Shown: positions 1 through 64,000 of the stretch, in pieces
How the letters are laid out: each line of letters opens with the position of its first letter
Position numbering within the stretch: the first letter of the stretch is position 1
Source: Shigella phage ESh15
Sequence record: ON528725
Reading direction: 5' to 3' (one strand)
DNA length: 64,000 nt
Notes under the pieces: generated by a model
What the model saw: the letters and a program-made list of their open reading frames with translations, nothing else
The model's database searches: none
What the model was told of the DNA's origin: nothing
Made by a program: the position numbers and the translations under genes

Positions 1-776
1 GCACCGTTAAAGTTTTACCTTCAATGTTAGATTCTGTTATTCCTAGACGTGATTGGGGAGATGTGCGATATCCGGACCCTTACACGTTTAGAATTAACGA
101 TATAGTCGCGTGTAATACTGCTCCGTACAACGCGACAGAAGTTGGAGCCGGTTGGTTAATTTACCGTTGTTTAGACGTCCCTGACGTAGGGCTCTGTTCA
201 ATAGAATCTTTAGATAATAAAGATGAATGTCTTAAATTAGGTGGTAAATGGACCCCGTCTGTTCGTTCTATGTCTCCTCCTGAAGGCAGAGGCGATGCTA
301 ATGGGGTTATCGAAACCGGTGATGGATATATTTGGGAATACCTTTATGAGATTCCTGCCGATGTGTCAATTAACCGTTGCACTAATGAATATCTTGTAGT
401 TCCATGGCCGGAAGAAATTAAAGAAGACCCTACGCGTTGGGGATACGAAAATAACTTAACTTGGCAACAAGATGACTATGGCTTGATTTACCGTGTTAAA
501 GCCAATACGATGCGGTTTAAAGCATATTTTGATTCTGTTTATTTCCCTGAGGCAGCTTTGCCTGGTAACAAGGGTTTTAGACAGATATCAATTATCACAA
601 ACCCATTAGAAGCTAAGAAAAATCCAAATGACCCTAATGTTAAAGCAGAAAAGGATTATTACGACCCTAGAGACCTGCAACGTCATTCCGGTGAAATGAT
701 TTATATGGAAAACCGACCACCTGTTATTATGGCAATGGACCAAACAGAAGAAATTAACATTTTGTTTATGTTTTAA
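1..776 (+). CDS. 8: gp8 baseplate wedge subunit, 5'-partial (open frame runs to window edge)
   Basis: Open frame from window start; precedes gp9 as in T4; C-terminal sequence recalled as T4 gp8-like. Confidence 0.8.
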   Translation, partial: TVKVLPSMLDSVIPRRDWGDVRYPDPYTFRINDIVACNTAPYNATEVGAGWLIYRCLDVPDVGLCSIESLDNKDECLKLGGKWTPSVRSMSPPEGRGDANGVIETGDGYIWEYLYEIPADVSINRCTNEYLVVPWPEEIKEDPTRWGYENNLTWQQDDYGLIYRVKANTMRFKAYFDSVYFPEAALPGNKGFRQISIITNPLEAKKNPNDPNVKAEKDYYDPRDLQRHSGEMIYMENRPPVIMAMDQTEEINILFMF

Positions 777-779
777 TTA

Positions 780-803
780 GGGAGCCTTCGGGCTCCCATT
801 TTT
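780..803 (+). terminator. Rho-independent terminator hairpin GGGAGCC-TTCG-GGCTCCC plus T-run
   Basis: Perfect 7-bp stem, UUCG tetraloop, followed by ATTTTTG; just after the gene 8 stop. Confidence 0.7.
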
Positions 804-808
804 GTATC

Positions 809-816
809 TATAAATA
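809..816 (+). promoter_or_regulatory. T4-type late promoter TATAAATA upstream of gene 9
   Basis: Exact TATAAATA about 30 nt upstream of the gene 9 start. Confidence 0.7.
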
Positions 817-848
817 GAATATAATATCGGACAACAAAAGGCAGAATT

Positions 849-1721
849 ATGGCATTTTTTAAGCAAACTCCTAAACAATTAATCGATACCGGCGAAATTG
901 GTAATGCCTCAACAGGTGATATCTTATTCGACGGTGGTAATAAAATAAATGACGATATCAACGCTATTTACAATGCATTTGGCGATCAACGTAAAATGGC
1001 CGTAGCAGATGGAACCGGACCTACAGGTCAAACTATTCATGCCACAGGTTATTATCAAAAAGGAAAGGCGGCCGATTATCAAACTCCTATTAAACCAGGC
1101 ACTATGCATGATATTGATGCTTCTGATGGTGGTGTGATTGTTATTATTGACCGTCCTGAATTAGGTGACTCTGTAGAATTCATAAACTCTAATGGGTCTA
1201 TTTCTGTTAACAATCCTTTAAGTATCCAAGTAACCGATGGTTCAATTAAAGGTGTTCTTAATAATCTTGTTATTTCCACACCTTATACCCATGTTGTTCT
1301 TCGTTGTGTTGAAATTAATGGGCCGACTTCAGTATGGAATTATTCTACTGATAGCATGTTTGGACAGAAAGAATCTCCTGTTGATGGGACTTGGAGTCTT
1401 ACAGGAAACACAGTTTCTATTCCTCTGTTTTATCGCACGGATTATAACATGGCTAAATTGCTTGTTACATGCCAATCCGCTGACGGTAGAAAAATAAAAA
1501 CATGCGAAATAAATATTCTAATAGATACAATTAACTCAGAAGTTCTTTCTACCGAATTTGCAGTAATGCGAGTTGGTAATGTAGATGAAACCGACGAGAT
1601 TGCTAATATTAGCTTTAGTATTATTAACAACTTTGCTACTATGACGATTACATCCGATATTATTGGATTACGTTCAGCAGTTAAAATTATCTCAACTCAG
1701 AAAATTGGGGTCGCTCAATAA
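849..1721 (+). CDS. 9: gp9 baseplate wedge, long-tail-fibre connector
   Basis: 290 aa; N-terminus ...LIDTGEIGNASTGDILFDGGNKIN... matches recalled T4 gp9; synteny. Confidence 0.93.
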   Translation: MAFFKQTPKQLIDTGEIGNASTGDILFDGGNKINDDINAIYNAFGDQRKMAVADGTGPTGQTIHATGYYQKGKAADYQTPIKPGTMHDIDASDGGVIVIIDRPELGDSVEFINSNGSISVNNPLSIQVTDGSIKGVLNNLVISTPYTHVVLRCVEINGPTSVWNYSTDSMFGQKESPVDGTWSLTGNTVSIPLFYRTDYNMAKLLVTCQSADGRKIKTCEINILIDTINSEVLSTEFAVMRVGNVDETDEIANISFSIINNFATMTITSDIIGLRSAVKIISTQKIGVAQ

Positions 1722-3526
1722 TGAAACAAAATATTAAAATTGGTAACGTCGTTGATGACGGACAAGGCGATTACCTTCGTCGAGGTGGTGAAAAAATAAA
1801 TGAGAACTTTGACGAAATCTATTATGAATTAGGTGATGGTGAAGTTCCTTATGCAGCTGGTGCATGGAAGACCTATGATGCGGCTGATGGTCTTAATCTT
1901 AAGGCGGCTTGGGGTAAATCTTATGCAATTAATACTACTTCTGGACGGGTTTCGGTAAATCTTCCTAAAGGGACAATTGCAGACTATAATAAAGTTATTC
2001 GTGCTCGTGACGTATTTGCAACTTGGAACATTAACCCTGTTACTTTAATTCCGGCAAACGGAGACACGATTAAAGGTTCTTCATCTCCGGTAGAAATTAA
2101 CGTTCAGTTCTCTGATTTAGAATTAGTTTATTGTGCTCCTGGACGTTGGGAATACATCAAGAACAAACAAATTGATAAAATAGTTAGCTCTGACATTAGT
2201 AATGTTGCTCGTAGAGAATATCTGGTTGAAACCCAAGGCCAGACCGATTTCATGGATGTTTTTAATGGGACCTCTTATAACGTTAACAACATTCGCGTAA
2301 AACATCGTGGCAACGAATTGTATTATGGTGATGTATTCAGTGATAATAGTGATTTTGGTTCTCCAGGCGCTAATCCTGGTGAGCTGGTTGCACTTGATGG
2401 ATTTAATATTAGATTACGCCAACCATGTAATGTTGGGGACACTGTACAAATTGAGACATTCCTAGATGGTGTTTCTCAGTGGCGTAGTTCATATACTCGT
2501 CGCCAAGTTCGCATTTTAGATAGTAAATTGACTGCTAAAAAGTCTATTGATGGAAGTATTTACGTCACTGATTTGAGTACGTTCCGATCTATTCCATTTA
2601 CAGCATTTGGTATTAATCCTACAGAACCACCTAACCCGAATTCATTAGAAGTTCGCTTCAATGGTATTCTCCAAGAATTAGCTGGTACTGTTGGAACTCC
2701 TATTTTCCGTTGTGAAGGTGTAGATGCTGATTCTGAAGAGTCATGCGCTAATCTCGGTGGGACATGGACTCAATCGTATACAGATTATGCGATTGAATAT
2801 ACTGATAATATCCCTAGCGCAATTCTGTTTGACCGTCAATTTGAAGACCAAGACATTATTACCATCACATGGTTTAATAACGATTTAGGAACTCTTCTTG
2901 AAATGGAAGAAATCCTTGATGTCGCTGATGAGAAATATGTTTCTCAAGGGTCTAACATTGAAATTACTGGTGATGTTGCATTAACCGATTTCGATAAAAT
3001 TGGATGGCCTAATGTAGAACCTGTTCCTAAGTATGAACGTGAATTCTCGACTATCTCAGCAATATTTGATACAATTTATCCTGTCGGGACTATTTACGAA
3101 AATGCGGTTAACCCTAATAATCCGGCCACTTATTTAGGTTTTGGTTCGTGGAAAATTTGGGGACAAGGCAAAGTATTAGCAGGTTGGAATGATGACGCGT
3201 CGGATCCTAATTTTGCATTAAATAATAATGACCTTGACATCAATGGTAACCCTACTCATACCGCAGGTGGTACCGTTGGTGTAACAACCATCACATTAGA
3301 AAATGCTGATTTACCAGCTACGCAAACCGATGAAAAGGTTCTTATTTCTGATGATAATGGTACAGTAATTATAGGCGGTTGCCAATATGACCCGGATGCA
3401 GAAGGTCCTATTTACACTAAATATCGTGAAGACCATGCAAAGACTAATGGATCTCATGTTCCAGCGCGTTCTATAACTAATATTCAGCCATCTATAACTG
3501 TATACCGTTGGGTAAGGATTGCATAA
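1721..3526 (+). CDS. 10: gp10 baseplate wedge subunit and tail pin
   Basis: 601 aa vs T4 gp10 602 aa; start overlaps gene 9 stop (TAATG); synteny. Confidence 0.93.
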
Positions 3527-4185
3527 TGACTGTACTTAATACAAAGGCGGGAGTTATTTCCCGTCATGCTGATTTTTTGAATTACAGAAAAAATCCAGCT
3601 CAAATTGATGTTTTAAACAACCAAGCTGTAGGTTCCGTGACTATTTCTCAGTTAGCTCGTGGTTTTTATGATGCTAACGTAGAATCTGCAATAAATGATG
3701 TCCATAATATGGCACGAGCTGATATTGGTACTGTTATCACAAACACTTCAGGCATATCGCCTGAAGGTACAGCACAAGTTGATTATTGGACTTTTTCTGG
3801 TGATGTTCTCGACGATACTTTGGCCCCTGGAACACCGGTCGTTATTAACGTATTTGGACTTGCTGTTAAAGCAACAATCGGTATGACTGATAACGAATTA
3901 ACTGCACAAGTTCGTATAGCTTTACAAGAAGCCATTGCTAATCAAATCGCTATTTCTTCTTATAAAGACCATCCGTCCGAAGGTAATAAACTTCAGGTGA
4001 CATATTTAGATAACCAACGTCATGTGTTGCCAACATACGCTTCGTTTGGTGTAACAATTTCGCAAGAAATTTTGTCTGAAGCAAAATCTGGGTACGGAAC
4101 ATGGAATTTATTGGGTGCCCAAACGGTTACTCTCGATAACCATAATACTCCTACCGTTTTCTACCACTTTGTGAGAGCCTCATGA
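3526..4185 (+). CDS. 11: gp11 baseplate wedge subunit and tail pin
   Basis: Start reassigned to the ATG overlapping the gene 10 stop; sequence matches recalled T4 gp11 (NKAGVISR..., [15 protein letters not shown]). Confidence 0.92.
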
Positions 4186-5765
4186 GTAATAACAATACAT
4201 ACCAACACGTTTCAAACGAATCCATTTACGTTGAATTCGACCCTGTAGGGTCGAATTTTCCAGATACGGTCACTAATGTCCAAGCCGCATTAGCTGCTAT
4301 TTCTCCTTCAGGTGTTAATGGTGTACCGGAAGCAACAACTACTACACCAGGAATTATTCAAATAGCTACTCCACAAGAAGTTATTGATGGATTAGATAAT
4401 AGTAAAGCTGTTACTCCGGCAACACTGAATGCTCGTCTACAATATCCTAATGCAACCGAAACTCAATATGGCTTAACTCGTTATGCTACTGAAGATGAAG
4501 CAGTAACCGGAGCTATTGACGATGCATCAATTACTCCGCTTAAATTGAATCAAAAAATAGACAATGTATTTCAGACAAAAGTGTCAACAGAAGCAACAAA
4601 TGGTGTAATTAAAATTTCAACTTCTGCTGCGGCATTAGCTGGTTCTGATGATACAACGGCAATGACTCCGTTAAAAACGCAACAATTAGCAATTAAACTT
4701 ATTTCGCAAATTGCTCCAAATAATAGTGACGCCACCGAATCTATTACCGGTGTTGTTCGTTTAGCTACAGTTGCACAAGCACAACAAGGCACCCTGCGTG
4801 AAGGCTATGCAATTTCACCTTATACCTTTATGAATTCAGTAGCATCAGAAACTAATAAAGGCGTCGTTAAACTAGGGACACAGACTGAAGTAAATAGTAA
4901 CAACTCTTCAGTTGTAGTGACCGGCGCAACATTAAATGGGCGTGGAGCTACAACTTCTTTACGTGGAGTTGTTCGTTTAACTACACAAGCAGGTAGTCAA
5001 TCAGGTGGTGATGGTTCTTCAGCCCTTGCTTGGAATGCTGATGTTATCCACCAACGAGGCGGACAAACTATTAATGGCACGCTTCGCATTAATAATACGT
5101 TGACGGTTGGTTCTGGTGGAGCTAATATAACTGGTACTGTCAACATGACCGGTGGTTATATTCAGGGCAATCGTATTGTGACTCAAAATGAATTAGACCG
5201 AATTCTTCCAGTCGGTGCTATTACAATGTGGGCAGCAGATAGTTTACCGAGTTCTGACTGGCGCTTCTGTCATGGTGGGACCGTTTCTGCTTCAGAATGT
5301 CCGGTATATGCTTCCAGAATTGGGACCCGATATGGTGGTAGCTCTTCTAACCCGGGCTTGCCTGATATGCGTGGATTATTTGTTCGCGGCTCAGGTCGTG
5401 GTAACCATTTAACTAACCCTAATGTTAATGGTAATGACCAATTTGGTAAACCTCGTCTGGCGGTAGGTTGTACCGGTGGATATGTTGGTGAAGTGCAAAA
5501 ACAACAGATGTCATATCATAAGCATGCTGGTGGTTTTGGCGAACATGATGATTCCGGTGCATTTGGTAATACTCGACGTTCAAACTTTGTTGGTACTCGT
5601 AAAGGACTTGACTGGGATAACCGTTCATATTTTACTAACGACGGATATGAAATTGATCCAGCGTCTCAGCGTAACTCTAAATATACCATGAATCGTCCAG
5701 AATTAATTGGAAATGAAACTCGTCCATGGAATATTTCTTTAAACTATATTATTAAGGTAAAATAA
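4182..5765 (+). CDS. 12: gp12 short tail fibre
   Basis: 527 aa, same length as T4 gp12; long stretches identical to recalled T4 gp12 (C-terminal ...[17 protein letters not shown]). Confidence 0.96.
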
Positions 5766-7213
5766 TGGCTGATATAACTCTGGTAGATTTACCATATGTT
5801 GACGGCCCGCCAGACGCGGGTCAGAGTCGTATTGAATGGATTAAAAACGATGAAGAAATAACAGGTGCTGACACAAAATACGGTTCTGAAGGTGTAATGA
5901 ACCGTCCTATTGTTGAAGTTCAACGTAACGTAGAAGCGTTAGATGTTAATATTAAAACTATAGCATCTTCTTTGAATACAGCCAATGAAGATATTAAAGT
6001 TATTCAAGGTATTTTAGATGTTTCTGGGGATGTTGATGCTCTTGCACAGATAGGCCAGAACACCCAAGATATTGATGTCATTAAAGTCACAGTTCAAACC
6101 CATGCTAGTGAATTGAATGATTTGAATGAACATATTGATGCGAATACTGATGATATTGGTGTTTATAATCAGGAAACAGATTCAGTTTATAGAACGGTTC
6201 GTAACGACCTGCTTTGGATTAAAAATGAATTAGGACAATATACTGGTCAAGATATTAATGGTGTTCCTACTCCAGGAAATGATAGTACTGGTATGAAACG
6301 CCGTATTATGACTAATAGCTCTGTAATTGTTGACCACGGTGTTCGATTAACCGATTTAGAAACTAAATTTGCCGATTCTGATGTTGGCTCTTTAACTATT
6401 GAAGTCGAACACTTGCGCGAAGAAATGGGACCTCGTACTTCTTTCACTACTCCAGTGTTTAGTCGTCTTTCCGGTATTGATTTAACTTTGTCGCGTCAAA
6501 ATGCTGACTTGGACGGCATTAAACAGTCTATTGGGTATCCTAATACGACTTCTATTATTACTACCACTAATGCAAATAGCTCAGCAATAAATGACATTAA
6601 TCTTGAGCTCAATCAATCTGGTGGTATTAAACCTCGTTTGACTACAGTAGAAACTGCCATTGGCTCTGATGATTTACCTACTACAATCCAAGGACGTATT
6701 AAACTCAATACTGATGCTATCGGAGCATTGAATACTGTTGTCGGCTCTGATTCTTCATCGGGATTGCGTTTTAATGTGTCATGGTTAAATAACGTAGTTG
6801 GTGTTGACGCTTCAGGTGGGAAACCGGAACCAGACGGCTCTTTGCTTTATCGTACTCGAGAGCTTGAAGGAACTATCAGTGGGATGAGTAATGACATTCA
6901 GAACATTCAAACTGATGTTGGGACTAATTCCACAGGAATTAAGGGTTCTGTAAACACATTAAATACTCTTATAAATGGCACCAACCCAAATGGTTCGACT
7001 GTTGAAGAACGTGGTATATTGCCTACAGTTAAAAGTCATGATACGACAATTAATAGTTTAACTTCTAGAATTGCTACTCTTGAAACTGATTTGGCCGCTG
7101 CAGAAGCTGAAATCCAAACTCTTAAGGAAGCTGGATATATTGAAGATGCTCCTTCAGACGGTAAATTCTATGTTCGCAAAGATGGTGCATGGGTTGAACT
7201 TCCTACAGCTTAA
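5765..7213 (+). CDS. wac: fibritin (whisker antigen control) with C-terminal foldon
   Basis: 482 aa; N-terminal ...DGPP..GQSRI.WIKN.EEI.GADT.YGSEG and C-terminal GYIEDAPSDGKFYVRKDGAWVEL foldon-like motif. Confidence 0.93.
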   Translation: MADITLVDLPYVDGPPDAGQSRIEWIKNDEEITGADTKYGSEGVMNRPIVEVQRNVEALDVNIKTIASSLNTANEDIKVIQGILDVSGDVDALAQIGQNTQDIDVIKVTVQTHASELNDLNEHIDANTDDIGVYNQETDSVYRTVRNDLLWIKNELGQYTGQDINGVPTPGNDSTGMKRRIMTNSSVIVDHGVRLTDLETKFADSDVGSLTIEVEHLREEMGPRTSFTTPVFSRLSGIDLTLSRQNADLDGIKQSIGYPNTTSIITTTNANSSAINDINLELNQSGGIKPRLTTVETAIGSDDLPTTIQGRIKLNTDAIGALNTVVGSDSSSGLRFNVSWLNNVVGVDASGGKPEPDGSLLYRTRELEGTISGMSNDIQNIQTDVGTNSTGIKGSVNTLNTLINGTNPNGSTVEERGILPTVKSHDTTINSLTSRIATLETDLAAAEAEIQTLKEAGYIEDAPSDGKFYVRKDGAWVELPTA

Positions 7214-7219
7214 TGAAAA

Positions 7220-7233
7220 GGGCCTTCGGGCCC
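7220..7233 (+). other. Intergenic stem-loop GGGCC-TTCG-GGCCC between wac and gene 13, no T-run
   Basis: Perfect 5-bp GC stem with UUCG tetraloop. Confidence 0.4.
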
Positions 7234-7245
7234 TAAAGGATTTAT

Positions 7246-8172
7246 ATGTCAGGTTATAATGCACAAAACCCTAAAGAATTAAAGGATGTAATATTACGTC
7301 GTTTAGGCGCTCCTATTGTAAATGTCGAATTAACTACAGACCAAATTTATGATTGTATTTCACGAGCGTTAGAACTTTATGGCGAATACCATTTTGACGG
7401 GTTGAATAAAGGTTTCCATGTATTTTTTGTTGATGACGAAGAAAAATACCGTCACGGCGTATTTGATATGCGTGGTTCTAACGTATTTGCTGTAACAAGA
7501 ATTATAAGAACAAACGTTGGCTCTATTACTTCAATGGATGGTAATGCAACTTATCCATGGTTCACTGATTTCCTTTTAGGAATGGCCGGTGTTTCAGGTG
7601 GTATGGGTAGTAATTGTGGTAAATTCTACGGCCCGAACGCTTTTGGCGCTGACCTCGGGTATTATTCTCAATTAGTATCTTATATGGGTATGCTTCAAGA
7701 TATGATTGCTCCTCTTCCAGACTTTTGGTTTAACTCTGCAAACGAGCAATTAAAAGTAATGGGTAATTTTAGACAGAAAGATGTCATTATCGTTGAATCA
7801 TATGTTCGCTCTTATATCGAGACCCATAAGATGGTAGGAAATACAGTAGGGTATGGTCAGGTCGGTCCTCGTGATTCATGGTCTATTTCTGAACGTTATG
7901 ATAATCCGGACCATAATTTAGTCGGACGTCGAGTTGGTGAAGATCCTGCAACTAAACAAGGCGCATATAACAATCGCTGGGTTAAAGATTATGCAACTGC
8001 ATTAGCTAAAGAGCTTAATGGACAAATTCTTGCTAAACATCAAGGTATGATGTTACCTGGTGGTGTCACTGTTGACGGTGTTCGATTAATTGAAGAAGCT
8101 CGTTTAGAGAAAGAAGCTTTACGAGAAGAGTTATATTTACTGGACCCTCCTGCAGGTATTTTGGTAGGTTAA
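7246..8172 (+). CDS. 13: gp13 neck protein
   Basis: 308 aa; N-terminus [35 protein letters not shown] matches T4 gp13. Confidence 0.93.
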
Positions 8173-8173
8173 T

Positions 8174-8938
8174 ATGGCAACTTATGATAAAAATCTTTTC
8201 GCCAAACTAGAAAATCGTGGTGGGTATTCTCAGACAAATGAGACTGAAATCCTCAATCCATTTGTCAATTTTAATAACTATGAGAATAGTCAGACATTAG
8301 CTGATGTTCTAGTGGCAGAAAGCATACAAATGCGCGGTATTGAATGTTTTTATGTTCCACGTGAATATGTTGCTGTGGACCTTATCTTTGGTGAGGACCT
8401 TAAAAATAAATTTACTAAAGCATGGAAATTTGCAGCATATCTGAACTCATTTGAAGGTTATGAAGGAGCGAAATCGTTCTTCAGCAACTTCGGAATGCAA
8501 GTTCAAGACGAAGTTACATTATCTATTAACCCAGGTCTTTTCAAACACCAGGTCAACAATCAGGAGCCCAAGGAAGGTGATTTAATATACTTCCCAATGG
8601 ACAACAGTTTGTTTGAGATTAACTGGGTTGAACCATATGACCCATTCTATCAAGTAGGTAAAAATGCGATTCGTAAAATTACTGCAGGCAAGTTTATTTA
8701 CTCTGGCGAAGAAATCAATCCGGTGCTTCAGAAAAATGAAGGTATCAATATACCTGAATTTAGTGACTTGGAACTTAACCCTGTTAGAAATCTTGACGGT
8801 ATCCATGACATTAATATCGATGAATATTCTGAAGTTGAGCAAATCAATTCAGAGGCAAGTGAATACGTTGAGCCGTATGTAGTAGTTAACAACCGTGGTA
8901 GACAAAATTCACCATTTGACGATGGGTTTATGAATTAA
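8174..8938 (+). CDS. 14: gp14 neck protein
   Basis: 254 aa; synteny between genes 13 and 15. Confidence 0.88.
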
Positions 8939-8990
8939 TAAATAGATAAGATAAAGCAAACACCGGTCGAAAGGCCGGTTAGGAGAAATG

Positions 8991-9812
8991 ATGTTTGGCT
9001 ATTTTTACAACTCGTCGTTCAGGCGATATATCACAATGATGGGCGATTTGTTTTCAAATATCCAAGTTAACCGTCAATTGTCTACAGGCAATAAATTAAT
9101 TAGAGTTCCTATTACGTATGCATCTAAAGAGCACTTTATGATGAAACTTAATAAATGGACCTCTATAAACTCACAAGAAGATGTGGCTAAAGTCGAAACT
9201 ATTCTACCACGTATAAATCTCCAAATGGTAGATTTCGTTTATAACCCAACGTTTAAAACGAATATATTGAATAACTCTCTTTTGAGTAAATCAACTAAGG
9301 ATATTGTAGACCAATACAACCCATCACCAATTAAAATGATTTTTGAACTGAGCATCTTTACTCGTTATGAAGATGATATGTTCCAAATCGTTGAGCAAAT
9401 TATTCCATATTTTCAGCCGCATTTTAATACGACTATGATTGAGCAATATGGACAGGATATTCCGTTTGAAAGGGATATTAAAGTCGTATGGATGGCAGCA
9501 GCAATGGATGAACAAATAGACGGTGATAATTTATCTCGTCGACGTTTAGAGTGGTCATTAACATTTGAAGTAAATGGATGGATGTATCCTCCGGTAGGCG
9601 CAGCTGAAGGCCTTATTAAAACGACTTATCTTGATTTTCATGCTAATGAACGAGACCTTCAAACAGCCGCCAGCGTTTTTGAATCAGTTGATACAGAAAT
9701 TAAACCGAGAGACGTTGAAGCACAAGATTGGAATGGTGAAGTTGAACAAACTTATACTCATGATATTCCAATCCCGACTCCACCAACCCCTCCTGGTCCT
9801 AGAAAACAATAA
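8991..9812 (+). CDS. 15: gp15 tail sheath stabiliser / tail completion protein
   Basis: Matches recalled T4 gp15 (MFGYFYNSSFRRY...); second ATG chosen because AGGAG lies 5 nt upstream. Confidence 0.93.
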   Translation: MFGYFYNSSFRRYITMMGDLFSNIQVNRQLSTGNKLIRVPITYASKEHFMMKLNKWTSINSQEDVAKVETILPRINLQMVDFVYNPTFKTNILNNSLLSKSTKDIVDQYNPSPIKMIFELSIFTRYEDDMFQIVEQIIPYFQPHFNTTMIEQYGQDIPFERDIKVVWMAAAMDEQIDGDNLSRRRLEWSLTFEVNGWMYPPVGAAEGLIKTTYLDFHANERDLQTAASVFESVDTEIKPRDVEAQDWNGEVEQTYTHDIPIPTPPTPPGPRKQ

Positions 9813-12138
<2,326 letters not shown>

Positions 12139-12165
12139 AAATAAAGCAAATTAAGAGGAATTAAA

Positions 12166-14148
12166 ATGGCACTTCTCTCTCCGGGCGTTGAGCTCAAAGA
12201 AACTACCGTACAGAGTACTGTAGTTAATAACTCCACTGGTACTGCTGCCCTGGCTGGAAAATTCCAATGGGGACCTGCATTCCAGATTAAACAAATCACT
12301 GATGAAGTTGCATTAGTTGATATGTTTGGTACTCCTAATACGGATACAGCAGATTATTTCATGTCTGCTATGAACTTCCTTCAATATGGTAATGACCTTC
12401 GTGTTGTACGTGCGGTTGATCGTGATACTGCTAAGAACTCATCTCCTGTAGCAGGCAATATTGAATTCACAATCTCTGCTGCTGGTAGTAACTATGCAGT
12501 TGGTGATAAAATTATCGTTAAGTATTTGACCGAAACTGTTGAAGCAGATGGTTATGTCACTTCAGTTGATGTCGATGGTAAAATTCTTAACATTTATATC
12601 CCGACTGGTAAAATTATTGCTCGTGCAAAAGAAATTAATGAATATCCAGCATTGGGTTCTAACTGGACTGCCGAAGTTGCCAGTTCTTCTTCTGGACTCT
12701 CTGGCGTTATTACAATTGGTTCTATCGTAACCGATTCGGGTATTCTGTTAACTGAAGTTGAAACTTCTGAAGAAGCTATTACTTCTCTAACTTTCCAAGA
12801 ATCTATTAAAAAATATGGCGTCCCAGGCGTAGTTGCTCTTTATCCTGGTGAACTTGGCGACCAGCTCGAAATTGAAATCGTATCTAAAGCAGACTATGAC
12901 AAAGGTGCTTCAGCCCAGTTAAAAATTTATCCTGATGGTGGTACTCGTGCATCTACTGCTAAAGCAATCTTTGGGTATGGTCCACAAACTGATGACCAAT
13001 ATGCAATTATCGTTCGTCGTAACGATGCTGTAGTTCAGAGCGTAGTTCTTTCTACTAAACGTGGTGAACGCGATATTTATGGTAGTAATATCTTTATTGA
13101 TGATTTCTTTGCTAAAGGCGCAAGCAATTATATTTTCGCTACTGCACAAGGTTGGCCAAAAGGTTTCTCTGGCGTAATCAAACTGAGTGGTGGCTTATCA
13201 TCTAATGAAACGGTTGACGCTGGTGATTTAATGGAAGCTTGGGATTTGTTTGCTGACCGCGAATCTGTTAATGCGCAGTTGTTTATTGCTGGTTCTTGTG
13301 CAGGTGAATCTTTAGAAGTTGCTTCCACGGTTCAGAAACATGTTGTAGCAATTGGTGATTCTCGCCAAGATTGTTTGGTTCTTTGCTCACCGCCACGTGC
13401 AACTATAGTTGGTATTCCTGTTAATCGTGCAGTTGATAATCTGGTTGATTGGCGTACTGCGTCAGGAACTTACACTGATAATAACTTTAATGTAAGTTCT
13501 ACTTATGCTGCTATTGACGGTAACTATAAATATCAATATGACAAATATAATGACGTGAATCGTTGGGTTCCATTAGCTGCTGATATCGCTGGTCTTTGTG
13601 CTCGTACAGACAATATTTCTCAGCCTTGGATGTCTCCAGCCGGTTATAACCGTGGACAAATTCTTAACGTTATTAAGCTTGCAATTGAAACTCGTCAACC
13701 ACAGCGTGATCGTTTGTATCAGGAAGCTATTAACCCTGTTACTGGTACTGGTGGTGATGGGTATGTTCTGTATGGTGATAAAACTGCCACTTCCGTTCCT
13801 TCGCCATTTGACCGTATTAACGTTCGTCGTTTGTTCAATATGGTTAAAACGAACATTGGTTCAGCATCTAAATATCGCCTGTTTGAATTGAACAACGCAT
13901 TTACCCGTTCTTCTTTCCGTACAGAGACTTCTCAATATCTACAGGGTATTAAAGCTCTCGGTGGTGTATATAACTTTAAAGTTGTTTGTGATACTACCAA
14001 TAACACCCCAGCAGTTATCGACCGTAATGAATTTGTAGCTACTTTCTACTTACAACCTGCCCGCTCGATAAATTATATTACGTTGAACTTTGTAGCAACA
14101 GCAACTGGTGCCGATTTCGACGAACTAATTGGTGCTGTAGGTGGTTAA
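12166..14148 (+). CDS. 18: gp18 contractile tail sheath protein
   Basis: 660 aa vs T4 659 aa; synteny. Confidence 0.95.
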   Translation: MALLSPGVELKETTVQSTVVNNSTGTAALAGKFQWGPAFQIKQITDEVALVDMFGTPNTDTADYFMSAMNFLQYGNDLRVVRAVDRDTAKNSSPVAGNIEFTISAAGSNYAVGDKIIVKYLTETVEADGYVTSVDVDGKILNIYIPTGKIIARAKEINEYPALGSNWTAEVASSSSGLSGVITIGSIVTDSGILLTEVETSEEAITSLTFQESIKKYGVPGVVALYPGELGDQLEIEIVSKADYDKGASAQLKIYPDGGTRASTAKAIFGYGPQTDDQYAIIVRRNDAVVQSVVLSTKRGERDIYGSNIFIDDFFAKGASNYIFATAQGWPKGFSGVIKLSGGLSSNETVDAGDLMEAWDLFADRESVNAQLFIAGSCAGESLEVASTVQKHVVAIGDSRQDCLVLCSPPRATIVGIPVNRAVDNLVDWRTASGTYTDNNFNVSSTYAAIDGNYKYQYDKYNDVNRWVPLAADIAGLCARTDNISQPWMSPAGYNRGQILNVIKLAIETRQPQRDRLYQEAINPVTGTGGDGYVLYGDKTATSVPSPFDRINVRRLFNMVKTNIGSASKYRLFELNNAFTRSSFRTETSQYLQGIKALGGVYNFKVVCDTTNNTPAVIDRNEFVATFYLQPARSINYITLNFVATATGADFDELIGAVGG

Positions 14149-14180
14149 TAAGACGTCTGATGGGCTATTTCGGTAGCCCA

Positions 14181-14188
14181 TATAAATA
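14181..14188 (+). promoter_or_regulatory. Late promoter TATAAATA upstream of gene 19, directly after a GC hairpin
   Basis: Exact TATAAATA; preceded by hairpin tgggctatttcggtagccca at 14161-14180. Confidence 0.6.
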
Positions 14189-14260
14189 TACTATATCGTT
14201 TAAAAATTAATTCTATGGGCATCCGGTTAATCCTAAGCCCATATTACTACAGAGGCTAAT

Positions 14261-14752
14261 ATGTTTGTAGATGACGTAACTCGTGCCTTCGAATCAGGTG
14301 ATTTCGCTCGCCCTAACCTGTTCGAAGTAGAAATCTCTTATCTTGGGCAAAACTTTAGCTTCCAGTGTCGTGCTACGGCTCTTCCTGCTGCGATCGTTGA
14401 AAAGGTTCCTGTTTCTTATATGAACCGTAAAATTAACGTGGCCGGTGATCGTACATTTGATGATTGGACTATTACAGTAATGAACGATGATGCTCATAGC
14501 ATTCGTCAGAAATTTGTTGATTGGCAAGGTATTGCAGCAGGACAAGGTAATGAAATTACCGGTGGTAAACCTGCTGAATATAAAAAGACCGCTATCGTTC
14601 GTCAATTTGCTCGTGATGCTAAAACGGTCACTAAAGAAGTTGAAATTGTCGGCTTGTGGCCTACTAACGTTGGCGAAGTATCTCTTGACTGGGACAGCAA
14701 TAACGAGATTGAAACGTTCGAAGTAACTCTTGCTCTTGATTGGTGGGAATAA
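14261..14752 (+). CDS. 19: gp19 tail tube protein
   Basis: 163 aa, near-identical to recalled T4 gp19. Confidence 0.96.
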   Translation: MFVDDVTRAFESGDFARPNLFEVEISYLGQNFSFQCRATALPAAIVEKVPVSYMNRKINVAGDRTFDDWTITVMNDDAHSIRQKFVDWQGIAAGQGNEITGGKPAEYKKTAIVRQFARDAKTVTKEVEIVGLWPTNVGEVSLDWDSNNEIETFEVTLALDWWE

Positions 14753-14800
14753 TCTGGTTGGGGAGAAATCCCCAGCTTCCCGTGATGACGGAGAAGTCCA

Positions 14801-14808
14801 TATAAATA
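14801..14808 (+). promoter_or_regulatory. Late promoter TATAAATA upstream of gene 20
   Basis: Exact TATAAATA about 28 nt before the gene 20 start; preceded by GGGGA-GAAA-TCCCC hairpin. Confidence 0.7.
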
Positions 14809-14836
14809 TAACTATAATTCCCATTCGGAGAATACA

Positions 14837-16408
14837 ATGAAATTTAATATCTTAAGTTTGTTTGCTCCATGGGCAAAAATGGACGAACGTGATTACAAAG
14901 ACCAAGAAAAAGAAAATTTAGAATCGATCACCTCACCAAAATTAGATGACGGCGCTAAAGAATACGAAGTATCTGAAAATGAAGCACAGCAAACATATAA
15001 TGCTATGTTTCAGAGAATGTTCGGTAGCCAAGAACCAGGGCTCAAATCAACGCGTGAATTAATCGATACGTATCGAAATTTGATGACGAACTATGAAGTG
15101 GATAATGCAGTCTCTGAAATAGTTTCCGATGCTATCGTATATGAAGATGATACAGAAGTCGTTTCTATAAATTTAGACAACACAAAATTTAGTCCAAATA
15201 TCAAATCAATGATGTTGGATGAATTTAACGAAGTGTTAAATCATTTATCTTTCCAACGTAAAGGTTCAGACCATTTTAGACGTTGGTATGTAGATTCTCG
15301 AATTTTCTTCCATAAAATTATTGACCCTAAACGCCCTAAAGAAGGTATTAAAGAGCTTCGTCGTTTAGACCCACGTCAAGTTCAATATGTCCGTGAAGTT
15401 ATTACAACCACTGAAGCCGGTGTTAAAATAGTCAAGGGTTATAAAGAATATTTCATTTATGACACATCACACGAATCTTATGCTTGTGATGGTCGCATAT
15501 ATGAAGCTGGCACAAAAATAAAAATCCCTAAAGCCGCGATTGTTTATGCTCATTCTGGTTTAGTTGATTGTTGTGGTAAAAATATCATTGGTTATTTGCA
15601 TCGGGCTATTAAGCCGGCGAACCAATTAAAACTTCTTGAAGATGCCGTCGTAATTTATCGTATTACTCGTGCTCCAGATCGTCGTGTATGGTACGTTGAT
15701 ACAGGTAATATGCCTTCAAGAAAAGCAGCAGAACATATGCAACATGTTATGAATACGATGAAAAACCGTATTGCGTATGATGCTACTACAGGCAAGATTA
15801 AAAACCAGCAGCATATTATGTCGATGACCGAAGATTATTGGTTACAACGACGTGATGGTAAAGCAGTAACAGAAGTTGATACATTACCAGGTGCAGATAA
15901 TACTGGAAATATGGAAGATGTACGTTGGTTCCGTAATGCGCTTTATATGGCTTTACGTATTCCTATTACCCGTATTCCAAGCGACCAAGGTGGTATACAG
16001 TTTGATGCTGGTACTTCTATTACACGAGATGAATTGTCATTTGGTAAATTTATTCGTGAGCTGCAACATAAATTTGAAGAGATATTCCTAGACCCGCTTA
16101 AAACTAATTTAATTCTTAAAGGAATTATTACAGAAGATGAGTGGAATGATGAAATAAATAATATTAAGATAAAATTTCATCGGGATAGTTATTTCTCGGA
16201 ATTAAAGGATGCTGAGATTCTGGAGCGTCGCATTAATATGCTTCAGATGGCCGAACCATTTATTGGTAAATATATTTCTCACAGAACAGCTATGAAAGAT
16301 ATTCTTCAGATGTCTGACGAGGAAATTGAACAAGAGGCTAAGCAAATTGAAGAAGAGTCGAAAGAGGCTCGTTTCCAAGACCCCGACCAAGAACAAGAGG
16401 ATTTTTAA
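14837..16408 (+). CDS. 20: gp20 portal vertex protein
   Basis: 523 aa vs T4 524 aa; synteny. Confidence 0.95.
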
Positions 16409-16641
16409 TGGACGATTTAATTCAAGCTATTAAATCAAACGACCTCGTTGCTACTCGAAAGTTTTTTGAAAGTGCAATGGCAGAAAAAACGGTTCGTTTG
16501 ATTGAAGCACGCAAAGCAGAAATCGCTTCTCAATTTTTGATTGAAGGCGAAGAACCTGAAGAAGAAGAAAAGAAAGCTTCGGAAGACGACGCTGATGAAG
16601 GCGATGACGACGAAGACGAAGATGATGAGGACGACGAATAA
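16408..16641 (+). CDS. 67: gp67 prohead core protein (acidic C-terminus)
   Basis: 77 aa with poly-D/E tail; position between genes 20 and 68. Confidence 0.88.
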
Positions 16642-17066
16642 TGTATCTTATCCCTGAATCTTATGAATTGGTACTCGAAAATGTCGAAGCACTTATTCCT
16701 GAAGCACAGGGCCGAATCGATGCATTGTCTTCCGCTCTCGATATTGACGATATAAATACTATTATCGAGAACATGCTTGAAACTGAAACGGATTTAGCTG
16801 TTGCAATGGCTTCCATTATTAATGAAGAACAGTTAAATGAGTTTATCGTTAAACATGTTTCTTCTCGTGGTGAAGTCACCCGCACTAAAGACCGTAAAAC
16901 TCGTGAACGTAACGCGTTCCAAACAACCGGTCTTTCTAAAGCAAAACGTAGACAAATCGCTCGTAAGGTCGTTAAAGCTAAAAAAGCTAACCCTTCAGGC
17001 CAAGTTAAAGGCATGCGTAAGCGTAAAAAAGCTCTTAAACGTCGTAAAGCATTAGGATTAAGCTAA
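16641..17066 (+). CDS. 68: gp68 prohead core protein
   Basis: 141 aa, same as T4 gp68; synteny. Confidence 0.88.
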
Positions 17067-17707
17067 TGAATAAACCCGAGTTACTTATTGAAACTTGGGG
17101 TCAACCCGGTGAGATTATTGATGGCGTTCCAATGTTGGAATCTCATGATGGAAAAGATTCTGGCTTAAAACCAGGGCTTTATATAGAAGGTATTTTTCTT
17201 CAGGCAGAGGTTGTTAACCGAAATAAACGTTTATATCCTAAACGCGTTTTGGAAAAAGCAGTAAGTGACTATATTAAAGAACAAGTCGCAACCAAACAAG
17301 CCCTTGGAGAATTAAACCATCCACCTCGCGCAAATGTTGACCCTATGCAAGCCGCTATCATTATTGAAGATATGTGGTGGAAAGGAAACGATGTATATGG
17401 ACGCGCTAGAATTATTGAAGGCGACCATGGTCCCGGCGATAAATTAGCTGCTAATATACGAGCTGGTTGGATTCCAGGTGTTTCCTCTCGTGGTCTTGGT
17501 TCTTTAACCGACACCAATAAAGGGTACCGTATCGTGAACGAAGGATTTAAATTAACCGTCGGCGTAGATGCCGTATGGGGACCTTCTGCTCCAGATGCTT
17601 GGGTTACTCCTAAACAAATATCAGAATCAGAAAATTCGGTGGAAATCACCAAAAACAGTGCTGATGAAGCATTTAAAGCTCTCGCAGAGAGTTTAAAAGC
17701 ATTATAA
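17066..17707 (+). CDS. 21: gp21 prohead core protease
   Basis: 213 aa; near-identical to recalled T4 gp21. Confidence 0.95.
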   Translation: MNKPELLIETWGQPGEIIDGVPMLESHDGKDSGLKPGLYIEGIFLQAEVVNRNKRLYPKRVLEKAVSDYIKEQVATKQALGELNHPPRANVDPMQAAIIIEDMWWKGNDVYGRARIIEGDHGPGDKLAANIRAGWIPGVSSRGLGSLTDTNKGYRIVNEGFKLTVGVDAVWGPSAPDAWVTPKQISESENSVEITKNSADEAFKALAESLKAL

Positions 17708-17710
17708 ATA
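17703..17710 (+). promoter_or_regulatory. Late promoter TATAAATA upstream of gene 22
   Basis: Exact TATAAATA overlapping the gene 21 stop, about 30 nt before the gene 22 start. Confidence 0.65.
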
Positions 17711-17740
17711 ATAATGTAATCTAAACCACAGGACACTAAA

Positions 17741-18553
17741 ATGATCAAAGAACAACTTTTGAAAGAAGCTCAGAATATCGAGACTTCAGTTGCTCTTAAT
17801 AGTGTTTTCGAATCAGTAGAACTGTCTCCGGACGTTAAAGCTAATTTCAGCACTGTATTCGAAGCCACCGTTAAGCAGGAAGCAGTCAAACTAGCTGAAT
17901 CTCATATCAAAGCTATCGCCGAAAAAGCCGAAGAAGAAGTTGAAAAGGCTAAAGAAGATGCTGAAGAGAAAGCTGATAAAAAATTGGCTGAACAAGCTTC
18001 TAAATTCCTGGACCATCTTGCAAAAGAATGGCTCGCAGAAAACCAAATCGCAGTTGATAAAGGCATTAAAGCTGATTTGTTTGAATCCATGCTTGGTGGT
18101 CTGAAAGAACTGTTTGTTGAACATAACGTTGTTGTTCCAGAAGAATCTGTAGATGTTGTAGCAGAAATGGAAGAAGAGCTGGCCGAACATAAAGAAGAAA
18201 CCGCTCGTTTGTTCGAAGAAGTTACCAAACGTGATGCATATATCAATTACGTTCAGCGTGAAACCGCTATTAATGAAAGCGTAAAAGACCTGACTGAATC
18301 TCAGAAAGAAAAAGTTATTGGCCTGGTTGAAGGTATGGATTATTCTGACGCATTTGGTACTAAGTTAACTGCTATTGTAGAAATGGTTAAAGGTTCTACT
18401 AAAGAAGAAGCCGCTATTACCGAAAGTATAAATACAGTTGACAATGACGCTGCCGGTCTTAATTTTGTTGCCGAAGCAGTTGACACTACCACAACTCAGG
18501 TAGAACAGAATTCTAATGTAAGTTTATATGCGAAAGTCGCATCTCGTTTCTAA
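17741..18553 (+). CDS. 22: gp22 prohead core scaffold protein
   Basis: 270 aa, acidic coiled-coil-like; synteny. Confidence 0.93.
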   Translation: MIKEQLLKEAQNIETSVALNSVFESVELSPDVKANFSTVFEATVKQEAVKLAESHIKAIAEKAEEEVEKAKEDAEEKADKKLAEQASKFLDHLAKEWLAENQIAVDKGIKADLFESMLGGLKELFVEHNVVVPEESVDVVAEMEEELAEHKEETARLFEEVTKRDAYINYVQRETAINESVKDLTESQKEKVIGLVEGMDYSDAFGTKLTAIVEMVKGSTKEEAAITESINTVDNDAAGLNFVAEAVDTTTTQVEQNSNVSLYAKVASRF

Positions 18554-18570
18554 TTTAAAGGTTAACACAA

Positions 18571-20139
18571 ATGACTACTATCAAAACTAAAGCTCAGCTC
18601 GTAGACAAATGGAAAGAACTGCTGGAAGGTGAAGGCCTGCCGGAAATCGCTAATAGCAAGCAGGCTATTATCGCTAAAATCTTCGAAAACCAGGAAAAAG
18701 ATTTCGAAGTATCCCCTGAATATAAAGACGAGAAAATCGCTCAGGCATTTGGTTCTTTCTTGACCGAAGCTGAAATTGGTGGTGACCACGGTTATAATGC
18801 TCAGAACATCGCAGCAGGTCAAACCTCTGGTGCAGTAACCCAAATTGGGCCGGCAGTTATGGGTATGGTTCGTCGTGCTATTCCTAATCTGATTGCTTTT
18901 GATATTTGTGGTGTTCAGCCTATGAACAGCCCGACCGGTCAGGTATTTGCTCTCCGTGCAGTATATGGTAAAGACCCTATCGCTGCTGGCGCTAAAGAAG
19001 CTTTCCATCCGATGTATGCTCCGGATGCAATGTTCTCTGGTCAGGGTGCTGCTAAGAAATTCCCAGCTCTGGCTGCTAGCACACAAACCACAGTAGGTGA
19101 TATCTATACTCACTTCTTCCAGGAAACTGGTACTGTATATCTGCAAGCTTCTGTTCAAGTAACAATCGATGCCGGTGCAACTGATGCTGCTAAATTAGAT
19201 GCCGAAGTTAAGAAACAAATGGAAGCTGGTGCACTGGTAGAAATCGCTGAAGGTATGGCTACTTCTATCGCTGAACTCCAGGAAGGTTTCAACGGTTCTA
19301 CCGATAACCCATGGAATGAAATGGGCTTCCGTATCGATAAACAAGTTATCGAAGCTAAATCTCGCCAGCTGAAAGCTGCTTACTCTATCGAATTAGCACA
19401 AGACCTCCGTGCAGTACACGGTATGGATGCTGATGCTGAACTGAGCGGTATTCTGGCTACAGAAATTATGCTAGAAATCAACCGTGAAGTTGTTGATTGG
19501 ATTAACTACTCAGCACAGGTTGGTAAATCTGGTATGACCCTGACTCCGGGTTCTAAAGCCGGTGTATTTGACTTCCAGGACCCGATTGATATCCGTGGTG
19601 CTCGTTGGGCCGGTGAAAGCTTTAAATCTCTGTTGTTCCAGATTGATAAAGAAGCAGTTGAAATTGCTCGTCAAACCGGTCGTGGTGAAGGTAACTTCAT
19701 TATCGCTTCCCGTAACGTAGTTAACGTACTGGCTTCAGTTGATACTGGTATTTCTTACGCTGCACAGGGTCTGGCTTCTGGTTTTAATACCGACACTACT
19801 AAGTCTGTATTTGCCGGTGTACTTGGTGGTAAATACCGCGTATACATCGACCAGTATGCTAAACAGGATTACTTCACCGTTGGTTACAAAGGCGCTAACG
19901 AAATGGATGCAGGTATCTACTATGCTCCTTACGTTGCACTTACCCCACTGCGTGGTTCCGATCCTAAGAACTTCCAGCCGGTAATGGGCTTTAAAACTCG
20001 TTACGGTATCGGTGTTAACCCGTTTGCTGAAAGTTCCCTGCAGGCTCCAGGTGCTCGCATCCAGTCCGGTATGCCGTCTATCCTGAACAGCCTTGGTAAG
20101 AACGCTTACTTCCGCCGTGTATATGTAAAAGGCATCTAA
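18571..20139 (+). CDS. 23: gp23 major capsid protein
   Basis: 522 aa; long stretches identical to recalled T4 gp23. Confidence 0.98.
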   Translation: MTTIKTKAQLVDKWKELLEGEGLPEIANSKQAIIAKIFENQEKDFEVSPEYKDEKIAQAFGSFLTEAEIGGDHGYNAQNIAAGQTSGAVTQIGPAVMGMVRRAIPNLIAFDICGVQPMNSPTGQVFALRAVYGKDPIAAGAKEAFHPMYAPDAMFSGQGAAKKFPALAASTQTTVGDIYTHFFQETGTVYLQASVQVTIDAGATDAAKLDAEVKKQMEAGALVEIAEGMATSIAELQEGFNGSTDNPWNEMGFRIDKQVIEAKSRQLKAAYSIELAQDLRAVHGMDADAELSGILATEIMLEINREVVDWINYSAQVGKSGMTLTPGSKAGVFDFQDPIDIRGARWAGESFKSLLFQIDKEAVEIARQTGRGEGNFIIASRNVVNVLASVDTGISYAAQGLASGFNTDTTKSVFAGVLGGKYRVYIDQYAKQDYFTVGYKGANEMDAGIYYAPYVALTPLRGSDPKNFQPVMGFKTRYGIGVNPFAESSLQAPGARIQSGMPSILNSLGKNAYFRRVYVKGI

Positions 20140-20163
20140 TCTTAATTGATTAAATCTTATTTT

Positions 20164-20193
20164 GGGAGACTTCGGTCTCCCATTTTTGGTTTT
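20164..20193 (+). terminator. Strong rho-independent terminator after gene 23: GGGAGAC-TTCG-GTCTCCC plus ATTTTTGGTTTT
   Basis: Perfect 7-bp GC-rich stem, UUCG loop, U-run. Confidence 0.85.
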
Positions 20194-20461
20194 ATTTCTG
20201 TGCAATTTTGATGTAAGTTTTCAAAATATTTTGCCAATTAGGCATACCTTCTTGGACATATGCCGGAGAACCGTCTTTGTTTTTGAATGATGCAAGTTTA
20301 TCAGTGGCCCAATAACCTTTAGCTCGAGCTTCAGAATCAACTTTCATCCATACTTTGTTGAAGGCATTACCATTAACTTTTGCACCGTATTTTTCTACTA
20401 ACTTAACGGCTTCAGCTTCCAGAACTTTTAAAGTATCTCTTAAGAAACGTGCTTTAGTCAT
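20192..20461 (-). CDS. Hypothetical 89-aa protein, antisense to the flanking late genes, at the position where T4 carries segD
   Basis: ORF with GAGGAG RBS 8 nt upstream and an early-type promoter motif upstream; no family recognised. Confidence 0.6.
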   Translation of the reverse strand: MTKARFLRDTLKVLEAEAVKLVEKYGAKVNGNAFNKVWMKVDSEARAKGYWATDKLASFKNKDGSPAYVQEGMPNWQNILKTYIKIAQK

Positions 20462-20490
20462 TTTGTTTACTCCTCTGTAGTTGATAAGTC

Positions 20491-20521
20491 TATAGTATCA
20501 CATACCAAATACGTTGTAAAC
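20491..20521 (-). promoter_or_regulatory. Early-type promoter (GTTTAC-N18-TACTAT) for the 89-aa minus-strand ORF
   Basis: Minus-strand reading GTTTACaacgtatttggtatgtgaTACTATagac. Confidence 0.5.
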
Positions 20522-20527
20522 AATCTT

Positions 20528-20535
20528 TATAAATA
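20528..20535 (+). promoter_or_regulatory. Late promoter TATAAATA upstream of gene 24
   Basis: Exact TATAAATA 26 nt before the gene 24 start. Confidence 0.7.
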
Positions 20536-20561
20536 ATCTATATCACATAAGGAAAAATGCA

Positions 20562-21842
20562 ATGAGTAAAATCCAAAAATTATTGCGTGAATCTACAACG
20601 TCTACTAGCAACTCAATCGGTCGCCCAAATCTCGTTGCTTTGACTCGCGCTACGACTAAATTAATATATTCTGACATTGTGGCAACACAAAGAACTAACC
20701 AACCTGTTGCTGCTTTTTATGGTATTAAATATCTTAACCCAGACAACGAATTAACATTTAAAACTGGTGCTACTTATGCAGGTGAAGCTGGATATGTAGA
20801 CCGAGAAAAAATTACTGAGCTCACAGAAGAATCAAAAGCCACACTAAATAAAGGTGATTTTTTCAAATATAATAATATCGTCTATAAAGTGTTAGAAGAT
20901 ACACCGTTTGCAGATATTCAGGAAAGTGATCTAGAATTAGCTCTTCAGATTGCGGTCGTTCATTTAAAGGTACGGTTATTTTCGGATGCAGCGGTAACAA
21001 GCAAATTTGAAAGCTCTGGTAGCGAAATTTCTGATGCAAGATTCCAGATTAATAAATGGCAAACTTCAGTCAAATCTCGTAAACTTAAAACCGGCCTCAC
21101 GGTTGAATTAGCGCAAGATTTAGAAGCGAATGGATTTGATGCCCCTAACTTCTTAGAAGATTTGCTTGCTACTGAAATGGCTGATGAAATTAATAAAGAT
21201 ATTCTTCAATCTTTAATTACTGTATCGAAACGTTATAAAGTTACTGGAATTACTGACACCGGATTTATTGACTTGAGCTATGCGTCTGCTCCGGAAGCAG
21301 GTCGTTCGTTATATCGAATGGTGTGTGAAATGGTATCACACATTCAAAAAGAGTCAACTTATACTGCAACGTTTTGTGTAGCTTCAGCTCGTGCAGCTGC
21401 TATTCTTGCTGCTTCGGGTTGGTTAAAACATAAGCCGGAAGATGATAAGTATCTTTCACAAAATGCTTATGGATTCTTGGCAAATGGATTACCTCTTTAC
21501 TGCGATACCAACAGTCCGTTAGATTATGTTATTGTGGGTGTTGTAGAAAATATCGGCGAAAAAGAGATTGTAGGGTCCATCTTTTATGCTCCATACACTG
21601 AAGGAATGGATTTAGACGACCCGGAACATGTTGGTGCATTTAAAGTTGTAGTTGATCCGGAAAGCTTACAACCGTCTATAGGTTTATTGGTTAGATATGC
21701 TTTATCAGCAAATCCTTACACAGTAGCAAAAGATGAAAAAGAAGCGAGAGTAATTGATGGCGGGGACATGGATAAAATGGCAGGACGTTCAGACTTGTCT
21801 GTTTTACTCGGTGTTAAATTGCCTAAAATTATTATAGATTAA
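20562..21842 (+). CDS. 24: gp24 capsid vertex protein
   Basis: 426 aa; near-identical to recalled T4 gp24. Confidence 0.96.
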   Translation: MSKIQKLLRESTTSTSNSIGRPNLVALTRATTKLIYSDIVATQRTNQPVAAFYGIKYLNPDNELTFKTGATYAGEAGYVDREKITELTEESKATLNKGDFFKYNNIVYKVLEDTPFADIQESDLELALQIAVVHLKVRLFSDAAVTSKFESSGSEISDARFQINKWQTSVKSRKLKTGLTVELAQDLEANGFDAPNFLEDLLATEMADEINKDILQSLITVSKRYKVTGITDTGFIDLSYASAPEAGRSLYRMVCEMVSHIQKESTYTATFCVASARAAAILAASGWLKHKPEDDKYLSQNAYGFLANGLPLYCDTNSPLDYVIVGVVENIGEKEIVGSIFYAPYTEGMDLDDPEHVGAFKVVVDPESLQPSIGLLVRYALSANPYTVAKDEKEARVIDGGDMDKMAGRSDLSVLLGVKLPKIIID

Positions 21843-21843
21843 T

Positions 21844-21871
21844 AAAAAGGGACCGTAAGGTCCCTTTTTCG
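21844..21871. terminator. Bidirectional terminator between gene 24 (+) and rnlB (-)
   Basis: AAAAA-GGGACC-GTAA-GGTCCC-TTTTT: A-run, stem-loop, T-run. Confidence 0.8.
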
Positions 21872-22870
21872 TTATGATACTAATTCAATCCATGCAGGAC
21901 GCAGAACATCTTGCACCATTCGGACTAATTCTTTCTTAACAAGATTCGGATTATCAGATGATGTTAATACAATACCTTCACGAGAAGTTTCTTCCAGAAT
22001 ATCTTGAACAGTCAATCCCATCACTTTGCCAAAATCTTTCGGCGTTACAGTCCCAATCTTAGAAATAACATTATTAACACGATTTAATGTAACATAACAA
22101 GCTAGAACATCAAGCAAGTTTTTGTCAATTTCGGTTAATGGAACCTGAGTTTTAATAGGCTTATCAGACTTTTTCTTTTCACTAAATTTAGAGTTCTTGC
22201 ACTTAATAGCTACACGAGTACCGTTTGGCAGCCATTTAGGGAAACAAGGCTTCAGAACATAACCTTCCGCAGTATTATCACCAATAACATTAGCATCAAA
22301 TACGCAATTATTTGCTTCGACAAGGTCTTCCGATGCCGTAGCGTTATAAGCGGCTAAAACGGAATCAAGGTCATTTGGAATCATGATAAGAGCATCAAAT
22401 GTTCCACGGCCAAGCATTGGTGCCATTTTAAAACCGAATTCATTACAGAAATCTTGCATTTCGTAATCGGTCAAATACGTATTATCACCACTTTCTGTAT
22501 TGATAATGATATCGAACACATAAAAATCTTTTTCACCGTAGTCAACACCTTTCTGGATTCCACCACCAGCGAATTCACCGAATACTTGATATGATACGGC
22601 TCGAGCTGTGTACATGAATTCCTGAACGGCTTTAATAGCTTTATCATACTTCTTGAGTACGATTTCATAACCATAAAAATCTTCTGCTGGAAGAATAGGG
22701 CCTGTGCGCTTGGCGCATGTGACGTTGTCACGTTCAATTATTAACGAGAAGTTAGTCCCATGGATTTTCTCACGTGCTACCCAAACACCAGTAGTCAAAC
22801 CATTAGTGTAGAGTTTTTCAATAAACTTAGAGTTGTAGTGGTTTTCAAGACTGCTGTATTTCTTAAACAT
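21872..22870 (-). CDS. rnlB: RNA ligase 2 (RnlB)
   Basis: 332 aa; near-identical to recalled T4 Rnl2 including KIHGTNFS ligase motif I. Confidence 0.95.
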
Positions 22871-22961
22871 AAATCACCATTATAAATAATAATATCAAAA
22901 TAATTAGCAGAGACTCTATCTCCGACCAGATGTTTAATTTGAATGGATAGAACCTAGATTC

Positions 22962-22987
22962 ATTATACCATCAAAAAATGTAAAGCA
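22962..22987 (-). promoter_or_regulatory. Candidate MotA-dependent middle promoter for rnlB
   Basis: Minus-strand reading aaTGCTTTAcattttttgatggTATAATg: MotA box about 13 nt upstream of a perfect TATAAT. Confidence 0.55.
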
Positions 22988-22989
22988 TA

Positions 22990-23241
22990 TTAGAACTTGA
23001 TTTCTATCCAATGCCCATCACGTTGGTCATGATTAATTTTGTACTGAAAGCCATTATCACGAAGCCATTGACCTACTTGCTCGGTGATAGTTAAATCATT
23101 CTTTGATGGATAGTACGTGAATTGTGTCTGACCTTTGTCAGCGGCTTTCTCTGCCATCACAGAGAAGTTAGTAATAAAATCACTCAACAAATTAGCTTTA
23201 GTGGCCAGAGCCCTTTCTCTTAATTCCTGTGCAAAACTCAT
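22990..23241 (-). CDS. Hypothetical protein (position of T4 24.2)
   Basis: 83-aa ORF, coupled to the upstream gene by start/stop overlap. Confidence 0.6.
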   Translation of the reverse strand: MSFAQELRERALATKANLLSDFITNFSVMAEKAADKGQTQFTYYPSKNDLTITEQVGQWLRDNGFQYKINHDQRDGHWIEIKF

Positions 23242-23438
23242 TTCTTCACCTTTTTGTTAATCAAACGTTTACGGTATACAACTTTTTCTTTTGCTTTAAA
23301 CTTTGACCGAGCTGTCTCGGCTTTAGTCCATAGTAATCCAACTTCTTTAGGTTGTAAACCAATTTTTTGAGCAATTTCTACGAATGAAAATCCCGCCTCG
23401 TGTAATGTATAAACTTCAACTTCAGCTCTCATAATCAA
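23238..23438 (-). CDS. Hypothetical small basic protein (position of T4 24.3)
   Basis: 66-aa ORF with AGGA RBS; lysine-rich C-terminus. Confidence 0.6.
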   Translation of the reverse strand: MIMRAEVEVYTLHEAGFSFVEIAQKIGLQPKEVGLLWTKAETARSKFKAKEKVVYRKRLINKKVKK

Positions 23439-23498
23439 TCCTGTATTATTTGGTTTGTGCCATTATATACATCGATCTCAAGTTGTGTTTTGTATGCT

Positions 23499-23527
23499 TT
23501 AAAAACGAAGAAAGGGGCCGAAGCCCC
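23499..23527 (-). terminator. Rho-independent terminator after hoc (minus strand)
   Basis: Minus-strand GGGGC-TTCG-GCCCC followed by TTTCTTCGTTTTT. Confidence 0.75.
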
Positions 23528-23533
23528 TTACGA

Positions 23534-24664
23534 TTATGGATATGTATAGATGATACCAGTTTCCAAAGCAGTTTTATGGATGATGTATCCATTACGTGAT
23601 TCTTGAACATCAACTTCTGGATAGTCTTTCAACATCTTTTGGAGAGTGTAACGATGCAAGTAGTACTTACTATCTGGATCGTCAGTTTTCCAATCTTTAC
23701 CTTCTTCAGTCATTTTTTGGATTTCATCCATAACCCACCAACCGCACCAGATGTAAGCTGAAGTACGGTGTGGAAGAGGATGAACATAAGGCAATTCACC
23801 TTCTGGTTCCGGAGCAACTTTATCAGTCACTTGAACTTGACCTTCTGCTGTAATAGTTTTGCTATCATAATCAGCAGCAGTAACAGTTGCAGTAACTTCA
23901 ATAGTTTGACTTCCAACAGATGAAGTATCAACGGTATATACATTAGTCGACCCTTCTACAGGAGAAGAATCTTTCTTCCATGAATATGCAATTTGCGCTT
24001 CTTCTGGAGCATCAGTGACATTAGCGGTAAATGTAGCTGAAGCATCTTGCTGAACGTTAATAGAAGGAGGAGTCAATGTAACCTGTGGATTCATTGTCTT
24101 CTTATTAACCGTTAATGATACTTCATTCGAAGTAACTTCCTTTGCATCATAATCTGTCGCAGTTACTTGGGCTACACATTTAATTCTTTTTACACCACTT
24201 GTAGTTGGAGTATAGCTAAATGTAGAGTTAGTTTCTCCACCAACCTGTGAATCATCTACATACCACTGATACGTAGCAGATGCTCCAGCCGGTTGAGAAG
24301 CTAAGGCAGCAGTAAATTGAACTGGGGTTCCAATTACTCCAGCTGAAGGACTATTGGGAGTTACTGCCAACGTAGTTGTCTGAGTTTTATTTTTAACCGT
24401 GATAGTCGTAGTAATTTCTGCTGTTTCTGCGTCAGTATCAGGAATAGTATTTGTTGCAACAACTTTAATTGTTTTTGTTCCAGCAGGTCCTTTTAACACA
24501 TAATCAAAAGTTTCTGCCGATCCTACTTGAGGAGCACCGTCTACACTCCATGCATAGGTAATAGTTCCACCTCCAGTTTCACCACTTGGAGTAGCAGTAA
24601 ACTGCTTAGTCTCATCGATAACTCCAGTAGGTGTTTTAGGAGTTATATCAACTGTAAAAGCCAT
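23534..24664 (-). CDS. hoc: Hoc, highly immunogenic outer capsid protein (Ig-like domains)
   Basis: 376 aa as in T4; near-identical to recalled T4 Hoc. Confidence 0.95.
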   Translation of the reverse strand: MAFTVDITPKTPTGVIDETKQFTATPSGETGGGTITYAWSVDGAPQVGSAETFDYVLKGPAGTKTIKVVATNTIPDTDAETAEITTTITVKNKTQTTTLAVTPNSPSAGVIGTPVQFTAALASQPAGASATYQWYVDDSQVGGETNSTFSYTPTTSGVKRIKCVAQVTATDYDAKEVTSNEVSLTVNKKTMNPQVTLTPPSINVQQDASATFTANVTDAPEEAQIAYSWKKDSSPVEGSTNVYTVDTSSVGSQTIEVTATVTAADYDSKTITAEGQVQVTDKVAPEPEGELPYVHPLPHRTSAYIWCGWWVMDEIQKMTEEGKDWKTDDPDSKYYLHRYTLQKMLKDYPEVDVQESRNGYIIHKTALETGIIYTYP

Positions 24665-24673
24665 AAGTTATCC

Positions 24674-25342
24674 TTATTTTAATGTTACGAAAGAAGAATT
24701 ACGAGTTTCACGAATTAGAACTGATCCATCGCGATTAATATAATAAATTAAGCTAAATAATGTTTGGTGAGCAGAAGCATGCACAAAACTAGTTGGGCGA
24801 GATTTCCAATCTGGGGTTTCGGCTATCCATTGATAAATCCACCAAGGAACAGTGACATATCCTGGGCCTTTGCCTAATTTAATGAGTGTAGGACTAAAAT
24901 TTTCAGGCAGAACAAAATTTACTTCTTTATTTACTTCTGTCTCAGGCTCTTTTTCAGATTCAACAACCTGAGTAATTGCTTCTTCGAATTTATCATGGTC
25001 GAATTCTTTTTCTTGTTCGACAACTTCTAATACTTCAACTTGTTCTGTTGGAGAATCAAACAACAGAATAGCTTCTTCTTTAACTTCTTCGTTGGTGAAA
25101 TTAACACCGTCCACATCATCTGCGGCAGTAATTAAATCGGTGATAGATAATCCATCAGTTTCAGGTAATGGTTCATCAGCCAGTGCGTTAAGAGCTTCTT
25201 CGATATCAATAACAATATTATCGAATGATTTTGTTTTCTTAACACTAATGCCAAATTGTTCTGCATATTCAAACAGTTTAGCTTTGGCTTCCTTTTTATC
25301 AGAAAGAGCACGTAACTCTTCAATATAGTCTTTATCGATCAT
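24674..25342 (-). CDS. inh: Inh, inhibitor of prohead protease
   Basis: 222 aa acidic protein between hoc and uvsW as in T4. Confidence 0.8.
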   Translation of the reverse strand: MIDKDYIEELRALSDKKEAKAKLFEYAEQFGISVKKTKSFDNIVIDIEEALNALADEPLPETDGLSITDLITAADDVDGVNFTNEEVKEEAILLFDSPTEQVEVLEVVEQEKEFDHDKFEEAITQVVESEKEPETEVNKEVNFVLPENFSPTLIKLGKGPGYVTVPWWIYQWIAETPDWKSRPTSFVHASAHQTLFSLIYYINRDGSVLIRETRNSSFVTLK

Positions 25343-25355
25343 GGTATTTCCTCAT

Positions 25356-25363
25356 TATAAATA
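25356..25363 (+). promoter_or_regulatory. Late promoter TATAAATA upstream of uvsW
   Basis: Exact TATAAATA 29 nt before the uvsW start in the divergent inh/uvsW intergenic region. Confidence 0.65.
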
Positions 25364-25392
25364 TAACTATATTTATTACATGGTAATTTGAC

Positions 25393-26907
25393 ATGACTGA
25401 CATTAAAGTACATTTTTATGATTTTAGTCACGTTCGCATTGAATGCGACGAAAGTACGTTTTACGAACTTCGTGACTTTTTTAGCTTTGAAGCTGACGGG
25501 TATAAATTTAACCCAAAATATCGCTATGGGCAATGGGATGGTAGAATTCGACTTTTAGATTACAATCGTTTGTTACCATATGGACTTGTAGGACAAATAA
25601 AAAAGTTCTGTAACAATATGAGTTATTCTGTATGGATTGACCCTAAAATCTTTGAGACTGAAGACCTTACTAGGGAAGATTTTGACGCATGGCTTTCTAA
25701 ACAAGAAATTTATTCAGGCAACGCCAAAATCGAACCACATTGGTATCAAAAAGATGCAGTATATGAAGGTCTAGTTAATCGTCGTCGAATTTTAAACCTT
25801 CCGACATCAGCAGGTAAATCACTAATCCAAGCACTTTTAGCTCGGTATTATCTAGAGAACTATGAAGGTAAAATTCTCATTATCGTCCCTACAACAGCAT
25901 TGACAACCCAGATGGCTAATGATTTTGTTGATTATCGCTTGTTTAGTCATTCGATGATTAAGAAAATTGGCGGTGGTGCTGATAAAGCGGACAAATCTAA
26001 AAACGACGCTCCAATTATTGTTGGCACATGGCAAACGGTAGTTAAGCAGCCTAAAGAATGGTTCTCTCAGTTCGGTATGATGATGAACGATGAATGCCAC
26101 TTAGCAACAGGCAAAAGTATTTCTTCAATCATCTCAGGATTAAATAATTGCATGTTTAAATTCGGTTTATCTGGCTCATTAAGAGACGGAAAAGCCAATG
26201 TAATGCAGTACGTAGGCATGTTCGGCGAAATCTTCCGTCCTGTTAGCACGTCTAAATTAATGGAAGACGGACAGGTAACTGAGCTTAAGATTAATAGTAT
26301 TTTCCTTCGTTATCCAGACGAATTCGCCACCAAATTAAAAGGTAAAACATACCAAGAAGAAGTTAAAATTATTACCGGACTAAAACGACGCACAAAGTGG
26401 ATTGCTCAACTTTCAGTCAAATTGGCTAAGAAAGACGAGAACGCCTTTGTAATGTTTAAACACGTTACACACGGTAAAGAAATATTTGAAGCTATTAAAG
26501 AGCTTGGATACGAAAAAGTTTATTACGTATCAGGTGAAGTTGATACTGAAACACGTAACGCGCTTAAAGTCATGGCAGAAAATGGTAAAGGCATTATTAT
26601 CGTCGCATCATATGGAGTATTCTCTACTGGTATTTCAGTCAAGAATCTTCATCATGTTATTTTTGCCCATGGTGTTAAATCAAAAATTATCGTACTTCAA
26701 ACCGTAGGTCGCGTGCTTCGTAAGCATGGTTCTAAAGCTGTTGCTACAGTTTGGGATCTCATTGATGACGCAGGTGTAAAACCTAAATCATTAAATACTA
26801 AAAAGAAGTATACTCATCTTAATTACTTGTTAAAACACGGTATTGATCGTATCCAACGTTACGCTGATGAGAAATTTAACTATGTAATGAAAACAATTAA
26901 TTTATAA
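25393..26907 (+). CDS. uvsW: UvsW DNA/RNA helicase (SF2)
   Basis: 504 aa; near-identical to recalled T4 UvsW; helicase motifs NLPTSAGKS and MMNDECH. Confidence 0.95.
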   Translation: MTDIKVHFYDFSHVRIECDESTFYELRDFFSFEADGYKFNPKYRYGQWDGRIRLLDYNRLLPYGLVGQIKKFCNNMSYSVWIDPKIFETEDLTREDFDAWLSKQEIYSGNAKIEPHWYQKDAVYEGLVNRRRILNLPTSAGKSLIQALLARYYLENYEGKILIIVPTTALTTQMANDFVDYRLFSHSMIKKIGGGADKADKSKNDAPIIVGTWQTVVKQPKEWFSQFGMMMNDECHLATGKSISSIISGLNNCMFKFGLSGSLRDGKANVMQYVGMFGEIFRPVSTSKLMEDGQVTELKINSIFLRYPDEFATKLKGKTYQEEVKIITGLKRRTKWIAQLSVKLAKKDENAFVMFKHVTHGKEIFEAIKELGYEKVYYVSGEVDTETRNALKVMAENGKGIIIVASYGVFSTGISVKNLHHVIFAHGVKSKIIVLQTVGRVLRKHGSKAVATVWDLIDDAGVKPKSLNTKKKYTHLNYLLKHGIDRIQRYADEKFNYVMKTINL

Positions 26908-26932
26908 GGGCTTCGGCCCTTAGGAGATAAAA

Positions 26933-27166
26933 ATGGTACTTGAATTTAAACAATTTTTATACGAAGCATCTATTGACGAATTCATGGGTAAAATTGCTAA
27001 TTGTCATACCTTAGAAGGGCTTGAAGAATTGGAAGCTTATTATAAGAAACGTATAAAAGAAACGGAATTAAAAGATACAGATGATATTTCTGTCAGGGAT
27101 GCCTTAGCAGGTAAGCGTGCCGAACTTGAAGGCGACGATGATGAGGATGAGGAAGAAGACTTCTAA
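26933..27166 (+). CDS. uvsW.1: UvsW.1 small acidic protein
   Basis: 77 aa with acidic tail DDDEDEEEDF immediately after uvsW. Confidence 0.8.
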   Translation: MVLEFKQFLYEASIDEFMGKIANCHTLEGLEELEAYYKKRIKETELKDTDDISVRDALAGKRAELEGDDDEDEEEDF

Positions 27167-27170
27167 TTAA

Positions 27171-27200
27171 AAAAAGGCCCGACCTTTTTGGAAGGGCCAA
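27171..27200. terminator. Possible bidirectional terminator between uvsW.1 (+) and the small minus-strand ORF
   Basis: AAAAAGG-cccga-CCTTTTT and alternative GGCCC/GGGCC pairings; structure ambiguous. Confidence 0.3.
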
Positions 27201-27223
27201 AACCATAGGCAAAAAAGGTAACA

Positions 27224-27391
27224 CTATAGTAAAAGTTGGGTTTCGTTCAATTGCTCTTCTGAACTTTCTGAAACCGGTAATTGTTGGACATAATTATAAC
27301 AAGGACCAGGATGTGCTGGACCTTTGTCTGTTTCAACAACCAATGCAGAATCGATTGGAGTTTTACAGACAACACAAATCTTATCTGACAT
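27224..27391 (-). CDS. Hypothetical 55-aa Cys-rich protein (position of T4 uvsY.-2)
   Basis: Below the 60-aa ORF-track cutoff; AGGAGG 5 nt before ATG; CxxC ... HPGPC zinc-ribbon-like spacing. Confidence 0.6.
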   Translation of the reverse strand: MSDKICVVCKTPIDSALVVETDKGPAHPGPCYNYVQQLPVSESSEEQLNETQLLL

Positions 27392-27423
27392 GATTGCCTC
27401 CTAAGTTGAAATTACATATCTAT

Positions 27424-27648
27424 TTATACAACTCGCATGCACATATCGATACCCATATCTTTTGTATAAAAATACTCGTCGATGTACCCGGCAAACTTCC
27501 CTTTAATATAAAGGACGTCTTCGCCACAAGGGTGGTCTGCCAGAATACGAATATCCTGACGACGTAGACGATACTTTTCCATTAAGAATTTAATTTCAGT
27601 TTCAAATTCTTCATCATTATTAAAGGCATCTTCAATTGAATAACGCAT
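27424..27648 (-). CDS. Hypothetical protein (position of T4 uvsY.-1)
   Basis: 74-aa ORF; start overlaps the uvsY stop (TAATG). Confidence 0.7.
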   Translation of the reverse strand: MRYSIEDAFNNDEEFETEIKFLMEKYRLRRQDIRILADHPCGEDVLYIKGKFAGYIDEYFYTKDMGIDMCMRVV

Positions 27649-28061
27649 TATTGCCCCGCTTCAAATTCTCGCATATCCTGGATATGTTTAAGTGCAAAAC
27701 TACGAGACTTGACTGCGTCAAGTGCACCACTACAGAACTCAAGTAAAATTCCCCAGTATTGTAAAGTAGTCTCTATTTTAAGCACATCTTTATCTGCAGC
27801 CAGGACAGTTTTCATTTCAGATTTCTCATATCGGTCCATACTGAATTCATCACCGTCACCTCGTCCCGAGTAGTAGTCTAATCTTGCTTTTAGAGCAGTT
27901 TTCTTCTGAGTCTCTATACGCAGCATTTCTTTACGAATAAATGAGTGCTTACGTAGCCATTTGCTATATAACTTAACATTATTCGCCGTCTCATATTGCA
28001 ACTTTGTCGTATCAATAGCTAAGTCTGCGTCTAACTCTTCCTGTAAATCTTCCAGCTTCAT
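27648..28061 (-). CDS. uvsY: UvsY recombination mediator protein
   Basis: Start moved to the internal Met (MKLEDLQEEL...) giving 137 aa as in T4; near-identical to recalled T4 UvsY. Confidence 0.93.
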   Translation of the reverse strand: MKLEDLQEELDADLAIDTTKLQYETANNVKLYSKWLRKHSFIRKEMLRIETQKKTALKARLDYYSGRGDGDEFSMDRYEKSEMKTVLAADKDVLKIETTLQYWGILLEFCSGALDAVKSRSFALKHIQDMREFEAGQ

Positions 28062-28116
28062 AATGTTCTCTCTTTTAACTAATAATCTCCCGGCTGTATC
28101 GGAAGGACCTAAAACC

Positions 28117-28141
28117 ATTATACATAGGTTGCCTTGAAGCA
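28117..28141 (-). promoter_or_regulatory. MotA-dependent middle promoter for uvsY
   Basis: Minus-strand reading aaTGCTTCAaggcaacctatgTATAATgg: MotA box 12 nt upstream of TATAAT. Confidence 0.6.
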
Positions 28142-28540
28142 TTACACTCTATTGCTTGACGCTAACTGAAGTTTAATTTGTTCAATATCGTCAGGGTTGT
28201 CTACGACCGAAAATCTAATCTCTACTATAACCGTATAGTCATCATATACTGGCGTTACACTTACAGAAAGTTTGTCGATGCGTGGCTCATAGTTACGAAC
28301 AGCTGCCTGGATATTACGCTCAATCGTATCGGCTGTAAGTGGTGTCATGTTCTCGAAAAGTTCATCAACCAAATCGCATCCAAATTCAGGGTCGAAGGGG
28401 CGTGAGCCTTTTCTAGTTGTCACTATGCCAAGAAGACTATTTTTAATAGAACGAAGTCCTACAGAACGAGCAACGTCCTTGTTCCAATCCATACGCATTT
28501 CTGGGTCGATATCTGAATAAAGTTTATTGATATTAGACAT
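28142..28540 (-). CDS. 25: gp25 baseplate wedge subunit
   Basis: 132 aa; near-identical to recalled T4 gp25. Confidence 0.95.
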   Translation of the reverse strand: MSNINKLYSDIDPEMRMDWNKDVARSVGLRSIKNSLLGIVTTRKGSRPFDPEFGCDLVDELFENMTPLTADTIERNIQAAVRNYEPRIDKLSVSVTPVYDDYTVIVEIRFSVVDNPDDIEQIKLQLASSNRV

Positions 28541-29166
28541 TATAATAACTCAAAGAATTCTTTGAGGCCTCGTATTGTGTGAACGTGTGACGCCCCACAT
28601 TTGGGACATTTAATAGGGGTTGCCAGATAAATTGATGGCGATACCAAAAGATTTTTAATATTGATCATGTCATCTTCAGTTATAAGGCCGTAAAGGTCGT
28701 TTATTTCTGCTTCAGTTAAATCTTCAACAGGGATGGACTCTCCATTGACAAAAACAGCCTCAATACATGAAGCAATCATTAATGCGATATTTTTATCGTC
28801 AAATAATTTAGGTTGACGGAACTTAATTTTAATACCACTGAACGAATACCAGGGATCGGCCTGTTCATCTAATTGAGTGTGCAATAAATTCATATAGACT
28901 TGAAATGAATGCCCACAGGAACAATTCCAGGTGTGTTCTTGATTCACTTCACCTAATGAATGTGCCCACAGATTTACTAACAATAGCTCGGCTTCTTGTT
29001 TAGACAAGTTTTTAGCATTAGAGCAATTAGTGATAATATTGTTCACTGCTGATTCAATAGTACCGGTAGCACGAGCACCTATGAGCCCTAAATATTCTTT
29101 TAAAGTAAAGGCTCTACAATTCACTTCTTTATCGCCTAAACGTACGGTAAACGTATATTTGTACAT
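28540..29166 (-). CDS. 26: gp26 baseplate hub subunit
   Basis: 208 aa as in T4; synteny. Confidence 0.9.
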   Translation of the reverse strand: MYKYTFTVRLGDKEVNCRAFTLKEYLGLIGARATGTIESAVNNIITNCSNAKNLSKQEAELLLVNLWAHSLGEVNQEHTWNCSCGHSFQVYMNLLHTQLDEQADPWYSFSGIKIKFRQPKLFDDKNIALMIASCIEAVFVNGESIPVEDLTEAEINDLYGLITEDDMINIKNLLVSPSIYLATPIKCPKCGASHVHTIRGLKEFFELL

Positions 29167-29184
29167 GTTAACTCCTTTATTGTG

Positions 29185-29196
29185 TATTTATAAATA
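29185..29196. promoter_or_regulatory. Palindromic bidirectional late promoter TATTTATAAATA between genes 26 (-) and 51 (+)
   Basis: The 12-mer is its own reverse complement and gives TATAAATA on both strands, each 17-20 nt from the respective start codon. Confidence 0.6.
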
Positions 29197-29213
29197 ATAG
29201 AAAAGGAGTAATT

Positions 29214-29966
29214 ATGGCTAATATAATTCGTTGTAAATTACCGGATGGTGTTCATCGTTTTAAGCCGTTCACTGTGGCGGATTATAGAGACTTTTTACTA
29301 GTTAGAAATGATATCGAACATCGTTCGCCACAAGAACAAAAAGAAATAATTGCCGATCTGATTGATGATTATTTTGGCGAGTACCCTAAAACATGGCAAC
29401 CATTTATATTCCTGCAAGTTTTTGCAGGCTCTATAGGCAAAACAAAAGTTCCCGTTATTTTCACTTGCCCTAAATGCTCTAAAGAAAAAACTGCACCATT
29501 TGAGATATATCAAAAAGAACTAGTCGAACCTGAACTTGATGTTGCTGGTATAAAAATACGTTTTTCTTTCCCTGAAAAGTTTTATGACAACAAAGCATTA
29601 ATGATAAGTGAAAACATAAAAGAAATATATTATAATGATGAATGGTATCCATGGAATGATTTGACTGAAGAGAACCAAATCCAAGTAATAGAAGCAATAG
29701 ACATTGACTCTCTCGAGAAGGTTATTGCTTCTATGAACCCTATTAATTTGACCCTTAGATTAGGTTGTTGTGAACGCCATGTTAAAACATATACTGATAT
29801 CTTAGAGGTTTTTAAATTGTTAGTTAACCCTGATGAGATTTTTACATTCTATCAGATAAACCATTCACTAGTAAAGAGTCAATACACATTGGATTCTATT
29901 ATGCAAATGATTCCTGTTGAACGTGGTATTGCTTTAACATTAGTAGAAAAGGACCATAAAAAATGA
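29214..29966 (+). CDS. 51: gp51 baseplate hub assembly catalyst
   Basis: 250 aa vs T4 249 aa; synteny. Confidence 0.9.
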
Positions 29967-31135
29967 CAGTATTCCAACGTCCAGGATATCCTAACTTAAG
30001 CGTTAAATTATACCAAGATTATTCGGCTTGGCAAGAAAATAGATATGTTGAACTCGCAGCAACAATAACAACTTTAACCATGCGAGATTCGCTATATGGA
30101 AGAAATGAAGGGATTCTTCAATTTTATGACACTAAAAACATCCACACTAAAATGGATGGTAGACAGATAGTCCAAATCTCTGTTTCAAATTCAAACACAC
30201 CTCTTCAAGTTAGAACTCGAATTTATGGATGTAGACATTATTCTGTGTCTGTGGACTCAAAAGGTGACAATATTATTGCAATTGAGCTTGGAACAATACA
30301 TTCTATAGAGAATCTTAAATTTGGACGACCATTCTTCCCAGACGCAGGAGAATCTATACGTGAAATGTTAGGTGTCATATATAAAGACCGTACGTTAATT
30401 ACTCCGCCAATAAACACTATTAATGCTTATGTTCCTGATATTCCTTGGACAAGCACATTTGATGATTATTTGGCATATGTCAGAGAATTAGGACTTGCTA
30501 CAGCGAGTGATAAGTTCGTATTCGTATGGCAAGATATTTTAGGCGTAAACATGATTGACTACGATACTCTTATTGGTCAGGAAGGCATTAAGATGATTGT
30601 AGGTGAGCCAAATACTGTAGGTCAGTATATTCAAGAGCTTGAGTATCCATTAGTATGGGATTTTACCTGGATGACTAAAGCCAACCAATTTACAAGAGAC
30701 CCTATTAAAAACGCCACGATATTCGCCCATTCATTTTTAGATACATCTATTCCGGTTATTGTTACAGGTGATGGTGATAATGCTATTCTTGTGTCAAGAT
30801 CTGGTGGATATTCCGAAATGACCTATCGTAATGGATTTGAAGAAGCAAGTCGTCTTCAGACAATGGCTCAATACGACGGATATGCTAAATGCACTACTAC
30901 AGGTAATTTTAACATAACGCCTGCTACTAAAATTATATTTGTTGACCAAAAGAACCAATTCAAATCCGAATTTTACGTGGATGAAGTTATTCATGAGTTA
31001 TCAAATAACAACTCACAAACTCATCTGTACATGTTTACCAACTCAATGGTGTTAGAACCTGTTAACCCAGTTAAGGTTAAAAATGAACTTAAATCTGATT
31101 CTACCTCTAAAGAAAATAATTCTACCACAGTCTAA
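29963..31135 (+). CDS. 27: gp27 baseplate hub subunit
   Basis: 390 aa vs T4 391 aa; synteny. Confidence 0.93.
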
Positions 31136-31616
31136 TAAAAAGGTAATGATTCCTAAATTAGGGCTCAAACATTATAATCTTTTAAAGGACGTTAAAGGTC
31201 CTGACGAAAACATGAAAATCTTAGCTGATTCTATTTGTAAAAATATGAGTCCCGCAGATTTTGATTTTGCATGTCTACACATATTGGAATTTAATAACAA
31301 ACTTAAGTCTGAAGTTGAAAAAGACGGATTCACATATAAACTAGATGACGTCTATGTATGCCAACGAACAGAATTCCAATTCCAAGGCAATACTTTTTAT
31401 TTTAGACCTCCAGGCAAATTTGAACAATTCGCTACAATCAGTGAAATGTTATCAAATTGCTTAATAAAAGTTAATGACGAAGAGAAAGAAATTTCTTTCC
31501 TTGAGATGCCTGCTTTTGTAATCAAATGGGCAGAAGACCTTTCGACAACTATTGCTATTCCAGGCCCTAATGGCCCTATTAAGGGTATAGCAGAAATTAT
31601 TGGATTGCTTGAATGA
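31083..31616 (+). CDS. 28: gp28 baseplate hub distal subunit
   Basis: 177 aa as in T4; 5' end overlaps gene 27 by 53 nt; AAGG RBS. Confidence 0.85.
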
Positions 31617-33385
31617 AACCTGAAGAAATGAAATCCATGCGTAGAAATAAGGTCATTGCCGATAATAAACCACAAAAAGTAGCTGCAACAGCAGCTACCG
31701 ATTCATTAGAAGCATTGAATGATATTTCATCAAAACTAGACGATGTCCAAGCCGCGTCTGAACTCACATCGCAAAGTGTAGAAGATAAAGGCAATGGAAT
31801 TATTGAATCAATTGGAGACTTAAAGAATTCGACAGATAATACTGCTGAAGGCACAGAGCTTATCGCAGAAGTTATTGAAAAACAAACTGAAGTCACTAAA
31901 AGTATAAATGAAGTTTCTAGTGCAATAAGCTCTAAGTTAGACCGATTAGCTACATTATTAGAGCAAAAATTACAAACATCTACCGCTATTCAAAATACAG
32001 GAGGCACCTCTCTTGAAGTAATTGAGAACGCAATACCTGTTAAAGTGGTTGAGAACGAAACTTCTGATGAGTTGTTTAAAGCATTACCTACACCTGAAAA
32101 GATTGATAATAAGCCAGACGAAGATTTCTTCCCAGCGCCGGTTCAAGAAAGTGCTAATTCTACTTCAGATCCTAAAGGTGGAATTAGCTTTAAATTGAGT
32201 GATAAAATTGCAATGCTCACCAAAACAGTTCAAGCCGGGTTTAATAAATCAATATCAATTTCAGACAGAATTGCTGGAATGCTTTTCAAATACACTATAA
32301 CGGCTGCTATTGAAGCAGCAAAAATGGCCGCACTTATTCTTGGTATTGTTATCGGTATTGATTTATTGATAGTCCATTTCAAATATTGGACAGACAAGTT
32401 CACTTCTGCCTGGGATTTATTTGATGAAAACTTTACTAAATTCTCCGATGAAGCTAAAGAGTGGGGTAAATTCTTAAGTGATATATTCACTTCTATTGAC
32501 TCGATAAAACAATTGTGGGAAGCTGGAGACTGGGGTGGTTTAACCGTTGCTATTGTCAAAGGTGTAGGAACAGCATTAATGAACTTAGGTGAACTAATTC
32601 AATTAGGAATGGCTAAACTCTCCGCGTCTATATTGCGTGCTATAGGTTTTGGTGATACTGCGGACGAAATAGAAGGACGTGCTTTGGAAGGATTCCAAGA
32701 AACTACTGGGAACAAATTAAAGAAAGAAGACCAAGAGAAAGTCGCTAAATATCAAATGAAGCGTGACGATGGGGAATTAGGAACCGTTTCTAAAGGTCTT
32801 GATATGTTACAACGCGGCAAAACATTCGTTACTAACTGGGTTCGTGGTAATGACAATAAAGAAGAGTTTAGTACAAGCGATGAGCGTGCTGCGGAATCGG
32901 CAAAATTAAAAGAGTTACCTGAAGAGGAACGTAAAGAGGCATACATAAAAGCGAATGAAACTCGTGCGGCACTGGTTAGATTTGAGGATTATATCGATAA
33001 AATCGATATGACTAATCCGGAAAATGCTAAAAACGTCGAGAAGTCTTATGCTGATTTAAGTAAACTTATTAAAGACCCTGAACTTAATAAAACTCCTGTT
33101 GTTAAAAAGGAAATAGATGCTAGATTTGAAAAGCTAAATAATAAAATGGCTGAAGCCAAAAAGGCTCAGACAACAGTTAAGCCTGAATCTTCGACTAAAT
33201 CTCCTGAAGCAAAACAAGTTCAGTCAATAGAGAAAGGACGTGCTTCTGAATCTAAACAACAGCAACCGGTAGCGGCGATTAGTAACACAAATAATGTCGT
33301 CAAAAAGAATACCGTAGTCCAGAATATGACCCCTGTAACAAGTACAACGGCTCCTGGAATTTTCCATGCCACCGGTGTTAATTAA
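31613..33385 (+). CDS. 29: gp29 baseplate hub subunit / tail length determinator
   Basis: 590 aa as in T4; synteny. Confidence 0.93.
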   Translation: MKPEEMKSMRRNKVIADNKPQKVAATAATDSLEALNDISSKLDDVQAASELTSQSVEDKGNGIIESIGDLKNSTDNTAEGTELIAEVIEKQTEVTKSINEVSSAISSKLDRLATLLEQKLQTSTAIQNTGGTSLEVIENAIPVKVVENETSDELFKALPTPEKIDNKPDEDFFPAPVQESANSTSDPKGGISFKLSDKIAMLTKTVQAGFNKSISISDRIAGMLFKYTITAAIEAAKMAALILGIVIGIDLLIVHFKYWTDKFTSAWDLFDENFTKFSDEAKEWGKFLSDIFTSIDSIKQLWEAGDWGGLTVAIVKGVGTALMNLGELIQLGMAKLSASILRAIGFGDTADEIEGRALEGFQETTGNKLKKEDQEKVAKYQMKRDDGELGTVSKGLDMLQRGKTFVTNWVRGNDNKEEFSTSDERAAESAKLKELPEEERKEAYIKANETRAALVRFEDYIDKIDMTNPENAKNVEKSYADLSKLIKDPELNKTPVVKKEIDARFEKLNNKMAEAKKAQTTVKPESSTKSPEAKQVQSIEKGRASESKQQQPVAAISNTNNVVKKNTVVQNMTPVTSTTAPGIFHATGVN

Positions 33386-33393
33386 GGATTATT

Positions 33394-34503
33394 ATGATTA
33401 GTGTAAAAGAAATAGTAGTAGATGCAAAGGATTTAAATAAAGCAATCCCAGTCTCAGAAAGTGCTGGGCAAAGCACTAAAACCGAAACAACTACTAAAAC
33501 TTATGTCGCTCAATTTCCTACAGGAAGAGCAGCCGGAAATGACTCCACAGGAGACTTCCAGGTAACAGACCTTTATAAGAATGGATTATTATTTACCGCG
33601 TACAATATGTCTGCACGCGATTCAGGATCCCTCAGGAATTTACGTCCGGCATACGCCGGGACTTCATCTAATGGTATCATATCAGATTTAACTGATAATG
33701 TGAAAGATGCAGTGACTAAATTCTCAAATGGGTTGCTTCCTGCCGGAGCTAATAAACCTACTATAAATAAAACTCCTGTTGCTAATATACTTTTGCCACG
33801 TTCCAAATCTGACGTTGATACAACTTCACATCGTTTTAATGATATCGGTGATAGCCTTATTACTAAAGGTGGAGGTACTGCTACAGGTGTTTTAAGTAAC
33901 ATTGCTTCTACTGCAGTCTTTGGTGCATTAGATTCTATTACTCAAGGGCTTATGGCTGATAATAACGAACAGATTTATACGACTTCTCGTAGTATGTATG
34001 GTGGTGCTGAGAACCGTACTAAAGTCTTTACATGGGATTTAACTCCGCGTTCAACTGAAGACCTTATGGCTATTATAAACATTTACCAGTATTTTAACTA
34101 TTTCTCATATGGTGAGACCGGTAAATCACAGTATGCCCAAGAGATTAAAAGTTATTTAGACGAATGGTACCGTTCAACGTTTATTGAGCCTATGACACCA
34201 GACGATGCAGTAAAAAATAAGACATTGTTTGAAAAGATTACTGCGTCATTAACAAACGTATTAGTTGTAAGCAACCCTACAATTTGGATGGTTAAAAACT
34301 TTGGTTATACGTCTAAATTTGATGGATTAACTGACGTATTTGGCCCATGTCAAATACAAAGCGTACGTTTTGATAAAACTCCAAATGGACAATTTAATGG
34401 TCTCGCTGTTGCTCCTAACTTACCGTCAACATTTACGTTAGAGATAACAATGCGAGAAATTATTACATTAAACCGTTCTTCACTTTATGCGGGGACTTTC
34501 TAA
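33394..34503 (+). CDS. 48: gp48 baseplate tail tube cap
   Basis: 369 aa; synteny. Confidence 0.92.
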   Translation: MISVKEIVVDAKDLNKAIPVSESAGQSTKTETTTKTYVAQFPTGRAAGNDSTGDFQVTDLYKNGLLFTAYNMSARDSGSLRNLRPAYAGTSSNGIISDLTDNVKDAVTKFSNGLLPAGANKPTINKTPVANILLPRSKSDVDTTSHRFNDIGDSLITKGGGTATGVLSNIASTAVFGALDSITQGLMADNNEQIYTTSRSMYGGAENRTKVFTWDLTPRSTEDLMAIINIYQYFNYFSYGETGKSQYAQEIKSYLDEWYRSTFIEPMTPDDAVKNKTLFEKITASLTNVLVVSNPTIWMVKNFGYTSKFDGLTDVFGPCQIQSVRFDKTPNGQFNGLAVAPNLPSTFTLEITMREIITLNRSSLYAGTF

Positions 34504-35465
34504 TGTACTCTTTAGAAGAATTTAATAACCAAGCTATAAATGCAGATTTCCAACGAAACAATATGTTTAGTTGTGTATTTGCTACTACCCCATCGACCAA
34601 ATCATCTTCACTAATTTCGTCAATTGGTAGTTTTGCTTATAATAACTTAGGGTTGGATTCCGATTGGTTAGGATTAACTCAAGGTGATATCAATCAGGGC
34701 GTAACAACCCTGATTACAGCAGGAACACAGAAATTAATTCGAAAATCAGGTATAAGTAAATATCTGATTGGAGCAATGAGCCAACGTACGGTACAAAGCT
34801 TGTTAGGTGAGTTCACGGTAGGATCTTATCTGATAGATTTCTTCAATATGGCATATAATAATACAGGTTTAATGATTTATTCTGTAAAAATGCCTGAGAA
34901 CCGATTATCGTATGAAACAGATTTCAACTATAACTCCCCGAACATCCGAATTACCGGCCGTGAAATGGACCCGTTAGTAATAAGCTTTAGAATGGATTCC
35001 GAAGCATCTAACTTTAGAGCAATGCAAGACTGGGTAAACTCAGTCCAAGACCCTGTAACAGGTCTTCGCGCTTTACCACAAGACGTCGAAGCAGATATTC
35101 AGGTTAATTTACATGCACGAAATGGTTTACCACATACCGCTGTCATGTTCACTGGATGTATTCCTGTTAGTGTCTCTTCTCCTGAGTTAACGTATGATGG
35201 TGATAATCAGATAACAGTTTTTGACGTAACATTTGCTTATCGCGTTATGCAATCAGGTGCTGTAAATAGACAGGCTGCTTTAGAATGGCTGGAATCAGGA
35301 CTTATTAGTAGTGTTTCAGGAATGTTCGGAAATAATCAAAATGATTCTGGGCTAGGAAGTGCAGTATCAAGACTTTCTAGATTAGGTGGGACTGCTGGAG
35401 GTGTGTCTAATATAAACACATTGACAGGTGTGGTGAATTCTGCATCAAGAGTTTTAGGTCTATAA
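34503..35465 (+). CDS. 54: gp54 baseplate tail tube initiator
   Basis: 320 aa as in T4; synteny. Confidence 0.92.
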   Translation: MYSLEEFNNQAINADFQRNNMFSCVFATTPSTKSSSLISSIGSFAYNNLGLDSDWLGLTQGDINQGVTTLITAGTQKLIRKSGISKYLIGAMSQRTVQSLLGEFTVGSYLIDFFNMAYNNTGLMIYSVKMPENRLSYETDFNYNSPNIRITGREMDPLVISFRMDSEASNFRAMQDWVNSVQDPVTGLRALPQDVEADIQVNLHARNGLPHTAVMFTGCIPVSVSSPELTYDGDNQITVFDVTFAYRVMQSGAVNRQAALEWLESGLISSVSGMFGNNQNDSGLGSAVSRLSRLGGTAGGVSNINTLTGVVNSASRVLGL

Positions 35466-35466
35466 G

Positions 35467-35492
35467 AAAAAGGGAGACAACGTCTCCCTTTA
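35467..35492. terminator. Bidirectional terminator between gene 54 (+) and the alt operon (-)
   Basis: AAAAA-GGGAGAC-aac-GTCTCCC-TTTA; same 7-bp stem as the gene 23, 30.9 and 32 terminators. Confidence 0.7.
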
Positions 35493-35497
35493 GGGGT

Positions 35498-35791
35498 TTA
35501 TTTACGGAATGAAAGGAATGCTGGTGCTCGGAATGGAGTATCATCTTTAGAGTATTTAACTAATACGACCATTGGTACCTCTGTTTCTAAATGACCTGTC
35601 AGTACACCGATAAAAATTTGATCAGTGTGCTCAGGGTCACGAAAGTTTTTAAGAGGTTCCATAGCAATATGGAATGCACCCGGGAATACTCGATTCAATT
35701 CGTCAATCACAGCTTCGTTAAAAGCATCATCCGCTGGGATAGCATCTTCAACTACTAGTTCTTGACCATTAAAGCGAAGCATAGATTTCAT
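35498..35791 (-). CDS. Hypothetical protein (position of T4 alt.-1); start reassigned to internal Met
   Basis: Start at MKSMLRFNGQ... with GAGGA RBS 7 nt upstream; avoids overlap with the alt C-terminus. Confidence 0.6.
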   Translation of the reverse strand: MKSMLRFNGQELVVEDAIPADDAFNEAVIDELNRVFPGAFHIAMEPLKNFRDPEHTDQIFIGVLTGHLETEVPMVVLVKYSKDDTPFRAPAFLSFRK

Positions 35792-35849
35792 AACGTTTTC
35801 CTCATGTTGTTGATGGGATGATAGTATCACACATCCATGTGCTTGTAAA

Positions 35850-37937
35850 CTATCCTTGAACAAATTTAAACGGAACCGATTCTAAATCCATTAAAGATGC
35901 TAACAGTTTCAATCCTTTAGGTGCACTAGTTTTTTCTACAAATGAGGCAAAAGATACCGGCTCATCTGATTCGATTTCACCAGTCATAGCAACCACCTCG
36001 CCTGTTTCCATGAGAACATCACCATCGTAAATGACTGCTTCATCCAACTGGTCTGAGGACATGACTTCAGCTTGAATAAATTTAAGGTTGGATTCTAAAC
36101 CTGCACCAGTATCAGATGACGCATCTGTAATTTTATTTATCTGCAAGAGAATGCCTCTAGGCAAAATAATTTCTTGCTCATTAGGGTGATTACTCAACTG
36201 TCCTGGGTAAATCACGTTAACTTTATGAGCACCATCAATAGCCCATCCAACGTTAACACGGATTTGTTCTGGTGCATGCATAGCTGTTCTTACTTGACTA
36301 GGAGAAATAGTAACACCTTCGTCATTATTGTCAATGTTAAGCTCTTTGCGAACTTCTTCAGGAGCAAGTCCAAGGGCAACGTTCTCTTTAAACCCGCCGA
36401 AAATAATAGGAGCTAATGAAGTAGAAACATAGTTTCTGAAGTAGAATACCTTATTTTTAACCATTGCTTCGTAAATAGGCATTCTGATAGACTGAGCTCT
36501 ATATAACGTTAGTCCTTCAGGTAAACGGTCTCCATTTAAAAACGCTGAATCAAGACCATCAATAGCGCGTTTAACTTCATCTTCATCTGCAACATCATAA
36601 AAATCCGGTTTATAACGACCTAACAACATATTATTGATATCGGTATACGCAGAAGAGGCATATTCACGAATAGCTCGTTTTTCAGCAACAGAGTATTGTT
36701 TAGGGTCACGATTCATTGTTATATTAAAGGTGCCTCTAGCCGATTCTCGTGCATAAGTATACATCACATTAGACAAGAACGCCGATTTACGTTGTTTCCA
36801 AGTTTTTTCAGATACTTCAGCTAAAACGTCGTCAGCCAGTTGGAAATTATCTCGTCTAAAATCTTCAAACCATTCGTCTTTAATAGAGTCTGCAATTTCG
36901 TTTGCAGCTTCAACAAAAGCAGCTAATGCTTTAACAGATGTTGTTTTTTCGGTTTTAATTTTCTTAGCAAACTTTTCTAAAGACGGCTTAATAACACTAC
37001 CATAAGAAACTTCATCAGCAAATCTAAAGGATTCATCAATACGATTATAAATCTTATTTTCGATATCAGCAACTAAAGTGCCTTTTGCTGTGGACGATGC
37101 TTGGGCTAGTACGATTTCATATGCTTCAGGAAGTAATTCGGCTGTAGCCGGGCCACTAACTTCTTTAGCAGAATTTTCGTATTTCTGGAATAACTCGCCT
37201 TCTTGGCGGTCAGCTTCTAAAGATTGACTTGCTGCAATAGCACGACGAGAAATTTTAGTACGAGCAATAACAGGCTTATCTTTACGTTTTTCTTCTACAG
37301 CAGCAATAGAACCAGCGATAGCCGTTTCTTTGGTGACCTTTTCGCCAGTCTTTTTACTCACATAAACTTCGCCAACATCAGAATCTACTTTCGTGTACAA
37401 CTCTGTGTTAATGTTAGGGATGCCTTTAATATCTTCAATGTTGGCATTTTTACGAACCATCATCACATATGTGTGTTTACCTGTGAATTGATACATTGCA
37501 GACAGTACTTTAAAACGACCACCAGTTTTAGTAGAAACTAAACGAGCAAGAAGAGTTTGAAGCTGTTGTCCACGTCCTTTCAATTTCTTGGTAGGGAATC
37601 GGAACAAAACTGCATCCATACGAAGAGCTTTAACCTGTTCATACACTGTATTGAAAATGGTGTTGATTGCATCAATAGGAGCAGGACCAAGGCCATTTTT
37701 CAATTCAGCGAGATTACCCTTTTCAGACAGACTCATAATAACGACATGAGCGTATTTGTCGCCGAGTTTAACTTGTTTTACAGCATCGCCTTCGGAAAGG
37801 TAAGAGAATAAACGAACTACAATATTTGTATCGATATCACCAATTTTCCAGACTTGTGGAACTTTAGCTTTAGGGTTCAAATTGACGACAGGAAGACTGC
37901 CTTCAGATTCAAACACTTCATTTAATTGTTCAGACAT
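35850..37937 (-). CDS. alt: Alt, virion-packaged ADP-ribosyltransferase
   Basis: 695 aa vs T4 682 aa; C-terminal ART-like R...STS...E pattern; synteny next to DNA ligase. Confidence 0.9.
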   Translation of the reverse strand: MSEQLNEVFESEGSLPVVNLNPKAKVPQVWKIGDIDTNIVVRLFSYLSEGDAVKQVKLGDKYAHVVIMSLSEKGNLAELKNGLGPAPIDAINTIFNTVYEQVKALRMDAVLFRFPTKKLKGRGQQLQTLLARLVSTKTGGRFKVLSAMYQFTGKHTYVMMVRKNANIEDIKGIPNINTELYTKVDSDVGEVYVSKKTGEKVTKETAIAGSIAAVEEKRKDKPVIARTKISRRAIAASQSLEADRQEGELFQKYENSAKEVSGPATAELLPEAYEIVLAQASSTAKGTLVADIENKIYNRIDESFRFADEVSYGSVIKPSLEKFAKKIKTEKTTSVKALAAFVEAANEIADSIKDEWFEDFRRDNFQLADDVLAEVSEKTWKQRKSAFLSNVMYTYARESARGTFNITMNRDPKQYSVAEKRAIREYASSAYTDINNMLLGRYKPDFYDVADEDEVKRAIDGLDSAFLNGDRLPEGLTLYRAQSIRMPIYEAMVKNKVFYFRNYVSTSLAPIIFGGFKENVALGLAPEEVRKELNIDNNDEGVTISPSQVRTAMHAPEQIRVNVGWAIDGAHKVNVIYPGQLSNHPNEQEIILPRGILLQINKITDASSDTGAGLESNLKFIQAEVMSSDQLDEAVIYDGDVLMETGEVVAMTGEIESDEPVSFASFVEKTSAPKGLKLLASLMDLESVPFKFVQG

Positions 37938-37971
37938 AGTGTTTTCCTTTTAGTAATAATTTATATTTATG

Positions 37972-37993
37972 CCAAAAAGAGCCCGAAGGCTCT
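37972..37993 (-). terminator. Rho-independent terminator upstream of alt (minus strand)
   Basis: Minus-strand AGAGCC-TTCG-GGCTCT followed by TTTTTGG; overlaps the stop of the small upstream ORF. Confidence 0.65.
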
Positions 37994-38181
37994 TAATCCA
38001 CAATCGGAAGCAAAGTACGATAAACTTCAAAATTAGGGCCTTTTTCGTACTTATCAAAATTGTCCATAAAAATATGATAGGAATCGTTATTAGGAAAATC
38101 TAATACAATTTGGGAACAAGAGGTGGAAACATCTCCACCATCCTTCTTAGCTACAATAACTGTTTCTAAATAAGCTTTCAT
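37993..38181 (-). CDS. Hypothetical 62-aa protein between DNA ligase and alt
   Basis: Start ATG overlaps the ligase stop (TAATG); terminator hairpin follows. Confidence 0.55.
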   Translation of the reverse strand: MKAYLETVIVAKKDGGDVSTSCSQIVLDFPNNDSYHIFMDNFDKYEKGPNFEVYRTLLPIVD

Positions 38182-39674
38182 TATAAACCTGTCTGGGACC
38201 ACGGTCCAAATACGTCTTCAAATGAATCCGCTTCTGTTTTATCAAAACGGAACCCTTTAATAATTGGAAGGAAAATACCTACAGTACCTTCACGGCCTTT
38301 AGAATGAACCCAACCATTACATTCACAATCAGCGATACGTCCAATTAATTTACCTTCACGAGCTTCAGTCATTAATCGTTCACGGTCTAAATCATGACGC
38401 TCGTCTAAAGGAATAAGAACCTTTACACCGTCAACTGTTTTATGAGTTGTATCTTTAAAACCTGAACCACAATCGGTTGTAATACGACGACAACGTGATA
38501 CGAGTTCGACACCACCTAATTTGTTAGGGTCCTTAGAGTGTTCATAGTATCCTACAACTTCTAAAGCGATATCAATAACTTCTTTAAATTTAATTAGGTT
38601 CTTAGAGCGTTTGTTTTCCCAATATGAATCACGGTTTTTAAGGATAATACCTTCAAGACCTTGGTCAACATATTTTTTATAAACCACTTTAGCTTCGTCA
38701 AGATTATGAACTAACTGATTTTCAATTGGCTCAATTCGTTTAAAGCCTTCAGCCATATTTTCAAGAGCAGCAAAACGAACATCATATTTCTGACCTTTAA
38801 TTTTGCCATCAGAATAGACTTCATCTAAAGGAACATAGTCCCAGGCTTGAAGAACCATACCTTCAGCTTCTTTAGGAGAAATAGTCCCTTGAAGAGATTT
38901 ATTTGCTAAACCGTTTGAAGTGCTACGGTCCGCAACTTGTACTTCTTCGGATTCTTCATTATCACCAAATAAGAACGACAGGTCATTTCCTGAGCTCACA
39001 GCCTTTTTAATATCAAATGAATGGTAAACTAATTCACCGTCGATTAAAACCCCATTAGGGTGTCTTTCACGGGCTTCTTTAGTCATTTCCATTAGTTCAT
39101 CCGCTAATAGAGTAAGACCATGGTATTCATTACCAGCACGAGAAAAGAATTGAACACCATCATCGCGAACTTCAGCGAAACAACGAGCACCATCTGCTTT
39201 TAATTGGGCAAATGCGGGCCATTTAATATTTTTAGTAATCAATTTCTCATCATATGCGGATGCTAACATCTGTGGTTGCAATTGAATAAGTCCAGGCCAT
39301 ACCTTATTCGCGATAGACACTGAAGCACCTACTTCAAGGTCGCGCATCATTACACGACGAAGGACTTCTACATCATCAGGTTTACCGTCAGCGATATAAC
39401 CCATGAGCTCTTTAATTGCTGCATTACCGGTGAGTTTACGAGTGGCCAATGTGAACTCAATAAAATCCAACATGTCATCTAATTCAAGAAGACCATACGC
39501 TTGAGACCTTTCACCTGGTCCTGGCCATTTCTTAATATAATACTGGATACCACGTGCATATGTTAAACGATACACACGTTCAAGTAATTTGTTGTCCTTA
39601 TTTTTCTTAAGGATTTCCTGTTTTGTTTTAGTAGAACCGATCGCAGCTATTTGGTTTAAAATATCTAAAATCAT
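38181..39674 (-). CDS. 30: gp30 ATP-dependent DNA ligase
   Basis: 497 aa vs T4 487 aa; near-identical blocks including adenylation motif KADGAR and ECNGW. Confidence 0.96.
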   Translation of the reverse strand: MILDILNQIAAIGSTKTKQEILKKNKDNKLLERVYRLTYARGIQYYIKKWPGPGERSQAYGLLELDDMLDFIEFTLATRKLTGNAAIKELMGYIADGKPDDVEVLRRVMMRDLEVGASVSIANKVWPGLIQLQPQMLASAYDEKLITKNIKWPAFAQLKADGARCFAEVRDDGVQFFSRAGNEYHGLTLLADELMEMTKEARERHPNGVLIDGELVYHSFDIKKAVSSGNDLSFLFGDNEESEEVQVADRSTSNGLANKSLQGTISPKEAEGMVLQAWDYVPLDEVYSDGKIKGQKYDVRFAALENMAEGFKRIEPIENQLVHNLDEAKVVYKKYVDQGLEGIILKNRDSYWENKRSKNLIKFKEVIDIALEVVGYYEHSKDPNKLGGVELVSRCRRITTDCGSGFKDTTHKTVDGVKVLIPLDERHDLDRERLMTEAREGKLIGRIADCECNGWVHSKGREGTVGIFLPIIKGFRFDKTEADSFEDVFGPWSQTGL

Positions 39675-39940
39675 TTGATGTCCTCGATTTTGGTTACGGT
39701 TCTATTATAAGCCACTTCATCTAGAAGCGATTTCAGCGTTTTCTGATAAGTAGTAATCCATTTACCGAGTCCTTCAACATAGTATTCTGAAATGTAGATG
39801 AACCCTTGTTCAACACACTCTTTAAATACTTCTGCGTCTTTTACTGAACGAAACAATGGCCAGTCTCGAAAGAACATGTTAACATGACCGTAGTCACGTG
39901 TGGTGTTTTTGCCATCTGTAATATCATGAACTACAAACAT
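39671..39940 (-). CDS. Hypothetical protein (position of T4 30.1)
   Basis: 89-aa ORF with start/stop overlap to the ligase gene. Confidence 0.6.
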   Translation of the reverse strand: MFVVHDITDGKNTTRDYGHVNMFFRDWPLFRSVKDAEVFKECVEQGFIYISEYYVEGLGKWITTYQKTLKSLLDEVAYNRTVTKIEDIK

Positions 39941-39949
39941 AATTAACCC

Positions 39950-40774
39950 TTAACAATTTATAGACCAAGTCCATTTAGACGAATCTAAAGGAAAGTTTTG
40001 AATCGTCCACCACGGCTGCATATCAGTTGGTCCTGGGGTTCGCCAGGTATATGGAGTACGTGTTGTCGAGGGGCCACCAATTTGATTAGGCCATGCGCCT
40101 GGACTTGTTGCACCAGATTCTTTAAGCAAATCCGCCAATCGTTTTAAAAGGTCTTCACGATCTGAATCTGAATTATTCTTAGGCAGAACCAAACGAGATT
40201 CAATATCATCCCATGTGTGTACACGTTGTGCAGTACGAGGAATATCATCACGTTCACCACGGGCCAACCAATAAATCGGTACATTAAGAATTTCCGCCGC
40301 ATGGTCACAGTGATGAGCTAAATCGTCAACATAACAAATCACGTTATATTTTGTTTTAGCTAGTTCGAATAATTGTTCTTTTGAAGAATCATGACCACAC
40401 ATCATTACTTCAGAGAAAGCGCCTGGGAACAAAGCATTCAAATTAAATTGTCTATTCAATCGGGCATCAATTGAATCACCTAGCGCCGTCACGGCTACAA
40501 AATTATAGTCTTCTTTTAGTTTATTGATAACTCGAAGAGCATCCGAATAAGGCGCTAAGTAACGAATAAAATCAGAGCGATTATATTTTTCTATTAATTG
40601 TTTACCAAGGTTATCGTCAGTATTGAACAGTTTACCAGGAGAAATAAATTTTTCGTCCTGAATCATTTTTAAAATATGTTCTAATGGAAGATTATATTTT
40701 TGGGCAAAATAAGGAAGTCCAGATTGCCAGCTTAAACATACACCATCAATATCAGTCAAAATAGTAGGCTTCAT
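39950..40774 (-). CDS. Putative HAD-superfamily hydrolase (position of T4 30.2)
   Basis: 274 aa; N-terminal ILTDIDGV fits HAD motif I; downstream VDD fits motif IV. Confidence 0.6.
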   Translation of the reverse strand: MKPTILTDIDGVCLSWQSGLPYFAQKYNLPLEHILKMIQDEKFISPGKLFNTDDNLGKQLIEKYNRSDFIRYLAPYSDALRVINKLKEDYNFVAVTALGDSIDARLNRQFNLNALFPGAFSEVMMCGHDSSKEQLFELAKTKYNVICYVDDLAHHCDHAAEILNVPIYWLARGERDDIPRTAQRVHTWDDIESRLVLPKNNSDSDREDLLKRLADLLKESGATSPGAWPNQIGGPSTTRTPYTWRTPGPTDMQPWWTIQNFPLDSSKWTWSINC

Positions 40775-41238
40775 AAAGAGTCTCTTAATAGGTTTAACAC
40801 ATCAATAAATTCAGCTTCGGTTAGTATTGTATCATCTTTTGTTAGGTGGCTAGCCATGCTGTGCTTCAAAATTTTTCCTTTAGAGGCTTGTAAGGCATCA
40901 CGAAACCCCTTATTTTGGATCGCGGCTTCAAAATATGCATTTGTGTATAATTCTTTCCACGCTTCAGAGTATCTTGAAAATGGAACTCCTAACCAGAAGA
41001 GAGTTCCACGGTCCTGAGCTCTTGCATAAGACCTTCCAGCTTGCTGTGCAGCCAATCCAGACAACCCAAATATACGTCTTTGTTGTTCAACATTTTTCAC
41101 CTTACATCCTTGGAGAAATCCTTCAAGACCTCCGAATTGAATACCATCCATAACAAAAGGCCATTGAGCAAAGTTACTTAATGCACATGACGGCCACTTG
41201 AAATTACTTCTTATTTCTAATTCAGACATCTTTAACAC
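40771..41238 (-). CDS. NADAR/YbiA-like (DUF1768) protein (position of T4 30.3)
   Basis: 155 aa; LSNFAQWPF..DGIQF resembles the E. coli YbiA FSNFAAWP..DG motif. Confidence 0.6.
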   Translation of the reverse strand: MLKMSELEIRSNFKWPSCALSNFAQWPFVMDGIQFGGLEGFLQGCKVKNVEQQRRIFGLSGLAAQQAGRSYARAQDRGTLFWLGVPFSRYSEAWKELYTNAYFEAAIQNKGFRDALQASKGKILKHSMASHLTKDDTILTEAEFIDVLNLLRDSL

Positions 41239-41434
41239 TTATAATTTCAACATCAGCCCAATGACCGTAACTAGGCAGACGGTCTTCAATAGATAAACCA
41301 CCGTCATTTTTAAGCATTTTAATTGTCTTGATAAACGGTTCATCCTGTGGATGAATAGGCGAGCAGTCAGTTACACGATAAGTAACTTCAATCATTTCCG
41401 TACCAAACAATTTCTGGATTAATTTATTCAACAT
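41222..41434 (-). CDS. Hypothetical protein
   Basis: 70-aa ORF in the co-directional early cluster. Confidence 0.5.
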   Translation of the reverse strand: MLNKLIQKLFGTEMIEVTYRVTDCSPIHPQDEPFIKTIKMLKNDGGLSIEDRLPSYGHWADVEIISVKDV

Positions 41435-41621
41435 GTTTTAACCCTTTAATAGGAGACAGCTCTTTACCCATACGTATGTCAGAAGTCCCATCAACCCATT
41501 GAACCGCATACGCTTCATTGATAATACCTGCGCTAGTTTTAAATTCATGGAGAACTTTAAAAATCATCCCAGGGATTCCAACACCTTTTAATTGGACTGT
41601 TTGTGCTATTAAAAATTTCAT
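41424..41621 (-). CDS. Hypothetical protein
   Basis: 65-aa ORF in the co-directional early cluster. Confidence 0.5.
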   Translation of the reverse strand: MKFLIAQTVQLKGVGIPGMIFKVLHEFKTSAGIINEAYAVQWVDGTSDIRMGKELSPIKGLKHVE

Positions 41622-41675
41622 ATTTTTCCACTTACTAAAGAAATCATTATACTCTAATCCATCCTTGGATGTAAA

Positions 41676-42293
41676 CTACTTAACGAAATTAATTTCTACC
41701 GGATGAACAACAGGTTGAGCAGTGATATATTGAGTAATTGCTTTCATGACTAGAGCTTCAGAACCAGGATTTTTCTCAACGAATTCACGTGCTTGGTTAT
41801 GAGCTTCAAGTTCACTTAGTAAACCGCTTCGTTGGCATCCACGGTCTTGAGTACCCTGTTCAGATAAAAAGACGACGATGTATTTTTCGTCATCATCATA
41901 CGGTTTAGACGGTTGAGCAAATGTTCCTTTACTTCCGAAAGGAGAGTTATGCCGCCACATATCACCGTGAGGAGTTTCAACCTTCGTGTATTCATGCGGT
42001 CCATTTTTCTTAGTTTCTTTCCATGGAACTTCATGGACCTTAGGGTTAGGACATTCAATAAAATGCTCATCTAAATCGGTAGAGAATATTAAAGTAAAAC
42101 AATTACTGAATTTACCAGCACCTGCCTGATAAATTTTACCTTCAGAAGTTCTAATTTCACAAACTGAGCCGGCATCAGTAACTTCTAAAACTTCAAAAGG
42201 CTCGATAAGGTCATATGAGAACATGTTTTTAAGGCGTGGAGTAATATCCCCATTTTTAAAATTCATTTTATAAAAAGTATTAACTTTAAACAT
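41676..42293 (-). CDS. Hypothetical protein, 205 aa
   Basis: ORF with GAGGAA RBS; preceded by an intercistronic hairpin at 42305-42320. Confidence 0.65.
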   Translation of the reverse strand: MFKVNTFYKMNFKNGDITPRLKNMFSYDLIEPFEVLEVTDAGSVCEIRTSEGKIYQAGAGKFSNCFTLIFSTDLDEHFIECPNPKVHEVPWKETKKNGPHEYTKVETPHGDMWRHNSPFGSKGTFAQPSKPYDDDEKYIVVFLSEQGTQDRGCQRSGLLSELEAHNQAREFVEKNPGSEALVMKAITQYITAQPVVHPVEINFVK

Positions 42294-42304
42294 AATTTCC
42301 TCAG

Positions 42305-42320
42305 TGGGAGCCGAAGCTCC
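42305..42320 (-). other. Intercistronic hairpin GGGAGC-TTCG-GCTCCC between two 30.x genes
   Basis: Perfect 6-bp stem with UUCG loop (minus strand) directly upstream of the downstream RBS; no U-run. Confidence 0.45.
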
Positions 42321-42328
42321 CAGTTAAA

Positions 42329-42694
42329 TTAGATATCAAATTCATTAAGAACTACATCAAAGATTGCTTCGAGATGTTCAGGTTTAGCTCGGTTGCTCAG
42401 GATATGACGAATCCAAGTTTTAACCAGAAGTTTACGATTATCACCATTCCAGCAAGGATGAGTACCTAAATCACGCTGACGGAAATCATCATCTAATGCA
42501 ATTTTAAAATTTGAACCTTCCATCGTGATTGAAACCGTGATACCATTTTCAAATCGCATATAAACGTAATTAGGAGTCATGCACTGTTCGATTTCACAAA
42601 CTGTACCGTTTTTGTGTTTCCATAAGCAAATAACTTCAGAAGAACCAGCGATACCGTTAGAAACATATTTACGTTCGAAGTTGATGTAGTTCAT
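42329..42694 (-). CDS. Hypothetical protein, 121 aa
   Basis: ORF with own early-type promoter; shares a CMTP motif at the same position as the neighbouring 122-aa ORF. Confidence 0.65.
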   Translation of the reverse strand: MNYINFERKYVSNGIAGSSEVICLWKHKNGTVCEIEQCMTPNYVYMRFENGITVSITMEGSNFKIALDDDFRQRDLGTHPCWNGDNRKLLVKTWIRHILSNRAKPEHLEAIFDVVLNEFDI

Positions 42695-42735
42695 TTTATT
42701 CTCCAGATGTTTAAGTTGTTTGTTGGTACAGGTCT

Positions 42736-42764
42736 ATAATAACATAACCTGTACCAAAGTAAAC
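42736..42764 (-). promoter_or_regulatory. Early-type promoter GTTTAC-N17-TATTAT flanked by an 8-bp inverted repeat
   Basis: Minus-strand GTTTACtttggtacaggttatgtTATTATagacctgtacc; inverted repeat GGTACAGG/CCTGTACC brackets the -10. Confidence 0.5.
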
Positions 42765-42768
42765 TGTT

Positions 42769-43137
42769 TTATGCAACTTTAATCCAATTGTCTAAATTTA
42801 AAACACCTTTGGCTTTCATTTTTTCGATCAGGTTATCTGCTGTAATGCGTCCATTTTGATACCATGTAACATCTTCAGAGTAACCAGTTTCTTCGTCAAC
42901 ATATGTTTCTGAACGAATTTTACCGGTAATAATAGTTTTTAATTCGTATGTGTCACCTGTGAAAAAGTTTGCTAACACAATTTTCCAAGAGAAATCATCA
43001 GAAGGACCTTCAGGGGTCATACAACTTACGATCTCAAATTGCTCTTTGTATAACATCCACTGGAATTCTTTAATTTCGATAGCTTTATAACCGTCGTGGT
43101 CTTTACATTTGATGTATGAGTTCAGATTGATTTTCAT
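42769..43137 (-). CDS. Hypothetical protein, 122 aa
   Basis: ORF with own early-type promoter. Confidence 0.65.
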   Translation of the reverse strand: MKINLNSYIKCKDHDGYKAIEIKEFQWMLYKEQFEIVSCMTPEGPSDDFSWKIVLANFFTGDTYELKTIITGKIRSETYVDEETGYSEDVTWYQNGRITADNLIEKMKAKGVLNLDNWIKVA

Positions 43138-43179
43138 TTTGTTCTCCAGTTTGTTTTATTGATTAGGTGGTACAAGTCT

Positions 43180-43208
43180 ATAGTAACACATCCTACAGGA
43201 GAGTAAAC
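43180..43208 (-). promoter_or_regulatory. Early-type promoter GTTTAC-N17-TACTAT
   Basis: Minus-strand GTTTACtctcctgtaggatgtgtTACTATagac. Confidence 0.5.
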
Positions 43209-43230
43209 ATCTTTTTAAACTTTTTCTGCC

Positions 43231-43262
43231 CTAAACGCACAAAAGGGAGACCGAAGTCTCCC
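43231..43262 (-). terminator. Rho-independent terminator after the 59-aa gene (minus strand)
   Basis: Minus-strand GGGAGAC-TTCG-GTCTCCC followed by TTTTGTGCGTTT; identical hairpin to the gene 23 and gene 32 terminators. Confidence 0.8.
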
Positions 43263-43267
43263 TAAAA

Positions 43268-43447
43268 TTATGCAACAACCTTTCCAAAACGAGAAGCATC
43301 ATCTCGAAGAACTGCACGTGCTCTGCGCATGATCTTCTCAACTGTTTGATTAATACGAGAGTTCGACCCACGCTTGTATCCAGCGCGTTTAGAGATACCA
43401 TCAACTTTCTTTTCAACTGCTTTCTTTGCTTTAGCTTGTTTTGCCAT
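43268..43447 (-). CDS. Hypothetical 59-aa basic protein (position of T4 30.9)
   Basis: Not in the ORF track (under 60 aa); Lys/Arg-rich MAKQAKAKKAVEKK...; stop followed 6 nt later by a strong terminator. Confidence 0.6.
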   Translation of the reverse strand: MAKQAKAKKAVEKKVDGISKRAGYKRGSNSRINQTVEKIMRRARAVLRDDASRFGKVVA

Positions 43448-43612
43448 TATAAATTCTCTTTAAATGAAAATGCAGGACTTATTGACATTGCCTGCGCAAG
43501 CCCTCAAGGGGAACATAGGTTTTTGGATATTTAACGACCAGGATAACCATAAACCCGTCATCATACCAACCACGACTTAGACAGATAACCTTTTTCTGAC
43601 GCGTGATAGCAA

Positions 43613-43861
43613 TTATTTCAAAGTAATAACAAAATGACGAACTGCTTTACGAGCTGCTGAAGCCAAAGGCTTAGCATATTTCAGTTCATCTTTTGCTTCC
43701 AGTTCAGCAGCCAGAGTAGCCTGAGCAGGATTCAGATGTTTGAAATAACGCAGGATTTCCAGTGCTTCGGCTTCAACATCAATTGAAGCGCCGTAGTTTT
43801 CGTGACCGTTATTCCATGCGTTGCGTTGCAGTTCAAGAGCGTGTTGTAATTGTTTAATCAT
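43613..43861 (-). CDS. rIII: rIII lysis-inhibition accessory protein
   Basis: 82 aa, the T4 rIII length, immediately downstream of gene 31; assignment by synteny and length. Confidence 0.7.
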   Translation of the reverse strand: MIKQLQHALELQRNAWNNGHENYGASIDVEAEALEILRYFKHLNPAQATLAAELEAKDELKYAKPLASAARKAVRHFVITLK

Positions 43862-43985
43862 TTTAAATTCTCAATTCGAGATAATATTTAGTAGCCACGT
43901 TCTTCTGAATTTCACCTTCTTTCGACAAGTCTCTCAGTTGTAGGCTACCGCTTAGAAGAGTGTTCTCTTCATATAGTTATTTATA

Positions 43986-44318
43986 TCACTTATAAAGACA
44001 CGGAATAGCTTTATAGTGGCATGTTACGAATTTCTGTTTAATTTCTTTAGGTTGTTTAAGTCCCAAAGCCACAAATGGATGTGGAACATTTCGAATTTGT
44101 CCAACTGGTAGTGGAGTCAAATCACCGACTTCAACAAAACCTTCAGGAACATCAGGACCTACAGAATGAACTACACATAGTTCAGGAACTTCACCTTGAA
44201 CACGTTTACCAATCACAAGTCCTGATTCGGTAACTTCTTCATCACCTGCTTGAGCAGGTTCAGAAACCAGAATGACATATTCACCAACAGCACGAATTGG
44301 GAGTTGTACTTCAGACAT
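43986..44318 (-). CDS. 31: gp31 co-chaperonin (GroES analogue)
   Basis: 110 aa; near-identical to recalled T4 gp31. Confidence 0.95.
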
Positions 44319-44375
44319 CTTATTTCCTTGTTGTTTGACGATAGATTAATAATACCATACTATTCGTAAAGCATA

Positions 44376-44684
44376 TTACATAAGAAGCAAACGTTCTACC
44401 GGAGTACCATCAACCGAAATTACTTTATCAAGGCGGAAAGAACGCCACTGACCTAACTTGGTATCGAATGCTCGAACTGATTCACGAGGTTCATAACGAA
44501 CTTCTGTTGCCGGATTGTTATTTTCATATTTGACTTCAAGTTCATCGCGCGAAGCAAACATAGTGCGTACCTCACCGTTAGCCTTTTCAAATACAACACA
44601 ATGAACGCCTACAGACAGAATAGTTTTAATACGTTCACGAAGAACCATAGTTTCTTGTTCAGTTAAAATCATATTATTCACCAC
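44376..44684 (-). CDS. Hypothetical protein (position of T4 31.1/31.2)
   Basis: 102-aa ORF between cd and gene 31. Confidence 0.6.
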   Translation of the reverse strand: MVNNMILTEQETMVLRERIKTILSVGVHCVVFEKANGEVRTMFASRDELEVKYENNNPATEVRYEPRESVRAFDTKLGQWRSFRLDKVISVDGTPVERLLLM

Positions 44685-45255
44685 AAAAGTTTCGAATTTG
44701 TTCCCAATTCAGAGAACGAAGATTATTACGAGAGTACTGAATTACTTCAATACCAGCTTGTTTAAGAATGTCTGCCCAATTTTCAGGAGATCGGTCATAT
44801 AATTCTGCATATACAACCTTTTTAATACCTGACTGCGTAATAGCTTTAGTGCAATCAGGACACGGAGAAAGCGTCGTATATAACGTAGCACCTTCAATAG
44901 AATTACCTTTACGAGCTGCAAACAAAATTGCGTTCAGTTCCGCATGGATTTCGTTATTAGCAGACCATGCACTATGAGCGGCCCGGTGTTCTTTAGCCAA
45001 AACAAAATTATCGGCCCGTCCAAATGCTGTAGTGCCTTCTTTATGTCCAGCAACGATGACCGGACTTGGTTTATTCTTCAACCAGCCTTGTTCAGTAGCA
45101 TGGTCACAACAGTTTATACCACCTGAAGGAGAGCCATTATATCCAGTAGAGATAATGCGTCCATCTTTTTCAATGACTGCGCCAACTTTCCATGAACAAC
45201 ATTTTGATTCTTGAGAAATCAGATATGCAATCTGAAGGTATGTGCTAGCTTTCAT
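44674..45255 (-). CDS. cd: dCMP deaminase
   Basis: 193 aa as in T4; zinc-binding HAE and PCxxC motifs; near-identical to recalled T4 Cd. Confidence 0.95.
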   Translation of the reverse strand: MKASTYLQIAYLISQESKCCSWKVGAVIEKDGRIISTGYNGSPSGGINCCDHATEQGWLKNKPSPVIVAGHKEGTTAFGRADNFVLAKEHRAAHSAWSANNEIHAELNAILFAARKGNSIEGATLYTTLSPCPDCTKAITQSGIKKVVYAELYDRSPENWADILKQAGIEVIQYSRNNLRSLNWEQIRNFCGE

Positions 45256-46247
45256 TATTGAACCTTATTAATATAAGTTAACAGCTCTTTAGTTTGTTCC
45301 CAACTGATGCACGCATCGGTAATGGAAACGCCATAGGACATATTATCAGAAATTTTTTGATTTCCTTCATGTAGGAACGATTCTATCATAATTCCTTTGA
45401 CCAAATCATTAGCTGCTAAATTTTTACCAATACCAATTTGATTGCTATAATGCCCATCAGCGTTTGCATGGCTACAGTCAACCATTACATAATGATTCAG
45501 ACCTACTGCCCTTGCTTTGTTAGAAGCTTCTTGAATATCAGAAGAATGATAGTTTGGGCCATTGGTCCCACCACGCAATACGATATGCGTATTCTGATTA
45601 CCTTCAGCTTCAACAATGCCTACAGTACCATCGACGTCCATACCCATATACCGATGAGGCCAGGCGGCACTATACATCGCGTCTGTAGCTACTTTAATAG
45701 AACCATTGGTTGCGTTCTTAAAGCCTACGCACATCGGTAGACCTGAAGCAATTTCACGATGTGTCTGACTTTCAGTCGTACGGGCGCCAATAGCAACCCA
45801 TGAGAAAATACCAGAAAGATACTTAATCGTGAATGGGTCTAATACTTCAGTTGCTAATGGAAGTCCCATACGTAGAAGTTTACGACACAATGTTCGTGCA
45901 ACTATAAGACCGTGGTTCATATCAAAACTTCCGTCAAGATATGGATCATTTACAAGACCTTTCCAACCTACGGTAGTTCGAGGCTTTTCAAAATAAACGC
46001 GCATCACTAACAGAACATTAGGAAGACGAGTTTGAAGTTCAGCCAGACGTTTGCCGTATTCAACAGCAGCAATAGGGTCATGAATTGAACAAGGACCTAC
46101 AACAATAAGTTTGCGTGGGTCTTCACCGTTCATAATCGAATTAACTTGTTCGCGATGAGAAGCCACTTGTGATGCGTAAGCTTCCGACAAAGGAATAATC
46201 TCAGCCAGTTCTTTTGGAGAAATAAGTTTTCCGACGACAGGTAACAT
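45255..46247 (-). CDS. Class-I DAHP synthase (3-deoxy-7-phosphoheptulonate synthase, AroG/F/H-like)
   Basis: 330 aa; conserved blocks VGPCSIHDP, VMRVYFEKPRTTVGWKGL, GARTTESQ, ILRGG, ESFLHEGNQ, SITDACI.WE shared with E. coli AroG; stop overlaps the cd start (TAATG). Confidence 0.85.
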   Translation of the reverse strand: MLPVVGKLISPKELAEIIPLSEAYASQVASHREQVNSIMNGEDPRKLIVVGPCSIHDPIAAVEYGKRLAELQTRLPNVLLVMRVYFEKPRTTVGWKGLVNDPYLDGSFDMNHGLIVARTLCRKLLRMGLPLATEVLDPFTIKYLSGIFSWVAIGARTTESQTHREIASGLPMCVGFKNATNGSIKVATDAMYSAAWPHRYMGMDVDGTVGIVEAEGNQNTHIVLRGGTNGPNYHSSDIQEASNKARAVGLNHYVMVDCSHANADGHYSNQIGIGKNLAANDLVKGIMIESFLHEGNQKISDNMSYGVSITDACISWEQTKELLTYINKVQ

Positions 46248-46367
46248 AACAATCCTTAGGAGATATAAACAGATTCTGATTCAACAATACCTTTAACCGG
46301 ATTAGACAGGCTAAGTTGGTAGTGCTCAGATTTATGACCATTCTCTATAGTAATGAGATAGCTCTCA

Positions 46368-46604
46368 TTATAGTGTTCCATATACTCGAGTTGCTTCAAC
46401 AAGACCATCACTGCCTAATTTAAGATTAGTAATTTGGTCACCATCTTTAGGATTAACGATTATGAGAAAAGAACGTGGAGATTCTTGAATAACTCGTAAT
46501 GTTGCATCCTGGAAACGTTCAGACACTTTATTGATGAGTGCTTGAGCAAATTCTTTTACTTTAATCTGAAATTCGTGTACTGTAATTGGATTTTCACTTA
46601 GCAT
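46368..46604 (-). CDS. Hypothetical protein
   Basis: 78-aa ORF with GAGGAA RBS and early-type promoter upstream. Confidence 0.6.
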   Translation of the reverse strand: MLSENPITVHEFQIKVKEFAQALINKVSERFQDATLRVIQESPRSFLIIVNPKDGDQITNLKLGSDGLVEATRVYGTL

Positions 46605-46632
46605 TTCGATTTCCTCATTTGTTGGTAGAGTT

Positions 46633-46662
46633 ATAGTACCACAACTCCACCATGTTGTAAAC
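46633..46662 (-). promoter_or_regulatory. Early-type promoter GTTTAC-N18-TACTAT
   Basis: Minus-strand GTTTACaacatggtggagttgtggTACTATaact. Confidence 0.5.
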
Positions 46663-46664
46663 CA

Positions 46665-46940
46665 TTAAATTGCTTTGCATTCAATTTTTTGTGTACCGAA
46701 ATTGATATCACATTGGATAACTAAATCGCCGTCAAGATCAAATACCACTATGACGTGTGCAGACCCAGGGAGAAGAGTAATAGCAATAGAATCTACTTGG
46801 TCTGGGAGCAAAGCATTGAGTACATGAGTTAGTTGAGCATGAACTCTGAGTTCGGCTGCATTATCAAGCACTTCAAACATATTATTAGCAATAATCTGAC
46901 TGAAGACTACCTTTACAATTTCAGAATAAGTTGGGAACAT
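46665..46940 (-). CDS. Hypothetical protein
   Basis: 91-aa ORF in the cd-pseT early cluster. Confidence 0.55.
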   Translation of the reverse strand: MFPTYSEIVKVVFSQIIANNMFEVLDNAAELRVHAQLTHVLNALLPDQVDSIAITLLPGSAHVIVVFDLDGDLVIQCDINFGTQKIECKAI

Positions 46941-46947
46941 AATTACC

Positions 46948-47172
46948 TCAGTGCACAGTATTTACTTTAACTCGAACAACAAATCGCTCGGTTGGTTCAC
47001 CTACAGGAACAAACTCTACATGATATTCGCCTTTGTAACGAGTATTCAGATCATTACGAATTCCTGCGAGTTTGTTGATTAATGTAGGACTCATATTAAG
47101 TCCCACTAGTTTACGAAGCATTTTGTATGCTTCATCTTCGATTTCATGATGTTTATCGTACATAGTTTTCAT
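46948..47172 (-). CDS. Hypothetical protein
   Basis: 74-aa ORF in the cd-pseT early cluster. Confidence 0.55.
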   Translation of the reverse strand: MKTMYDKHHEIEDEAYKMLRKLVGLNMSPTLINKLAGIRNDLNTRYKGEYHVEFVPVGEPTERFVVRVKVNTVH

Positions 47173-47343
47173 TTAACCATTCAATTGCCTGGTCGACGTT
47201 ATCAAATATACCACCGTCCAAACGTTCTTCATGCTCATAGTCCAGCACATCAATACCGAACTGTCCATTTACTAAAGGCCAGGCTACAAACAAATATTCT
47301 TTATGCTGTTCGACGGCCTCAATCACTTCATATAATCGTTTCA

Positions 47344-47344
<1 letters not shown>
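47153..47344 (-). CDS. Hypothetical protein
   Basis: 63-aa acidic ORF; start overlaps the pseT stop. Confidence 0.55.
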
Positions 47345-48430
<1,086 letters not shown>

Positions 48431-48431
<1 letters not shown>

Positions 48432-48730
48432 TATTTTATTCCTAAGAAAGCTTCAAGAATACGAATGTTATGTTCGCGCCGGTCTTTATTAATTTCAGCA
48501 ACGTTTTTATTAATTGACGTGCTTCTAACGTTTGAAGAAATAAATTTAATCATATGACTTTTGAGTTGTTGCAAATCCAACCCTTTTTCTTTAGCCGCTT
48601 TACGAAGAGCTTTACCTGCTTCATCTAGTGCCTTTGCAGCATCTTTGTCATAATTGTCGAGTGACATTCCATGGCAGATATCAATATACTCATCAGAACG
48701 TTTGATGTAATTCTCTAGTAATGTTTTCAT
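48431..48730 (-). CDS. Hypothetical protein
   Basis: 99-aa ORF. Confidence 0.55.
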
Positions 48731-48787
48731 TTAGATTTCCTCAATTATCCATAGGAGCATTATACTCTGCTCCCGAGAGTTTGTAAA

Positions 48788-49012
48788 CTATTTTACTAAA
48801 GATTCAATATACTCATGAAGAGCTTTAGTCGCTACTGCCCATTTGTTTTGGTATTCATTTTTCAGATTAGCACGAGACTGAACTAACAAGCGGTCATTAG
48901 TCGGAGGCAAAGATTCTAATCGTTGAATCTGGCGCCCATAAATCATAGCCGCCATTTCAGATTCATAGATAAGCCCTTTAATGTATTCATACTGTTCTTT
49001 AGTCATTGGCAT
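48788..49012 (-). CDS. Hypothetical protein
   Basis: 74-aa ORF. Confidence 0.55.
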   Translation of the reverse strand: MPMTKEQYEYIKGLIYESEMAAMIYGRQIQRLESLPPTNDRLLVQSRANLKNEYQNKWAVATKALHEYIESLVK

Positions 49013-49293
49013 TTTTCCTCTTTTAAACCACTACGATAATAACATAACATAGACTTCTGGTCATGTACATATCTTTTTACGTCGTTTAACCAGATACGAA
49101 ATTCTTGAGAGTCTTCAAATGGCATTCCAACCCATGGATTACCATCAATAACCTTTACTTGCCATTTCTGGTTATATTCAACAATAGATTCAGGCCATGG
49201 CGGATGTAAAGTTTCTTTAGGGCTTAAGGGCACATCCTGGGCACATCCAGCCAAAATGCCAATAGATAATACAACTGCGGTTAATTTAATCAT
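49003..49293 (-). CDS. Putative outer-membrane spanin lipoprotein (T4 pseT.2-like)
   Basis: 96 aa; N-terminal signal with lipobox LAGC; immediately downstream of and overlapping a TM/coiled-coil partner. Confidence 0.7.
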   Translation of the reverse strand: MIKLTAVVLSIGILAGCAQDVPLSPKETLHPPWPESIVEYNQKWQVKVIDGNPWVGMPFEDSQEFRIWLNDVKRYVHDQKSMLCYYRSGLKEEKCQ

Positions 49294-49646
49294 TCTGAGA
49301 GCTTCCTGAGGTCTTCTGCAAAGGAATCAAAGGACCTGTTGATTTGTTTTTCGACCAATCCTGGCTTACTTGCCACCACGTTCTTCTTCTTCGAATCCTG
49401 ACGGAGCTTTTCATTTTCGGCCTTAAGTTGGTCAACTAAAACACGGTTCTTATAAGTCATTTCTTCGATTGACTGATATTGAACTTTGAAGTCGTCTAAT
49501 ACTTTAGCATTGTTTTTAGCAGTCTCTTTAACAGAAGCCAATTCAGTATTCAACGAATCAACTTTGTTGTTTAAGACAACTATTGTTACAGTAGAAACTA
49601 GAGCAAAAGCTGCTACTATAGCGTAAATCGGATTTACTTTAAGCAT
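49290..49646 (-). CDS. Putative inner-membrane spanin (T4 pseT.3-like)
   Basis: 118 aa; N-terminal TM segment followed by a charged coiled-coil-like region. Confidence 0.7.
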   Translation of the reverse strand: MLKVNPIYAIVAAFALVSTVTIVVLNNKVDSLNTELASVKETAKNNAKVLDDFKVQYQSIEEMTYKNRVLVDQLKAENEKLRQDSKKKNVVASKPGLVEKQINRSFDSFAEDLRKLSE

Positions 49647-50134
49647 GTTTTAATAATCTCAATGATTTCATCTCGGGACAATCCATTGATAAGAACGGTT
49701 TTCAAACCATCACACTGGATTTTGTACGATTCAAACAATACACACAACTCTTCTGCTGTATGATATGGACTTGAGATTCCGAGGCGGTTGAATTTGTCGG
49801 TAAGAGGGTCACAAATAATGTAGAATTTTATACCTGCGATATGTACGTTGGGTTGACTAATATTAATGAACACATTAGCATCATATTTAGTCAAATTGTT
49901 TTGAAGAAATTCTACCATAGCATTAACTGCTTCTGGCATCGCTTCGCGTTTCTCTTCAGCATATCGGGTTGAATATTCCTTTTGCTTTAACTTCTTTTTA
50001 GCATTTTTCGCTAGAGTAGTACGAAGGTCCGTAAGATAACCAACTGGACGGCCTTTCTTAAAGACCTGGATTCCATCTGTAGAATCACCAAATGCTGCCA
50101 CAACCATATCGTTAGTAATCAATTGCATATTCAT
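49634..50134 (-). CDS. alc: Alc, inhibitor of host transcription
   Basis: Start reassigned to the Met with GAGGAG RBS 6 nt upstream (166 aa; T4 Alc 167 aa); synteny next to rnlA. Confidence 0.75.
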   Translation of the reverse strand: MNMQLITNDMVVAAFGDSTDGIQVFKKGRPVGYLTDLRTTLAKNAKKKLKQKEYSTRYAEEKREAMPEAVNAMVEFLQNNLTKYDANVFINISQPNVHIAGIKFYIICDPLTDKFNRLGISSPYHTAEELCVLFESYKIQCDGLKTVLINGLSRDEIIEIIKTCLK

Positions 50135-50164
50135 AATTTTCTCCTCGTGTTGTTGACAAAAGCC

Positions 50165-50194
50165 ATAGTAACACCATCCTTGGTGTTTGTAAAC
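50165..50194 (-). promoter_or_regulatory. Early-type promoter GTTTAC-N18-TACTAT for alc
   Basis: Minus-strand GTTTACaaacaccaaggatggtgtTACTATggc. Confidence 0.5.
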
Positions 50195-50196
50195 CA

Positions 50197-51330
<1,134 letters not shown>

Positions 51331-51347
51331 TCAGTTAGTTTTTTTTA

Positions 51348-51377
51348 ATTGTACCACAATCCTTGTGGTATGTAAAC
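51348..51377 (-). promoter_or_regulatory. Sigma70-like promoter GTTTAC-N18-TACAAT for rnlA, with embedded palindrome
   Basis: Minus-strand GTTTACataccacaaggattgtggTACAAT; 8-bp palindrome TACCACAA/TTGTGGTA in the spacer. Confidence 0.45.
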
Positions 51378-51787
51378 TACTTTTTCTTATGTTGGATATT
51401 CCAAGGCGGGTTGAACTTTTTGATAAAAAGTGGTTCTTCAAGGTCCATTGTTGCGATGGTCATTGAACCAAGTTCGTTGGTGACTGAAAGGTCAAAACAT
51501 TGGCGGGCCCAGAATTCAACCTTTTTGCCTTGCATTAAGGCATCCAAAATCATAAGTGATTTTCTTGAATCTGAAGTCTGGTCTTTTCGATTTATGGCTG
51601 TTCGATAATAGTTAATGCGTTTCTTTAAATTCTTGGTTTTACCAATATACACAAGTTCGTCATCTATAGCAATAGCGTATATGACATTTTTCTTATTAGG
51701 GACATCAACTGTTTTAATTGTTGCATCTTCTAATAGCTCCAATTCTGTATATTTAATAAAGGAATATTCGGCGGCAATATCTTTCAT
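51377..51787 (-). CDS. denA: Endonuclease II (DenA)
   Basis: 136 aa as in T4; GIY-YIG-like VYIGKT..N..RI; near-identical to recalled T4 DenA. Confidence 0.93.
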   Translation of the reverse strand: MKDIAAEYSFIKYTELELLEDATIKTVDVPNKKNVIYAIAIDDELVYIGKTKNLKKRINYYRTAINRKDQTSDSRKSLMILDALMQGKKVEFWARQCFDLSVTNELGSMTIATMDLEEPLFIKKFNPPWNIQHKKK

Positions 51788-51795
51788 AATAAAGT

Positions 51796-51809
51796 GGGAC
51801 CGAAGTCCC
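51796..51809 (-). other. Intercistronic hairpin GGGAC-TTCG-GTCCC between nrdB and denA
   Basis: Perfect 5-bp stem with UUCG loop on the minus strand; no U-run. Confidence 0.4.
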
Positions 51810-51813
51810 GTCC

Positions 51814-52992
51814 TTAGAAATATTTTTTGTATGAATTGATTACATTTTGGTCTACATCATTATCAATTTGTGCGACAAGATAAGAACTGATTTCAACTTC
51901 CTGAGGAGCTGCTTGAACTAAATCAGAGTTCAGATATTCACGAATCCAAGGATACGGATGCTTGGTCGGAGCATCAGTGATTGGGCATGGCAAACCACAC
52001 TGTTTCATACGAGACACAGTCAAGTAATCAACAAAAGCGCACATGCTCTGCGTATTGATACCAGGGCATGTACCGTCTTTAAAGAGGTGTGCAGCCCATT
52101 CCTTCTCTTGACTATTTACTTCCATAAAAATGTCAACTGCTTCTTGTTCACATTCTTTAGCAATTTGAACCCACTCATCACCGTCAGTACCAGATTGAAG
52201 TTGACGGATAATGTACTGAGTACCCTTAAGGTGGAGTTGTTCGTCACGAGCAATGAACTTCATAATCTTTGCATTGCCTTCCATAATTTCCATGTTTTTA
52301 TGGAAGTTAAAGGTACATGCGAAAGATACATAAAAACGAATAGCTTCCAAGGCGTTAATTACATGAAGGCAAAGATAAAGAGATTTCATTAGCTCACGCT
52401 TCCAATATGTCTCATGCCCAATAGCATCTTCAATAACGTCTTCGTCTGCATTAATTTCTTTTTGGTATTCGATATCAGCTTTAGCGTTTTCCCAATAACG
52501 AGTTTTAACCAGAACATCATCGTAATATTTACCTATTGATTCAGCTCGTTTCATGATTGCTTCGTCTAATACAATCTCATCAAATACCTTAGATGGATCG
52601 GTATAAAGATTTCGCATAATATGAGTATATGAACGAGAGTGAATAGTTTCACTGAATGTCCATGTTGCAACCCATGTATCTAATGAAGGGTCGGAAATCA
52701 ATGCCATAAGTACCGCAGATGGGGCCCTGCCTTGGATAGAATCTAATAATGATTGATACTTAAGGTTGTTTGTAAAGATGTCCTGTTGGAACTGAGGAAG
52801 CTTATTGAACTGCGCAGAGTCCAACATCAAGTTTACCTCTTCTGGGCGCCAGAAAAACGACAATTGCTTTTCAATAAGTTCTTCAAAAACTTTATGACGC
52901 TGAATATCATACCGTGCAAGACCAAGGCCGGAACCAAAGAACATCGGTTCGTTCAAAACATCGACTTGCTGTGTATTAAAAACTGTACTCAT
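51814..52992 (-). CDS. nrdB: Ribonucleotide reductase small subunit, uninterrupted
   Basis: 392 aa continuous ORF; no intron-sized interruption. Confidence 0.95.
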   Translation of the reverse strand: MSTVFNTQQVDVLNEPMFFGSGLGLARYDIQRHKVFEELIEKQLSFFWRPEEVNLMLDSAQFNKLPQFQQDIFTNNLKYQSLLDSIQGRAPSAVLMALISDPSLDTWVATWTFSETIHSRSYTHIMRNLYTDPSKVFDEIVLDEAIMKRAESIGKYYDDVLVKTRYWENAKADIEYQKEINADEDVIEDAIGHETYWKRELMKSLYLCLHVINALEAIRFYVSFACTFNFHKNMEIMEGNAKIMKFIARDEQLHLKGTQYIIRQLQSGTDGDEWVQIAKECEQEAVDIFMEVNSQEKEWAAHLFKDGTCPGINTQSMCAFVDYLTVSRMKQCGLPCPITDAPTKHPYPWIREYLNSDLVQAAPQEVEISSYLVAQIDNDVDQNVINSYKKYF

Positions 52993-53046
52993 TATATTTT
53001 CTCACTTAGTTATAACTCATCCATGAGTAAATTATAATCAAAAGTC

Positions 53047-55302
53047 TTAAAGCTTACAAGCAGAGCAATCTTCGGCTTTAGGTGTTTCTAATTCGTAGTC
53101 ATCTGTACCTGACCCATCACGAGTGTTATGATAGTAGAGATTTTTTCCGCCAAAGTACCAGAAGTAAAGCAGATCGTCAAGCATTACTGACATTGGCACT
53201 TTACCTTTCTCAAATACTGCAGGGTCATAGTAAGTATTAGCAGAAGCAGATTGGCACACCCATTTCAACATGATAGCAACTTGGGTCAAATAAGGTTTAT
53301 TACCTTTCTTAGCAAGTTTCCACGCGTAGTCGTAAAGACTCATGTTATGTTCGATATTAGGAACAACCTGTCGGAAGTTGCCTTCTTTAGATTCTTTAAT
53401 ACTTACAGGTCCACGAGGTGGCTCTATACCGTTTGTGCTATTTGAGACTTGACTGCTTGATTCGCATGGCATGAGTGCAGACAACGTTGAGTTACGAATT
53501 CCATGTTCTTTGAGTTCAGCTCGAAGTTCTTCCCAGTCACAGACGTAGTTCGGGGCTGCGATTTGGTCAATCTTTTTATTGTACCAGTCGATAGGTAATT
53601 CGCCTCTAGACCATTTAGTGTCTGAATAATACTCACAAGGTCCTTTTTCTTTGGCGAGTTTGATTGAAGCTTTGATAAGGCCATATTGCAATCTCTCAAA
53701 CAATTCATGAGTCAAATCGTTAGCGTCTTCATATGAAGCAAAGTTAGAAGCTAACCATGCAGCATAGTTCGTCACACCAACACCGAGATTTCGACGCTTT
53801 TTAGCTTTTAAAGCTTCTGGAACCGGATAATCTTGATAGTCTAACAGGTTATCAAGTGCACGTACTTGTACTTCAGCAAGTTCATTAATTTTATCTTGGT
53901 CTTGCCAATCAAATTTATCTAATACAAAAGCAGATAACGTGCATAAACCAATTTCAGCATCAGGACCATTCACATCATTAGTTGGAATAGCGATTTCACA
54001 ACATAAGTTACTCTGTCGAATTGGAGCTTTTTCACGAATAAACGGAGTGTAGTTATTCGTATTATCAACAAACTGTGGATAAATTCGAGCAGTACCAGAA
54101 CGTTCAGTCATGAACAGTTCAAAGAGTTCTAGTGCTTTGATTCTTTTCTTTCTGATTGTTGGGTCTTTTTCAGCTTTCTCATAAAGTTCACGGAATTTAT
54201 CTTGATCTTCAAAGAAAGAGTAATATAGTTCGCCTGACATTTCGTGAGGGCTAAATAAAGTAATATAATCATTTTTACCAAGGCGTTCCATCATGAGGTC
54301 ATTAATCTGAATTCCGTAGTCCATATGTCGAATACGGTTTTCATCCACACCTTTGTTATTTTTCAGAACCAACAGGTTCTCTACTTCTAAGTGCCACATC
54401 GGATAATACGCCGTAGCAGCACCACCACGAATACCACCTTGAGAACAAGATTTTACTGCAGTTTGGAAATGTTTCCAGAATGGAATAACACCAGTATGAC
54501 GAACTTCACCCATACCAATCTTAGAACCTTCTGCACGAAGCATACCAACGTTGATACCGATACCAGCTCGTTTAGAAATATATTCAATAATTGATGCTGA
54601 AGTTTTGTTAATAGATTTTAACGAATCACCGGCTTCAATAACTACACAACTAGAGAACTGGCGAGTTGGAGTACGAGCACCTGCCATAATTGGGGTAGGC
54701 AATGAAACTTGATGAGTAGAAACAGCATCATAAAAACGAATAATATGTTTCAAACGGTCATGAGTTTCGTCTTGATGTAAGGCCATACCAATAGCCATGA
54801 TAGCAAACTGTGGAGTTTCATAAATCTTCCCAGTTGTTTTATCTTTAACCAGGTATTTTTCTTTAAGCTGCATAGCACCAGCATAAGTCAGGTCAAAATC
54901 TCGTTCATGTTTAATTTGAGAATCGAGATAAATGATTTCTTCTGCAGAATATCTAGACAATAACTCAGGGTCGTATTTGCCTTCATTAACACAATATGAG
55001 ATATGGTCGATAAAAGCAGGAGGTTCAAACTGTCCATATACGTCTTTACGAAGCGCAAACATTAATCCTTTAGCGGCAACATATTGATAATCAGGTTCTT
55101 CGACAGAAATCGAGTTAGCTGCAACTTTAATACAAATCTTCTGGATATCTTTGGTGCTCATCCCATCAACCAGATGAGTCTTAATTTCTTCATACAATTC
55201 GTATGGGTCAATTTGTGTTCCTTCACATTGCCAAGTTAATACTTGAATAATTTTCTGTGCATCAAAATTTTGGGATACCCCACTGCTCTTAGTTACTTGC
55301 AT
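53047..55302 (-). CDS. nrdA: Ribonucleotide reductase large subunit
   Basis: 751 aa vs T4 754 aa; C-terminal ...CSACKL. Confidence 0.96.
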   Translation of the reverse strand: MQVTKSSGVSQNFDAQKIIQVLTWQCEGTQIDPYELYEEIKTHLVDGMSTKDIQKICIKVAANSISVEEPDYQYVAAKGLMFALRKDVYGQFEPPAFIDHISYCVNEGKYDPELLSRYSAEEIIYLDSQIKHERDFDLTYAGAMQLKEKYLVKDKTTGKIYETPQFAIMAIGMALHQDETHDRLKHIIRFYDAVSTHQVSLPTPIMAGARTPTRQFSSCVVIEAGDSLKSINKTSASIIEYISKRAGIGINVGMLRAEGSKIGMGEVRHTGVIPFWKHFQTAVKSCSQGGIRGGAATAYYPMWHLEVENLLVLKNNKGVDENRIRHMDYGIQINDLMMERLGKNDYITLFSPHEMSGELYYSFFEDQDKFRELYEKAEKDPTIRKKRIKALELFELFMTERSGTARIYPQFVDNTNNYTPFIREKAPIRQSNLCCEIAIPTNDVNGPDAEIGLCTLSAFVLDKFDWQDQDKINELAEVQVRALDNLLDYQDYPVPEALKAKKRRNLGVGVTNYAAWLASNFASYEDANDLTHELFERLQYGLIKASIKLAKEKGPCEYYSDTKWSRGELPIDWYNKKIDQIAAPNYVCDWEELRAELKEHGIRNSTLSALMPCESSSQVSNSTNGIEPPRGPVSIKESKEGNFRQVVPNIEHNMSLYDYAWKLAKKGNKPYLTQVAIMLKWVCQSASANTYYDPAVFEKGKVPMSVMLDDLLYFWYFGGKNLYYHNTRDGSGTDDYELETPKAEDCSACKL

Positions 55303-55389
55303 ATATTCCTCAGTATAGGTTGATAGACATTACTCCAAACGGGATAGTATTTATCCCGTTAATTTATTATATACTTTTAAACTGAAGCG

Positions 55390-55644
55390 TTAATTATTCT
55401 CAGCAATAATTTCTTTATATTCTTTAGGAGTCAAGACCGTGATATCGAAATAAACCAACGGTTCTTTTTCTATACCATAACCACCACAAAATTCACGATA
55501 TTCATAAATTCGTTCATGTGAATGGCAAATGAATCGTTCACCTTTAACTGTGATTTCACTATTTGGTGAAGGGATATCCAGTTCACTTGGATTTTTCATT
55601 TCAAAAATTGTGGTGCCATATGAATTAATAAAACGTAAAATCAT
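55390..55644 (-). CDS. Hypothetical protein (position of T4 nrdA.1/nrdA.2)
   Basis: 84-aa ORF between td and nrdA. Confidence 0.6.
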   Translation of the reverse strand: MILRFINSYGTTIFEMKNPSELDIPSPNSEITVKGERFICHSHERIYEYREFCGGYGIEKEPLVYFDITVLTPKEYKEIIAENN

Positions 55645-55645
55645 T

Positions 55646-57341
<1,696 letters not shown>

Positions 57342-57351
57342 TTTATTCTCC

Positions 57352-57420
57352 TTAACAAGCTTTAATCAAAAGATATAAACAAACTAACATAACCACTGCC
57401 ATAATATAAGGTGCTAACAT
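57352..57420 (-). CDS. Candidate 22-aa hydrophobic micropeptide
   Basis: ATG with GAGGAA RBS 6 nt upstream; product MLAPYIMAVVMLVCLYLLIKAC; stop sits just upstream of the next gene's RBS. Confidence 0.35.
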   Translation of the reverse strand: MLAPYIMAVVMLVCLYLLIKAC

Positions 57421-57481
57421 TTTGATTTCCTCTCATTTGTTTTGATAGGACTACTATAACATAGCCCTATCTTGTTGTATA

Positions 57482-57871
57482 CTACTTTTTAAAAGTTTTT
57501 TGCAAAAGTTCGATGATTTCGTCGACGTTAGTTTCATCTACTACACAATGAATTTTTGTTACACCTAAAACTATGCCTTCGTTAACCGGTTGAGGCTTTT
57601 CTAAAGTTACCTCGTTGAAGTATTTGAATTCTTCAGGGTAAAGTTCAAAATATGTCTCTTCCGGACCACCAGCAGAACATTCTGTGCCATCTTCCATGGT
57701 TACACATACTACGTTTAGGCATCCATCATAATCATGTTCCATTCCATTTACAACAAAACTTGGACCATGCTTCTCAAGCAAATCTAGCATAAAGCCGTTA
57801 TTGTACGGGGCCTCTTCGATGAATTCATCTTTAAATAAAGGGTTAAAGATATAAGTTTTTCCGATTTCCAT
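57482..57871 (-). CDS. Hypothetical protein, paralogue A (position of T4 frd.2/frd.3)
   Basis: 129 aa; shares GKTYI.NP, LDL.E.HGPSFVV, YFELY..EFK.F.EV with the adjacent 120-aa ORF. Confidence 0.7.
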   Translation of the reverse strand: MEIGKTYIFNPLFKDEFIEEAPYNNGFMLDLLEKHGPSFVVNGMEHDYDGCLNVVCVTMEDGTECSAGGPEETYFELYPEEFKYFNEVTLEKPQPVNEGIVLGVTKIHCVVDETNVDEIIELLQKTFKK

Positions 57872-57900
57872 TTTGATTTCCTCGTTTGTTGATTAATAAA

Positions 57901-58263
57901 TTATTTTATTCCAAAAATTTCTTTAATTTCTGCAATCACATCTCGAGCATTTTCTACAGTAACTTCAAAGATGAGTGACTGTTTAGAAATAGACTCTGGA
58001 GATACCTCGATGAAGTGTTTGAACTCATCATCGTAAAGCTCAAAATATGAACCTGGAGGACCATCAAAACCAAATTCAGTACCGTCTTGCATAGTTACGC
58101 TGGTTACGCATTTATCATCATCGTACTCAGTGTTCATGTCCTTTACAACAAAACTAGGACCATGGAGCTCAATCAAATCCAACATATCAGCATTTTGTGG
58201 GCATTCATTGGCAAATGCAGCTTTACATTCTGGATTGATGATGTACGTTTTTCCAATTTTCAT
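57901..58263 (-). CDS. Hypothetical protein, paralogue B (tandem duplicate of 57482-57871)
   Basis: 120 aa; colinear similarity to the neighbouring ORF; own early-type promoter and RBS. Confidence 0.7.
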   Translation of the reverse strand: MKIGKTYIINPECKAAFANECPQNADMLDLIELHGPSFVVKDMNTEYDDDKCVTSVTMQDGTEFGFDGPPGSYFELYDDEFKHFIEVSPESISKQSLIFEVTVENARDVIAEIKEIFGIK

Positions 58264-58293
58264 TTCGATTTCCTCATTTGTTTTGATAGGTCT

Positions 58294-58322
58294 ATAGTAT
58301 CATATCTCAAGGAGAAGTAAAC
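58294..58322 (-). promoter_or_regulatory. Early-type promoter GTTTAC-N17-TACTAT
   Basis: Minus-strand GTTTACttctccttgagatatgaTACTATagacc. Confidence 0.5.
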
Positions 58323-58344
58323 AACTTTTTCGGTAATTTACAGA

Positions 58345-58371
58345 TACTCAAAAGGGAGACCGAAGTCTCCC
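58345..58371 (-). terminator. Rho-independent terminator after gene 32 (minus strand)
   Basis: Minus-strand GGGAGAC-TTCG-GTCTCCC followed by TTTTGAG; third copy of the same hairpin. Confidence 0.8.
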
Positions 58372-58377
58372 GATTTA

Positions 58378-59280
58378 TTATAGACCGGCTAACAGGTCAT
58401 CGAGGTCACCATCATCAGAGGATGAGGTAGAGCTCATGAAGTCATCTTCAGTTTTTGCAGAGCTAAAGGCTTCCATGTCTTTATCAAAATCGTCAAGGTC
58501 AGAAGCAACTTTATCTGCAACAGAAGCTGCTGCGGCTGCTGCACCACCAAGAGCGGCAGTACCAAGAACCTTAGCGAAAGATTCATTTAATTTTTCAAAG
58601 GATTTGAACTGGTCTTTAGCCGTCAAAGTAGTAAGGTCTACCATCTGGTCATATAGTTCTTTCTGGAATGCTTCGTCATTAATACGAGGAATTTCAGATT
58701 GACCCAAGAATTTAGATTCGTCATAGTTGCTAAAACCGGAAACCTGCTTAGCTTTCAGAACGAAGTTAGCACCTTCAAACGGACAAGTAACATCAACTGG
58801 AGTTTCACCCATTTCGGTATCAACTGCAATCATTGCATTGATTTTGTCCCAAATCTTTTTACCGAAACGATATTTAAATACTTTACCTTCGTTATCTGGA
58901 GCTTGAGGGTCTTTAACAACCAGAATATTAGCCCAATAAGAAGTTTTACGTTTCAGTTGAGAATATTCAGTTTTGTTTGTATTGTACAGGTCATTTTTAC
59001 TAATGTACTGACATACAGGACAAGAGTCGTAATCACCATGTGTAGAAGAGCAATTTTCAATATACCATTTACCATTTTTCTTGAAACCGTGGTTAACAAG
59101 AATTGCAAATGGTAGTGCATCATCAGTTTTTGCTGGCAAGAAACGAATTACCGCTTGACCATTACCTGATGCATCTAGCTTCAGCTTCCATTCGCCTTTA
59201 TCTTCTGAAGAGAAACCTTTGTTACCGTTCAGTTTAGCCATTTGAGCAGCGAGGTCAGCAGTAGATTTACGTTTAAACAT
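58378..59280 (-). CDS. 32: gp32 single-stranded DNA-binding protein
   Basis: 300 aa vs T4 301 aa; near-identical to recalled T4 gp32; acidic C-terminal tail. Confidence 0.97.
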
Positions 59281-59396
59281 TATATTTACCTTTATTTAGA
59301 TTATTTAATTTATTTACAGTTGGTTGCTACGACACTTATACCTCGTAGCTGGTATGATTTATTTATAAAGTAATTTTAACACACAAGAAATAAAGC
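59281..59396 (-). promoter_or_regulatory. Gene 32 leader: candidate translational operator (A/U-rich with hairpin) plus TATAAATA and a MotA-like box
   Basis: Minus-strand leader holds a hairpin (CTACGA...TCGTAG), the A/U-rich run taaataaattaaataatctaaataaagg before the ATG, TATAAATA at 59360-59367 and aGCTTTA-N12-TAAAAT. Confidence 0.5.
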
Positions 59397-60050
59397 TTAA
59401 TACTTACATGATTTGATTGTTTCTATGAACAATTTCTTAGCAGCATTTCCATCGATTTGAAGTATTTTTCGATATGCCTTTAATTTGGTAGAATAATTTT
59501 GCCAGACTAAATTGTCAGTAAGTTCGTCATGCTTATCTATAATATTCAAGAATGAATCCAACAACAAGAAGGTTTCAAATGAAATTATATTGCTTTGTAG
59601 CAATTTAAATATGTAGCTCGACTGAACTTTATTATTATAATCAAATATCTCTTGAAGCGCACTAACTTCCACTTTCTTACTAAAATAGTAGATGTTACGT
59701 ACATCTTCAGCAAACGTCTCCTTGGCTTGTTTGAGACGTCCAATATATTCCCTATAGAAAACTAATGCATCAGCGTCTGATATCTCACCAATCCATGCAT
59801 CTTGGTTAGCAACTAAGTTGCTTATGAATATTAAGGTGAGTTCCTTTAACTTATATTTCTCTGCTAGTTTCTCAAAGAAATATTTATCTCGGCGTTTTTG
59901 ATACGCATTATCCGAAACACGCATGCACCAGTTATATTTGATTACGTCATACCGACCATTAAAATGTTGTTTGCACATCAAGTATAGTTTGTATACCGAT
60001 TTTCCGTTAATATAACGTTCTCCATCAGGAGGCATGCGTATTTTAATCAT
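59397..60050 (-). CDS. 59: gp59 helicase loader
   Basis: 217 aa as in T4; near-identical to recalled T4 gp59. Confidence 0.95.
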   Translation of the reverse strand: MIKIRMPPDGERYINGKSVYKLYLMCKQHFNGRYDVIKYNWCMRVSDNAYQKRRDKYFFEKLAEKYKLKELTLIFISNLVANQDAWIGEISDADALVFYREYIGRLKQAKETFAEDVRNIYYFSKKVEVSALQEIFDYNNKVQSSYIFKLLQSNIISFETFLLLDSFLNIIDKHDELTDNLVWQNYSTKLKAYRKILQIDGNAAKKLFIETIKSCKY

Positions 60051-60385
60051 AATAAGAAATCTAACGTATTAGTTTTTTCACCACGAGCAACTGATGGGCG
60101 AAGCATGTTTTCGTCAATTGCTTCACTTGTAATTTTTTCAACAATTCCTGTAGGAATAAATTTAGCGAATTGTGTTTCTGGAATAGAATTTTCTTCCAAG
60201 AAAGCAGTTGTTGCTTCTAAATAAGACATACCAAATTGTTCAACCATGGATTCGATAATGAACCCGTTTTCTTGACGGTCAAGCAATTTAGCGATATCAT
60301 CTTTATCATGTTTTACTGCTAATTCTTGTTCAGATAAACCGGCCTCATCAACCGGTTTAATATCACTTAGTGAAAACTGTGTCAT
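60047..60385 (-). CDS. 33: gp33 late-transcription co-activator
   Basis: 112 aa as in T4; near-identical to recalled T4 gp33. Confidence 0.95.
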   Translation of the reverse strand: MTQFSLSDIKPVDEAGLSEQELAVKHDKDDIAKLLDRQENGFIIESMVEQFGMSYLEATTAFLEENSIPETQFAKFIPTGIVEKITSEAIDENMLRPSVARGEKTNTLDFLL

Positions 60386-60632
60386 AAAGCTCGACTACCT
60401 CTTCGTTTTCAGCTTCAAATTGGTCACGAGCATCTTTATGATAAAGAGCTAACAAACGATTAAACATTTTTCCATCAACGCCAAGCTCTTCTTTAGCACG
60501 AGTACGAATGTCTTTAATCAGTTCATTATAACCAGAAATTTTAAGTTTGTTATCGGAAGCTTCCTTGACTAGTTTAGCCAGTTCTTCACCATGCACATCT
60601 TGATTAAATTCAACTGCTTCTTTCTTAGCCAT
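60363..60632 (-). CDS. dsbA: DsbA double-stranded DNA-binding protein
   Basis: Start reassigned to MAKKEAVEF... (89 aa as in T4); near-identical to recalled T4 DsbA. Confidence 0.88.
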   Translation of the reverse strand: MAKKEAVEFNQDVHGEELAKLVKEASDNKLKISGYNELIKDIRTRAKEELGVDGKMFNRLLALYHKDARDQFEAENEEVVELYDTVFTK

Positions 60633-60639
60633 GTTTACC

Positions 60640-61557
60640 TCAGAATTCATTAATTACACTTGTTAATTTAGAAAGACCAGATTTTACAAAGTATGAATAA
60701 ATCTTGCCTTTAGGTTGTTGTTTATATGAGTTATAATACTCTATAATGGTTGAAGCAATATTATCAGGGATATAATCAAAATCAATGAGAACCAAATTTT
60801 CTTGGTACCGTTTATATTCTTCTGCACTTAATAATACTTTAGCTTGAGAACGGTCATTAGCAATTGCTTCAATAATCGTTGTTTTCATGCTCGGAGTTCG
60901 TTCACCTTCAACTCGAGTAAACCAGAAATCACCACGAACTCGAACAGACGCAACACCATCCTTACGGTCGCCTTTAAGAATTTTAGTCATGCAATCAATT
61001 TCAGCAGAACCGTTCTTAATTTTAACCCATTTTTTCTGTGGTGGCGACCACTGTTTAACGTTAGGATATTTGTGTAATTGTGTAAAGTCACCATCTGATG
61101 CAACAATACATACCTTATGACCAGCTAATGACAAATATTTAGTTAATACACCAATATGGTCATCCGCTTCATACTTGTCAATATCCATTACAACGTATGG
61201 CATGTATTTCTTAATCTCATCAACAACTTGATGGAGTGCAGTAAAATATCCTTCCCAATCCCACTTTGAAGCTTCACGATCGGTTTTACGATTTTTCTTA
61301 TAATAGTAAGCAAAGTCACGTCGCCAATAACCTGAAGTAGCATTATCCATACACAATACAAATTTTGTATAGCCTTGCTTACGGAACATCACTACGTTTT
61401 TACGAATTGAATTCAAGATTACATGCCGAACCATTGGAACAGTAATTTTATCGCCGTCTTCAAAGTTGTTTAATGCGGCGGCCAATGCAATGTTACTAAA
61501 GTCGGCAAGTGCAATACCTTCTTTGTAATCTTCATCCAACATCATTTCTAAATCCAT
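60640..61557 (-). CDS. rnh: RNase H (5'-3' exonuclease, FEN-1 family)
   Basis: 305 aa as in T4; near-identical to recalled T4 RNase H. Confidence 0.95.
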   Translation of the reverse strand: MDLEMMLDEDYKEGIALADFSNIALAAALNNFEDGDKITVPMVRHVILNSIRKNVVMFRKQGYTKFVLCMDNATSGYWRRDFAYYYKKNRKTDREASKWDWEGYFTALHQVVDEIKKYMPYVVMDIDKYEADDHIGVLTKYLSLAGHKVCIVASDGDFTQLHKYPNVKQWSPPQKKWVKIKNGSAEIDCMTKILKGDRKDGVASVRVRGDFWFTRVEGERTPSMKTTIIEAIANDRSQAKVLLSAEEYKRYQENLVLIDFDYIPDNIASTIIEYYNSYKQQPKGKIYSYFVKSGLSKLTSVINEF

Positions 61558-61589
61558 ATGAACCTCTTGTTCAGTTAGTCAACTTGACT

Positions 61590-61619
61590 ATAGTAACACA
61601 CTCATTTGAAAGCGTAAAC
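61590..61619 (-). promoter_or_regulatory. Early-type promoter GTTTAC-N18-TACTAT for rnh
   Basis: Minus-strand GTTTACgctttcaaatgagtgtgtTACTATagtc. Confidence 0.5.
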
Positions 61620-61622
61620 TGG

Positions 61623-61630
61623 TATAAATA
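61623..61630 (+). promoter_or_regulatory. Late promoter TATAAATA upstream of gene 34
   Basis: Exact TATAAATA 30 nt before the gene 34 start; lies back-to-back with the rnh early promoter. Confidence 0.7.
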
Positions 61631-61660
61631 AGTATTATTGAAACAATAAAGGAAAAACGA

Positions 61661-64000
61661 ATGGCCGACATCAAACGTAAGTTCAGAGCCGAAGACGGTC
61701 TGGACGCCGGTGGCGACAAGATTGTTAACGTAGCATTAGCCGACCGTACAGTAGGTACTGATGGCGTAAACGTTGACTTCCTTGTACAAGAAAACACCGT
61801 TCAAGTATATGATTCTACGCGTGGATATAACAAAGGATTTGTTGTTCTTTATGACAACCGTTTATATCAAGCAATAAATGATATCGTGTCTCCTTCCGGG
61901 GCATTTAACCTTTTACAATGGCGTGCAGTTCGTACTGATGCACAATGGATAACTGTAGCTTCTGGGGCTTATCAACTTTCTTCAGGTGAATCGATTTCGG
62001 TTAACACTGGTGCCGGCAATGATATGGTTTTCACGTTGCCAAATACTCCGGTTGATGGTGATACTGTTGTTTTGGCTGATATTGGTGGACGAACCGGGAC
62101 AGTTAAAGTACAGATTAACGCGTCTGTACAGAGTATTTTAAACTTTAGAGGTGAACAAGTTCGTACAGTTTTAATGACGCGCCCACGTTCACAACTATTG
62201 TTTGTGTTTAGTAATCGTTTGTGGCAGATGTATATTACCGATTATGGTAAAGAATCAATCACTGTTACACCTGCGACACCATATCAAGCACAAGCAAATG
62301 ATTTTATCGTTCGTCGTTTTACTAGTGCAGCACCAATCAACATTACACTTCCACGTAATGCTAACAATGGTGATATAATCAGCCTAGTCGATTTAGATAG
62401 ATTAAACCCACTGTATCATACATTTGTTAAAACATTTGATGATACAACGTCTATTGGTGAAGTCGGGACTCATATTGCCGAAGGCAGAAATGACTCTGAC
62501 GCGTTTTTTGTTTTTGATGCTGCAAATAGTTTATGGCGTATATGGGAAGGAGACCAGAAATCGCGTCTTCGTATTATCCGTGCGGATTCAAATATTCGAC
62601 CAAATGAAGAAGTTCTTATTTTTGGCACAAATAACGCTACACACGGAACTATTAATCTTACGCTGCCTTCCGGAATTTTGAGCGGTGACACTGTTAAAAT
62701 TTCAATGAACTACATGCGTAAAGGCCAAACGGTAAAAATTAAAGCTGCCGAAGGTGATACAATTGCTTCTTCTGTCGCATTACTTCAGTTCCCTAAACGT
62801 TCTGAATATCCACCTGATGCTCAATGGGTCTCTGTTACTGAACTAGAATTCAATGGTACTACTTCATATGTTCCTGTATTAGAATTAGCGTATATCGAAG
62901 ACACCGTTGCTGGTACACGCTATTGGGTTGTTCAACAAAACGTCCCAACTGTAGAACGTGTCGATGCTGGAACTGATACAACTAGAGCTCGTGTAGGTGT
63001 TATTGCTCTTGCAACTCAGGCACAGGCAAATGTTGATTTTGAAAATTCTCCGGCTAAAGAAGTTGCTATTACTCCGGAAACATTGGCAAATCGTACAGCA
63101 ACTGAAGCTAGACGTGGTATCGCTAAAATTGCTACAACAGCACAAGTTAACCAGAATTCCACAGCATCATTTGTGGACGATACTATTGTTACGCCTAAAA
63201 AACTAAATGAGCGTACAGCAACTGAAACTCGTCGTGGTCTTGCTGAAATTGCTACTCAGGTTGAAACCGATGCTGGTCTTGATGACACAACGATTATTAC
63301 ACCTAAGAAATTACAGGCACGTCAGGGTTCTGAAACACTATCTGGTATAGTTAAATATGTATCAACTACTTCTGCTACTCCTGCTGAAACTCGTGGGGCC
63401 GCAGGCACTAATGTTTATAATAAAACCGTAAATAATTTAACTATTTCTCCTAAAGCCCTTGACCAATATAAAGCAACTTATGCTCAACAAGGTGCAGTAA
63501 TTTTAGCTGTTGATAGTGAAGTAATTGCTGGTCAATCTCAAGCAGGTTATTCTCATGCTGTAGTAACTCCTGAAACACTACATAAGAAAACTTCTACTGA
63601 TGGACGTATTGGTTTAATTGAAATTGCTACGCAAGCAGAAACTAATGCTGGGACTGATTATACACGTGCAGTAACGCCTAAGACGTTAAATGATAGGAAA
63701 GCTACGGAAGGATTATCCGGCATAGCCGAAATTGCTACGCAAGTTGAATTTGATACTGGAACTGATGATACTCGTATCTCGACTCCACTGAAAATTAAAA
63801 CTCATTTTGATTCTTCTGACCGTACCAGTGTTAATTCTGATTCCGGACTTATTGAAGAAGGAACCTTGTGGAACCATTATACTCTTGATATTTCTAAAGC
63901 AAATGAAACACAACGTGGTACACTTCGCGTAGCGACCCAGGCAGAATCTAATGCAGGAACTTTAGATGATGTTCTTATTACTCCTAAAAAGCTTTTAGGG
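61661..64000 (+). CDS. 34: gp34 long tail fibre proximal subunit, 3'-partial (runs off the window)
   Basis: Open frame to window end (780 codons); N-terminus MADIKRKFRAEDGLDAGGDKIVNVALADRTVGTDGVN matches recalled T4 gp34. Confidence 0.95.
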   Translation, partial: MADIKRKFRAEDGLDAGGDKIVNVALADRTVGTDGVNVDFLVQENTVQVYDSTRGYNKGFVVLYDNRLYQAINDIVSPSGAFNLLQWRAVRTDAQWITVASGAYQLSSGESISVNTGAGNDMVFTLPNTPVDGDTVVLADIGGRTGTVKVQINASVQSILNFRGEQVRTVLMTRPRSQLLFVFSNRLWQMYITDYGKESITVTPATPYQAQANDFIVRRFTSAAPINITLPRNANNGDIISLVDLDRLNPLYHTFVKTFDDTTSIGEVGTHIAEGRNDSDAFFVFDAANSLWRIWEGDQKSRLRIIRADSNIRPNEEVLIFGTNNATHGTINLTLPSGILSGDTVKISMNYMRKGQTVKIKAAEGDTIASSVALLQFPKRSEYPPDAQWVSVTELEFNGTTSYVPVLELAYIEDTVAGTRYWVVQQNVPTVERVDAGTDTTRARVGVIALATQAQANVDFENSPAKEVAITPETLANRTATEARRGIAKIATTAQVNQNSTASFVDDTIVTPKKLNERTATETRRGLAEIATQVETDAGLDDTTIITPKKLQARQGSETLSGIVKYVSTTSATPAETRGAAGTNVYNKTVNNLTISPKALDQYKATYAQQGAVILAVDSEVIAGQSQAGYSHAVVTPETLHKKTSTDGRIGLIEIATQAETNAGTDYTRAVTPKTLNDRKATEGLSGIAEIATQVEFDTGTDDTRISTPLKIKTHFDSSDRTSVNSDSGLIEEGTLWNHYTLDISKANETQRGTLRVATQAESNAGTLDDVLITPKKLLG

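Follow-up and report, generated by a model that had tools for sequence, protein, structure and literature searches.

A PHROG 6003 gene with a predicted early promoter lies opposite in strand to its late-gene neighbours 23 and 24 in Shigella phage ESh15

Introduction

In phage T4, the slot separating genes 23 and 24 is occupied by segD, a minus-strand gene. SegD is a free-standing homing endonuclease of the GIY-YIG type with a length of 223 aa. According to a 2010 review, no segD-specific promoter is identifiable and transcript levels may be vanishingly low (PMC2988022). A time-course omics study of T4 published in 2022 classified segD as 'early-RNA_middle-Protein' and detected the SegD protein (PMC9697503 supplements). 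For RB69, Nolan et al. (2006) predicted an early promoter on the minus strand (Pe:109605), a late promoter for gene 24 and a terminator denoted '23-><-RB69ORF188c' (PMC1524935 supplements).

The second described relative is a protein family. PHROG 6003 is catalogued as being of unknown function (PHROGs), and AWM11879.1 of phage NBG1, WPK33856.1 of AV110, JS98 orf173 and VR7ORF190c are examples of it. Its members are annotated as "hypothetical protein" in more than 200 phage genomes. Among the papers searched by accession and family identifiers, none mentions them, and the HIDEN-SEQ essentiality paper does not cover phages carrying this ORF.

In this study, we analysed a stretch of 64,000 nucleotides from Shigella phage ESh15 (ON528725), hereafter the window. 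An initial annotation, made from the sequence, had described an ORF of 89 aa in the gap between genes 23 and 24, antisense to the flanking late genes and placed where T4 has segD. Both statements are correct, as the ORF occupies 20192-20461 on the minus strand and T4 carries segD on the same strand of the same slot. The two loci also share a homologous promoter-like element, a hairpin downstream and an adjacent late promoter, but their cargoes are unrelated. With regard to PHROG 6003, the ORF belongs to the same family over its full length, and the loci examined share slot, orientation and promoter. We found no difference between the known members and the window copy, which is an ordinary member of one allele class (class A, see below). 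As a feature, therefore, the gene is already known, since identical proteins are deposited, the family is in PHROGs and the RB69 promoter was predicted in 2006.

Genomic context and coding evidence

The gap between gene 23 and gene 24 spans 422 nt and holds an intact ORF of 89 aa on the minus strand. The gene order is T4-like (21-22-23-[ORF]-24-rnlB), and the features of the slot, in window coordinates, are as follows:

18571..20139, plus strand: gene 23, coding for the major capsid protein, on the left of the slot
20163..20187 (stem-loop 20163-20182): conserved hairpin GGGAGAC-UUCG-GUCUCCC with a T-run after it, which serves gene 23 as intrinsic terminator (plus strand)
20192..20461, minus strand: CDS of 89 aa, PHROG 6003 member, stop codon included (ATG 20461-20459, TAA 20194-20192)
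20470..20475, minus strand: Shine-Dalgarno sequence GAGGAG, 8 nt upstream of the ATG, with the allele-swap breakpoint directly after it
20492..20521, minus strand: T4-type early (sigma-70) promoter, with -35 GTTTACA at 20521-20515, TG at 20500-20499 and -10 TACTAT at 20497-20492
20528..20535, plus strand: gene 24 late promoter TATAAATA, 6 nt from the early -35 element of the opposite strand
20562..21842, plus strand: gene 24, coding for the capsid vertex protein, on the right of the slot

The region around the ORF shows 99.3% identity to Escherichia phages FP43 and mogra, and 99.2% to Shigella phage SHSML-52-1. Relatives with a genus assignment, such as mogra and vB_EcoM_NBG1, are members of Mosigvirus (Straboviridae, Tevenvirinae), and the ESh15 ORF lies in the genome of a T4-like phage of this genus.

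The initial annotation recognised no family for the ORF. This is right as regards Pfam, where no family scores above threshold, but not as regards PHROGs: the family HMM of PHROG 6003 matches with E=2.9e-45, aligning residues 1-89 of the ORF with profile positions 1-90 of 90. The B-type alleles introduced below and the distant homologues P0021 and P0023 match the same profile. By tblastn, the ORF was found in 239 phage records. About 120 of them show identities above 95% (three at 100%) and about 119 show identities of 31-37%. Phages EP32a, SA79RD and ECO26.1 3-1 encode proteins that are 100% identical to that of the window. No paralogue was found within the 64-kb window.

Selection was estimated by the Nei-Gojobori method on codon alignments. 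The ORFs of JS98 and LF82-1 gave a dN/dS of 0.125 (13.5 synonymous and 7.5 non-synonymous changes), and comparisons within Mosigvirus gave 0.06-0.08; the resulting range of about 0.06-0.13 refers to unsaturated pairs. Between the window ORF and that of the metagenomic phage L008, pN is 0.23 and pS is 0.71. The ORF is under purifying selection at the protein level. K3, F6, G31, N32, N35 and Q70 are invariant across all clades, while L14, L21, N30, A45 and S57 are near-invariant and position 51 is always aromatic. Altogether, the full-length match to PHROG 6003, the occurrence in 239 records and the pattern of codon substitutions establish that this is a genuine protein-coding gene, beyond a chance ORF.

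Disrupted copies

In several phages the ORF is broken. In RB69, the type Mosigvirus, the loss of 1 nt, the gain of 1 nt and a cluster of substitutions have left two annotated fragments, RB69ORF188c and RB69ORF189c, of 41 and 29 aa (109291-109531; L007 9292-9532). The RB69 locus is like that of the window in its promoter, late promoter and terminator, and unlike it in that the ORF is split. In mogra, a run of five T is shortened to four, which results in a frameshift. Aligned at the nucleotide level, the window, RB69 and mogra show a mean column identity of 98%, and truncated products of 51-64 aa occur in other records. Some disrupted copies may be sequencing errors, those of RB69 and mogra included. 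If the disruptions are real, the gene would not be needed for propagation on laboratory hosts.

Disruption of the ORF between near-identical flanks is what the initial annotation had named as evidence against the gene, and RB69 and mogra show just that. We read these cases as a dispensable gene and not as a non-gene, because 237 of the 239 copies are in one piece and dN/dS is near 0.1.

A related possibility is that the ORF is expressed but effectively functionless, and that recombination keeps reintroducing it into the slot. Such a gene would be dispensable in RB69 and mogra, would leave products of 51-64 aa in the databases, and could well belong to a family as tiny as this one, which has about ten representatives among 1.84 billion proteins. 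We nevertheless consider this unlikely. The dN/dS is well below 1; 237 of the 239 database copies align without a break across 80% or more of the protein; and the length, the N30-G31-N32-x-x-N35 motif, W/F51 and Q70 are kept in four unrelated phage contexts.

Slot contents and allele exchange

The contents of the slot were surveyed in a spread sample of 1,502 matching records, in which we found the following states:

ORF alone: class-A Mosigviruses (window, NBG1, AV110), JS98 (Dhakavirus), VR20 (Gaprivervirus) and similar metagenomic contigs
ORF and a homing endonuclease: LF82-type Mosigviruses, AV116 or F2-type phages
segD alone: T4, FL33
Another homing endonuclease: Salmonella phage CGG4-1, Erwinia phage Gravdalen
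Empty: most sampled Tequatroviruses; sampled Klebsiella, Citrobacter and Edwardsiella T4-like phages

A diverged form of the ORF sits in the same slot and orientation in JS98 (orf173) and VR20. Metagenomic T4-like contigs carry the ORF in the same slot as well, with 34-70% identity to the window ORF. A scan of IMG/VR returned only nine T4-like loci, all with the same type of slot, and at least four of them match phage records already among those found.

Comparison of the window with LF82-1 delimits the exchanged segment. The two are 98% identical up to 20470, right after the GAGGAG, and homology resumes at 96% from 20195, at the stop codon. These breakpoints indicate that the exchanged unit is the CDS, with or without segD, between a common promoter/RBS and a common hairpin. 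The protein identities of the ORF and its flanks are as follows:

Window and LF82-1: gp23 99%, gp24 99%, ORF 33%
JS98 and LF82-1: gp23 83%, gp24 69%, ORF 93%
JS98 and L008: gp23 92%, gp24 94%, ORF 29%
Window and L008: gp23 83%, gp24 70%, ORF 61%

Hence, the identities of the ORF are decoupled from those of the flanks, which reveals two deep allele classes, A (window type) and B (JS98 type), that are about 33% identical and circulate across genera. Judged by these alignments, the slot between genes 23 and 24 is recombinationally exchangeable, and the predicted promoter with its RBS and the hairpin are kept whichever allele is present. The exchangeable accessory slot proposed in the initial annotation is thus supported by the presence/absence survey, by the breakpoints and by the flank-decoupled identities. 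The deep divergence of the alleles could reflect old neutral divergence plus recombination instead of an arms race.

A tandem duplication of gene 24 (24a, 24b) adjoins the slot in Dhakavirus, Gaprivervirus and related metagenomic phages (L002 335-2899, L003 330-2894, L008 1337-3901). Gene 24 is single in the window and in T4.

Relationship to SegD

In LF82-1 (L013 2501-3430), a gene for a SegD homologue, 57% identical to the T4 protein, starts 3 nt after the stop codon of the B-type ORF. The view that the ORF itself is too small for an endonuclease of this kind proved sound. Kinship with SegD was ruled out by hhalign, which gave a probability of 0.7% against the LF82-1 SegD homologue, and assignment to the GIY-YIG homing endonucleases was ruled out by the length (89 aa versus about 220 aa) and by the lack of a GIY-YIG Pfam match.

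T4 carries segD alone, whereas some Mosigviruses carry the ORF and segD in tandem. With its promoter directly upstream of segD, the T4 layout looks like the tandem layout minus the ORF, and the tandem arrangement suggests how segD entered the slot. In addition, the LF82-1 breakpoints and the tandem order suggest that the B allele may move together with a homing endonuclease.

These observations raise the question of whether the ORF is a passenger or helper of SegD, that is, the remnant of a mobile element or a factor needed for SegD or protecting against it. The SegD homologue lying 3 nt downstream of the LF82-1-type B allele, swap boundaries that enclose both genes and a promoter kept in T4 with segD alone all fit such a role. 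However, the ORF and SegD have no sequence relation, and most carriers among the loci examined (window, NBG1, AV110, JS98, VR20, L008, L017 and L018) are devoid of an endonuclease, while T4 has segD in the absence of the ORF. Moreover, the homologues in rV5-like phages and on a siphovirus contig have small unannotated ORFs as neighbours, and Pfam detects a homing endonuclease in none of these. A dependence on SegD therefore seems quite unlikely to us.

Promoter, ribosome-binding site and transcription

The initial annotation had also assigned to the ORF its own GAGGAG ribosome-binding site and an early-type promoter lying back-to-back with the late promoter of gene 24. The former stands 8 nt from the ATG, and the two promoters are 6 nt apart. 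The early promoter has the form GTTTACA-N17-TACTAT and is TG-extended, the 17-nt spacer ending in TGA; transcription of the ORF is predicted to start near 20485. A generic sigma-70 scan of a 900-nt stretch showed no enrichment, with 2 sites found versus 2.4 expected. The strict T4-early pattern GTTTACW-N13-15-TGnTANNNT is enriched: it has eight sites in the 64-kb window against 0.14 expected, all of them on the minus strand, and the ORF promoter is one of the eight.

The -35 elements of these strict sites start at 58322, 51377, 50194, 46662, 43208, 42764, 35850 and 20521 on the minus strand. They offer a ready map of likely early transcription units in the window.

An alignment of the upstream regions took in the window, LF82-1, JS98, VR20, one metagenomic phage and T4 segD. 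In these six phages the late promoter is invariant (it reads TATTTATA on the minus strand), the -35 element (G/A)TTTACA is near-invariant, the -10 element is conserved and the TG at -15/-14 is present in all except VR20. The early promoter was found in every occupied version of the slot that we compared, T4 segD included. The empty slot of RB14 is 82 nt long and contains the terminator and the late promoter alone; the absence of the early promoter from it indicates that this promoter travels with the cargo.

Going by sequence pattern and alignment, the ORF promoter falls into the early-promoter class of the phage itself and is a homologue of the T4 segD promoter. From the promoter class and the T4 segD homologue we infer, with good support, that the window ORF would be transcribed early.

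Upstream of T4 segD lies TTTACA-17 nt-TATTAT, TG-extended at -15/-14 (NC_000866 ~107253-107281, minus strand; L006 3754-3782), and this element aligns with window 20492-20521. A conserved early-type promoter before T4 segD, which the 2010 review missed, fits the early segD RNA of the 2022 omics study.

On the other side of the ORF, the minus strand forms a stable hairpin 3' of the coding sequence, with no U-tract after it. The hairpin is thus not a canonical terminator in the minus direction, and the transcript may run antisense into gene 23. Such a read-through transcript could have a role of its own. The stem has undergone compensatory changes, reading GGGAGAC/GTCTCCC in the window, GGGACC/GGTCCC in VR20 and GGGAACC/GGTTCCC in T4. 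In VR20 the hairpin is flanked by T-runs in both directions and may be a bidirectional terminator there.

This arrangement leads to a different explanation, in which an antisense RNA and not the protein is selected: the early transcript would enter the 3' end of gene 23, or occlude the late promoter of gene 24, and in this way time capsid expression. Two promoters only 6 nt apart and a minus-strand hairpin that lacks a U-tract, making read-through into gene 23 plausible, are what this explanation would predict. Nonetheless, a dN/dS of about 0.1 and a full length kept down to 31% identity indicate that the protein is selected, and two alleles of unrelated nucleotide sequence share the one slot. 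Most Tequatroviruses lack both promoter and ORF and still make heads, and the homologues in other phage families are not beside capsid genes. We regard selection on the antisense RNA as very unlikely.

Predicted structure of the protein

AlphaFold2, run on an alignment of 15 sequences, yielded a model with a mean pLDDT of 88.8 and a pTM of 0.75. The predicted fold consists of a helix at 3-25, a second helix at 31-48, a beta-hairpin at 56-60/66-70 and a third helix at 76-88. A Foldseek search against the PDB gave no informative match (best E 0.39, TM below 0.45). The structure search of BFVD retrieved only a B-type member of the family, with a TM of 0.76, which shows that the two alleles have a common fold.

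Pfam, NCBIfam, PADLOC and PDB sequence searches returned nothing above threshold. PADLOC models defence systems and not anti-defence proteins, so its silence says little either way. DUF4859, Ca_bind_SSO6904, TatB and a T9SS M6-like protease were set aside as sub-threshold noise; the Pfam DUF4859 hit reached 17.9 bits (E=0.0029), below the gathering threshold of 22.6 bits, and was shared by 3 of the 15 family members. Assignment to the winged-helix DNA-binding proteins was likewise rejected, as structural superposition gave no significant score.

The window protein has a pI of 9.8 and a net charge of about +7.5. Members from T4-like phages are hydrophilic, with pI values of 9.2-9.9 and net charges of +3 to +7.5, and Cys is missing from nearly all of them. 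Family-wide conservation does not extend to any acidic, His or Cys residue. Given the absence of such conserved residues, the lack of any match to an enzyme family and the basic, hydrophilic character of the protein, it probably works by binding and not as an enzyme. Its basic charge points to nucleic acids as the ligand, yet P0021, the Vequintavirinae-type homologue, is nearly neutral (pI 8.0).

Homologues outside T4-like phages

When 1.84 billion representative proteins were searched exhaustively with an HMM, only 10 matched. The true distant members P0021, P0026 and P0027 have 87-88 aa and lie in long co-directional arrays of small ORFs, almost all of which have no Pfam match; P0026 sits on a 141-kb contig, and a homologue of P0021 with 61% identity is encoded by the Vequintavirinae phage ABPH49. 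P0023 (84 aa) comes from a contig with relatives among 42-kb Serratia siphoviruses, where it has the tail-fibre module on one side and the replication module on the other, and P0014 heads a block of small ORFs adjoining baseplate genes. A further word-indexed search with a broader alignment yielded two more rV5-like members only. The neighbourhoods of the distant homologues are the usual sites of accessory or early genes, not of structural ones.

Three of the retrieved proteins were rejected. The large repeat proteins P0022 and P0024 score 2-12 bits per repeat, and their totals are inflated by 9-11 repeats. Kinship with Big_2-like Ig domains would require an all-beta fold, and the matched region is predicted to be helical (pLDDT 87-95). 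P0020 is the chimeric product of a 701-bp contig. The repeats of P0022 look Big_2-like, and P0006, a member of the family, bears the evidently wrong JGI name 'NADPH-dependent curcumin reductase CurA'.

The contexts of the homologues bear on one more alternative, namely that the protein is a head-assembly or capsid-associated factor. A place between the major capsid and vertex genes might suggest this, and the position is conserved in three Tevenvirinae genera. Against it, the ORF is on the opposite strand and has an early instead of a late promoter, neither most Tequatroviruses nor the Klebsiella, Citrobacter and Edwardsiella T4-like phages in the sample have it, frameshifted copies are present in viable phages, and the homologues elsewhere lie in arrays of small co-directional ORFs and not in structural modules. 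A function in the head is very unlikely.

Discussion

Our results make it highly probable that the ORF in the gene 23-24 slot of ESh15 is a real, dispensable accessory gene driven by an early promoter. Its role is far more tentative. A host-takeover or counter-defence binder is the function that we favour, at odds that we put somewhat below even. Taken together, a genuine non-essential accessory gene that would act as an early host-takeover or counter-defence binder has a probability of roughly 0.55, and the four alternatives discussed above fit the data less well.

T-even phages make several small accessory proteins early in infection whose mode of action is binding, such as AsiA, Arn, Dmd and IPI*. 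By analogy, the ORF may be placed beside them for its small size, predicted early expression, dispensability and patchy distribution, but no similarity in sequence or fold to any of the four was found.

In the mechanism that we propose, host RNA polymerase would transcribe the ORF within the first few minutes after infection, on the strand opposite to the late capsid genes and at a time when these are still silent. The encoded protein is predicted to be soluble and basic, of about 10 kDa, with three helices and a beta-hairpin and no conserved residues of the catalytic type. It would act stoichiometrically by binding a host macromolecule, either a protein or a nucleic acid. Such a factor for host takeover or counter-defence may be only conditionally useful, that is, of use on some hosts only. 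The two deeply diverged allele classes might then represent alternative target specificities, and SegD homing may help to move the B allele between phage backgrounds.

A more specific version of this proposal is that the PHROG 6003 proteins act early to inhibit a host target that varies, for instance a defence system or a factor associated with the nucleoid or with RNA. The alleles would constitute a trans-genus polymorphism of specificities, shuffled between Mosigvirus and Dhakavirus, partly by hitch-hiking with SegD. In this full form we think the proposal doubtful, with some chance of being right.

As a feature of the genome, the ORF is ordinary: both the hypothetical gene and the plasticity of this region in T4-like genomes were known before. 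It has a modest value as a candidate for functional screens, being a single-gene unit with its own early promoter. Two natural alleles can be swapped between flanks that are 99% identical, and RB69 and mogra would provide natural knock-outs.

The ORF of the Mosigvirus AV110 (WPK33856.1; L014 2872-3141) differs from that of the window by one residue. A preprint of September 2026 on AV110 reportedly describes an early growth-inhibiting peptide, 'Emp', that targets the Mre elongasome; Emp is probably a gene other than WPK33856.1.

Follow-up and report, generated by a model that had tools for sequence, protein, structure and literature searches.

An orthologue of T4 adfN (gene 30.3) in Shigella phage ESh15 encodes a stand-alone NADAR-fold protein predicted to counter the DarTG1 defence

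The adfN locus of Shigella phage ESh15

The window analysed here, a stretch of 64,000 nt from Shigella phage ESh15 (sequence record ON528725), contains genes in the order typical of T4-type phages (alt, alt.1, 30 (ligase), 30.1, 30.2, 30.3, 30.4, 30.5 … rIII, 31, 31.1, cd), as found in T4 itself. Its nearest records by DNA are Tequatrovirus phages, for example CCU7 and the O157 typing phages, with 99.4% identity. In this region, the initial annotation had flagged an ORF of 155 amino acids (aa) without naming its strand; it lies on the minus strand (41238..40771). The ORF is real, but its start had to be corrected. The 155-aa version begins at an in-frame GTG at 41238, nine bases upstream of an ATG at 41229, and thereby gains three extra residues. 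We retained the ATG, which yields a protein of 152 aa, because the T4 annotation of gene 30.3 uses the equivalent codon and because it is the sole start that reproduces the published numbering of residues E36 and K43. The protein matched the Pfam family PF08010 (Phage_30_3) with a score of 232 bits (E = 1.9e-69; gathering cut-off 36) that covered all 138 profile positions, and it was 97% identical over all 152 residues to T4 gp30.3. The substitutions with respect to T4 (window residue first: K11R, E89P, I120V, M125I, and H128G) affected no catalytic residue, and at the DNA level 48 nucleotide differences translated into 36 codons with synonymous-only changes and 5 non-synonymous ones. Judged from these comparisons, the ORF is a real gene under purifying selection and the orthologue of T4 gene 30.3. 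It is not new, since the same gene has already been published as adfN (for anti-DarT factor NADAR), the name that we use hereafter.

The likeness to T4 extends to the geometry of the start, the neighbours (30.4 upstream and 30.2 downstream, followed by the ligase gene), the residues E36, K43, and H123, and the C-terminal helix. Among these neighbours, 30.4 had no Pfam match, 30.2 was HAD-like, and 30.1 corresponded to DUF3045. The adfN start lies within an overlap with the end of 30.4 and is not preceded by any strong Shine-Dalgarno sequence, so that the two genes are probably translationally coupled. Two differences from T4 were also apparent. First, the flanking genes were far more diverged than adfN, with identities of 49% for 30.4 and 70% for 30.2. 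Second, the reading frame of 30.3', an internal out-of-frame ORF annotated in T4, was interrupted by a stop codon: its equivalent in the window (40866..41093, minus strand) was cut short by a stop at the end of 34 codons and contained many substitutions. Since this frame is broken while that of 30.3 is 97% conserved, 30.3' appears doubtful as a gene and is probably not a real one.

Other observations concerned the wider neighbourhood. An ORF of 205 aa (41676..42293, minus strand) occupies the place of the 95-aa gene 30.6 of T4; it matched phrog_17531 (E = 4.8e-142), whose function label is unknown, but no Pfam family, and was found in locus L002, but neither in T4 nor in any of the other close relatives that were compared. 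Genes 31.1 and cd adjoin and overlap by 11 nt (44376..45255, minus strand); gene 31.2, located between them in T4, is missing here. An exact late-promoter consensus, TATAAATA (43978..43985, minus strand), directly follows gene 31 and precedes rIII; this sequence occurs 18 times in the whole window versus 7.1 expected by chance.

Table 1 Coordinates of adfN, its flanking genes and the associated features in the window
Feature	Coordinates	Strand	Basis and remarks
adfN (T4 gene 30.3) CDS	40771..41229	-	152 aa + stop from ATG; PF08010; 147/152 identical to T4 NP_049816
N-terminal NADAR motif LSNFAQWPFVMDG, residues 17-29	41143..41181	-	Translation; aligned to YbiA FSNFAAWPIKVDG in profile alignment
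Glu36 codon, catalytic	41122..41124	-	Invariant in 55 homologues; codon verified
Lys43 codon, catalytic, E-x6-K spacing	41101..41103	-	Invariant in 55 homologues; codon verified
His123 codon, just after last beta-strand (model strand 120-122)	40861..40863	-	Invariant in 55 homologues
C-terminal alpha-helix, residues 138-151, intact	40777..40818	-	Model helix; identical to T4 there
30.4 stop/adfN start overlap, 8 nt (ATGTCTGA)	41222..41229	-	Sequence; T4 geometry identical
ATGA overlap, adfN stop/30.2 start (TTATGAAG junction)	40771..40774	-	Sequence
Gene 30.2	39950..40774	-	HAD-superfamily enzyme; coupled to adfN via ATGA overlap
Gene 30.4	41222..41434	-	70 aa; stop overlaps adfN start
Sigma-70-type promoter-like site TTTACA-18-TATAAT, 11/12 matches	41646..41675	-	In 54-nt gap upstream of 30.5; best-scoring in 10.5 kb; consensus match only
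alt.1-alt intergenic gap, 55 nt	37938..37992	-	Hairpin + T5, late-promoter-like motif, Shine-Dalgarno ahead of alt

NADAR fold and active site

The structure of AdfN was predicted with high confidence by AlphaFold2 (pLDDT 94.4), and the top three Foldseek matches of this model in the PDB were all NADARs: YbiA (2b3w), the P. nicotianae NADAR with ADP-ribose (8bau), and the G. lovleyi NADAR (8bat). The NADAR/YbiA-like fold proposed in the initial annotation was thus borne out, as was the resemblance to YbiA of the LSNFAQWPF..DG-type block near the N-terminus, which corresponds to LSNFAQWPFVMDG and aligns with FSNFAAWPIKVDG of YbiA. Here, positions A16 to F20 and F25 were invariant across 55 homologues, and D28 and G29 nearly so. 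A profile built from these 55 homologues retrieved E. coli YbiA (2b3w) with E = 0.0011, the alignment running across the SNF…DG motif and the E-x6-K block (SEHYFQAQK in YbiA). Searched as a single sequence, the window protein had no match among PDB sequences and did not match the Pfam NADAR model (PF08719) at E ≤ 1, PF08010 being the sole Pfam family that it matched; 19 of the 55 family members matched this model individually (best E = 1.5e-7). On the basis of its fold, its active-site residues and the family-level profile match, AdfN belongs to the NADAR superfamily, within the phage gp30.3 branch. This agrees with earlier work: de Souza and Aravind (cited in PMC11543638) used comparative genomics to class phage NADARs as a His-bearing branch, and bioinformatic analysis had recognized T4 30.3 as a NADAR before it received the name AdfN (PMC11825919).

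The catalytic residues help to place AdfN with respect to other NADARs. Glu36 is equivalent to E43 of the P. nicotianae NADAR and to E88 of the E. coli C7 NADAR, and its E-x6-K spacing with Lys43 is that of E88/K95 in the C7 protein (PMC11543638). The residue at the last strand distinguishes the branches, being His in the phage gp30.3 branch, Glu in YbiA, and Asp in the DarT1-linked NADARs (PMC11125620, PMC11543638). An active-site comparison with YbiA therefore held for the Glu/Lys block (E36, K43), which was aligned, but not for the last strand, where AdfN has His123 instead of the Glu of YbiA. Despite their similar folds, AdfN therefore falls outside the YbiA subfamily; the pairwise sequence identity between the two proteins was 18–20%. 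YbiA itself is encoded in a LexA-controlled host operon and has been implicated in the detoxification of riboflavin intermediates and in swarming (PMC11125620).

AdfN also differs from DarG1, the NADAR antitoxin associated with DarT1 (BC4488 family, E. coli C7 NADAR, and Geobacter lovleyi 8bat), which has a catalytic Asp at the last strand where AdfN has His and is larger (219 aa for 8bat versus 152 aa). DarG1 adjoins DarT1 and rescues uninfected E. coli from this toxin, whereas AdfN is an orphan and the T4 protein provides no such rescue. We found no DarT1 gene beside adfN; the only nearby ADP-ribosyltransferase was Alt, a match to the exoenzyme-type model PF03496 of Pfam that is not annotated as DarT and lies 2.8 kb away in what looks like a separate unit. 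AdfN is, then, neither a member of the YbiA subfamily nor an antitoxin linked to DarT in a DarTG1 system.

Predicted activity against DarTG1

The function of the T4 protein has been established by experiments. In vitro, the purified T4 protein hydrolyses ADP-ribose attached to guanine in DNA but not the thymine-linked form (PMC11125620, published in 2024). In a mapping study, Johannesman et al. (Nat Commun 2025; PMC11825919) identified 30.3 as the gene through which T2 and T4 resist DarTG1, and renamed it adfN. They showed that deletion mutants of T4 and T2 no longer plaque on DarTG1 cells and that AdfN is both necessary and sufficient for resistance, that E36A and K43A each weaken AdfN-T4 in vivo, and that purified AdfN, but not its E36A variant, removes ADP-ribose from DarT1-modified DNA. 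In the same study (PMC11825919), no interaction between AdfN and DarT1 was detected by two-hybrid assay and DarTG2 was not countered by AdfN-T4. The DarTG1-sensitive phage RB69, whose own 30.3 allele is frameshifted and has lost the last 15 residues, and with them the C-terminal helix on which full activity depends, was rescued by adfN-T4 in trans (PMC11825919). An independent transposon screen of T4 on DarTG1 cells (HIDEN-SEQ) likewise pointed to 30.3, with a log2 fold change (log2FC) of -7.25 and an adjusted p = 0.

In the case of the window gene, we consider it very probable (roughly 0.9) that it encodes AdfN, a stand-alone NADAR-fold DNA ADP-ribosylglycohydrolase countering DarTG1, by carrying over the function of the T4 orthologue. 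This extension to the window copy is based on its full length, its preserved C-terminal helix, the presence of every invariant residue and the 97% identity with T4. During infection of a host equipped with DarTG1, the DarT1 toxin would put ADP-ribose on guanine bases of the phage DNA and block its replication. AdfN, produced early in infection, would then cut the N-glycosidic bond between ribose and guanine, releasing ADP-ribose and restoring the base, such that replication could resume. It would act as an orphan antitoxin that does not bind the toxin, and thymine-linked ADP-ribose (the DarT2 modification) would not be removed. Of the two roles suggested initially, countering DarT-type toxins is what the 97%-identical T4 orthologue does experimentally (PMC11125620, PMC11825919) and may be expected of the window protein as well, while a role in NAD/ADP-ribose metabolism is not what the T4 experiments show.

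Alternatively, the substrates of AdfN might be soluble ADP-ribose derivatives or small ribosyl N-glycosides instead of DNA, such as NAD-derived immune signals or the riboflavin intermediates of YbiA-type enzymes. We regard this as quite unlikely, since in vitro the T4 protein strips ADP-ribose from DNA guanines and phages that lose it show a phenotype specific to DarTG1; moreover, AdfN has a His at the last strand, where the YbiA subfamily is defined by a Glu. An additional activity on small molecules might nevertheless exist.

Enzymatic activity as a DNA ADP-ribosylglycohydrolase nevertheless seems not to be the whole mechanism. Outside infection, AdfN-T4 fails to protect E. coli against DarT1 (PMC11125620, PMC11825919), and it barely rescues the phages T5 and Bas25, with a full effect only in T-even infection (PMC11825919), which together suggest that a T-even factor or context is needed. 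Two other NADARs, AdfN-Bas32 and AdfN-Bas60, from T5-like and Vequintavirinae phages (PMC11825919), resemble AdfN in being phage-encoded, orphan, guanine-specific, and active against DarTG1. However, they belong to other NADAR branches, were acquired independently, and do not need the T-even context.

Operon structure and the position of alt

The genes 30.5, 30.4, 30.3, 30.2, 30.1, 30, and alt.1 are co-directional and tightly packed, with overlaps of 4–22 nt or a gap of 9 nt between them. The sigma-70-type promoter-like site found upstream of 30.5 is a candidate early promoter for the array formed by 30.5, 30.4, adfN, 30.2, 30.1, and the ligase gene. This tight arrangement and the location of the site just upstream of 30.5 make the co-transcription of adfN and the ligase gene plausible, so that the proposal of a common operon with DNA ligase was reasonable for the co-directional array from 30.5 to alt.1, where no gap exceeds 9 nt.

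The same proposal had included alt, for which it holds only loosely: alt is co-directional with the array, but a hairpin trailed by a run of T and a motif resembling a late promoter lie between it and alt.1. The hairpin (GAGCC-TTCG-GGCTC followed by TTTTT) had a folding energy of -10.5 kcal/mol and was not listed by a terminator scan. It is followed in the window by CATAAATA, where T4 has TATAAATA, an exact match to the late-promoter consensus; the window has no exact copy of this consensus upstream of alt. Both hairpin and motif are shared by T4 and two further related loci, including one whose 30.3 is RB69-like, and although the window stem differs from that of T4 (AGGCC…GGCCT), it still pairs. 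With these elements in the alt.1-alt gap, alt appears to form a late transcription unit of its own. Late synthesis would be in keeping with the packaging of the Alt protein into the virion.

The vicinity of alt, co-directional and located ~2.8 kb downstream of adfN, could also be read as an indication that AdfN is an eraser for the phage's own Alt (or ModA/ModB), reversing or tuning the ADP-ribosylation of host proteins or RNA. Several observations make this highly improbable. The conserved terminator-like hairpin and the late-promoter-like motif cut alt off from the array, and on DarTG1 cells insertions in alt had a log2FC of -0.01, in contrast with the strong depletion of 30.3. In addition, none of ~60 loci of the gp30.3 family beyond T4-like enterobacterial phages had an alt homologue within 10 kb. 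As for substrates, the tested NADARs acted on guanine-linked and not on thymine-linked DNA ADP-ribose, in assays whose substrates did not include the Arg-linked protein ADP-ribose that Alt produces. We accordingly rejected Alt as a functional partner of AdfN, given its screen value, its apparently separate late unit, and the lack of co-occurrence in distant loci. The proximity of adfN and alt is a matter of T4 synteny and not a functional link, and the position near alt, which had been taken as a clue to function, does not serve as one, since alt insertions in T4 have no DarTG1 phenotype.

Genes 30.2 and 30.4 as possible helpers

Given the apparent need of AdfN for a T-even factor or context, its immediate neighbours deserve attention. 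In gene 30.2, residues D8, D10, K132, D150, and D151 were invariant and T96 nearly invariant; we take them to fit the four HAD catalytic motifs. Its AlphaFold model (pLDDT 84.8) had 5'(3')-deoxyribonucleotidases among its nearest folds, together with other HAD folds, and the protein is claimed by no curated family, with Pfam HAD_2 matching only at E = 0.02. Its C-terminal tail (about residues 195–274) is Trp/Pro-rich, variable in length and predicted with low confidence. The synteny 30.3-30.2-ligase persists in T4-like enterobacterial phages down to 43–48% identity, and 30.2 is absent near the majority of the distant genes of the gp30.3 family. This absence and the result for T4 insertions in 30.2 on DarTG1 cells (log2FC -0.12, p = 0.61) led us to reject 30.2 as a required partner of AdfN.

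The case of 30.4 is less simple. The HIDEN-SEQ screen of T4 on DarTG1 cells yielded just two significant genes, 30.3 and 30.4, the latter with a log2FC of -1.79 (adjusted p = 0.014), a result that the main text of the HIDEN-SEQ paper does not mention. The transposon used carries no terminator but introduces stops in each of the three frames, and the authors of the screen argue against widespread polar effects in their data set. The effect of 30.4 is probably due to disrupted translational coupling, which would lower AdfN levels. This is the simplest explanation, as the adfN start lies inside the stop region of 30.4 without a strong Shine-Dalgarno sequence, and it fits an effect that is partial. 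Alternatively, 30.4 could be the missing T-even-specific helper of AdfN, an idea that we find rather unlikely. Homologues of 30.4 were detected solely in close T-even phages, and a phmmer search at E ≤ 10 revealed no homologue of 30.4 or 30.5 beside distant family members, a restriction that would fit the full action of AdfN-T4 only in T-even infection. However, the low identity of the window 30.4 with that of T4 (49%), next to an adfN that is 97% identical, marks a mosaic boundary at the gene junction and argues against a tight, specific partnership between AdfN and 30.4. Overall, the public screen speaks against a helper role for either 30.2 or alt, and a weak case can still be made for 30.4.

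Distribution and integrity of adfN in phages

At a threshold of at least 80% DNA identity, adfN was carried by 673 phage records, and an exhaustive profile search retrieved 1653 cluster representatives at E ≤ 0.001. NCBIfam has no model for gp30.3, and PHROGs assigns it to phrog_652, of unknown function.

Some members of the family depart from the canonical form. Named T-even-type phages (SV76, UGJNEcP4, vB_Eco_NR1, and RPN226) encode truncated or fused 30.3 products of 86–126 aa (proteins P0004-P0007, P0014, P0017, and P0051). Among metagenome representatives, gp30.3-type NADAR domains were joined to unrelated domains in P0206, P0248, P0256, P0290, P0314, and P0334, which may be either true fusions or gene-calling artefacts; the fusion partners were BspA-type leucine-rich repeats, a prolipoprotein diacylglyceryl transferase, a GDSL lipase, and an FtsW/RodA-like membrane domain. 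One metagenome protein of 480 aa had three stretches matching the gp30.3 profile, of which Pfam counts two.

From the sequences compared, 30.3 seems to have been broken repeatedly in nature, as in RB69. That the window gene is itself a decayed or inactive allele of this kind, retained by synteny alone, is the least probable reading: broken alleles are common in relatives (the RB69 frameshift and the clusters P0007, P0014, P0017, and P0051, at 86–126 aa), but the window adfN is full length with all invariant residues and an intact C-terminal helix, and its ratio of synonymous to non-synonymous changes with respect to T4 is 36:5.

Implications

The window copy leaves the mechanism known from T4 unchanged, and the practical gain is one of annotation, since most of the 673 DNA-matched phage records label as 'hypothetical protein' a gene that can be named adfN. 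With its intact adfN allele, ESh15 is predicted to resist DarTG1, and phages with broken 30.3 alleles would be predicted to be sensitive to it. AdfN provides a clear case of a phage-borne orphan antitoxin enzyme that repairs the phage's own DNA after its modification by a host toxin.

Follow-up and report, generated by a model that had tools for sequence, protein, structure and literature searches.

A type I-alpha DAHP synthase gene in a Shigella phage: remodelled inhibitor pocket and possible link to 5-hydroxycytosine synthesis

The closest described relatives of the enzyme discussed here are AroF, AroG and AroH of E. coli (TIGR00034; PDB 6agm, 1kfl and 1qr7), whose inhibitor pocket is where metabolic engineers introduce mutations for feedback resistance. 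In AroG, the P150L and S180F variants are feedback-resistant by experiment, Q151 has been implicated in inhibition by Phe, and both Q151 and S180 contact the inhibitor through its backbone (PMC9529685). In Bacillus and Listeria, type I-beta enzymes of the AroA(Q) kind are bifunctional and combine DAHP synthase with chorismate mutase.

A second group of described systems concerns hydroxylation. Prephenate is the organic oxygen donor for Fe-S enzymes of the peptidase-U32 family in O2-independent hydroxylations; one of these, RlhA, makes 5-hydroxycytidine and requires both prephenate and Fe-S (PMC5727448). Phages of the genus Mosigvirus and their relatives produce arabinosyl-5-hydroxycytosine, with every cytosine being replaced; labelling with 18O2 showed that the ThyA-like 5hodCMP synthase uses O2, and in RB69 the 5-hydroxycytosine cluster includes a U32 protein, gp50, without an assigned role (PMC13326640). 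The synthesis of 5-hydroxycytosine (5hoC) is flavin-dependent, and the ThyA homologue alone suffices for it in aerobic E. coli. Acinetobacter phage DLP3 makes 5hoC from a cluster lacking a U32 gene; Acinetobacter is a strict aerobe.

The DAHP synthase gene and its setting

The window analysed here is a stretch of 64,000 nucleotides from Shigella phage ESh15 (ON528725). Judged from its sequence, the 330-aa open reading frame at positions 45255-46247 on the minus strand encodes an intact type I-alpha DAHP synthase that retains all metal, PEP and E4P residues, and the protein is thus expected to catalyze the metal-dependent reaction of PEP and E4P to DAHP and Pi. As an annotation this is ordinary: GenBank already calls the gene DAHP synthase, and because many entries (about 200 records of T4-like phages) do so, its existence is not new. 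The reading frame starts with ATG and cannot be extended upstream in frame; a Shine-Dalgarno-like AAGGA, read directly from the sequence, is found 5 nt upstream of the start codon (46253-46257, minus strand).

A complete class I enzyme had been predicted from conserved motifs, and the profile searches match it far beyond chance. The protein scores 252.6 bits against Pfam DAHP_synth_1 (PF00793; E=4e-75, cut-off 25.5, residues 36-323), 427.9 bits against the aroFGH model TIGR00034 (cut-off 173.2) and 455.3 bits against NF009395 (cut-off 343), while the models for the single isoenzymes AroH (386.9 bits vs 463) and AroG (363.4 bits vs 568) stay below their cut-offs. The best match in the PDB is E. 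coli AroF (6agm; E=7e-105, ~51% identity), and identities to the three isoenzymes range from 44 to 51%. An AlphaFold2 model of the phage protein (pLDDT 91.3, pTM 0.91) has the (beta/alpha)8 barrel with the I-alpha N-terminal helices and the beta6a/6b hairpin, which is also kept in AroF, AroG and AroH (fold similarity TM 0.95); in Foldseek, it superimposes on the enzymes from N. meningitidis, E. coli and F. tularensis with TM values of 0.94-0.96 and an rmsd of ~1.6 A. The phage enzyme differs from the E. coli isoenzymes in being shorter (330 aa vs 348-356 aa), in being phage-encoded and in its coupling to dCMP deaminase.

Alignment to AroG, AroF and AroH shows that the catalytic residues are identical. 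The metal ligands are C53, H260, E289 and D311 (AroG C61, H268, E302 and D326), which are invariant in all phage homologues; the PEP-binding set is kept as R83, K88, G154-A-R156, K177 and R225 (AroG R92, K97, G163-A164-R165, K186 and R234), and the E4P motif KPRT is intact at K88-P-R-T91. About 80 alignment columns are invariant among the phage homologues, with every catalytic residue among them. Of the sequence blocks originally said to be shared with AroG, VGPCSIHDP, VMRVYFEKPRTTVGWKGL, GARTTESQ, SHAN (within CSHAN), ESFLHEGNQ and SITDACISWE were read in the 330-aa protein, whereas the ILRGG of AroG is VLRGG in the phage enzyme. The KPRT motif distinguishes DAHP synthase from KDO8P synthase. 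We considered a role in making the arabinose donor, given the similarity of these two enzyme families and the arabinose-5-P isomerase of the 5hoC cluster, and rejected it: KPRT and the DAHP synthase profile scores oppose it, RB69 arabinosylates its DNA without the gene, and the pathway as published calls for no reaction of this kind.

The gene lies directly upstream of cd, the gene for dCMP deaminase (44674-45255, minus strand; Pfam dCMP_cyt_deam_1, E=1e-25). The last A of its TAA stop codon (45257-45255) is the first base of the cd ATG, and since stop and start share this one base, the TAATG overlap proposed in the original prediction is real. Further upstream, and in the same transcription unit, is a homologue of cd.2 (DUF7320; 46368-46604, minus strand), assigned by Pfam and by the annotations of RB69 and T4. 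The 120-nt spacer between cd.2 and the DAHP synthase gene (46248-46367, minus strand) opens with a degenerate version of the initial cd codons. A 12-nt direct repeat, with copies 1113 bp apart, brackets the gene: the first, TAATGAGAGCTA (46359-46370, minus strand), contains the cd.2 stop and, by comparison with RB69, a remnant of the cd start, and the second, TAATGAAAGCTA (45246-45257, minus strand), contains the DAHP synthase stop and the true cd start. In RB69 the arrangement is cd.2-TAATG-cd, without the DAHP synthase gene. Comparison with T4 bears out the proposed placement where that phage has small cd.x frames; its cd-pseT interval holds only cd.1-cd.5, and the DAHP synthase gene occupies the cd.1 slot.

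A sigma-70-like promoter candidate, TTTACA-17-TACTAT with a TG element, was found in the gap between cd.3 and cd.2 (46633-46661, minus strand) by a consensus scan in which the number of sites is not above chance; we infer the assignment from the T4 annotation, which has an early promoter in the matching gap. The 120-nt spacer directly upstream of the gene holds no MotA-type middle or sigma-70 promoter, and sites resembling promoters or terminators are no more frequent than expected by chance. Scanning the window for tRNA genes and Rfam families gave no match.

The inhibitor pocket and the shortened N-terminus

The N-terminus had been noted to differ from that of AroG, and it proves to be truncated in all 25 sequences of the phage clade: the stretch ahead of the catalytic Cys is 48-52 aa long, compared to 58-95 aa in 97 cellular homologues. 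The N-terminal residues belonging to the inhibitor site of AroF, AroG and AroH (about 6-13; roughly the first 8-10 aa) are absent from the phage enzyme. Alignment and residue mapping place a second change in the pocket loop itself. Codons 45810-45839 (minus strand) specify D137-P-F-T-I141-K142-Y-L-S-G146, and the AroG counterpart is D146-M-I-T-P150-Q151-Y-L-A-D155. Throughout the phage clade (n=25), the substitutions are P150I, Q151K/R, D155G/N, S180P and F209Y in AroG numbering, and the residues of the window enzyme at these sites are I141, K142, G146, P171 and Y200. I141, K142 and G146 are each 96% conserved in the phage clade, while cellular enzymes have P150 (90%), Q151 (100%) and D155 (98%) at the matching sites; the separation is complete at position 151, with K or R in all 25 phage-clade proteins and Q in all of about 97-98 cellular homologues. 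S180 and F209 are likewise near-invariant in the cellular enzymes. Conservation of the pocket within the clade is 0.93, compared to 0.75 overall, and among 80 viral DAHP synthase loci an IKGPY signature is limited to the T4-like clade.

The same positions are altered in engineered feedback-resistant enzymes (AroG P150L, S180F, D146N and Q151 variants; AroF P148L and related variants) (PMC9529685), but in the phages several sites have changed jointly and have then been strictly conserved. The pocket gives the impression of reconstruction, possibly to fit a different ligand, rather than of plain damage. It had been suggested that feedback regulation may differ from that of the host enzymes, and the combination of P150I, Q151K, D155G and S180P with the truncated N-terminus strengthens this suggestion; together, these changes predict that control by Phe, Tyr or Trp is lost or retuned, and the strong conservation of the remodelled pocket could indicate retuned, not lost, regulation. 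The clade-wide shortening and pocket remodelling appear to be a new observation; our literature search, with incomplete coverage of papers from 2025-2026, found no experimental work on phage DAHP synthases. As a natural, phage-specific I-alpha lineage rebuilt in the very pocket that is mutated for feedback resistance, these enzymes are ready candidates for use and an example from which to learn how allostery evolves.

Distribution among phages and association with the U32 protein

The DAHP synthase gene is found in 212 phage records and the U32 gene in 221, with nearly alike host-genus profiles. Its position, pseT-DAHPS-cd, is common to the four genera Mosigvirus, Marfavirus, Winklervirus and Bragavirus. 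That the gene is a recently captured host gene or a decaying passenger without a role in infection, as the viability of RB69 without it and the easy gain or loss suggested by the flanking repeat might be taken to imply, is very improbable, as the conservation data already speak against it. No cellular homologue is more than 55% identical, while identities within the phage clade span 56-100%, and the GC content of the gene (41%) is near phage level, on which grounds we rejected recent host capture; synteny is kept in four genera, some 80 columns are invariant, and more than 139 Mosigvirus copies are free of frameshifts. Within Mosigvirus, the copies show 5-14 differences, too few for an informative dN/dS.

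Across phage records and IMG/VR contigs, DAHP synthases of this clade were found only in phages with the 5-hydroxycytosine/U32 cluster, a restriction that also appears to be a new observation. All eight of the large T4-like IMG/VR contigs with a clade DAHP synthase also have the U32 gene, and seven U32-positive T4-like contigs have no DAHP synthase. Since related phages share ancestry, their co-distribution does not count as independent evidence in a phylogenetic sense. The two genes are not neighbours in these phages; the DAHP synthase gene, adjoining cd, is ~100 kb away from the U32 cluster. The U32 assignment itself was made with phiC120 gp159, which is 99.5% identical to RB69 gp50 and scores 42.2 bits against PF01136 (cut-off 22.4). 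Members of this phage subfamily have 10 invariant Cys residues, including a C-terminal CX4CX3CX2C motif. In a weakly scoring alignment with UbiU, equivalents of C193 and C232 can be aligned, while the segment with C169 and C176 is missing.

Chorismate mutase provides a further connection. In Kanagawa-, Marfa-, Winkler- and Tegunavirus, among others, a chorismate mutase gene (CM_2, 40.9 bits vs cut-off 27) lies between the genes for the U32 protein and 5hodCMP synthase. None was detected in Mosigvirus, the genus of the phage studied here, either in the genome parts examined or by tblastn across its records, so the step from chorismate to prephenate would there need host PheA or TyrA. A 79-aa Mosigvirus reading frame at the chorismate mutase position was considered and set aside, as it matches nothing in Pfam or NCBIfam nor a custom chorismate mutase HMM, and because it co-exists with a true chorismate mutase in some phages it is a different gene. 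In viral contigs that are not T4-like, a type I-beta DAHP synthase stands directly beside a gene of the same U32 subfamily at six loci, and four of these (L047 and L049-L051) encode it as a fusion with chorismate mutase at the C-terminus; the fusion genes adjoin U32 and nucleotide-kinase genes, and no arabinose genes were seen in their contigs.

These patterns bear on what the enzyme is for. The original prediction had it as an auxiliary metabolic gene; the DAHP synthase identity behind this stands, and an amino-acid purpose is the least supported part, given the confinement to 5-hydroxycytosine/U32 phages. In its classic form, a deregulated DAHP synthase lifts chorismate flux towards Phe, Tyr and Trp for phage proteins after host shutoff, exactly as proposed, without data, for Klebsiella phage KLB31 (PMC11845039). 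In favour of this, the enzyme is a bona fide DAHP synthase whose catalytic residues are intact and whose feedback site is altered. Still, we consider it unlikely: the gene is absent from T4 and many other T4-like phages with 5-hydroxymethylcytosine (hmC), whose protein needs are equal, the hosts inhabit amino-acid-rich habitats, no phage copies of the later Phe, Tyr and Trp branch enzymes were seen, and other viral lineages have DAHP synthase-chorismate mutase fusions beside U32, among genes of nucleotide metabolism.

Another use of the enzyme would be to rewire carbon flux, where draining E4P and PEP pulls the non-oxidative pentose-phosphate reactions towards pentoses, nucleotides and UDP-arabinose, with DAHP as a by-product. 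Arabinosylation in these phages begins at ribulose-5-P (PMC13326640), and such a drain would also explain the co-distribution with the arabinosyl-5hoC cluster and the place among nucleotide-metabolism genes. However, it leaves unexplained both the chorismate mutase beside the U32 gene and the fusions beside U32 where arabinose genes were not seen, and as pentose formation itself passes through E4P, the effect of a drain would be stoichiometrically ambiguous; we regard this explanation as improbable.

We think it slightly more improbable still that the enzyme supplies another chorismate-derived cofactor, such as p-aminobenzoate for folate, quinones or enterobactin. The gene is translationally coupled to cd in a nucleotide-metabolism region, T4-type synthesis of dTMP and hmC is folate-dependent, and frd and td are presumably also present beyond the window, in a T4-like organisation. 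But the carriers are those phages that swapped folate-dependent hmC for flavin-dependent 5hoC synthesis, while folate-using hmC phages lack the gene, and the associated chorismate mutase leads away from p-aminobenzoate and quinones.

A possible prephenate supply for cytosine hydroxylation

Confinement of the enzyme to 5hoC/U32 phages, its absence from T4 and hmC relatives and the occurrence, in independent viral lineages, of a DAHP synthase, sometimes fused to chorismate mutase, beside U32 point to prephenate, not Phe, Tyr or Trp, as the product that the phage most likely wants. We thus propose, with about even confidence, that an active and deregulated DAHP synthase supplies prephenate for O2-independent cytosine hydroxylation of the U32 type. 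The enzyme would be made early in infection, from a cd.2-DAHPS-cd message, and would condense PEP and erythrose-4-phosphate. With a rebuilt pocket and a shorter N-terminus, it should escape inhibition by Phe, Tyr or Trp, and an enzyme insensitive to these inhibitors should drive carbon into the shikimate pathway of the host even when amino acids are abundant; under such conditions, the host isoenzymes would be repressed and inhibited while the phage enzyme would still be running. The U32 protein of the cluster would act as an anaerobic cytosine hydroxylase, in the service of camouflaging the DNA. Its prephenate demand would be stoichiometric, at roughly 6x10^4 cytosines per genome and millions per burst, and would be covered by the DAHP synthase, aided in many relatives by chorismate mutase.

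Several observations weigh against the proposal. RB69, which has no DAHP synthase gene, nonetheless has fully modified DNA under aerobic growth, the ThyA homologue is enough for 5hoC in aerobic E. coli, no chorismate mutase was detected in Mosigvirus, the DAHP synthase gene is far from the U32 cluster, seven U32-positive contigs lack it, and the phage U32 protein matches UbiU weakly. We consider it possible, though with somewhat less confidence than the proposal above, that these phages reach the hydroxyl group in two ways: one by the flavin- and O2-dependent ThyA homologue, the other by the U32 Fe-S protein with oxygen from prephenate supplied through DAHP synthase. Such pairs are known, as in UbiI/H/F vs UbiU/V and TrhO vs TrhP, and the phages likewise have a U32 protein alongside an aerobic enzyme that uses flavin and O2. 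In line with a prephenate route, the 5hoC cluster without a U32 gene belongs to DLP3, a phage of the strictly aerobic Acinetobacter. Such a route would bear on the question of how phages of the gut, an anoxic habitat, could produce a base modification that derives from O2.

The likeness to the prephenate-dependent U32 systems (RlhA for ho5C2501, TrhP for ho5U34, UbiU/UbiV for ubiquinone) is that a Cys-rich U32 protein is encoded with prephenate-making enzymes, and RlhA in particular carries out on rRNA exactly the chemistry that the phage needs, C5 hydroxylation of cytosine. They differ in that the proposed phage substrate is a deoxynucleotide or DNA, with genome-wide stoichiometry, that the supply enzymes are virus-encoded, and that the phage proteins form a separate U32 subfamily of about 360-390 aa without DUF3656, in which two of the four UbiU cysteines are alignable. 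No report found in our search, with the same incomplete coverage of 2025-2026 papers, connects U32 and the 5-hydroxycytosine of phages with chorismate or prephenate.

The DAHP synthase, chorismate mutase and U32 neighbourhoods thus suggest a testable function for the U32 protein in the recently described pathway to 5-hydroxycytosine. If true, a shikimate-pathway gene would have been recruited for DNA hypermodification, in what would be the first case of a virus using an organic oxygen donor, and auxiliary genes of amino-acid pathways in phages would have to be reread, as their target may be an intermediate and not the amino acids. The proposal also predicts weaknesses of therapeutic Mosigvirus phages that depend on oxygen and on the aro genes of the host.

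Outside the T4-like phages, the viral fusions resemble in general kind the bifunctional AroA(Q) enzymes of Bacillus and Listeria. The window enzyme differs from that kind in being type I-alpha and unfused, and the viral fusions are set apart by a C-terminal chorismate mutase domain and by their place beside U32 and nucleotide-kinase genes.

Identity of the enzyme and its inhibitor pocket

The window contains a single 330-codon minus-strand ORF at 45255..46247, which the original prediction had read as a complete class-I DAHP synthase (DAHPS). The motifs on which that reading drew are found in the ORF, and profile searches passed the cut-offs of Pfam DAHP_synth_1 (E=4e-75), TIGR00034 aroFGH (428 bits vs 173) and NF009395 (455 bits vs 343); the AroG- and AroH-specific NCBIfam cut-offs were missed. 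The best solved relative is E. coli AroF (6agm, E=7e-105; query 8-327 on chain 17-344). Alignment with AroG, AroF and AroH reveals that all four metal ligands are retained (C53, H260, E289, D311). So are the PEP-binding residues R83, K88, G154-A-R156, K177 and R225 and the KPRT erythrose-4-phosphate motif, both here and in eight diverse homologues from phages. The AlphaFold model (pLDDT 91, pTM 0.91) has a TM score of 0.95 to solved DAH7PS structures. Judged by sequence and predicted structure, we conclude that the ORF is a genuine type I-alpha DAHPS.

The gene has already been annotated: it is named phospho-2-dehydro-3-deoxyheptonate aldolase, AroG or AroF in dozens of GenBank records, its domain was noted in the phiC120 paper (PMC8022965), and a paper on a Klebsiella phage counts it, as a hypothesis only, among amino-acid auxiliary metabolic genes (PMC11845039). 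Our literature search found no experimental work on the phage enzyme. The functional context proposed here, in DNA hypermodification, is new and testable.

A homologue search covering 5.8 billion proteins placed the phage enzymes in a discrete clade of 319-343 aa with 56-100% identity to the window protein, whereas cellular enzymes have 341-385 aa and at most 55% identity. The N-terminal region was predicted to differ from that of AroG, and it does so by being shorter: 48-52 residues precede the catalytic Cys in 25/25 clade members, compared to 58-95 in 97 cellular homologues (P0022 excluded). The short N-terminus is real, since the ATG is the earliest possible start after the in-frame stop; it is preceded, 5 nt upstream on the minus strand, by the ribosome-binding site AAGGA.

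The inhibitor pocket differs as well. At AroG positions P150, Q151, D155, S180 and F209, cellular enzymes keep the AroG residue in 90, 100, 98, 98 and 100% of cases, while the phage clade has I, K/R, G/N, P and Y, respectively. In AroG, the inhibitor backbone receives hydrogen bonds from Q151 and S180, and a stabilising salt bridge is provided by D155; P150L and S180F lead to feedback resistance, and Phe inhibition has been linked to Q151 (PMC9529685). As the new residues are almost invariant within the clade (pocket conservation 0.93 vs 0.75 for the whole protein), the site looks rebuilt rather than decayed, and may have been either fixed as inhibitor-blind or retuned to another ligand. In a set of 80 viral DAHPS loci from IMG/VR, the phage signature (IKGPY) is restricted to the T4-like clade, and 56 others, many from giant-virus MAGs, keep the cellular PQDSF. 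On sequence grounds, the phage gene is a distinct I-alpha variant with apparently remodelled regulation. Dozens of putative giant-virus, metagenome-assembled contigs (GVMAG-named in IMG/VR, L076-L143) carry type I-alpha homologues with 40-50% identity and canonical PQDSF.

The locus and its history

The window phage is a Mosigvirus, of the RB69 group of T4-like phages. Its DAHPS gene has 95-99.6% DNA identity across 139 phage records, and the encoded protein matches its PhAPEC2 and EP32B counterparts at 100% identity. The dCMP deaminase gene cd (44674..45255, minus strand) follows directly downstream, and small DUF genes and the polynucleotide kinase gene pseT lie upstream. The DAHPS stop TAA and the cd ATG have one A in common (TAATG), an overlap of the translational-coupling type, as had been noticed from the sequence. 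The same reading held that T4 has just small cd.x ORFs here, in agreement with the T4 annotation: its cd-pseT interval contains only cd.1-cd.5, and the phage DAHPS occupies the cd.1 slot. The order pseT ... DAHPS ... cd is conserved in Marfavirus F48, Winklervirus X20 and Bragavirus PM2, and the GC content of the gene (41%) is near the phage level (38%); the gene is therefore old within the T4-like group.

RB69 is without DAHPS, and its cd.2 is joined to cd via TAATG. In the window, a 12-nt direct repeat, TAATGA(G/A)AGCTA, flanks the 1.1-kb DAHPS segment (46359-46370 and 45246-45257); the upstream copy is a remnant of the cd start-codon region, and a deletion between the two would yield the RB69 arrangement exactly. 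RB69 cd (L005:6743-7252) is annotated with 169 aa, while window and T4 cd have 193 aa; in RB69 the DNA alignment continues upstream as far as the longer start and beyond, and the shorter annotation is probably due to an internal start codon or to a difference in sequence.

A promoter scan of the 120-nt spacer upstream of DAHPS found none. A sigma-70-like site at 46661-46633, in the cd.3/cd.2 gap, matches the position of an annotated T4 early promoter, which makes it plausible that cd.2, DAHPS and cd are transcribed together early. Between the window phage and phi25-307 (L063), dS is 0.03 for DAHPS vs 0.22 for the adjoining cd, suggesting that mosaic recombination has occurred, with its breakpoint close to where the two genes meet. 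Directly upstream of a gene 31 co-chaperonin homologue (43986-44318) lies a MotA-box-like match to a middle promoter, TGCTTTAC...TATTAT (44349-44373, minus strand); in T4, gene 31 has a middle promoter here.

Co-occurrence with a U32 protein and chorismate mutase

The DNA of RB69 and its relatives has arabinosylated 5-hydroxycytosine (5hoC) instead of hmC; a flavin-binding ThyA homologue synthesises 5hodCMP with O2 as the oxygen source, and the gene cluster includes a U32 'collagenase-like' protein, RB69 gp50, without assigned role (2026 paper, PMC13326640). DAHPS is carried by Mosig-, Braga-, Marfa-, Kanagawa- and Kagamiyamavirus, all among the 5hoC lineages listed there, and also by Winklervirus, which is missing from that list. 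One rival explanation is that DAHPS affects E4P/PEP flux in a way that aids a ribulose-5-P-derived arabinose pathway.

The U32 gene (phiC120 gp159, the RB69 gp50 homologue; L010:20061-21221) is located outside the window, inside the 5hoC/arabinosylation cluster, which in the window phage is far from DAHPS. The Mosigvirus protein scores above the Pfam cut-off. Identity across T4-like genera is 82-100%, far above DAHPS conservation; 10 Cys are invariant, some of them in a C-terminal CX4CX3CX2C motif, and of the four canonical cysteines two have no aligned counterpart. U32 occurs in 221 phage records and DAHPS in 212, with nearly equal host-genus profiles, and all 8 of the large T4-like contigs in IMG/VR that have clade DAHPS also carry U32, although co-distribution among relatives is non-independent evidence. 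Seven U32-positive T4-like contigs, including Yersinia and Pectobacterium phages, are without DAHPS. DAHPS, chorismate mutase or both are kept in every examined U32-positive T4-like lineage but RB69.

The chorismate mutase of Kanagawavirus Entb_45 (79 aa, L011:5658-5897; Pfam CM_2 40.9 bits vs cut-off 27) lies between the U32 and 5hodCMP synthase genes. AroQ-type homologues of 75-79 aa occupy this site in 51 phage records, in phages of Klebsiella, Serratia, Yersinia, Enterobacter, Edwardsiella, Erwinia, Pectobacterium, Providencia, Morganella and Shewanella and in EcS1; a local HMM added Proteus phages. Chorismate mutase was undetected in Mosigvirus, where an unrelated 79-aa ORF occupies the site; both genes coexist in some phages.

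Independent evidence comes from unrelated large-phage contigs, where the U32 subfamily (~50-58% identity, 10 invariant Cys) neighbours dCMP deaminase, thymidylate-type kinases, NT5C, dNK and glycosyltransferases. A type I-beta DAHPS directly adjoins U32 in six non-T4-like loci: as a stand-alone 248-aa protein (L019:10001-11891; L036:8284-10127), or fused to a C-terminal chorismate mutase (L047:8399-11080; L049:3-2681; L050:7290-10067; L051:8323-11074). The closest PDB match of the stand-alone form is the DAHP synthase of Pyrococcus furiosus, an unregulated enzyme; KDO8PS scores far lower. DAHPS of two classes has thus been recruited to accompany the same U32 protein, in some cases as its direct neighbour, and one class occurs fused to a prephenate-making enzyme.

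A proposed role in prephenate supply

The U32 Fe-S protein RlhA makes 5-hydroxycytidine in 23S rRNA and needs the shikimate pathway to prephenate (PMC5727448), and for the U32 proteins UbiU/V, the anaerobic counterpart of flavin/O2 hydroxylases, prephenate is the oxygen donor in O2-independent ubiquinone synthesis (PMC10990095). The phages likewise pair an O2-dependent flavin enzyme with a U32 protein and prephenate-making genes. Based on this parallel, we propose that the phage U32 protein is an O2-independent cytosine hydroxylase, acting at the nucleotide or DNA level, and that DAHPS, with or without chorismate mutase, would increase its prephenate supply. Demand would be stoichiometric: ~6x10^4 cytosines per genome (38% GC, ~169 kb) amount to millions per burst, far above the normal uses of cellular U32 enzymes. 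Abundant aromatic amino acids repress and inhibit the DAHPS isoenzymes of the host; an inhibitor-blind phage enzyme, made early, would suit this demand.

The proposal gives the gene a testable functional setting in DNA hypermodification. While the original prediction was right about the enzyme, the purpose it implied, that of an auxiliary metabolic gene for aromatic amino acids, is probably not the true one; amino-acid boosting is a rival explanation, as is the feeding of another chorismate product. Prephenate supply is consistent with the near-universal retention of DAHPS or chorismate mutase in the U32-positive T4-like lineages examined, and with DAHPS loss in RB69, which has long been propagated in the laboratory. 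U32 is missing from the 5hoC cluster of DLP3, a 5hoC-making phage of the strictly aerobic Acinetobacter, and this absence is likewise consistent with the proposal.

On large metagenomic phage contigs, where the vicinity contains no ThyA homologue, this U32 subfamily consistently lies amid genes for deoxynucleotide metabolism and DNA glycosylation: paired with dCMP deaminase (L016, L020), with NT5C, dNK, radical SAM/SPASM and another U32 (L017/L018), or with glycosyltransferases, TAGT-like, dUTPase/DCD and GLF genes (L021). These settings hint at further, undescribed base modifications.

Follow-up and report, generated by a model that had tools for sequence, protein, structure and literature searches.

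A conserved 22-codon reading frame carried by a promoter-early stem-loop unit in T-even-type phages, a candidate early gene for a membrane micropeptide

Gene neighbourhood and initiation region of the mini-ORF

The stretch of DNA analysed in this study (hereafter the window) comprises 64,000 nucleotides of Shigella phage ESh15 (ON528725). A mini-ORF of 22 sense codons was identified at the junction of the frd.2-like and frd.1-like genes (Table 1), with its ATG at 57420-57418 and its TAA at 57354-57352, where the minus strand reads GAGGAA-ATCAAA-ATG TTA GCA ... GCT TGT TAA-GGAGAATAAA-ATG. The original prediction, made from the letters of the window alone, had described this ORF, the spacing of its Shine-Dalgarno (SD) sequence and the contact between its stop codon and the ribosome-binding site (RBS) of the next gene, all of which are borne out by the coordinates, and the strand, which it had left out, is the minus strand. 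The TAAGGAG junction with the next gene is also found in the copies of T4 and of Dhakavirus described below.

Table 1. Positions in the window of the mini-ORF, its signals and the neighbouring genes
Feature	Position	Strand	Remark
Mini-ORF, 22 codons + TAA, MLAPYIMAVVMLVCLYLLIKAC	57352-57420	-	Kept in 200 phage records; selection tests
Shine-Dalgarno GAGGAA of the mini-ORF	57427-57432	-	6-nt spacer ATCAAA to ATG
Shine-Dalgarno AAGGAG of the downstream frd.1-like gene	57348-57353	-	Overlaps the TAA of the mini-ORF
-10-like hexamer TATAGT, extended -10 TG	57453-57458	-	Within loop and 3' arm of the stem-loop
-35-like hexamer TATACA, PeSL-type early sigma-70 promoter	57476-57481	-	Promoter scan
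PeSL stem-loop, 11-bp stem, 6-nt loop (GATAGGGCTAT GTTATA GTAGTCCTATC)	57444-57471	-	Folding
frd.1-like gene, 82 aa, DUF5417	57093-57341	-	ATG at 57341; DUF5417 is the RefSeq family of T4 frd.1 homologues
frd.2-like gene, 129 aa, FRD2 family PF03197	57482-57871	-	Upstream of the mini-ORF
Second FRD2-family gene	57901-58263	-	Family match
td	55646-56506	-	T-even-type gene order
frd	56503-57090	-	T-even-type gene order
gp32	58378-59280	-	T-even-type gene order

Several features of the neighbouring genes deserve mention in their own right. Two tandem FRD2-family paralogues lie between gp32 and the mini-ORF, the counterpart place in T4 being held by frd.3 and frd.2, and the FRD2-type genes seem differently arranged in one IMG/VR relative (L007). 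The td gene is a single uninterrupted ORF of 286 aa and overlaps frd by 4 nt (56503-56506); the td CDS of T4 consists of two joined pieces (intron-containing), and td of Shigella phage ESh15 thus appears to be intron-less. Immediately 3' of the gp32 stop (58378), a strong terminator-like hairpin was found on the minus strand at 58354-58371 (GGGAGACTTCGGTCTCCC followed by TTTTGAG).

Other ways of reading the same letters were also considered. An overlapping 24-aa ORF (57362-57436) was rejected because its relative frame differs in T4 and it has no SD, and the opposite strand across the mini-ORF holds no ORF of at least 20 aa. Fusion with frd.1, by read-through or frameshift, was rejected as well, since the next ATG is offset by 79 nt in the window and in T4 and by 80 nt in Dhakavirus. 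A by-eye check for a MotA-box middle promoter inside the mini-ORF found none with correct spacing.

The claim that the ORF has its own RBS is well supported by the sequences at gene starts elsewhere in the window. The 15 nt of the mini-ORF initiation region (57418-57432), GAGGAAATCAAAATG, recur unchanged at the start of the frd.2-like gene (57869-57883) and, with at most one mismatch, at those of four further ORFs, namely frd, the second FRD2-family gene, a 78-aa ORF and a 99-aa ORF. Allowing two mismatches, six matches were found in the window, all six with no more than one mismatch, versus 0.36 expected, and each of the five besides the mini-ORF marks the beginning of an ORF no shorter than 78 aa. 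In the T4 and Dhakavirus copies GGAG stands 7-8 nt from the ATG, and the mRNA around the mini-ORF is less structured than its shuffles (z +1.0 to +2.6). On the other hand, an SD followed by an ATG-initiated ORF of at least 22 codons occurs in about 1.0-1.3% of random 140-mers of matched composition. Because the genome has many intergenic gaps, each with a chance of about 1%, the observation in a single sequence is not significant, and the significance of the mini-ORF comes from comparative evidence only.

Distribution, conservation and predicted product

A tblastn search with the peptide returned one full-length match (22/22) per record in 200 phage records, with 73-95% identity. In T4 the copy runs from 146083 to 146018 (to 146015 with the stop codon), between frd.2 (146143-146529) and frd.1 (145762-146004), and the reference genome annotation of T4 does not include it. 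The sole annotated copy is ACG-C40_0237a of phage ACG-C40 (AFH20202.1 / YP_006986794.1), a "hypothetical protein", and no other version occurs in a collection of about 15 billion proteins. At the nucleotide level, a 171-nt stretch around the mini-ORF matches Tequatrovirus genomes (T4, T6, RB32, ACG-C40, PST and others) at 85-87%. Mosigvirus is closest to the flanking genes (~89% nt); there only ~60 nt separate the frd.2-like from the frd.1-like gene, and the mini-ORF is missing, a clean absence of ~80 nt. Conservation of the reading frame in relatives had been put forward as a check of the original prediction and its loss in close relatives as a refutation; the 22/22 alignment holds in all 200 records that contain the region, and Mosigvirus lacks the ORF cleanly with no decayed frame left behind.

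Distant homologues were sought with degenerate DNA patterns. The true copies obtained in this way were two from IMG/VR and two from metagenome contigs, one contig being counted in both, and scans of metagenomes and species genomes with PYIM...C[LF]Y[LF] recovered two true copies only (L053 and L078). Most matches of the pattern scans were due to chance, MFAPYIM for instance also matching inside unrelated larger proteins, and no bacterial or archaeal copy was found by these scans in 185,579 species genomes. This sparse yield indicates that the family is narrow and has no detectable host homologue. The mini-ORF family is limited to about 200 closely related coliphage genomes, a narrow spread that fits a young gene of possibly marginal importance.

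To describe how the reading frame has evolved, the copies in the window and in 17 fetched loci were read, giving ten distinct nucleotide haplotypes (two of the loci, L009 and L025, are one IMG/VR contig). The ATG, the 22 codons, the TAA and an SD at 6-8 nt are kept in all ten with zero indels, while the non-coding stem-loop region beside the mini-ORF does carry indels among those genomes. Among nine haplotypes, 11 of the 18 variable sites are at third, five at first and two at second codon positions (hypergeometric P=0.004). The Nei-Gojobori (NG86) dN/dS of the mini-ORF is 0.05-0.24; against T4 it is 0.11, compared with 0.09 for frd.1, 0.22 for frd.2 and 0.27 for frd. When the substitutions were placed by Monte-Carlo simulation, the probability of as few or fewer amino-acid differences than observed was 0.0002-0.026, and jointly with the absence of stops and with all replacements being hydrophobic it ranged from <1e-4 to 6e-3. 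Fifteen of the 22 residues are invariant (M1, A3, P4, Y5, I6, M7, V10, C14, L15, Y16, L17, L18, I19, K20 and C22), and the replacements are mainly swaps among A, V, I, L, M and F, the exceptions being a Thr inside the helix in MN04 and a Thr at position 21 in RB32. With 18 variable sites and three deep lineages, the effective divergence is low, and these selection statistics therefore draw on few events. As judged from the substitution patterns, the peptide sequence itself, beyond the open frame, is shown to be under purifying selection.

Residues 2-19 of the peptide are uncharged and are followed by Lys-Ala/Thr-Cys. The GRAVY value is 2.2 in the window and 2.0-2.3 across copies, and the summed Hessa insertion energy, calculated position-independently over the best 19 residues, is negative. 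The product is therefore consistent with one predicted transmembrane helix, and the single transmembrane helix of the original prediction fits this hydropathy. A lipoprotein signal consists of a positive n-region and a lipobox [LVI][ASTVI][GAS]C followed by the mature protein; this possibility was rejected, as residues 1-19 include neither K nor R, the C-terminus is IKAC with Lys at -2, and no mature part follows. Digestion with trypsin would give a hydrophobic fragment of 20 residues, which would explain why standard proteomics misses the peptide. Searches of Pfam, NCBIfam and PDB sequences gave no curated-family match for the peptide, the best match in PHROGs had E=0.14, and nothing was found in the literature searched on its translation, membrane location or phenotype.

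The stem-loop unit upstream and its mobility

Upstream of the mini-ORF, the window carries a putative sigma-70 promoter in which TATACA and TATAGT are separated by 17 nt, with TG before the -10 (57481-57453). Each hexamer is one mismatch from the consensus of the PeSLs (promoter-early stem-loops) of phages PST and T4, TTTACW-N17-TAYWAT (PMC4122927), and promoter-like matches in the stretch are not above chance (6 found vs 5.0 expected). The -35 place reads GTTTAC or GTATAC in all relatives, in T4 GTTTAC...GATACTAT. The stem-loop spanning the -10 has a folding energy of -16.0 kcal/mol versus -5.3±2.0 for shuffles (z=-5.4). A hairpin of 11-14 bp occurs at the same place in 12 of 12 relatives with different stem sequences, at -15.6 to -24 kcal/mol when each was folded separately. 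A MAFFT alignment of the 12 PeSLs does not bring the stems into register, and RNAalifold accordingly found no consensus pairs in it. The relatives have a common plan in which GTTTAC or GTATAC is followed by a hairpin spanning the -10 and then by SD and ATG.

Three more PeSL-like units were found on the minus strand of the window, at 48728-48788, 46602-46662 and about 42705-42764, each with GTTTAC and a hairpin of 7-13 bp across a TATAAT-like -10. The first and the second unit both close with the initiation region GAGGAAATCnAAATG, which belongs to the 99-aa ORF (48431-48730) and the 78-aa ORF (46368-46604), respectively. An antisense sigma-70-like match (57376-57405, plus strand; TAAACA-18-CATAAT with TG), readable in T4 too, belongs to the class of matches found at chance level (6 vs 5.0).

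PeSLs of RB49 and phi1 have been shown by experiment to have both promoter and terminator activity (PMC2839356). In the supplements of a dual RNA-seq study of T4, both same-strand genes flanking the mini-ORF are classed as early RNA (PMC9697503). The omics gene list of that study passes from T4p240 (frd.1) to T4p241 (frd.2) and skips the mini-ORF, which, to judge from this list, was thus not interrogated there. The promoter-like sequence, and also the T4 flanking-gene data, suggest that the mini-ORF is transcribed early.

The mini-ORF also occurs away from frd. Three Dhakaviruses (Esco_phi_B-01, UP19 and MN04) carry it as MFAPYIMI[A/T]VIVICLYLLIKAC between a motB-like gene and cef, where homology to the window and T4 is restricted to ~165 nt, which extend between the upstream gene's stop codon and the downstream gene's ATG and take in the PeSL, the mini-ORF itself and the SD that follows. 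Two unrelated junctions thus harbour the unit: Tequatrovirus and the window have it at frd.2|frd.1, the three Dhakaviruses at motB|cef. JS98, JS10, IME281 and other Dhakaviruses have the motB|cef junction without the mini-ORF, the matched span being about 90 nt shorter. At both loci the indel boundaries lie inside a repeated SD-spacer-ATG (GGAGAATAAAATG-like). Comparison of these junctions shows the mini-ORF to be the sole cargo of a PeSL unit of ~165 nt that, as read from the alignments, has been inserted or deleted at both places and exchanged between lineages. Compared with its T4 counterpart, the mini-ORF of the window shows a dS of 0.38 and 91% amino-acid identity, versus a dS of 1.4-2.3 and 44-79% identity for the flanking genes, which indicates that the cassette was exchanged more recently than the flanks diverged and points to recent exchange of the cassette between phage lineages.

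The ancestry of the region is mosaic: the flanks (56503-57871) are closest to Mosigvirus (~89% nt) and far from T4, the segment 57352-57481 is Tequatrovirus-like, and the PeSL of the window resembles the Dhakavirus copy (ACAACAAGATAGGG...). Among the carriers, cef does not open with the same codons: UP19 and MN04 have MTTKIT... and Esco_phi_B-01 MAKVAV..., and the non-carrier JS98 shares MAKV with the latter (JS98, NC_010105 5683-6390, locus L114; UP19, L112; Esco_phi_B-01, L046). This comparison suggests that recombination breakpoints may reach into the start of the downstream cef.

The unit resembles the PeSL cassettes described in T4-type phages (Arbiol et al. 2010, PMC2839356; Comeau et al. 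2014, PMC4122927) in its AT-rich tract, its sigma-70-like early promoter, the stem-loop overlapping the -10, and the SD and start that follow, as well as in lying in a plastic early region with clean indels between relatives and breakpoints between the -10 and the ATG. It differs in that its cargo is a 22-codon ORF, far below the ORFans described, and in that it consists of one PeSL and a repeated SD-spacer-ATG, without a second full PeSL. Measured promoter and terminator activity, and mini-circle formation, are on record only for the PeSLs of RB49 and phi1 (PMC2839356).

Proposed role and alternative explanations

We consider it reasonably probable that the mini-ORF is a genuine early accessory gene encoding a single-pass membrane micropeptide of T-even-type phages. 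Host sigma-70 RNA polymerase would start at the PeSL promoter ~25 nt upstream, to judge from the promoter sequence and the data on the T4 flanking genes, and read-through from frd.2 could be a further source of transcript. Ribosomes would bind GAGGAAATCAAAATG, where the signals are present, and make the 22-residue peptide. By its hydropathy, the peptide is predicted to enter the inner membrane as one helix of about residues 2-19, and the positive-inside rule would place Lys20-Ala-Cys22 at the cytoplasmic face (N-out/C-in). There it may, by analogy with other small membrane proteins, bind or modulate a host or phage membrane protein and so give a non-essential, host-dependent advantage; action on host membrane proteins, as the original prediction had it, is conjecture. 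The PeSL unit with the mini-ORF has been gained or lost at the two junctions, with breakpoints within the repeated SD-spacer-ATG. It is rather unlikely that the cassette-borne peptide is a determinant of host range or counter-defence, for example as an antagonist of a membrane-anchored abortive-infection or exclusion system, or as a regulator that re-tunes a host inner-membrane protease or transporter.

E. coli has small single-pass inner-membrane regulators, such as AcrZ, KdpF, MgrB, MgtS and CydX (see also 10.1101/511675). The mini-ORF peptide is like them in having fewer than 50 residues, one hydrophobic helix and its own SD, in having been missed by annotation, and in its proposed mode of action, binding to a larger membrane protein; it differs in having no sequence similarity to them, in being phage-encoded, and in its length of 22 aa, shorter than all five. 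Annotated T4 ORFs range from 26 to 1,289 aa (Table 1 of PMC4122927). The smallest of the annotated T4 genes likewise are very short early ORFs in a non-essential region with a canonical T4 initiation region, and the mini-ORF, at 22 aa, is shorter than the smallest of them (26 aa).

Alternatively, the peptide might act like a type I toxin, depolarising or permeabilising the host membrane for host shut-off or exclusion, with no specific target to modulate. Its 22 residues are almost wholly hydrophobic (GRAVY 2.2), and the host envelope is a frequent target of early phage genes. The Ibs peptides, type I toxins of 19 aa, are similar in size and extreme hydrophobicity. They differ from the mini-ORF, which lies among the early genes of a lytic phage and conserves Pro, Tyr and Cys at certain positions, and for which no antisense-RNA partner was found. 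Nor is an antitoxin evident; the only promoter-like match in antisense orientation (57376-57405, plus strand) is not above chance, and early depolarisation would oppose the energy-dependent early steps of T-even infection. Moreover, the invariant P4, Y5, C14, Y16, K20 and C22 suggest a specific interaction over bulk hydrophobicity, and we regard a toxin-like action as unlikely.

It could also be argued that the mini-ORF is a coupling uORF, where ribosomes that end at its TAA load onto the next gene or unmask it and the peptide is a by-product. The overlap of stop and SD in TAAGGAG is present in all three lineages, and codons 16-19 can form a small hairpin with the SD downstream. However, at -1.3 to -4.8 kcal/mol this hairpin has little stability, and it varies among haplotypes; the downstream genes themselves carry strong SDs, and relatives without the mini-ORF serve the same genes directly from the PeSL initiation region. 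The mini-ORF travels, besides, with different downstream genes (frd.1 and cef), and coupling leaves unexplained the dN/dS of 0.05-0.24, the mostly hydrophobic replacements and the 15 invariant residues. Coupling thus seems quite improbable as the reason for the reading frame. Unmasking of the RBS by a strong hairpin was rejected, as the structure is too weak.

A more sceptical explanation is that the mini-ORF is not a gene, being a chance frame in an AT-rich spacer kept for promoter, terminator or recombination signals. Such a frame has a chance of about 1% per 140-nt spacer, T-rich codons yield hydrophobic residues, nearly all annotations, the T4 reference included, are blank there, and the adjoining PeSL is conserved non-coding DNA. 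Constraint at the DNA level, however, predicts neither the third-position bias (P=0.004) nor the low dN/dS nor the conservative replacements. The copies have zero indels versus the indels in the adjoining PeSL, and the RNA is less structured than random. Nor is the overlapping alternative ORF conserved, its frame shifting between the window and T4, and the opposite strand has no ORF of at least 20 aa; on this evidence we hold a chance frame to be very unlikely. A leader or arrest peptide acting in the ribosome tunnel in the manner of ErmCL or TnaC, and controlling the downstream gene by a small molecule or by translation status, would suit the length of 22 aa (within the known range), the position directly upstream of a cistron and the conserved sequence, but is scarcely credible given that there is no stable alternative RNA structure beyond the SD-pairing hairpin of -1.3 to -4.8 kcal/mol, that the downstream cistron differs between contexts, and that the interval to the next gene contains neither a terminator nor an attenuator.

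Small hydrophobic micropeptides of phages and bacteria and PeSL cassettes are kinds of element already known; what is new is the mini-ORF family, which has been annotated once. Its restricted distribution and still putative role limit its wider impact for now. Few viruses have been annotated as thoroughly as T4, yet the conserved ORF at 146083 to 146015 is missing from its reference annotation, and the presence of this homologue makes a direct test possible in the standard T4/E. coli system. More generally, the cut-offs of 30-60 aa used by phage gene callers hide selected genes. If translated, the mini-ORF would encode the shortest protein of T4-type phages, 22 aa versus 26 aa for the smallest annotated ORF, and would be a minimal example of PeSL cargo, a promoter with a single micropeptide.

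What the first reader, a model, noticed from the sequence alone, without database searches (positions are those of the whole stretch)
57482..58263. Tandem paralogous small genes with duplicated promoter-leader modules between frd and gene 32
The 129-aa and 120-aa adjacent minus-strand ORFs are colinear paralogues (GKTYI.NP, LDL.E.HGPSFVV, M.DGTE, YFELY..EFK.F.EV). Their upstream regions also share a block (ttgatttcct..catttgttttgatagg followed by a TA-rich -10-like element), so a promoter-RBS-ORF cassette was duplicated. A similar arrangement exists at 42329-43208, where two 121/122-aa ORFs share a CMTP motif at the same position and near-identical promoter leaders. This pattern is typical of fast-evolving host-interaction genes.
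Basis: seen in the sequence. Interest (0 to 1): 0.5.

Follow-up and report, generated by a model that had tools for sequence, protein, structure and literature searches.

The report
Two Frd.2-family early genes in tandem
Two neighbouring small genes of a T4-like phage are true relatives of each other, both belonging to the already catalogued Frd.2 family of early proteins of unknown function, and the repeated "promoter" blocks around them are the ordinary early-promoter cassettes that T4-like phages scatter between such genes.

Summary
The paralogy is real. The 129-aa and 120-aa ORFs are 55% identical over 92 residues (E=1e-29) and both pass Pfam FRD2 (PF03197). The 129-aa gene is the orthologue of T4 frd.2. 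The 120-aa gene is a second copy with a different C-terminal module ("class II").

The promoter claim is only partly right. The shared block with the -10 lies upstream of the 120-aa gene and downstream of the 129-aa gene. There it drives an unannotated 22-codon ORF and frd.1. The 129-aa gene has only a Shine-Dalgarno leader. The same 20-nt leader also precedes an unrelated gene 11.6 kb away, so these look like dispersed T4 early-promoter/stem-loop cassettes of the PeSL type.

Sister Mosigviruses carry the two genes in the opposite order or lack the second copy, which fits cassette shuffling.

The comparison locus at 42329-43208 holds gp30.7 and gp30.8 homologues. They belong to different Pfam families and are not demonstrable paralogues.

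Both Frd.2 copies are under purifying selection. They are strongly acidic (pI 4.3) and are predicted to have an SH3/LSm-like N-terminal barrel, as published for T4 Frd.2.

Tandem frd.2a/frd.2b is already annotated in phage SP18. The finding is ordinary: already known, low-to-moderate interest.

The parts
58354..58371 (-). Gene 32 terminator hairpin GGGAGAC-TTCG-GTCTCCC followed by TTTT. It forms the stem-loop half of a PeSL-like composite element.
   Evidence: The identical hairpin sequence also lies at about 43250-43267 in front of the gp30.8 promoter.
58294..58321 (-). T4-type early promoter P1: AAAAAG-TTG-TTTACT, N16, TACTAT.
   Evidence: It fits the T-even PeSL promoter consensus TTTACW..TAYWAT of PMC4122927 with a 16-nt spacer. 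The exact N17 consensus occurs 7 times in the window, all on the minus strand, against 0.25 expected.
58264..58293 (-). 5' leader with Shine-Dalgarno: AGACCTATCAAAACAAATGAGGAAATCGAA.
   Evidence: The 3' 20 nt, including the ATG, recur exactly at 46602-46621.
57901..58263 (-). frd.2b: 120-aa Frd.2-family paralogue with a class II C-terminal module (..NARDVIAEIKEIFGIK).
   Evidence: Pfam FRD2 76.4 bits. 88-94% identical orthologues occur in FP43, LF82-31, ATK47 and phage 55. dN/dS 0.10-0.13. AF2 pLDDT 88.6.
57872..57900 (-). 29-nt intercistronic spacer with SD/leader only (TTTATTAATCAACAAACGAGGAAATCAAA). It has no promoter and no structure.
   Evidence: (MFE 0 kcal/mol).
57482..57871 (-). frd.2: 129-aa orthologue of T4 Frd.2 with a class I C-terminal module (GVTKIHCVVDETNVDEIIELLQKTFKK).
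   Evidence: Pfam FRD2 107.5 bits. 42% identical to T4 Frd.2 with a near-identical tail. 100% identical to a protein of Shigella phage ESh15. AF2 pLDDT 85.9.
57453..57481 (-). Early promoter P2 (TATACA, N17, TG-n-TATAGT). Its -35 abuts the TAG stop of frd.2, so the last frd.2 codons (AAAAAG TAG) double as the A-rich upstream element.
   Evidence: The homologous element in phage SA21RB was annotated by its depositors as 'T4 early promoter' overlapping a 'terminator'.
57444..57471 (-). 11-bp hairpin GATAGGGCTAT/GTAGTCCTATC spanning the spacer and -10 of P2.
   Evidence: MFE -16 kcal/mol, z=-5.5. 98.9% of cells are paired and 3 pairs have compensatory changes across 8 phage copies.
57421..57443 (-). 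Second copy of the leader (AAAACAAATGAGAGGAAATCAAA).
   Evidence: family D5, 84% over 32 nt.
57352..57420 (-). Unannotated 22-codon hydrophobic ORF, MLAPYIMAVVMLVCLYLLIKAC. This is the gene actually served by the second promoter-leader copy.
   Evidence: It is conserved in T4 and other Tequatroviruses, and 11 of 17 variable columns fall at codon position 3.
57093..57341 (-). frd.1 (DUF5417), 82 aa.
   Evidence: Pfam PF17438, 120.5 bits.
   Evidence: PF06919, 175.9 bits.
   Evidence: PF06019, 152.4 bits. Not significantly similar to the gp30.7 homologue.

Best explanation
The window comes from a Mosigvirus-like T-even phage. Between gene 32 and frd it carries two early genes of the Frd.2 family (Pfam FRD2).

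The proteins. Each encodes a small, very acidic cytoplasmic protein. An N-terminal SH3/LSm-like beta-barrel of about 88 residues is joined by a short linker to a strand-plus-helix C-terminal module.
- The 129-aa gene is the orthologue of T4 frd.2 (class I tail).
- The 120-aa gene is a second copy with a class II tail. This tail type is the only one found in the single-copy phages examined from several other genera.
- So the pair is an old class I / class II pair. Its N-terminal domains have been kept similar, or re-assorted, by recombination. It is not a fresh duplicate.

Expression (inferred from sequence).
- Transcription from gene 32 stops at a UUCG hairpin.
- Early promoter P1 then transcribes frd.2b and frd.2 as a bicistron.
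- A second early promoter, embedded in the frd.2 stop codon and wrapped in an 11-bp hairpin, restarts transcription for a 22-codon ORF, frd.1, frd and td.

Genome dynamics (inferred from comparison). The promoter/hairpin/leader modules are dispersed, near-identical regulatory cassettes of the PeSL type. Homologous recombination between them inserts, deletes and reorders the small genes they flank. This explains three states seen in relatives: 32-2b-2 (this window, ATK47, phage 55), 32-2-2b (FP43, LF82-31) and 32-2 (moha).

Function (speculative). The acidic barrel most likely binds a basic protein partner of host or phage, rather than RNA directly. The two tails give the paralogues different partners or oligomeric states.
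For: Shown by tool results:
- Paralogy and family membership.
- Orthology of the 129-aa ORF to T4 Frd.2. T4 frd.3 is unrelated.
- The two C-terminal classes and their distribution.
- Of 11 loci with more than one copy or with a class II single copy, every multi-copy phage has one class I copy plus at least one class II copy. These are the window, ATK47, phage 55, FP43, LF82-31, SP18, IME281, MN04 and LTH01.
- The N-terminal domains of the window's two copies fall in one 99%-bootstrap group, separate from the T4-type N-terminal domain.
- Paralogue dS is about 1.0, against 1.26-1.5 for window-T4 orthologues of gp32, frd.1 and td.
- Chimeras P0004 and P0005 combine a 2b-type N-terminal domain with a class I tail.
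- Purifying selection on both copies.
- Foldseek against viral models hits GoF (3.3e-4) and T4 MotB.1 (1.6e-3). This agrees with Kim et al. 2025 (PMC12152347).
- pI 4.28, net charge -14 and -17.
- Promoters, hairpins and leaders. Depositor annotation of the same element as promoter plus terminator.
- Opposite gene order, or absence of 2b, in close relatives, with the leader repeat at every junction.
- The promoter-leader part matches 6-9 places per genome in 10 of the 13 sampled Mosigvirus genomes, and 2 places in the other 3.

From the literature:
- PeSL concept and mini-circle evidence: PMC2839356 and PMC4122927.
- T4 frd.2 is an early gene. It was the only 'Fit' gene of unknown function in a T4 CRISPRi-ART screen (PMC11879866).
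Against: - No transcription data for this phage. The promoters and the bicistronic reading are sequence inference. P1 has a 16-nt spacer and P2 departs from the consensus at two positions.
- The second hairpin overlaps the promoter instead of lying upstream of it, as in the published PeSL figures. It also lacks a U tract, so terminator function is doubtful.
- The class II grouping rests on a module of about 26 residues, 25-44% identical between genera. It could be convergent.
- The order swap could have arisen by routes other than cassette recombination.
- T4 frd.2 amber mutants plate normally (PMC12152347), which conflicts with the CRISPRi-ART fitness call.
Confidence: 0.72

Rival explanations
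1. Recent in-situ tandem duplication of one complete promoter-RBS-ORF cassette, followed by divergence.
For: - 55% aa and about 75% nt identity over the first 90 codons, extending 19 nt into the leader.
- In FP43 and LF82-31 both copies end with TAG fused to an early promoter and are preceded by the same leader.
- The N-terminal domains of the two copies fall together in one 99%-bootstrap group of Mosigvirus-type barrels, as separate subclades of 84% and 98% support.
Against: - The last ~28 residues are 16% identical. The 120-aa tail is closer to the tails of SP18 frd.2b, IME281, Bp7 and LTH01 (25-44%) than to its neighbour's tail.
- There is no promoter before the 129-aa gene in this window.
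- The leader is generic, with an exact copy at 46602-46621.
- Similarity stops abruptly at about codon 90.
Confidence: 0.2
2. The second copy was acquired horizontally as a ready-made cassette from another phage lineage and inserted next to the resident frd.2. It would be a xenologue, not a duplicate made in this lineage.
For: - Only about 21 of 569 FRD2-positive phage records have a close (>80%) orthologue of the 120-aa gene.
- It is absent from the Mosigvirus moha and occupies two different positions in relatives.
- The frd.2 3' end plus hairpin promoter is found almost unchanged in the Vequintavirinae-labelled phage LTH01, so such cassettes do move.
- The segment with the 22-codon ORF is Tequatrovirus-like.
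Against: The N-terminal domain of the 120-aa gene is closest to Mosigvirus-type N-terminal domains, not to those of any other genus sampled. No donor lineage was identified.
Confidence: 0.25
3. The similarity is chance or low-complexity, or one copy is a decaying pseudogene.
For: None found.
Against: - E=1e-29 with composition-adjusted BLASTP.
- Both copies pass the Pfam gathering score.
- Both have intact ORFs in several phages with dN/dS 0.10-0.29.
- Both fold confidently in silico.
Confidence: 0.01

Closest known systems
T4 Frd.2 (NP_049852; Pfam FRD2, PF03197)
   Same: - Same locus, between frd.1 and gene 32.
- Same length (128 vs 129 aa).
- 42% identity overall, with a nearly identical C-terminal tail GVTKIHC.VDE.NVDEIIELL.KTFKK.
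- The same stop-codon-embedded hairpin early promoter follows it, and then the same 22-codon ORF.
   Different: The N-terminal barrel is of a different sequence type, 34% identical. T4 has the unrelated frd.3 where this phage has the second Frd.2 paralogue.
frd.2a / frd.2b of Shigella phage SP18 (Gaprivervirus), and the tandem Frd.2 pairs of Dhakaviruses IME281 and MN04
   Same: - A tandem pair directly downstream of gene 32.
- One class I and one class II tail.
- Already annotated as frd.2a/frd.2b or 'Frd.2 conserved hypothetical protein' x2.
   Different: - Their two N-terminal domains are only 37-43% identical to each other, against 57% here.
- The class order differs: SP18 has class I first, IME281 and MN04 have class II first.
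- In IME281 and MN04 the copies are separated by only 2-4 nt, without a promoter.
GoF / MotB.1 / Frd.2 'LSm-like fold' family of Tevenvirinae (Kim et al. 2025, PMC12152347)
   Same: - Predicted N-terminal five-stranded bent beta-barrel.
- Foldseek links the 129-aa model to GoF and T4 MotB.1.
   Different: That paper treats one Frd.2 per phage and, in the passages read, does not describe class I/II tails or tandem copies. RNA-related activity was shown there only for the GoF(D25Y) mutant, not for Frd.2.
PeSL (promoter-early stem-loop) cassettes of T4-type phages (Arbiol et al. 2010, PMC2839356; Comeau et al. 2014, PMC4122927)
   Same: - Composite stem-loop + sigma70-like early promoter + SD + ATG.
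- Repeated between small non-essential genes of a hyperplastic region.
- Adjacent to insertions, deletions and displacements between close relatives.
   Different: In the second element here the hairpin encloses the -10 instead of lying upstream of the promoter, and it has no U tract. Recombination or mini-circle formation was not observed, only inferred.
FeoA / DtxR-type SH3-like domains

Membership tests
Pfam FRD2 (PF03197), T4 Frd.2 family | Sequence match to the family HMM above the gathering score (29 bits). | tested here: met
   129-aa ORF: 107.5 bits. 120-aa ORF: 76.4 bits. Both match nearly the full model. PHROG 622 matches at 6.7e-35 and 8e-26.
Pfam FRD2 (PF03197), T4 Frd.2 family | Genomic position in the frd - gene 32 interval of a T4-like phage, on the early (minus) strand. 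| tested here: met
Pfam FRD2 (PF03197), T4 Frd.2 family | T4-type (class I) C-terminal tail GVTKIHC.VDE.NVDEIIELLQKTFKK. | tested here: inconclusive
   Met by the 129-aa ORF (86% identical to T4 over the tail). Not met by the 120-aa ORF (16%), which has the class II tail. This tail is my own subdivision of the family, not a Pfam criterion.
GoF/MotB.1/Frd.2 LSm-like fold family (PMC12152347) | Predicted N-terminal bent antiparallel beta-barrel, SH3/LSm-like, with structural similarity to GoF and MotB.1. | tested here: met
GoF/MotB.1/Frd.2 LSm-like fold family (PMC12152347) | RNA-related activity. | not testable with these tools
   Not shown for Frd.2 in the paper either. The strong negative charge (pI 4.28) argues against direct RNA binding.
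PeSL regulatory cassette | Sigma70-like early promoter; T-even consensus TTTACW-N17-TAYWAT. | tested here: inconclusive
   P1 is TTTACT-N16-TACTAT: the hexamers fit but the spacer is 1 nt short. P2 is TATACA-N17-TATAGT: one mismatch in each hexamer. Seven exact matches elsewhere in the window all lie on the minus strand, against 0.25 expected.
PeSL regulatory cassette | Stem-loop (terminator) just upstream of the promoter. | tested here: inconclusive
   Met for P1: the gene 32 hairpin with a T run lies about 32 nt upstream of the -35. For P2 the conserved hairpin overlaps the spacer and -10 and has no T run.
PeSL regulatory cassette | SD and start codon at the 3' end; repeated copies in hyperplastic regions next to indels between close relatives. 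| tested here: met
   Presence, absence and order of frd.2b and of the 22-codon ORF differ between relatives exactly at these elements.
PeSL regulatory cassette | Demonstrated promoter and terminator activity, and recombination or mini-circle formation between copies. | not testable with these tools
   Needs reporter assays and inverse PCR on infected cells, as in PMC2839356.
   BLASTP gives E=0.035 for an 8-residue match only. The ORFs fall in separate Pfam families, PF06919 and PF06019, with no cross-hit at E<=0.1, and in separate PHROGs.

The most novel reading that the evidence does not exclude
Class I and class II Frd.2 proteins could be an ancient two-component pair. Examples would be a hetero-oligomer, or a decoy and its effector. 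Their acidic SH3-like barrels would co-evolve, being homogenised within a phage lineage but diverging fast between lineages, because they track a variable host target such as a nucleic-acid-binding defence or takeover factor. Lineages such as T4 would have lost the class II partner. The swapped gene order in sister Mosigviruses would then be a live example of promoter-cassette (PeSL) transposition of a functional gene.
Probability: 0.12. Interest if true: 0.55.

Novelty: already known. Interest (0 to 1): 0.25.

Why it matters
Frd.2 has recently drawn attention for two reasons. It was the only gene of unknown function scored as fitness-relevant in a T4 CRISPRi-ART screen (PMC11879866). It is also one of three founders of a predicted LSm/SH3-like fold family (PMC12152347).

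Many T4-like phages carry two versions with different C-terminal modules, while T4 keeps only one. That gives experimenters natural domain-swap material, including naturally occurring chimeras. It also offers a possible reason why single-gene knock-outs give conflicting phenotypes.

The 32-2b-2 versus 32-2-2b order swap between near-identical phages is a clean, small test case for promoter-cassette-mediated gene shuffling.

None of this changes the basic picture. The genes, the family and the regulatory cassettes are all of known kinds.

Tried and rejected
- T4 frd.3 as counterpart of the 120-aa gene: no similarity.
- A single consensus hairpin for all 12 frd.2-downstream elements: rejected. 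Two hairpin types exist in different registers (pairing columns sum to 55 for the GATAGGGCTA type and to 50 for the T4 GGGTAGTAGTG type). Only the 8 copies in the first register were counted.
- Relationship of the nearby 205-aa ORF (41676-42293) to FRD2: PHROG 622 hit at 4.4e-5, but my FRD2 HMM finds nothing at E<=1 and hhalign gives 0.3% probability. Left open.
- Locating the source contig through the 100%-identical ESh15 protein: not on record.
- The T4 genome review (PMC150520), for mapped early promoters: not held.
- Literature search for 'FRD2 phage': only irrelevant hits.
- Positive selection: not supported by gene-wide dN/dS. Site-wise tests were not run.
- The word-indexed protein search with the 120-aa query alone gave only 5 hits. 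A profile search was needed.

Full report
**What is in the sequence.** The region reads on the minus strand as a typical T-even early block.
- Gene 32: 58378-59280.
- A GGGAGAC-UUCG-GUCUCCC terminator hairpin: 58354-58371.
- A 120-aa ORF: 57901-58263.
- A 129-aa ORF: 57482-57871.
- A 22-codon ORF: 57352-57420.
- frd.1 (DUF5417): 57093-57341.
- frd: 56503-57090.
- td: 55646-56506.

The neighbours are 93-99.7% identical in protein to those of Mosigviruses FP43, LF82-31, ATK47 and phage 55. The 129-aa protein is 100% identical to a protein of Shigella phage ESh15.

**The paralogy is real.**
- BLASTP gives 51/92 identities, E=1e-29, one single-residue gap and no low-complexity sequence.
- The DNA is 74-78% identical over about 290 nt at a constant 392-395-nt offset.
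- Both proteins pass Pfam FRD2 (PF03197) and PHROG 622.
- The 129-aa ORF is the orthologue of T4 Frd.2: 42% identity overall, with a nearly identical C-terminal tail.
- T4's frd.3, which occupies the position of the 120-aa ORF, is unrelated.

**The promoter-leader claim needs correcting.**
- One copy (58264-58304) is upstream of the 120-aa gene.
- The other copy (57421-57463) lies downstream of the 129-aa gene's stop codon. It sits upstream of the 22-codon ORF.

Upstream of the 129-aa gene there are only 29 unstructured nucleotides carrying the SD/leader. In this phage the two paralogues are therefore most likely one bicistronic unit driven by P1 (TTTACT-N16-TACTAT, 58294-58321). P2 (TATACA-N17-TATAGT, 57453-57481) restarts transcription for the micro-ORF, frd.1, frd and td. 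These are sequence inferences.

The -35 of P2 abuts the TAG stop of frd.2. An 11-bp hairpin encloses its -10.
- The hairpin folds at -16 kcal/mol, z=-5.5.
- Across eight phage copies 98.9% of cells pair, and three pairs show compensatory changes.
- The depositors of phage SA21RB annotated the homologous element as a T4 early promoter overlapping a terminator.

**The modules are dispersed, not locus-specific.**
- The 20-nt leader CAAATGAGGAAATCGAAATG recurs exactly at 46602-46621, in front of an unrelated 78-aa ORF.
- The T-even early-promoter consensus of the PeSL papers occurs 7 times in the window, all on the minus strand, against 0.25 expected.
- A relaxed scan finds 14 such sites on the minus strand and 1 on the plus strand.
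- The promoter-leader half of the element matches 6-9 places per genome in 10 of the 13 sampled Mosigvirus genomes and 2 places in the other 3.

This is what Arbiol et al. 2010 and Comeau et al. 2014 describe as PeSL cassettes. Those are composite stem-loop/early-promoter/SD units that flank small genes in hyperplastic regions and mediate their insertion, deletion and displacement.

**Comparative anatomy fits cassette shuffling.** The arrangements found are:
- This window, ATK47 and phage 55: 32 - 2b - 2.
- FP43 and LF82-31: 32 - 2 - 2b. Here each gene ends in TAG fused to a hairpin promoter and is preceded by the leader.
- moha: frd.2 only.
- T4 and PE37: frd.3 - frd.2.

The leader repeat sits at every junction. 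In ATK47 the 120-aa gene is present but unannotated. The frd.2 3' end plus hairpin promoter also follows the third of three tandem FRD2 genes in the Vequintavirinae-labelled phage LTH01.

**Not a simple fresh duplication.** Alignment of 36 family members shows two tail classes.
- Class I is GVTKIHC.VDE.NVDEIIELLQKTFKK. It occurs in T4, in Mosigvirus frd.2, in the window's 129-aa gene, in one of the two copies in SP18 (first), IME281 and MN04 (second), and in LTH01 copy 3.
- Class II has the pattern N-A-x-[DE]-x-[IV]-x-x-I-K-x-x-F. It occurs in the window's 120-aa gene, SP18 frd.2b, IME281 and MN04 copy 1, and LTH01 copies 1-2. It is also the tail of the single genes of Bp7, phiR1-RT, Merlin and KPV15, where Merlin departs from the motif at one position.

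Every multi-copy phage examined has one class I copy plus at least one class II copy.

The N-terminal domains tell a different story.
- The window's two N-terminal domains are 57% identical. They fall in one 99%-bootstrap group apart from the T4-type N-terminal domain, which is 34-35% identical to them.
- Their dS of about 1.0 is lower than the window-T4 orthologue dS of 1.26-1.5 for gp32, frd.1 and td.
- Database proteins P0004 and P0005 are outright chimeras: a 2b-type N-terminal domain with a class I tail.

I read this as an old class I/II pair with later exchange of N-terminal domains. A recent duplication with tail replacement, or horizontal acquisition, remain possible.

**Selection and abundance.**
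- Orthologue dN/dS is 0.10-0.13 for the 120-aa gene and 0.18-0.29 for the 129-aa gene. The neighbours (td, frd, frd.1, gp32) give 0.01-0.22.
- Both genes are functional. frd.2 is the most divergent gene of the locus, but no gene-wide positive selection is seen.
- About 569 phage records carry FRD2, at 650 places in all, so roughly one genome in seven has more than one copy.
- Only about 21 records have a close orthologue of the 120-aa gene.
- The family is small: 42 clusters at 50% identity among 1.84 billion representatives.

**What the proteins look like.**
- AF2 gives confident models, with pLDDT 88.6 and 85.9. Each has a strand, two helices, then four strands and a short helix forming a barrel (residues about 1-88), followed by a linker and a C-terminal helix.
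- Foldseek against viral models recovers GoF and T4 MotB.1.
- This reproduces Kim et al. 2025 for T4 Frd.2.
- All family members checked are very acidic: pI 4.26-4.40, net charge -14 to -17. I therefore favour binding of a basic protein partner over direct RNA binding. This step is inference only.
- Published phenotypes conflict. CRISPRi-ART scores T4 frd.2 as a fitness gene, while an amber mutant plates normally.

**The second locus.** ORFs 42329-42694 and 42769-43137 are homologues of gp30.7 and gp30.8. They belong to different Pfam and PHROG families and share only an 8-residue match, E=0.035. Their upstream regions are similar because both are early promoters with hairpins. They are not a demonstrated paralogous pair.

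**Verdict.** It falls under known headings: the Frd.2 family, tandem frd.2a/frd.2b as already annotated in SP18, and PeSL-type early-promoter cassettes. Three small additions come from this work:
- the class I/II tail distinction;
- the order swap between sister Mosigviruses;
- a conserved, unannotated 22-codon ORF behind the second promoter.

Noticed in passing
window 57352-57420 (-); T4 locus L001 about 3513-3581 (-): An unannotated 22-codon hydrophobic ORF (MLAPYIMAVVMLVCLYLLIKAC) with a strong SD lies directly behind the hairpin early promoter. It is conserved in T4 (MFAPYIMAAVMLVCLYLLIKAC; no CDS is annotated there in NC_000866), and the segment is carried by about 194 phage records. 11 of 17 variable alignment columns fall at codon position 3. 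It is deleted in FP43, moha, ATK47, phage 55 and PE37. In Dhakavirus UP19 the ORF and its promoter sit between cef and motB instead.
   Followed up: partly
window 57476-57500 (-); also 41675, 48787, 51376, 35849 (-): The stop codon TAG of the upstream gene is fused to the -35 of the next early promoter (..AAAAAG TAG|TATACA / TAG|TTTACA). The last codons of frd.2 (K-T-F-K-K-stop) therefore double as the A-rich upstream element. This may contribute to the extreme conservation of the class I tail.
   Followed up: no
window 46602-46621 (-) and 48728-47 (-): An exact copy (and a copy with 2 mismatches) of the frd.2b leader CAAATGAGGAAATCGAAATG precedes unrelated small ORFs in the pseT region.
   Followed up: yes
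window 41676-42293 (-): A 205-aa ORF next to gp30.7 has an N-terminal region that hits the FRD2 PHROG (phrog_622, E=4.4e-5) and phrog_3710. It is not supported by my FRD2 HMM or by hhalign (0.3%). It could be a distant member of the GoF/Frd.2 barrel superfamily.
   Followed up: partly
window 42574-42597 (-) and 43014-43037 (-): The gp30.7 and gp30.8 homologues share E-I-x-x-C-M-T-P at residues 34-41 and 35-42 and are nearly the same length, but show no other detectable similarity. A remote relationship was not excluded by profile-profile or fold comparison.
   Followed up: partly
L004 (ATK47, KT184309) 1985-2347 (-): The 120-aa Frd.2 paralogue is present and intact in ATK47 but is not annotated in the GenBank or RefSeq records.
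   Followed up: yes
L008 (phage LTH01, PP430345) 2501-3705: Three tandem FRD2 genes (two class II, one class I) sit next to DNA polymerase fragments in a 141-kb phage labelled Vequintavirinae. They are followed by the same hairpin promoter as in Mosigviruses. This points either to cross-family transfer or to a mislabelled or chimeric record.
   Followed up: partly
proteins P0004, P0005 (metagenomic/Logan contigs): Natural chimeras: a 2b-type N-terminal domain (68-70% identical to the 120-aa ORF) is joined to a class I T4-type tail.
   Followed up: partly
L003 (moha) 2084-2149 (-): In moha the hairpin after frd.2 keeps its stem, but the loop is the reverse complement of that in the window (CTATAACA vs TGTTATAG). 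This removes the -10 on the coding strand. It looks like an inversion of the loop between the inverted repeats.
   Followed up: no
L010 (phage 55) 2336-2740 (-); P0008, P0010-P0023: A 134-aa frd.2 allele carries a 4-residue tandem repeat (DEFK-YFIE-YFTE) at the end of the barrel. It is common in Mosigvirus entries.
   Followed up: no
window 57330-57420 versus Mosigvirus relatives: The segment holding the 22-codon ORF matches Tequatroviruses over its full length (84-87%). Other Mosigviruses match only the promoter-leader half. The window is therefore mosaic at this point.
   Followed up: no
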